Under the pieces are notes generated by a model, which saw nothing but the letters and a program-made list of their open reading frames with translations, searched no databases and was not told the origin of the DNA. Of a stretch of DNA of 17,003 bases, positions 1-17,003 are shown in pieces (the first letter of the stretch is position 1; the number at the start of each line of letters is the position of its first letter). Position numbers and translations under genes: made by a program. The stretch is from Candidatus Heimdallarchaeota archaeon (GTDB lineage: Archaea > Asgardarchaeota > Heimdallarchaeia > Heimdallarchaeales > Heimdallarchaeaceae). The stretch is from contig JABCTC010000060.1 of assembly GCA_018238545.1 (NCBI GenBank), positions 1 through 17,003 on the forward strand, read 5' to 3'.

Positions 1-5
1 GATCC

Positions 6-106
6 TCATGATTCTTCCCCTCAACGCACGTGAGGGGACCCACTTAAACGACGGTTAGACCGCCCCTGGCAAGTTTGACCAAGTTTCATGACGTGCGTAA
101 CTTAAG
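6..106 (-). ncRNA. Putative structured RNA element (multi-stem, pseudoknot) of unknown class; may extend beyond the window's left edge
   Basis: Locally GC-rich. Perfect 8-bp hairpin 16-23/31-38 whose 7-nt loop (24-30) is exactly complementary to 92-98. TCATGA at 6-11 and 86-91. Two further hairpins pair fully only on the minus strand via G-U (GGCGGU/ACCGUC, CUUGG/CCAGG). Confidence 0.4.
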
Positions 107-429
107 AAAACATTTCGAGAAGGTCCATGTATTACAATAACCCAGTCCCATATTTTATCACTTAACCTAGTACGTAAAAGGAGGAAAAGAGGTGAAATTA
201 TAACTAAGATGCCTACTAATAACAATAGTTCCCAATCTAAAGTGAATACAAAATTATTTTTTGTAAAAAGAACAAGAAACAGTGCTAATGGAGTAATTAC
301 GAAGAAGAGAATGAGGATATCCAAAATGAGTTTCTTCCTATTATATCTATAAAGATTAGTTTCATTTTTTTCGACAACAAAACCTGTTTTAACTTCTGTT
401 TGTTCTACAATATCAGTAGTTTTCCCCAT
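55..429 (-). CDS. Small hypothetical membrane protein (2 predicted TM helices)
   Basis: ORF 55..438; ATG at 429 preferred because a TTTTAAG TATA-like box lies at 459-465. Two hydrophobic stretches: LILDILILFFVITPLALFLVLF and LLLLVGILVIISPLFLLL. Confidence 0.7.
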   Translation of the reverse strand: MGKTTDIVEQTEVKTGFVVEKNETNLYRYNRKKLILDILILFFVITPLALFLVLFTKNNFVFTLDWELLLLVGILVIISPLFLLLRTRLSDKIWDWVIVIHGPSRNVFLSYARHETWSNLPGAV

Positions 430-476
430 GAGAATCAAAAGAACAATGCTATGTGTTACTTAAAATGTTTTCTTAA
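102..476. repeat. 14-bp perfect inverted repeat pair (102-115 TTAAGAAAACATTT / 463-476 AAATGTTTTCTTAA)
   Basis: Exact reverse complements read directly from the sequence; biological meaning uncertain. Confidence 0.5.
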
Positions 477-522
477 AACAGGTCATCTGGACTAGAATCG
501 GCTGTCTTTTGCAAGAATAATT

Positions 523-630
523 TGGCGGGCTAGAGGAGATTTGAACTCCTGGCCCTCAGGTTTTTTCGATGGGAAGGCTCTCCTGCCTATCTTAAAAGCC
601 TGCTGCTCTACCTAGCTGAGCTACTAGCCC
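523..630 (-). tRNA. tRNA-Lys(UUU) with 31-nt intron at canonical position 37/38 (intron 562-592); CCA encoded
   Basis: Reverse complement: GGGCTAG TA GCTC AGCTAGGTA GAGC A GCAGG CTTTTA [intron] A CCTGA GGGCC AGGAG TTCAAAT CTCCT CTAGCCC G CCA. The mature 77-nt sequence forms a cloverleaf. Confidence 0.97.
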
Positions 631-676
631 ATGAGTTAGAATATCTTACTCACGATGTTCTTTCATTAAGCTCTTT

Positions 677-690
677 TAATAAAACTTTCG
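677..690 (-). promoter_or_regulatory. BRE-TATA promoter of tRNA-Lys(UUU)
   Basis: Minus strand CGAAAG-TTTTATTA about 47 nt upstream of the mature 5' end. Confidence 0.55.
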
Positions 691-709
691 TTTTTAATCT
701 ATTTCTTAA

Positions 710-1282
710 TTATATTGTAATCATGTTTGCCTTTGTTAGTATTGTGCTTCTTCTTGTTCCTGGGGAATTTGCTAAATGCCATACAGTATATTGTTCTTCA
801 TAAGGATAAGTTGCTGATATCGCATCTATGGGAATTACTGTTACTAACTTTCTTACAGCTGCTCCAATAGCTGTGCTAAGCACTGCTCCGCTTGCTGATG
901 TTCCAACTATTATTACCGCTTTAATCTTGTTCTCTTTTAGCTTCTTCTCTAGCTCTGTATCGTAGAATTTGTCTACACCTGCTTTGATTATTGGTTCTCC
1001 TTTTTTAGGTAAGATCTCTCTCCTCATATCTGCTTTACTTGCTGCGCTGGTTAGAGTAAAAATCACTGTCATCTCTCTCTCTCTAGCTTTTTCAAGAATT
1101 GTCTGGATTTTGTATAGAGTCTTTACACATCTTGGTCTTCTTTCATTATTACAATTTGAATTTTGCATATCTAATACGAGCAGAGCTGTTTCTCTGGGCT
1201 TGATTTTCACTTCTTGTACTTCTGGTGGGTTTGGTGCTTTTACTCTAGTCCATTCTTCTACTATCGTACTTTCTTCACTCAT
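710..1282 (-). CDS. Isochorismatase-like (cysteine hydrolase family) protein lacking the usual catalytic Cys
   Basis: TALLVLDMQN motif, K...DKFYDTELEKKL, and VGTSASGAVLSTA where most amidases have G-x4-CV-x2-T. Confidence 0.88.
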   Translation of the reverse strand: MSEESTIVEEWTRVKAPNPPEVQEVKIKPRETALLVLDMQNSNCNNERRPRCVKTLYKIQTILEKAREREMTVIFTLTSAASKADMRREILPKKGEPIIKAGVDKFYDTELEKKLKENKIKAVIIVGTSASGAVLSTAIGAAVRKLVTVIPIDAISATYPYEEQYTVWHLANSPGTRRSTILTKANMITI

Positions 1283-1392
1283 AAGCTCTTTTTACATTAC
1301 GAGTATAAATTACTATACTTTTTTTGCTTAAAATGAAACGCTTAAGTATTAGTTGTCATTTGTGATTATCGTTACTCATTTACGTGATGCCC

Positions 1393-2103
1393 ATGAAAAT
1401 CTTTGACCTTTCAAGCCGAGAACTCAATCTCCTTATCTATTTTGCTCAACTTCGTGCAAACGAGAAAGAAATTAGCATCACTACTTCACAGATTGCAGAT
1501 TTTTTCAAAACCTCACAACAGACCGCTTCTCGGTGCTTGATTAGACTAAGCAAAGAATTAGGGCTTGTTTCTTGGCGTTCAACCCGTAAAGGTTCTTTTG
1601 TTCAACTGAATCCTTTAGGCTTAGATATCTTGCACCAACTACGTTTTGAACTTGAGAGAGCTCTTTACCCTGACTTAAATAAAATCACTGTCCATGGGTC
1701 TGTTTTTTCAGGACTCGGAGAAGGGAAATATTACATCTCTCGTTCTTCTTATATGGATTCTTTTGTAAAAAAACTTGGTTTCAAACCTTTTCATGGTACT
1801 TTGAACCTTAGAATTCCATCAGATGATGTTGATAGATTAGATCTCATTCGAGGTTCTTGGCCTGTCATTATCCCTGGTTTCGAGGAAAGCGGTAGGCAAT
1901 ATGGTGATGTTTTATGTTATGAAGTAAAAATTCCTAGTTTAACAGCTAAGGTAGCCGCTATTGTCCCACGACGATCACATTATGGGAGCAATGTTCTAGA
2001 ATTGATTAGTGATGTAAACCTTAGAGAGGCTCTAAATTTGGAAGATGGTTCGGAACTTGCAATCAATTATTCTTTGAATCAAATAAGTGAGCATGATAAC
2101 TGA
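1393..2103 (+). CDS. ribK: CTP-dependent riboflavin kinase with N-terminal winged-HTH (RbkR-type bifunctional regulator)
   Basis: HTH TTSQIADFFKTSQQTASRCL; kinase motifs G-x-VFSGLGEGKYY, LGFKPFHGTLNL, VPRRSHY, LELISDVNLREALNLEDG. Alternative starts at 1384 and 1387. Confidence 0.95.
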   Translation: MKIFDLSSRELNLLIYFAQLRANEKEISITTSQIADFFKTSQQTASRCLIRLSKELGLVSWRSTRKGSFVQLNPLGLDILHQLRFELERALYPDLNKITVHGSVFSGLGEGKYYISRSSYMDSFVKKLGFKPFHGTLNLRIPSDDVDRLDLIRGSWPVIIPGFEESGRQYGDVLCYEVKIPSLTAKVAAIVPRRSHYGSNVLELISDVNLREALNLEDGSELAINYSLNQISEHDN

Positions 2104-2738
2104 TGGTTGGATCGCTAAATCACATCTTATTGAAGAAAATTTACTCTAACAATTTACATAAGCTTTTTTCAACAATTCCAACTCTCTCCAGGCAAATGGA
2201 ACTTTCACAAGACATCATTAAGGCATCTCTACTAGATATGGTTGATAATGGTATTGTAATTGAAAGTAATAATCATCATTTCCATTTGACGGAATTGGGA
2301 AGGAAGAAGATTACTATTGTAATGACTGGTGGAACCTTTGACATTATACATACTGGTCATATTTTTACTTTTGAACAGGCTCGAATGCTAGGTGATATGT
2401 TAGTAATTGTGATTGCAACTGATAAAACAGTACAGAAGTTCAAGCAACACCCTCCAACTAATTCTCAAAAAGACAGGGTTGAATTAATTCGTCATTTGAG
2501 AGAAGTAGATGCTGCTATAGAAGGTAGTGAAACAGATTTCCTTGAGACAATAGACGCTATCAAACCTGATATAATTGCATTGGGTTATGACCAGAAACAT
2601 GATGAAAAAGATTTTTACAAGAAACTGAATGAACGAGGATTCTCTCATGTAAAGATTGTAAGACTCAAAGAACACGTACTTGGAAAGTCAACTTCAAAGA
2701 TAGTTCAAGATATAATCAAGCACAGTTATAGAGAATAA
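2103..2738 (+). CDS. ribL: Archaeal FAD synthase (FMN adenylyltransferase, cytidylyltransferase fold) with N-terminal winged-helix extension
   Basis: GGTFDIIHTGH (HIGH-type), L-x-V-x-IATD, IKPDIIALGYDQ, STSKI; TGATG translational coupling to ribK. Confidence 0.88.
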   Translation: MVGSLNHILLKKIYSNNLHKLFSTIPTLSRQMELSQDIIKASLLDMVDNGIVIESNNHHFHLTELGRKKITIVMTGGTFDIIHTGHIFTFEQARMLGDMLVIVIATDKTVQKFKQHPPTNSQKDRVELIRHLREVDAAIEGSETDFLETIDAIKPDIIALGYDQKHDEKDFYKKLNERGFSHVKIVRLKEHVLGKSTSKIVQDIIKHSYRE

Positions 2739-2817
2739 AACTGACTACATTTAATCTATTTTTAACTTGAAATTCTGTTAGAAAGTTTCTTAATCAGCAA
2801 ATTTTCAGTATTATTTG

Positions 2818-4215
2818 ATGTTTATTCAAAACTCTGAAGATCTTTTAAAACTAACCCAAAATGACACTGAAAAAGAGGTTATGAATGTACTTTTATCCTC
2901 AATTAACGATCTTCTAGCTTTTGCACAACCTTCTACAATTATGTCTGATTCAATAGTTTTTGATAATAATACTTTGAAAGTAGATGGGAGTTCAATTGAT
3001 TTATCTTCCTACGAGAATTTCTACCTTATATCTTTCGGAAAAGCTTCTCAAACGATGTCTAGTTGGATGATGGATAATTTTCCGCTGTCTTTTTCGCGTA
3101 TTATTATTGTAAGCCCCGATAAAACCCATTCTAGATTTGCTTCCATGCCTTCTTGTAGATGTTTTATTGGTGGACACCCAATCCCTAATGAACAGAGTGT
3201 GTTAGCAGCTGAAGAAGTTATCAAACTCCTTCAAACACTTACTGAAAGAGACCTGTGTTTCTTCCTTATATCGGGAGGAGGTAGTGCCCTTCTAGAGTTA
3301 CCTGATTTTAACATCTCTCTTCAAGAATATCAATTATTGCAGAATAACTTACTTTCTTGTGGAGCCCCCATTCATGAAATCAATACTATACGGAAGCATT
3401 TCTCTAAGGTAAAAGGTGGGAAACTTGTATCTGTTTCAAACACCAACATTCTATCTTTCATTATCTCAGATGTGATTGGTAGTGATCCCTCTTTCATAGC
3501 TTCTGGACCTACTGTTCCTGATGAAACTACATGGAAGGATTGTGAAGCTATTTTTCAAAAATACAATCTTTTTCAATCTCTTCCTGAGGTGTTTGGTCAT
3601 CTTATTGGTCAAGGAGTAAATGGTTTAATTAAAGAAACACCCTCTGACTCATCATTATTTTCAACCACTAACAATTATGTTATTGGGGACAATGTAAAAT
3701 TGCTGGATTTCATAAAGAAAAAACTTAGTTTACACTATACTGTAGAGATTTTGGATTACAAGATAAGTGGAGAAGCTAAGGTAATTGGAAATGAGCTAGC
3801 TAAGGAGGCCGTTCAACGATACTCTAAAGCGAAAACACAGTGCAAAGATTTGTCTTTATCCTTTCTTCTATTTGGTGGGGAAACCACAGTTACTCTTTCA
3901 CCCTCTGCTGGAGTTGGTGGAAGAAATCAAGAGCTTGCGCTTTCGTTTATTTTGTCGTCAAATGCCCATAAATTCCTATTTTTAGCAAGTTTTGGAACAG
4001 ATGGAATTGATGGTAATTCTAATGCTGCAGGAGCTATTGTTGGACCATTTACTTTTACAAATGAACAAATCAGGGACGATGCTAGCAAATCTCTTTCTTC
4101 AAATGATGCTAATAGTTTCTTCAAAAAGCATGGTGGAGAGCTTATTACAGGTCATACTGGAACAAATATGATGGATATTGGAATAATCTGCATCTTGATG
4201 GATGAGCAGTTTTAA
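2818..4215 (+). CDS. gck: Glycerate 2-kinase (MOFRL/DUF4147, GLYCTK-like family)
   Basis: ISFGKAS, GGHPIP, LISGGGSALL, INTIRKHFSKVKGG, SDVIG..IASGPT, GGETTV, GGRNQELAL, GTDGIDG, TGTN.MD. TTG alternative start at 2815. Confidence 0.93.
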   Translation: MFIQNSEDLLKLTQNDTEKEVMNVLLSSINDLLAFAQPSTIMSDSIVFDNNTLKVDGSSIDLSSYENFYLISFGKASQTMSSWMMDNFPLSFSRIIIVSPDKTHSRFASMPSCRCFIGGHPIPNEQSVLAAEEVIKLLQTLTERDLCFFLISGGGSALLELPDFNISLQEYQLLQNNLLSCGAPIHEINTIRKHFSKVKGGKLVSVSNTNILSFIISDVIGSDPSFIASGPTVPDETTWKDCEAIFQKYNLFQSLPEVFGHLIGQGVNGLIKETPSDSSLFSTTNNYVIGDNVKLLDFIKKKLSLHYTVEILDYKISGEAKVIGNELAKEAVQRYSKAKTQCKDLSLSFLLFGGETTVTLSPSAGVGGRNQELALSFILSSNAHKFLFLASFGTDGIDGNSNAAGAIVGPFTFTNEQIRDDASKSLSSNDANSFFKKHGGELITGHTGTNMMDIGIICILMDEQF

Positions 4216-4847
4216 TCATCAAGATACTTACCCAATCTCTCTTCTAGTTTCTTACCTTGAACAGCTACAAATAGATCAGAAAGAGTTCTTTCAACTAATA
4301 TTCTAGCGATATCTTTCTTTCTTCTGAAATCTGACACTAGGTTTTTACCGCATTCAACTTGCATAAATGTTGCATAGAGTTCCTTCATAGTCTCATAGTA
4401 TTTTCTTGCCTCTTCTATTTCTCCTTCAACTAATTTTTCTAGAATATATCTTCTCAATTCTCCAATAAGGTCTGCAACTCCTAACAAGTAAGCTGCTTCT
4501 GTAACATTGATTTTTTCATAATTTGGGATTTTACCTACAATAAATAGCTCGTTTAGTAACTTAGCTTCAGCATATTCTTGCATTGCTGCAGAAACTATAC
4601 CTATGCGATAATTCTCTTGTTGATTTTTTTGTAATTCATTAACTATTTTTAGAGCCCCTTCTGCTTCTTCTATCTTGCTTTTTGCCTTATCAAGCTGTTT
4701 CCTATGGAAATTTTCAATGCTTTGACCTGAACATTTCAAGATTGTCCTTGATAAACTCATTAGATCGTCTCTTGCTTTATCGCTTTCAATAAGTTTTTTT
4801 TCAATTTCTGAAGCTATATCTTGGAAATTTGACATATCTACCATCAT
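4212..4847 (-). CDS. Translin/TRAX family (C3PO-like) RNA-binding endoribonuclease
   Basis: All-helical. D.ARD....SR, AMQEYAEA, YLLGVADLIGELRR and FRRKKD.AR..VERT motifs; TRAX-type acidic catalytic residues are retained. Confidence 0.92.
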   Translation of the reverse strand: MMVDMSNFQDIASEIEKKLIESDKARDDLMSLSRTILKCSGQSIENFHRKQLDKAKSKIEEAEGALKIVNELQKNQQENYRIGIVSAAMQEYAEAKLLNELFIVGKIPNYEKINVTEAAYLLGVADLIGELRRYILEKLVEGEIEEARKYYETMKELYATFMQVECGKNLVSDFRRKKDIARILVERTLSDLFVAVQGKKLEERLGKYLDD

Positions 4848-4964
4848 TCTCAGTATTATTTTTCGCTTCCTTTCAAATATGTTGTGCTTTTTAATCCTAA
4901 CAGATAGAACAAAAAATTAATATGAGGTTTGTTTTCGTTATCCGAAGGTAAAAGGAAGATAGTT

Positions 4965-6038
4965 ATGTTTCTTACGTACTACGCCAAAATAATGAAAGAA
5001 GTTGACAAATCACTAAGATCGTTTATGAAGGATCAATTAGATTCTGTTAAGGAGAACTCTTTCTTGCAGTATTTTTACAAAAAAATAGAAGATTTTCTTT
5101 TCTCTGGAGGTAAAAGAATTCGTCCTGTTATGATGATAACAACATTTTCTGCTGTTGATTCAAACAAAAAAATAGAAGCTGCCGTAAGAACTTCACTATC
5201 ATTGGAATTAATTCACAATGCCAGCTTAATACATGATGATATTATGGATAATGCTGATACACGTAGAGGAAAACAAGCTTTTCACAAAATATTTCATGAT
5301 TATGCTGAGAAAAATCATGATAATGCAAATATAAACTATGCTAACTACGGGGAATCCATGGGTATTCTGGGAGGAGATTATGTTTACAATCTTGCCTATA
5401 GAGCTATACATAATGATGGTTTTTCTCCCGAAATCACTTTAAGAGCAGCACAGGAATTCAACATTGGTTTCCTCAAAATTGTTCAAGGTGTTATATCTGA
5501 ATCAGACCTTATGGGACGTAATAATGTCACAGAGGAAGAATACATTGAAATGATTAAAGGAAAAACAGCTGCACTGTTTGAAAAATCAGCTCGACTTGGT
5601 GCGATTTTGGCTGAAGGATCAATTTCTCAAATAGATAATCTAGGTAGTTTTGCTCTAAATGCAGGAATCGCTTTCCAACTTGTAGATGATGTTATAGGGA
5701 CTTTTGGTGATTCTAAGAAAACTGGTAAGCCTGTTGATAGTGACATAAAAGAGGGTAAGAAAACAATCCTAGTAATCAAAGCCTTTGAAAATGCAAGTAT
5801 TGAACAAAAATCCATTCTTAGTAGAATTTTGGGGGATAGTGAAGCTACTTCAGCTGATGTTGAGAAAATTAGAGAAATAATGCGACAAACTGGAGCTTTG
5901 TCTTATGCTCGGAAACTTGCTGAAGAACTTTTTCAACTGAGCAAGTCATTTTTAGAAAATCTAGAACCACCCCTAAACCAACCTTACAAGGATTATTTGA
6001 TAAACATTGCAAAGATGGGTGTTTATAGAGAAAAGTGA
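4965..6038 (+). CDS. idsA: trans-Isoprenyl diphosphate synthase (archaeal GGPP-synthase-like polyprenyl synthetase)
   Basis: GGKRIRP, FARM LIHDDIMD..DTRRG, KTAALF, SARM FQLVDDVIG, GKPVDSDIKEGKKT. Start uncertain (4929 TTG, 4965 or 4992 ATG). Confidence 0.93.
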   Translation: MFLTYYAKIMKEVDKSLRSFMKDQLDSVKENSFLQYFYKKIEDFLFSGGKRIRPVMMITTFSAVDSNKKIEAAVRTSLSLELIHNASLIHDDIMDNADTRRGKQAFHKIFHDYAEKNHDNANINYANYGESMGILGGDYVYNLAYRAIHNDGFSPEITLRAAQEFNIGFLKIVQGVISESDLMGRNNVTEEEYIEMIKGKTAALFEKSARLGAILAEGSISQIDNLGSFALNAGIAFQLVDDVIGTFGDSKKTGKPVDSDIKEGKKTILVIKAFENASIEQKSILSRILGDSEATSADVEKIREIMRQTGALSYARKLAEELFQLSKSFLENLEPPLNQPYKDYLINIAKMGVYREK

Positions 6039-6047
6039 GTGAGAACC

Positions 6048-6839
6048 ATGATTCTTCCAACTGCTGAAATTGTCTGTTTGGGTAATGAATTACTAATAGG
6101 TGTAACAATAAATACCAATGGTACATTCATTGGTGAAAAACTCACAAAGCTAGGTTATGAAGTTCGAAGAACAACTTGTATTAGAGATGATCTCGAATTA
6201 GCCTCTGCATTTTTCAAAGAAGTTTTTTCAAGAAAGCCCGATGTAATAATTGTTTCTGGTGGGCTTGGACCAACATATGATGATATTCAACTTGAAGTAT
6301 TAGGGAAAGCACTTGAGGCTCCTTTGATTGAAGATGAACAAGCTGTGCGACAATTAGAAGTATATTATGGAAAAAGAAATTTCAAATTATCCAAAGAGAG
6401 GCGAAAGATGGCTCTCTTCCCAAAGGGCGCCACTATCTTAAATAATAGAGTAGGCGGTGCTCCAGGTTGTCATATACAATACGCTGGAATGGACATTTTC
6501 TCCGTTCCAGGAGTTCCAACCGAAATGGAAGATATTCTACTAAATCATGTAATTCCTATTCTAAATAAAAAGGTTGAAAACTCTCTTTTTGAGTTGAAAT
6601 TTCAAATATTAAATTGTAGTGAAAGTGAAATTGCTCCTTGCATAAATGATGTTAAAACACACTTTCCTGATCTTTATATCAAATCTCATCCTGCTTATAA
6701 GGGGAAAATTGGAATTGTTATTCACATATCTGGATATGGCAAAAAAACTGAGAGCAGCATCTGTGAAGCTAAAGCAGAAATGATAGAACTCTTTAAAATA
6801 AAAGTACCTTCTCTAATAATTAACAATTTTAAGGACTAG
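6048..6839 (+). CDS. Stand-alone molybdopterin-binding-fold (COG1058, CinA N-terminal-like) pyrophosphatase
   Basis: GNELLIG..INTN, SGGLGPTYDD, N.VGGAPG, PGVP.EM; no C-terminal PncC deamidase domain. GTG alternative start at 6039. Confidence 0.9.
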   Translation: MILPTAEIVCLGNELLIGVTINTNGTFIGEKLTKLGYEVRRTTCIRDDLELASAFFKEVFSRKPDVIIVSGGLGPTYDDIQLEVLGKALEAPLIEDEQAVRQLEVYYGKRNFKLSKERRKMALFPKGATILNNRVGGAPGCHIQYAGMDIFSVPGVPTEMEDILLNHVIPILNKKVENSLFELKFQILNCSESEIAPCINDVKTHFPDLYIKSHPAYKGKIGIVIHISGYGKKTESSICEAKAEMIELFKIKVPSLIINNFKD

Positions 6840-6845
6840 AAAAAA

Positions 6846-7625
6846 ATGGCAAAAAGATATTATACCATTTTCTTGCTGGGAACAGCAGGGAGCGGAAAAA
6901 CAGTTCTAACTAGAACACTTCTTGATTGGTTTGATCAGAAAAAATTAGACGTCGCCACTCTCAATCTGGATGCTGGAGTTAGGAGATTACCTTACAATCC
7001 AGATATTGACGTAAGAGATATTGTTAACATTGATAACTTAATGGATAAACTTGATTTAGGTCCAAATGGTGCAATGATTGCCAGTATGGATCTTATTGCA
7101 ACTAAAATTGATACAGTAAAAGATGAAATCGAGTACATAGAACCTGAGTACCTTATTGTAGATACCCCTGGTCAGATTGAGCTATTTGCATATAGAAGTA
7201 GTGGCAGATTGGTTTCCTCAGTTATTGCAGATAATAGTCAACCAACATCTGTTTTCCTTATAGACCCATCACTTGCACTCAAACCTGAAGGATTTTCCAG
7301 TGTTCTTCTTCTAAGTATCTCAGTTGCTTTTCAGCTAGCTCTTCCACAAATTATCGCTATTTCTAAAGAAGATATCATTGAAAAAGAGCAAATGGAGAAC
7401 CTTGAGAAGTGGATTGATTCACCTGAAACTTTGATTACCGACATACATACTTCTTCTCAAGTTTCCATGTCACAACAGCTAGGGCTGAGCATCGTAGACA
7501 TACTTAATCAATTTAAAGTAACAGGTGATTTGTTCCCAATCAGCTCTAGTACAGGTTATAATATTGATACTCTTATTGCTCTGATGGAAAGAAATTGGGG
7601 TGTAAGAGATGATTTCTACGAATAA
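6846..7625 (+). CDS. GPN-loop GTPase
   Basis: G1 GTAGSGKT, NLDAG, LGPNGA (GPN loop), G3 DTPGQIELF, G4 SKED. Confidence 0.95.
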   Translation: MAKRYYTIFLLGTAGSGKTVLTRTLLDWFDQKKLDVATLNLDAGVRRLPYNPDIDVRDIVNIDNLMDKLDLGPNGAMIASMDLIATKIDTVKDEIEYIEPEYLIVDTPGQIELFAYRSSGRLVSSVIADNSQPTSVFLIDPSLALKPEGFSSVLLLSISVAFQLALPQIIAISKEDIIEKEQMENLEKWIDSPETLITDIHTSSQVSMSQQLGLSIVDILNQFKVTGDLFPISSSTGYNIDTLIALMERNWGVRDDFYE

Positions 7626-7637
7626 ATCTTGATATGA

Positions 7638-8408
7638 TTATTGTCCAAACCTTCTTTGTCTTCTTTGAAATGTGCGCACAGCTCTCCATAAATCTATTTT
7701 TCTAAAAAGAGGCCAATGGACGTCGACAAAGTAATATTCAGAATACGCAGATTGCCATAATAAAAATCCAGAAAGTCTTTCTTCTCCTGATGTGCGAATA
7801 ACTAAATCAGGGTCCGCTATATCTTCAGTGTAAAGATGGTTGCTAATTAGCTCTTCATCTACCTCATTTAAATCAATTTGACCAGCTTCTGCTTTTTGCA
7901 GAATTAATTTAAGCGCATCTACAATCTCAGCTCTTCCGCCATAAGCCATACAGACATTAAGTCTATATTTTCTAAATTTCAAGGTCTCCTCCTCAGTTAT
8001 TTTTATCTCTTCTTGGACCTTGCTTGGTAGCATTTGTGTTCGTCCTAAAATTTTTACTTGCACTTCATTCTTAATTATCCTAGGATCTTCTCGAATTTTG
8101 ACTAAATACTCCTGAGCTAATTTCATGATTGACTTAACTTGATCTTCAGGGCGAGAAAAGTTTTCAGTTGAGAATACCCAAACTGTAACAACTTTGACAC
8201 CTAAATCCCAACACCACCCTAATACATCCTCAAGTTTTTGGGCACCTAACTGGTAACCATCCTCGTAATTCAAACCTAGAATTCTACTAGCTCTTCGATT
8301 ACCATCTAAAATAATTCCAATGTGATTTGGTACAGGTTTATTTTTGATCTCGGAAAATAGCTTTTTTTCGTAGATTTTATAGAGGAACTTTGGTATTAGC
8401 CAATGCAT
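7638..8408 (-). CDS. uppS: cis-Prenyltransferase (tritrans,polycis-polyprenyl diphosphate synthase)
   Basis: PNHIGIILDGNRR, FSTENFSRP, YGGRAEI, DPDLVIRTSGEERLSGFLLWQSAYSE, C-terminal RRFG. Confidence 0.97.
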   Translation of the reverse strand: MHWLIPKFLYKIYEKKLFSEIKNKPVPNHIGIILDGNRRASRILGLNYEDGYQLGAQKLEDVLGWCWDLGVKVVTVWVFSTENFSRPEDQVKSIMKLAQEYLVKIREDPRIIKNEVQVKILGRTQMLPSKVQEEIKITEEETLKFRKYRLNVCMAYGGRAEIVDALKLILQKAEAGQIDLNEVDEELISNHLYTEDIADPDLVIRTSGEERLSGFLLWQSAYSEYYFVDVHWPLFRKIDLWRAVRTFQRRQRRFGQ

Positions 8409-8617
8409 GATTACACCTGATTTTTATTGTAGTTATCACACTATTTCTGATGAGTTGGTGTTATTATTTTTCATTTTGATTTGCTCTTTATAAGAGATTG
8501 GGCAGATGATTAATCAAATATCACAAATTACTAAATTATTTGATTTTTTTTTCTTCGTTTTACTTAATTGGTAAACGAACACATATATATCACAAAATTT
8601 TCTATATTTTGTAGCCG

Positions 8618-9076
8618 ATGACAGAAAAAGTGTTAAGCATTTTAAGGCGACATGGTAAAAGAATATATTGTTTATTCGATGGAGATGTGATTAATAACCT
8701 ATCACCCTCACAAGTCAAATTATTGATAGAACAAATAGAAGAAATTGGGAGTGTGAGAAAGAATCTCGCTATTTTTGATTATCAGTTAAAACCAGAAAAA
8801 TATGATCTTTACATAAGTAGCGGAATCTCTCCTATGATTGTTCCTTCAGACAAAGATGTTTATCTAGCCTTAGAGTGCTTAGACGTTGTTAATAACCTAC
8901 AAACAGATATTTTGTGTGTGGGAGTTAGCGACGAGTCAATATTACCTATTTTAGTTAAAGCTAGAGAAAAAAGTGAAATATTATTGGTAAGTCAAACAAA
9001 AGAAAGTGTAAAGAATTACATGCCATATATTGATTATCTTATAATCCTAAAGGATATTGAGGAAGATACTGCCTAG
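8618..9076 (+). CDS. NYN-domain (PIN-fold, LabA/DUF88, TIGR00288-like) protein, divergent
   Basis: CLFDG, G..P.IVPSDKDVYLALECLD, VSDES.LPILVKARE and DYLI match the archaeal NYN pattern. Confidence 0.75.
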   Translation: MTEKVLSILRRHGKRIYCLFDGDVINNLSPSQVKLLIEQIEEIGSVRKNLAIFDYQLKPEKYDLYISSGISPMIVPSDKDVYLALECLDVVNNLQTDILCVGVSDESILPILVKAREKSEILLVSQTKESVKNYMPYIDYLIILKDIEEDTA

Positions 9077-9101
9077 AACATATTAAGGTTGTATTTAGTT
9101 C

Positions 9102-10010
9102 TTATATCATACCCTTTTCAACAAGCAATCTGAATTCTTCCATTGATAAATTATCTCCTCTCTCATACTTCTCATAAGCCTTCTTTGCATTTTCTTCAAG
9201 ATTGTTTCTTATTTTATCTTGCATATTTTTGCGTACTTTTTTCTGAATTTCTTTAAGTTCTTTTCTTAGTTCATTCTTGTCTGAAACTTTGCTTAAGAAT
9301 TCTTTGTGATGACTGTCTGCACTTCTTTTATTATCGAGAAATTCTTTGTGAAAATCATTAGCCCTTTTTCTAAGGACATTAACTTGTTGAAAGAATTGGT
9401 TCATTAAATTGTGAAATATTTGTGATTCTTTGGCTGAATCTATGATTTTGACATGAAGATAGTTTATCTGTTTTTGAATGCTTGAAATCTCTCGCCACAC
9501 CTGATTCTGAGATGTTGTTACATGAACATCAGCAGCAAGTTTATTGATTCTTTCTGAGAGTTTTTCAAGCTCTTGAATCATACTTTTTTCTTCTTCAACA
9601 CTTAATACTCTAGTTTGCAAGTTCCACTCCAATTTTTCAACTTCTTGGGTAAGGTTTTTCATTAATCTTTTTTTCTTTCTGATGTCTCCTTCTTTGACGT
9701 CTCCTTCTTTTTCAGTCAATTCTTCTAACAGAGCTTTTTTCCCTTGTAGATCTTCTTGAAGTTTTTTTCTTTTTTCTTTAGATTCTTTTACTTGTGTGTT
9801 TAATTCATCACGCTTGGTCATATGCTCTTTTGCTTTAACAAGTAATTCATTCATCTCTAGATTAATTTCATTTCTTTGAGCCAATGCTTTTTTTGTTAGT
9901 GTATTGTGCTCGTCTCTCTTCTTTCGAAGGTGACTGATAGTTTCTTCTAATCTACCTAAGTTAACTACTATTTCTTCAGTATCATTAGGCTTATTTTTTG
10001 TGATGTCCAT
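9102..10010 (-). CDS. Conserved archaeal long coiled-coil protein (COG1340-like)
   Basis: KRDEHN/KRDELN repeats, LEWNLQTRVLSVEEEK, ESQIFH, AD..HKEF, and C-terminal YERGDNLSMEEFRLL typical of this family. Confidence 0.8.
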   Translation of the reverse strand: MDITKNKPNDTEEIVVNLGRLEETISHLRKKRDEHNTLTKKALAQRNEINLEMNELLVKAKEHMTKRDELNTQVKESKEKRKKLQEDLQGKKALLEELTEKEGDVKEGDIRKKKRLMKNLTQEVEKLEWNLQTRVLSVEEEKSMIQELEKLSERINKLAADVHVTTSQNQVWREISSIQKQINYLHVKIIDSAKESQIFHNLMNQFFQQVNVLRKRANDFHKEFLDNKRSADSHHKEFLSKVSDKNELRKELKEIQKKVRKNMQDKIRNNLEENAKKAYEKYERGDNLSMEEFRLLVEKGMI

Positions 10011-10106
10011 AAATTCTGCCTATCTCTGAAAAAAGTAGTCGTTCTTAAAGATTTTTCGCAATAAGAGTTTTATTAATACTTTGTATAGAACCACTTTTAA
10101 CATTGC

Positions 10107-10139
10107 AAAAATGAAAAATGAGTGAAAAATGGAGAAAAA
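10107..10139 (-). terminator. Oligo-U terminator-like region (three AAAAATG copies on +, i.e. repeated U5 tracts on -)
   Basis: Immediately downstream of the Roadblock stop codon; AAAAATG at 10107, 10114 and 10125. Confidence 0.4.
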
Positions 10140-10143
10140 CCAT

Positions 10144-10533
10144 CTAACTTAGTTGTCTTTCAACTTCTTGAGCTGCTCTAGCCATATCAAGAAAAACCAA
10201 ACCTAGTTTTGCTTCCTTTCTTGCTGATACGGTTAAAACAGCATTCTGACCTGCTGCTGTGGTTATTATGTAGCCATAAGCTCCTTCAATGAAAATTTTC
10301 TCTAATTCTCCTCTTTGCATTTCTTGAGCTACTCTCTCTCCTAATGATAACATTGCCGCAGTCATAGCTGCTAATCTAGCTTCTTCAATTTCTTGAGGTA
10401 GCACTGAGGCTATTGGTAATCCTTCTATTGATACAATTGCAGCGCTTTCAATTTCTGGAACTTTTATCTTTAAATCAGTTAACGTAGTCTTCAATTCGCT
10501 TGTTTTATTTTCAAAAGTTATTCCGAATGCCAT
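10144..10533 (-). CDS. Roadblock/LC7 (MglB-like) domain protein
   Basis: AAIVSIEGLPIAS.LP, RLAAMTAAMLSLGER..E..RGEL....IEG..GY, AVLTV.A...AKLGLVFLDM. Confidence 0.95.
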   Translation of the reverse strand: MAFGITFENKTSELKTTLTDLKIKVPEIESAAIVSIEGLPIASVLPQEIEEARLAAMTAAMLSLGERVAQEMQRGELEKIFIEGAYGYIITTAAGQNAVLTVSARKEAKLGLVFLDMARAAQEVERQLS

Positions 10534-10935
10534 TTGGATTACCTATTATGTTCTGTGGTCTTATATTAATTATAAATACAGCTATTACTGGTACGTTCTT
10601 CTCAACATTACTTTTAAATTTATTTGGTTGGGCAAAACCTACTTCTTCATAGAATTTAGTAATTTGCAACAACTGTTTAACCACAAACCCCCCTATTTCT
10701 GCCTTTGAAGGTAGTTTCTCAAGCATATCATCATTTTCATGCATTTTTTCGGTTTTTTCTATATCATTACTTCTGTTCTCACTTTTATTTTTTCTAACCT
10801 ATTCTTAACGAAGCAATCTTTAACATGCAAAAAGTACACTTGAACAGTCTTTACCTTCAGAAATTTCCTCTTGAAAAACAATCCATTTTTACATTGGATT
10901 CTCCAAGAACTAGGGTAAATGAGGTTATTTGAAAT

Positions 10936-12153
10936 TTATTCTAAAACAAGTTTCACTGTTTTTTCAATATACTCCTCAATTTTTTCCTCAACTGATTTAA
11001 CTAAGGCAGTTATTTCCTCATCGATTTCTTCTTTTTCTCTCTCAAGTGATAAAGTGATTCTCTGTCGATCTATTGTGTAATTATTTATTTCTTCGTTCAA
11101 TTTTTTGATTCTAACATCCATTTTAAGATCAGAGAATTTTCTGCTTATAGCCTCACTTTGCTCTATAAGAAATTTAGCTTTTTGTTGACTCTCACTTAAG
11201 CCATCGTTTAATATTTCCTCGATATTTTCATAAGCTCTCTTCAGTTTCTCTTTTTTCATTTGAATAGCGGAACTAGCGCTTACTTCTTTAAGTATTCTTA
11301 GAGTAGCTTTTACACCTCTGTACCCATCGCCTTCTTTTACTAAAGTAGTCAAAGGATCTTTAATGAGTGATTTCATTATATCTTTATCATAGTCATCAAG
11401 TTCTATTTTTTTAGATTCTGCGGCTTTTATGACTTTACTACTTAATTTCTTAATCTCAGAAATCTTATTTGAAATCAAGATTTCTATATGATCTAGCTCT
11501 TTTTTGTTTTTCACCAATTGAAGATATCCAGGATGATTTTTTAGTTCATCTAATTCTTTCTGTTTCTTATCAATTATTTTAGTAATTTTAGTTATATCCT
11601 CTTTATGTAAATTAATTTCTGTAACAATTTCCTTCTTACGATTAACAAATTCGATGAGAGATTCTATGTCATCAGCAACTTTTTCGTATTTGACAATTTC
11701 AGAATAAGATACCAAGGTTTTGTTCTCAAAAACATAAACATCTTCTTTGACACGTGTAAGAGATCTGTCAAGATTCTTCACACTATTCTTGTACGAACGA
11801 TCTCTCTTTAACCACGATAGATACTTGGCTAAGAGGTTGGTGTAGGCGTTTATTCTATTTTTGAAATCCCTATTTAGCTCGTCTAATATATTATAAGTAA
11901 CCTTTTCTGGCGCTTCAAGATCTTCAAATATCTCTAGCGTTTTATTATATATTGTAGTTGCATAATTCTGGTAAACATCAGGATCTTTCAAATCTGAATA
12001 ATCAAATCGATGAGCAGCAGTCTTAAGCTCTTCAACACGATCTAATACTGTCCTAACTTGTTTAATTGCTGTGTGTCTATATTTTGAAACAGACGATGAT
12101 ATGCGATTATTGAACCACTCTAAAGTATCTTCCAAAGATTTATTTTCAGACAT
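10936..12153 (-). CDS. Hypothetical alpha-helical coiled-coil protein
   Basis: 405-aa ORF, K/E-rich with heptad character; no ATPase or other catalytic motif recognised. Confidence 0.8.
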   Translation of the reverse strand: MSENKSLEDTLEWFNNRISSSVSKYRHTAIKQVRTVLDRVEELKTAAHRFDYSDLKDPDVYQNYATTIYNKTLEIFEDLEAPEKVTYNILDELNRDFKNRINAYTNLLAKYLSWLKRDRSYKNSVKNLDRSLTRVKEDVYVFENKTLVSYSEIVKYEKVADDIESLIEFVNRKKEIVTEINLHKEDITKITKIIDKKQKELDELKNHPGYLQLVKNKKELDHIEILISNKISEIKKLSSKVIKAAESKKIELDDYDKDIMKSLIKDPLTTLVKEGDGYRGVKATLRILKEVSASSAIQMKKEKLKRAYENIEEILNDGLSESQQKAKFLIEQSEAISRKFSDLKMDVRIKKLNEEINNYTIDRQRITLSLEREKEEIDEEITALVKSVEEKIEEYIEKTVKLVLE

Positions 12154-12327
12154 AGATGTCTACCTTCTATTAGTTTTTGAAAATATACCATTATAATATT
12201 TTTCATTTAAGAAAAGAAATTCACGAATAAATACAAACTTATTGGTGAAACGAATTAAGAAAGCCTAATTTTCTGCGATTTACATAAAAAAATATAAAGC
12301 AATCAAAGTAAAAATAGCTATATCCAA

Positions 12328-12747
12328 ATGATTCTATTCAATTTTCACTGTTATGGTCATCCAAATGTTAGCTCCACTCACAAAACTACTCTAGAATTTA
12401 CCACAGAATCTAACCTCTCAACTAAGGGTGATTGTATTTTGGCTGTAAAATCAACTTGCAGTCTGAGAAACTTACCTGACAATCTAAAAGAGAAAATGAA
12501 AATAGACGGACAAACCATTACTGTGATACTAGAAATAGATCAGAAACAAGAGAAAATAATTGGATATGGTAATTCAAAATTATCTTTCACTGATGAAAAT
12601 GCTATTATTATAAGAAAAAGCTCATTTGTCTGTTCTCGAACATTAATGATTAACTCTGATAAAGCAGCTTTTGATATCTCACGAGACATCGTCAACTCCT
12701 TAACCACCCCAAGTAGTGTATTAAATATAACAATTCAAGTCGATTGA
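12328..12747 (+). CDS. DUF371 family protein
   Basis: GHPNV.STHKTTLEFT.E..L..KGDCI, G.G...L, IIIRKSSFVCSRTL.INSDKAA.D. Confidence 0.93.
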   Translation: MILFNFHCYGHPNVSSTHKTTLEFTTESNLSTKGDCILAVKSTCSLRNLPDNLKEKMKIDGQTITVILEIDQKQEKIIGYGNSKLSFTDENAIIIRKSSFVCSRTLMINSDKAAFDISRDIVNSLTTPSSVLNITIQVD

Positions 12748-13808
12748 GGAGTTACAATTACTTCTAAACAAGCATGAATCTCTCTTGGGGCACTTTCTCT
12801 TACTTTGTGAAAATCGATTATCCTCTTGATCTCCCAATCGAATTTTGTCAGCTCTTCTTTTAGTATATTTACTACCTGATCTTTTCCATTTTCAGTCGCA
12901 ACAAACTGGTAAAAGTGAATTATTCCTCCTGGTTTTAGAATTTGGCAAACTACATCAATATACTCTTGAGAGTAACTTGGAAGGTTCATAATTATCCTGT
13001 CAGCATTTGGTAAAGATTTTGCTAGTTCTCTACAGTCTCCATGAAGTGCTTTTATAGAACCTTTCAATTTATTCAACAACAAGGATTTTTCCAGACATTT
13101 AATGGCTTTCTGATTTATGTCTATGGCATATATGGTGACATTGTGGTTCTGAGCAATATGTAGAGGAAAGGGACCTACTCCTGTGAAAAGATCAATTATT
13201 ACTTCGCCTTCTTTTACTAAATCAGCTACGCGTTTATGTTCATAACTCAATCTAGGACTAAAATAAGTTTCACAAGCATCTACAAAAATTGTTAGACCAT
13301 GTTCAAGATGAATTGTTTCGCACTTTTTCTCTCCTGCTATGAGTTCTAGTCCTCTTGTCCTTAATTGACCAGAAACAGCTGAAGCTTTTCGGTATACAGT
13401 TTTGAGTGAAGGAAACAACGAATACAGCGCTTTACCAATTTCTTTTTTATATTTCATTACCTCTTCAGCAATGTCTACAACTGCTATTTCTCCAATTACA
13501 TCATACGCTTTGGGTATGAATTCGTGCAAATTCTCAGGGATATATTTAGAAGCTGCTTCATGGAGATTTTTGGGCTGAAAGTCTTTTTGAGTAAAACTAT
13601 AGATATTAAGCTTAAATCCCTCTATATTAGATGAAGAGAGTAGTAATTCTCTCGCATCATCTTTAGAGAGTGTTAAAGGCATAATTAGATGATTTTCATC
13701 ACGCATAAAATCTAAAGAAGCATCAATAACACCATGTGAAAGAAGTGTTTTTCTTAACGTTTCAGCATCTCTAAAACGTATTTTAACTCCGATAGATTCT
13801 ATTTGCAT
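12735..13808 (-). CDS. trm5: Trm5-family tRNA (guanine37-N1) methyltransferase (Met-10+ class I SAM MTase)
   Basis: YDVIGEIAV, G..RTR.LELIAGE, H.E.G, YFSPRLSYEH.R, DLFTGVGPF, DIN, DRIIMNLP (NLP, as in Trm5b/c rather than Trm5a), GGIIHFY. Confidence 0.93.
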   Translation of the reverse strand: MQIESIGVKIRFRDAETLRKTLLSHGVIDASLDFMRDENHLIMPLTLSKDDARELLLSSSNIEGFKLNIYSFTQKDFQPKNLHEAASKYIPENLHEFIPKAYDVIGEIAVVDIAEEVMKYKKEIGKALYSLFPSLKTVYRKASAVSGQLRTRGLELIAGEKKCETIHLEHGLTIFVDACETYFSPRLSYEHKRVADLVKEGEVIIDLFTGVGPFPLHIAQNHNVTIYAIDINQKAIKCLEKSLLLNKLKGSIKALHGDCRELAKSLPNADRIIMNLPSYSQEYIDVVCQILKPGGIIHFYQFVATENGKDQVVNILKEELTKFDWEIKRIIDFHKVRESAPREIHACLEVIVTPQST

Positions 13809-13889
13809 TGACTTCTACCAATAAAGAAAGCTTTTAAGACTTATTTTTACGTACAGAAGATGAACCGTGATATAACTTAGATAAACAAG

Positions 13890-14849
13890 GTGCCCCAATT
13901 GATAAAAGCTATACTTGTACTGAAGACAAATGGATCTTGTAGGTATTATCGGATCTATGATGAAAAATGGGGTAAAGAAGAGAAAAATGTGGAAGTTATA
14001 AGTTACATCACAGCGGTGACCTCAATTATTGGAGAGTTTGGGGAAAAATCTCCTGAAATTATTGAATTCGGTGATAACGAAATTGTTTGTGAAGCAAAGG
14101 GGGAATATATCTTAACAATAGTTAAAGATAAAGGAAAATTTGATAAATTGTCTGATAGAGTTAAGAAAAATTTCAGAGATAATTTTCAACCCCTTCAACG
14201 AATCACTGAAACTCCTTTCTGGATTGAAGATGATGATTTTCTAGCAAAGGAAAGAGAAGGCATATACAAATTTATGAGAAACTTGAATCTTATAATCAAC
14301 GTTAGAACGCATCAAAATGGAACGGAAAGGAAAGCAATTATTGAAGACCCATTTAAGGATAAACCCCTAGTTGTAAGAGATGTAGATTTATTGATAACAA
14401 TAGAAACAGGTCAGCCTGTATTCCTAATGTTAACGCTTACCTTACCTTATGATGCAACACTTTTCACAGCTTTTATGTCAGCGATCTTAGATTTAGGGAC
14501 GGCTATCGGATTGGGAGAATTAAGTAAAATAGAAAGTAATAACCTAGTATTATACGTGAGAAAGATAGGAAAGGCTTTTGCTGTAGTAATAACTCGAAAT
14601 AAGGAAAATAAAATAGCTTACAAACGATTCACGGAATTTGTTGCCGATTTATGTGATAATTGGTTGAATAAAGAAGGAATAGAAATAGATGAAGCATTCC
14701 AAGTATTTGAGGAAAGAACTCAATTTGAACAAATTCTGAAACTGATTATTGATACTGAGACATGGGAGAAACACATGATAAAAGAGTGGGAGAGGGAATA
14801 CACAGAACTAAGAACAATAGAACAAGAGCTTCGATCATCGTTAACTTAA
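13890..14849 (+). CDS. Hypothetical protein with two longin/roadblock-like (profilin-like fold) domains
   Basis: Repeat 1: IKAILVLKTNGSCRYYR...VISYITAVTSIIGEFG....IIEFGD. Repeat 2: LLITIETGQPVF...LFTAFMSAILDLGTAIG.GELSKIE....LY. The beta-beta-alpha-beta-beta-beta-alpha pattern occurs twice. GTG start. Confidence 0.65.
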   Translation: MPQLIKAILVLKTNGSCRYYRIYDEKWGKEEKNVEVISYITAVTSIIGEFGEKSPEIIEFGDNEIVCEAKGEYILTIVKDKGKFDKLSDRVKKNFRDNFQPLQRITETPFWIEDDDFLAKEREGIYKFMRNLNLIINVRTHQNGTERKAIIEDPFKDKPLVVRDVDLLITIETGQPVFLMLTLTLPYDATLFTAFMSAILDLGTAIGLGELSKIESNNLVLYVRKIGKAFAVVITRNKENKIAYKRFTEFVADLCDNWLNKEGIEIDEAFQVFEERTQFEQILKLIIDTETWEKHMIKEWEREYTELRTIEQELRSSLT

Positions 14850-14852
14850 CCC

Positions 14853-16433
14853 CTATTTTTTTGGTATTCTCTTCTTTTTGATTATTTTAAACCAAATCAA
14901 AATTAATGTAGCTACAAGAATAGCAGAACCACCTATAGATAAACCAATAACAAGTCCTTTATTTATGAGCACACTGAAAGTTAGAATACCTGTTGAATTA
15001 TCAAATTCAGTTTCATTTGAAAGATGTCCTGCCTCATCCATCACGACAATTTCAATTGTATGTTCTCCAATAGTTAGTTCTTCTAGAACATAGTTAACTG
15101 TTAAGTGCTTCCAATATTTTGGAAAGGTAATCTCCTCTTCCTTCTTAGTTTCATTATCAATAATTATCTTGTAAGAACCATCAAATTCTGTTTTTGATCG
15201 AAAATTATACCATATATCCCATTCTACCAATTTTTCCGTTTTTGAAATATTTTGGATTCTTGGTTCTGAAACAAATGGAGCAAACCTTATTCGTTCAACT
15301 CTATAAATACCAAATGTCTCTGATCCAACAGGGGCAAAGGAAAGATCCCAAGCGATATTTCCTTCTTCAGTAACTTCTACAATTCTCGCACCTAAATTGG
15401 TATTGGGGTGACTATGTGTACCAAAAACCCCCAGACGATTATTGTTAGGAAGTTTATCTGCATCGCCCCACCAACCAGAAAAGTACTCAATTGGTGCAAT
15501 CCATTCCCATGAAATATTTGCTGTCATTGTCTCTATATTGATTCTAATCTCCATAATTCTAGAATGTAAATTGGTTGCATCTGTCTGATTGTGGAGATCA
15601 TTATCGAAATAGATGAAAGTATTATTGGCTATTTTTTCTAAAGCATGTCCATGATAGAATAGTATATCTTTCTCCCTTCCTTGCAAGTCATACATTACAA
15701 AATCACCATGCTCTCCAAGGGCCCAAATCATCTCCCCTGTCTTATGATCTATTTTGTAGAAAGTATTTGTATTTCTCATATTAAGATAGATTGAATCATC
15801 CTCTTCATCATAAAAAACCGTATTTGAGTGAGTTATATCAGCTATTCCAGATTCCATATCGGAAAATGGGCACCATTGAGAAATATTAACAAAATCCATT
15901 GTATCTTTTTCCCAAATGATTTCAGTATTTTGATTATATTCGACGATTTTATCAAAAAGATATTTGGTACCATTAATCTCGATGACATAACAATTTAAAG
16001 TAAAATAGGTGTTGTTTGCATAATTCATCTCATAATCGTGATGACCATAGACACCTAAAGCAGTTGTATCATTAGTATAAATATTCCATAGGTTAGCACC
16101 ATTTCCGTCTCCATATAAAATAGTGGTGGAGTTGATAAATTCAGCCGCAAAATTGGCCAACGCTCCTTTGGAATCCAATTCTCGTTTAATGTAAAGATTG
16201 CCGTCCAAGTCAGAAATGACAAGAGTACGATTAATAATTTCATAGTCAACACTAGATTTTCTCTCAAAAACGAACAAATTATAACCCTCAAATCTCTCAG
16301 AATGTATGTTTTGTATTATATTAAAATCAGAATAATTTTGAACTATAACATTATTTGAAAATACAGTTAAATTAGGGAATAGAAGAAGAATAGAAATGAA
16401 AAATATAAATCGATTGAGTAGTTTATGAGACAT
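14853..16433 (-). CDS. Secreted, C-terminally membrane-anchored arylsulfotransferase (ASST)-like beta-propeller protein
   Basis: N-terminal signal peptide; HHDYE, DITHSN, RNTN...KID..TGE..W.LG, F...H, FDN and G.A..LPNNN.L motifs; Ig-like region, then TM helix and basic tail KKKRIPKK. Confidence 0.85.
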   Translation of the reverse strand: MSHKLLNRFIFFISILLLFPNLTVFSNNVIVQNYSDFNIIQNIHSERFEGYNLFVFERKSSVDYEIINRTLVISDLDGNLYIKRELDSKGALANFAAEFINSTTILYGDGNGANLWNIYTNDTTALGVYGHHDYEMNYANNTYFTLNCYVIEINGTKYLFDKIVEYNQNTEIIWEKDTMDFVNISQWCPFSDMESGIADITHSNTVFYDEEDDSIYLNMRNTNTFYKIDHKTGEMIWALGEHGDFVMYDLQGREKDILFYHGHALEKIANNTFIYFDNDLHNQTDATNLHSRIMEIRINIETMTANISWEWIAPIEYFSGWWGDADKLPNNNRLGVFGTHSHPNTNLGARIVEVTEEGNIAWDLSFAPVGSETFGIYRVERIRFAPFVSEPRIQNISKTEKLVEWDIWYNFRSKTEFDGSYKIIIDNETKKEEEITFPKYWKHLTVNYVLEELTIGEHTIEIVVMDEAGHLSNETEFDNSTGILTFSVLINKGLVIGLSIGGSAILVATLILIWFKIIKKKRIPKK

Positions 16434-16540
16434 TTTATTGTTTATACACTAACTTTCTTGAACATAAGAATTGTGGTGTATTGACCTTTTCATGTTTTAC
16501 ACAAATTCTCGTGCTCAACTAAATCTGGAAGAAATAAGTG

Positions 16541-16649
16541 TGGCGAGCCTGGGCGGATTTGAACCGCCGACCGACGGATTAAGAGTCCGCTGCTTTAGGC
16601 GCTTGTCGAATACTTCGAAACAAACTCTACCTAACTGAGCCACAGGCCC
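16541..16649 (-). tRNA. tRNA-Lys(CUU) with 32-nt non-canonical intron at 22/23 (intron 16595-16626); CCA encoded
   Basis: Reverse complement: GGGCCTG TG GCTC AGTTAGGTA G [AGTTTGTTTCGAAGTATTCGACAAGCGCCTAA] AGC A GCGGA CTCTTAA TCCGT CGGTC GGCGG TTCAAAT CCGCC CAGGCTC G CCA. The mature form is 77 nt. Confidence 0.96.
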
Positions 16650-16681
16650 GCTTTGTTAGATGTTCTAAACTTCTATTTGCT

Positions 16682-16697
16682 TTTAAAAATTTTTTCG
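16682..16697 (-). promoter_or_regulatory. BRE-TATA promoter of tRNA-Lys(CUU)
   Basis: Minus strand CGAAAAAA-TTTTTAAA about 33 nt upstream of the mature 5' end. Confidence 0.55.
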
Positions 16698-16724
16698 TAG
16701 ATGTTATTACAAATTCTTTAAAAG

Positions 16725-17003
16725 TTAGCTAAGTTCAGAGTTAAACTTTGTCCATCCTTTAGTTTTACCATGGAACCTCCCTTGTTTATCAGTTGTAACG
16801 TTAACTAATTCATTTTGAAATACTTGAAGCAAGTCAAATATCTTTACTAGCTTCTGTTGTTTGTCGCTCTGTCCTTTTCTAATTCCTTTTAGTAGAACAG
16901 TTTCCAATGAGATAGTTTTTCCTGATTTGTTATCAAACCACGCATAAGAATCAGGTGAAAAATTATACTCTCCATCATTGTAAATAATGCTTTCAAAAAC
17001 GCT
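16725..17003 (-). CDS. 3' end of a hypothetical protein truncated by the window edge
   Basis: Frame is open from 17003 to the TAA at 16725 (SVFESIIYNDGEYNFSPDSYAWFDNKSGKTISLETVLLKG...GWTKFNSELS*); family not recognised. Confidence 0.7.
   Translation of the reverse strand, partial: SVFESIIYNDGEYNFSPDSYAWFDNKSGKTISLETVLLKGIRKGQSDKQQKLVKIFDLLQVFQNELVNVTTDKQGRFHGKTKGWTKFNSELS

What the first reader, a model, noticed from the sequence alone, without database searches (positions are those of the whole stretch)
6..106. Compact, densely paired, pseudoknotted RNA-like element on the minus strand that I cannot assign to a known family
Seen: the minus strand reads CUUAAGU-U-ACGCACG-UCAUGA-AA-CUUGG(UCAAACUUG)CCAGG-GGCGGU(CUA)ACCGUC-GUUUAAG-UGGG-UCCCCUCA(CGUGCGU)UGAGGGGA-AGAA-UCAUGA. 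There are three hairpins enclosed by a UCAUGA/UCAUGA helix. The whole 7-nt loop of the 8-bp hairpin is perfectly complementary to the ACGCACG just 5' of that closing helix, giving a pseudoknot. CUUAAGU can also pair with GUUUAAG, and AGGGG can alternatively pair with CCCCU (switch-like). Wobble pairs are G-U only on the minus strand, and GC content is well above background. The element overlaps the last codons and the UAA stop of the membrane-protein ORF. Inference: a candidate new archaeal ncRNA, riboswitch, ribozyme or 3'-UTR/recoding element, or a leader for the next gene beyond the window.
Basis: partly seen in the sequence, partly recalled or inferred. Interest (0 to 1): 0.7.

Follow-up and report, generated by a model that had tools for sequence, protein, structure and literature searches.

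The report
Transposon end with guide-RNA scaffold
The supposed new RNA is the last 98 bases of a many-copy IS607-type jumping element in a Heimdall (Asgard) archaeon; its hairpin and pseudoknot are the usual kind of scaffold for the guide RNA of the element's TnpB enzyme, read on the strand opposite to the one proposed, so it is a known kind of thing that RNA databases do not yet list.

Summary
Window 1-98 is not a single-copy host RNA. It is the right end (RE) of an IS607-family transposon with 27 copies in this 3.6-Mb Heimdallarchaeote assembly. Many copies lie at contig ends, and the window's contig starts inside one. Full copies (2.73 kb) encode an IS607 serine-recombinase TnpA and a 640-aa TnpB-like protein on the window's PLUS strand. 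The tnpB stop lies 51 nt before the repeat boundary at position 98. The window's copy matches the ~400-bp gene-less derivative.

- **Real parts:** They keep compensatory changes across the genus and in TnpB relatives only 40% identical.
- **Failed parts:** the two other hairpins, the UCAUGA closing helix and the CUUAAGU pairing (unique flank DNA) are not conserved.
- **Better fit:** a plus-strand stem (46-86) explains the middle better.

A loop pairing with the bases next to the guide is the published, functionally tested signature of IS607 and IS200/605 TnpB guide (omega/reRNA) scaffolds. The predicted guide is flank 99-~118. There is no Rfam match. This scan had already reached the same reading on other contigs of this genome. 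Verdict: new member of a known kind, low to moderate interest.

The parts
1..98 (+). Right end (RE) of an IS607-family element, of the ~400-bp gene-less subtype. It is cut on the left by the contig start. It holds the 3' module of the TnpB guide-RNA (omega/reRNA) scaffold.
   Evidence: There are 27 copies in the window's own genome, with a sharp common boundary at position 98 and unrelated flanks. The window copy is 96-100% identical to the mini-element copies and 86-91% to full-length copies. Full-length copies carry IS607 tnpA and tnpB on this strand.
16..38 (+). Hairpin H1: an 8-bp G+C-rich stem (16-23 with 31-38) with the 7-nt loop ACGCACG. In full-length copies it lies within the last ~11 codons of tnpB.
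   Evidence: 95-98% of cells are paired, and 5 of 8 pairs show two-sided changes in the 47-sequence set. The coding overlap was seen.
24..30 (+). 5' strand of the pseudoknot (the H1 loop).
   Evidence: It pairs with 92-98. Partner pairs observed: ACGCACG/CGUGCGU, ACACACG/CGUGUGU, AUGCACG/CGUGCAU, CGCAUAC/GUAUGCG, CACAUAC/GUAUGUG, CACAUGC/GCAUGUG and others.
92..98 (+). 3' strand of the pseudoknot: the last 7 bases of the element, directly before the guide.
   Evidence: Same calls as the 5' strand. The covariance model did not include the pseudoknot, so its pair counts do not depend on the model.
46..86 (+). Composite stem H2 (46-49 with 83-86; 53-59 with 74-80; 63-64 with 68-69).
   Evidence: RNAalifold predicts it on the plus strand. 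94-100% of cells are paired, with UA/UG and GU/AU alternation that keeps pairing only on the plus strand. The 40%-identity relatives show the analogous AAG...CUU-closed stem, seen by eye.
67..87 (.). TGGCAAGTTT (67-76) and CCAAGTTTC (79-87): a subterminal repeat. Its inverted copy, AATCTTGCCA, lies 33-42 nt inside the left end. Probably a DNA site for the TnpA recombinase, overlapping the 3' arm of H2.
   Evidence: The motif occurs at the same distance from both ends in 5 complete elements. TnpA binding itself is inferred, not tested.
99..118 (+). Predicted guide segment of the omega RNA (flanking DNA transcribed past the RE). The ~20-nt length is assumed from other TnpB systems.
   Evidence: Conservation stops abruptly at position 98 and the flanks differ in every copy. 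The role as a guide is inferred from the published architecture (PMC10711439).

Best explanation
Window 1-98 is the right end of an IS607-family transposon of a Heimdallarchaeote. Here it is most likely a ~400-bp gene-less derivative whose remainder was lost at the contig break.

Read on the PLUS strand, it is the 3' module of the guide-RNA (omega/reRNA) scaffold of the element's TnpB protein:
- hairpin H1 (16-38);
- stem H2 (46-86);
- a pseudoknot between the H1 loop (24-30) and the last seven bases of the element (92-98).

Transcription would run out of the element, so the next ~16-20 nt of flank (99-~118) become the guide. TnpB made by full-length copies would bind the scaffold. It would then be directed to DNA that matches the flank, that is, the empty or excised site, which favours retention and spread of the element.

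The same DNA also carries a probable TnpA-recombinase site (67-87).

Shown here: repeat status, boundaries, gene content and orientation of full copies, conservation and covariation of H1, H2 and the pseudoknot. Inferred: transcription, TnpB binding, guide use and TnpA binding.
For: (1) Repeat status. There are 27 copies with one sharp boundary and unrelated flanks, and at least 17 of them lie within 500 nt of a contig end.

(2) Gene content. Full 2,731-bp copies encode an IS607 transposase (NF033518, 170.9 bits against a cut-off of 110). They also encode a 638-647-aa protein with TnpB/Cas12f-type RuvC and zinc-ribbon matches (NF040570 E 3e-7; PF07282 E 3e-5 to 1e-4; PDB 8hr5 E 1.8e-4). Both genes are on the window's plus strand, and the tnpB stop lies 51 nt before the boundary.

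(3) Short derivatives. The 336-401-bp derivatives keep both ends. All four mini-element copies that include the left-end part share a TATA-like TTTATATA box on the plus (sense) strand.

(4) Structure.
- On 31 copies, 97.4% of cells are paired and 7 pairs show two-sided changes.
- On 47 copies, including a second genus and TnpB relatives at about 40% identity, 94.0% of cells are paired and 19 of 28 pairs show two-sided changes.
- No shuffle out of 500 reached the observed values on any measure, and slid controls gave 25-43%.
- The pseudoknot was not part of the search model.

(5) Strand.
- Plus-strand G-U against minus-strand G-U cells: 47 to 5 on alignment A1; 34 to 9 in H2b and 9 to 2 in H2c on the 39 closer rows of alignment A3.
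- Fold z-score is -3.51 on plus and -1.99 on minus.

(6) Literature. In IS607 ISXfa1, the reRNA derives from the right end and extends past it. A pseudoknot between an apical loop and the nucleotides flanking the guide is required for activity. The same is known for ISDra2 (PMC10711439). Mobilised standalone omega RNAs that act in trans are documented (PMC10691335).
Against: - No expression data were available, so neither the RNA nor its ends have been observed.
- TnpB matches to curated families are below their cut-offs.
- The family has His where solved relatives have the RuvC-III Asp, so nuclease activity is not assured.
- The window's own copy is truncated by the contig start. Its left end and promoter, and hence its status as an intact mini-element, cannot be shown.
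- The strand evidence from G-U counts rests on few independent substitutions among related copies.
- With sequences this similar, RNAalifold also finds a 98%-paired consensus on the minus strand.
- The 3' arm of H2 overlaps the putative TnpA site, so part of its conservation may be at the DNA level.
- No conserved target-adjacent motif was evident in ten left-end flanks.
Confidence: 0.85

Rival explanations
1. A DNA-level transposon end only. On this reading the conserved 98 bp serve as recognition and synapsis sites for the serine-recombinase TnpA. The inverted repeats reflect protein-binding symmetry or DNA hairpins, and no functional RNA exists.
For: A subterminal motif is shared in inverted orientation by both ends. 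The gene-less derivatives keep exactly the two ends. Inverted-repeat covariation alone cannot tell RNA from DNA.
Against: - Serine recombinases act on duplex DNA and need no hairpins (established knowledge of the family).
- Helices tolerate G-U on one strand only.
- The hairpin-plus-pseudoknot layout is kept in 40%-identity TnpB relatives whose end sequences are otherwise different.
- The pseudoknot is functionally required for TnpB in ISXfa1 (PMC10711439).
- H1 lies inside the tnpB coding region, 60-80 nt from the terminus.
Confidence: 0.08
2. One reading: a minus-strand structured RNA (ncRNA, riboswitch, ribozyme, 3'-UTR or recoding element of the membrane-protein ORF, or an antisense regulator of the omega RNA).
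For: The minus strand also folds (-34.6 kcal/mol). RNAalifold finds a consensus fold on the minus strand.
Against:
- One proposed helix uses unique flank DNA.
- The 27 copies sit in unrelated contexts, so there is no link to the ORF, which itself has no convincing homologue.
- Genes and promoter-like boxes of the element point the other way.
Confidence: 0.03
3. A dead relic. On this reading the window's copy is a solo right-end fragment left by deletion or rearrangement. It retains the scaffold sequence but is no longer transcribed or used.
For: Only 98 nt are visible. The genome holds degenerate copies, such as C51:3291-3381, which lacks half of H1, and C43:677-774, which has a flipped H1 loop.
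Against: The window copy is 100% identical over 98 nt to another contig end and 96-98% identical to complete mini-elements, and H1, H2 and the pseudoknot are all intact. The exact 98-nt length fits an assembly break (k-1 of a k=99 graph, inferred) rather than a biological truncation.
Confidence: 0.1

Closest known systems
reRNA/omega RNA of IS607-family TnpB (ISXfa1 of Xylella fastidiosa; Yoon et al., NAR 2023, PMC10711439)
   Same: It is encoded at the 3' end of tnpB on the same strand. It runs through the right end into the flank. It has stem-loops plus a pseudoknot between an apical loop and the nucleotides next to the guide. The partner transposase is an IS607 serine recombinase.
   Different: - No detectable sequence similarity and no Rfam hit.
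- The host is an Asgard archaeon.
- The TnpB is ~640 aa rather than ~400 aa and has His at the RuvC-III Asp position.
- The first base after the conserved part varies among copies here, so no fixed right-flanking nucleotide was seen. In ISXfa1 that base is fixed and belongs to the scaffold.
- No experimental data exist for this element.
ISDra2 (IS200/IS605) TnpB omega RNA, as described in PMC10711439 with reference to the cryo-EM structures
   Same: The pseudoknot forms between five or more nucleotides flanking the guide and an apical loop. The scaffold ends at the transposon boundary.
   Different: - The transposase is different (Y1 type, single-strand DNA mechanism).
- No sequence similarity.
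- The conserved module here is shorter (~83 nt from H1 to the boundary).
Standalone, mobilised omega RNAs lacking effector and transposase (Altae-Tran et al. 2021, as summarised in PMC10691335)
   Same: Gene-less multi-copy derivatives that keep the scaffold and would borrow the effector in trans. The ~400-bp subtype to which the window's copy belongs fits this description.
   Different: Trans use has not been tested here. For the window's copy itself, only the right end is visible.
RAGATH-18-derived reRNAs of IS607 TnpBs (Cell Res 2024, PMC11061315; abstract only read)
   Same: A conserved structured RNA downstream of IS607 tnpB that guides DNA cleavage.
   Different: Rfam 15 as a whole gave no match to the window or to full-length copies at E up to 1. 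I did not confirm that RAGATH-18 is among its families. The associated TnpBs in that paper average about 390 aa.

Membership tests
TnpB omega/reRNA scaffold of an IS607-family element | Lies at the 3' end of tnpB on the same strand, overlaps the end of the ORF and reaches the right-end boundary | tested here: met
   In full copies the tnpB stop is 51 nt before the boundary and H1 lies in the last ~11 codons. The window copy is the homologous end of a gene-less derivative.
TnpB omega/reRNA scaffold of an IS607-family element | Pseudoknot between an apical loop and the nucleotides directly before the guide | tested here: met
   Positions 24-30 pair with 92-98. Five of 7 pairs have two-sided changes, and 91-95% of cells are paired. 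The feature definition comes from PMC10711439.
TnpB omega/reRNA scaffold of an IS607-family element | Conserved scaffold followed immediately by a variable, locus-specific guide | tested here: met
   Conservation stops at position 98 in all 27 copies and the flanks are unrelated.
TnpB omega/reRNA scaffold of an IS607-family element | Partner proteins: an IS607 serine-recombinase TnpA and a TnpB with RuvC and a zinc ribbon | tested here: met
   TnpA scores above the curated cut-off (NF033518, 170.9 against 110). TnpB is recognised only below the cut-offs (NF040570 at 30.1 against 100; PF07282 at 22.6-24.6 against 26.3). Its RuvC-II, zinc-ribbon and RuvC-III block aligns to solved TnpB/Cas12f-type chains, with His at the Asp position.
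TnpB omega/reRNA scaffold of an IS607-family element | The RNA is made, bound by TnpB and directs DNA targeting next to a TAM | not testable with these tools
   No transcriptome or biochemistry was available. No clear TAM was seen in ten left-end flanks.
Any Rfam 15 family (4227 models) | Covariance-model score at or near the gathering threshold | tested here: not met
   There was no hit in window 1-700 at E up to 10 other than the neighbouring tRNA and chance matches. Full-length and mini copies gave no relevant hit at E up to 1.
   The 27 copies have unrelated neighbours. ORF 55-438 has no convincing homologue in 24 related genomes.
Non-autonomous (MITE-like) derivative of the IS607 element | Both ends of the autonomous element, no transposase or TnpB gene, multiple copies | tested here: inconclusive
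   This is met for the ~400-bp subtype (C43:96165-96564, C21:11427-11827). For the window's own copy only the right end is on the contig.

The most novel reading that the evidence does not exclude
The ~83-nt H1-H2-pseudoknot module may be the complete minimal guide scaffold of an unusually large (~640 aa) D-E-H-type TnpB family confined to Heimdall-group Asgard archaea. On this reading the dozen or so gene-less mini-elements act as a dispersed library of trans-acting guides for the few full-length copies. The same bases would double as the TnpA recombination site, coupling transposition and guide function in one 98-nt sequence.
Probability: 0.3. Interest if true: 0.5.

Novelty: new member of a known kind. 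Interest (0 to 1): 0.3.

Why it matters
The result removes a false lead: there is no new host ribozyme or riboswitch here. It also shows how contig ends in draft assemblies can present transposon termini as orphan 'structured RNAs'.

On the positive side, it defines a covariation-supported, Rfam-absent omega-RNA scaffold for a large His-type TnpB family in the archaeal group closest to eukaryotes. A working covariance model now exists, and the element boundaries and a predicted guide position are set. This is useful for annotating Asgard genomes. It also helps anyone who wants to test whether these oversized TnpBs are programmable nucleases. The biology is of a kind already described for bacterial IS607 and IS605 elements.

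Tried and rejected
- **Rfam.** Gathering and permissive scans of the window, of full-length copies, of a mini-element and of divergent relatives gave no relevant family.
- **ARAGORN.** No genes were found, although Rfam sees an intron-bearing tRNA at 526-630.
- **Group II intron end.** I considered this because of the GTGCG-like words. I dropped it because the element neither starts with GUGYG nor encodes a reverse transcriptase.
- **Empty-site search.** A DNA query of the window flank against 24 relatives matched only the tRNA gene. A protein query with the ORF found no convincing homologue. No uninterrupted target site was obtained.
- **'1 TAG inside' in many TnpB matches.** I suspected recoding. 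It is only the natural stop codon of a subfamily whose ORF ends three codons earlier.
- **Fanzor fingerprints.** I looked by eye for the DPG motif and the alternative Glu. Neither is present; the protein has GLDIN and a Glu about 50 residues before the zinc ribbon (criteria from PMC10711439).
- **Strand test by paired fraction.** The paired percentage of RNAalifold consensus folds on the two strands is uninformative at this level of sequence identity (98.8% against 98.4%).
- **Crossover dinucleotide and TAM.** A shared crossover dinucleotide or a TAM was not evident in the end flanks.

Full report
**What is at the coordinates.**
The window is the start of contig C74 of a 3.6-Mb, 128-contig assembly.

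Its first 98 bases are a repeat. BLAST and a covariance model each find 27 copies in the same genome. All copies share one sharp boundary at window position 98 and have unrelated DNA beyond it. At least 17 copies lie within 500 nt of a contig end. Two contigs (C74, C115) start with exactly the same 98 nt. I read this as a break in a k=99 assembly graph (inference). The length of the element as seen in the window is therefore an artefact.

**What the repeat belongs to.**
Extending the copies shows full-length elements of 2,731 bp, for example C71:12851-15581 and C82:18169-20899. It also shows short derivatives of 336-401 bp that keep only the two ends. On the strand that corresponds to the window's plus strand, the full copies encode two proteins:
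- A 248-aa protein that is an IS607-family serine-recombinase transposase. It matches NF033518 at 170.9 bits (cut-off 110) and has MerR and Resolvase domains.
- A 638-647-aa protein with sub-threshold but consistent TnpB/Cas12f matches (NF040570 E 3e-7, PF07282 E 3e-5 to 1e-4). Its C-terminal RuvC-II, zinc-ribbon and RuvC-III block aligns to solved TnpB/Cas12f-type chains (8hr5 at E 1.8e-4, 9nzq).

The tnpB stop codon lies 51 nt before the boundary, so the 98-nt module spans the last ~15 codons plus the 3' untranslated end. The window's copy is 96-100% identical to the short subtype, and only 86-91% to full copies. It has a stop in the tnpB frame, so it is most likely a mini-element end. Related contigs are titled Candidatus Heimdallarchaeota.

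**Which parts of the proposed structure are real.**
I aligned 31 plus-strand copies from this genome and congeners (A1). I then aligned 47 copies collected with a covariance model (A3). That set adds a second genus and the ends of TnpB relatives only about 40% identical in protein.
- The 8-bp hairpin H1 (16-23 with 31-38) and the loop-to-terminus pseudoknot (24-30 with 92-98) hold throughout.
- On A3, 94.0% of cells are paired and 19 of 28 pairs show changes on both sides, including 5 of 7 pseudoknot pairs.
- No shuffle out of 500 reaches the observed value on any of five measures, and slid controls give 25-43%.
- The pseudoknot was not in the model, so it is not fitted.
- Loop and terminus partners include ACGCACG/CGUGCGU, ACACACG/CGUGUGU, AUGCACG/CGUGCAU, CGCAUAC/GUAUGCG, CACAUAC/GUAUGUG and CACAUGC/GCAUGUG.

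GGCGGU/ACCGUC is paired in 51-66% of cells, CUUGG/CCAGG in 75-78% and UCAUGA/UCAUGA in 61-75%, whichever strand is assumed. RNAalifold on the plus strand instead finds a composite stem H2 (46-49 with 83-86; 53-59 with 74-80; 63-64 with 68-69). H2 is 94-100% paired. By eye, the distant relatives keep it as an AAG...CUU-closed stem of variable interior. Some relatives carry an extra GGG-GAAA-CCC hairpin between H1 and H2.

**Strand.**
- Genes of the full element run on the plus strand. A TATA-like box lies 32 nt upstream of tnpB, and another is conserved in the mini-element; both are on the plus strand.
- Substitutions that keep pairing only as G-U fall mostly on the plus strand: 47 against 5 cells on A1, and 34 against 9 in H2b and 9 against 2 in H2c on the 39 closer rows of A3. 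These cells represent few independent events among kin, so the support is moderate.
- The plus strand of 1-98 folds better than all 200 shuffles (z -3.51).
- A comparison of consensus folds on the two strands by paired fraction is uninformative at this identity.

**Mechanism.**
Published work on TnpB shows three things. First, the guide RNA (omega RNA or reRNA) is encoded at the 3' end of tnpB and runs through the right end into the flank, which supplies the guide. Second, a pseudoknot forms between an apical loop and the nucleotides flanking the guide; it is present in ISDra2 and is required for activity of the IS607 element ISXfa1, where a compensatory mutation partly rescues the defect (PMC10711439). 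Third, standalone, mobilised omega RNAs that act in trans are known (PMC10691335).

The anatomy found here matches point for point. I therefore read window 16-98 (+) as the scaffold core and 99-~118 as the guide. TnpB would be supplied by full-length copies.

The motif TGGCAAGTTT (67-76) recurs, inverted, 33-42 nt inside the left end of every complete copy. I take it to be a TnpA site that overlaps the 3' arm of H2 (inference). Transcription, TnpB binding, cleavage and TnpA binding are all untested. The family carries His at the RuvC-III Asp position (T-H-x-N-A-A against A-D-x-N-A-A). Changes of this type are catalogued in other TnpB branches (PMC10691335), so nuclease activity is open.

**Distribution and novelty.**
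The covariance model finds the module in 20 of 23 sampled genomes of the genus and in 2 of 2 genomes of a second genus of the family. It finds none in the other 20 genomes of the order sampled, at E 0.001 with strict filters. TnpB homologues occur in 32 of 40 genomes searched, own genome included. No Rfam family matches. This is a new member of a known kind.

Notes from this scan on other contigs of the same genome had already described the same element, its mini-derivative, the pseudoknot covariation and the His-type TnpB. I reached the reading before opening those notes. I re-tested the pseudoknot and the His position myself.

**The neighbouring ORF.**
ORF 55-438 (-) runs into the element and takes its last codons and stop from it. 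It has no convincing homologue in 24 related genomes.

Noticed in passing
window 16544-16602 (-): A 59-nt tRNA-like sequence (RF00005, 33 bits) with no D-arm at all. Its anticodon loop is CUCUUAA (CUU) and the acceptor stem has two mismatches. It may be a tRNA fragment or an attachment-site remnant.
   Followed up: partly
window 526-630 (-): A tRNA gene with a 32-nt insert after the anticodon loop, intron-like (RF00005, 54.2 bits). ARAGORN reports nothing in the whole window.
   Followed up: partly
window 102-115 and 463-476: TTAAGAAAACATTT, inside the predicted guide segment, has an exact inverted copy 350 nt away, next to the tRNA 3' end. The three guide bases nearest the scaffold (99-101) do not match, so it is not an obvious TnpB target. 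Unexplained. Another first-stage note on this window also lists it.
   Followed up: partly
G000:C43:677-774: In one copy of the module the H1 loop is flipped: the plus strand reads CGTGCGT instead of ACGCACG. This is an inversion across the 8-bp stem, and it abolishes the pseudoknot.
   Followed up: no
L009:203-2146 (-) and homologues (alignment A2): The whole ~640-aa TnpB family has T-H-x-N-A-A where solved TnpB/Cas12f-type proteins have A-D-x-N-A-A. That puts His at the RuvC-III catalytic Asp, while the four zinc-ribbon cysteines are kept.
   Followed up: partly
L031-L033 and L035-L042 (relatives' genomes): TnpB relatives at about 40% identity sit directly beside tRNA genes. In different genomes the DNA just past their right ends is conserved, which suggests fixed or site-specific copies whose guides match tRNA-gene DNA.
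   Followed up: no
L023, L026 (relatives' genomes): A subfamily of tnpB ends three codons earlier. A single T inserted in the 3' arm of H1 creates a TAG stop there. This explains the '1 TAG inside' flags in the genome search.
   Followed up: yes
L076-L086 (second genus, G040/G041): These copies carry an extra GGG-GAAA-CCC-type hairpin between H1 and H2. The window's family has lost it, and the distant relatives also have it. It is an optional scaffold module.
   Followed up: no
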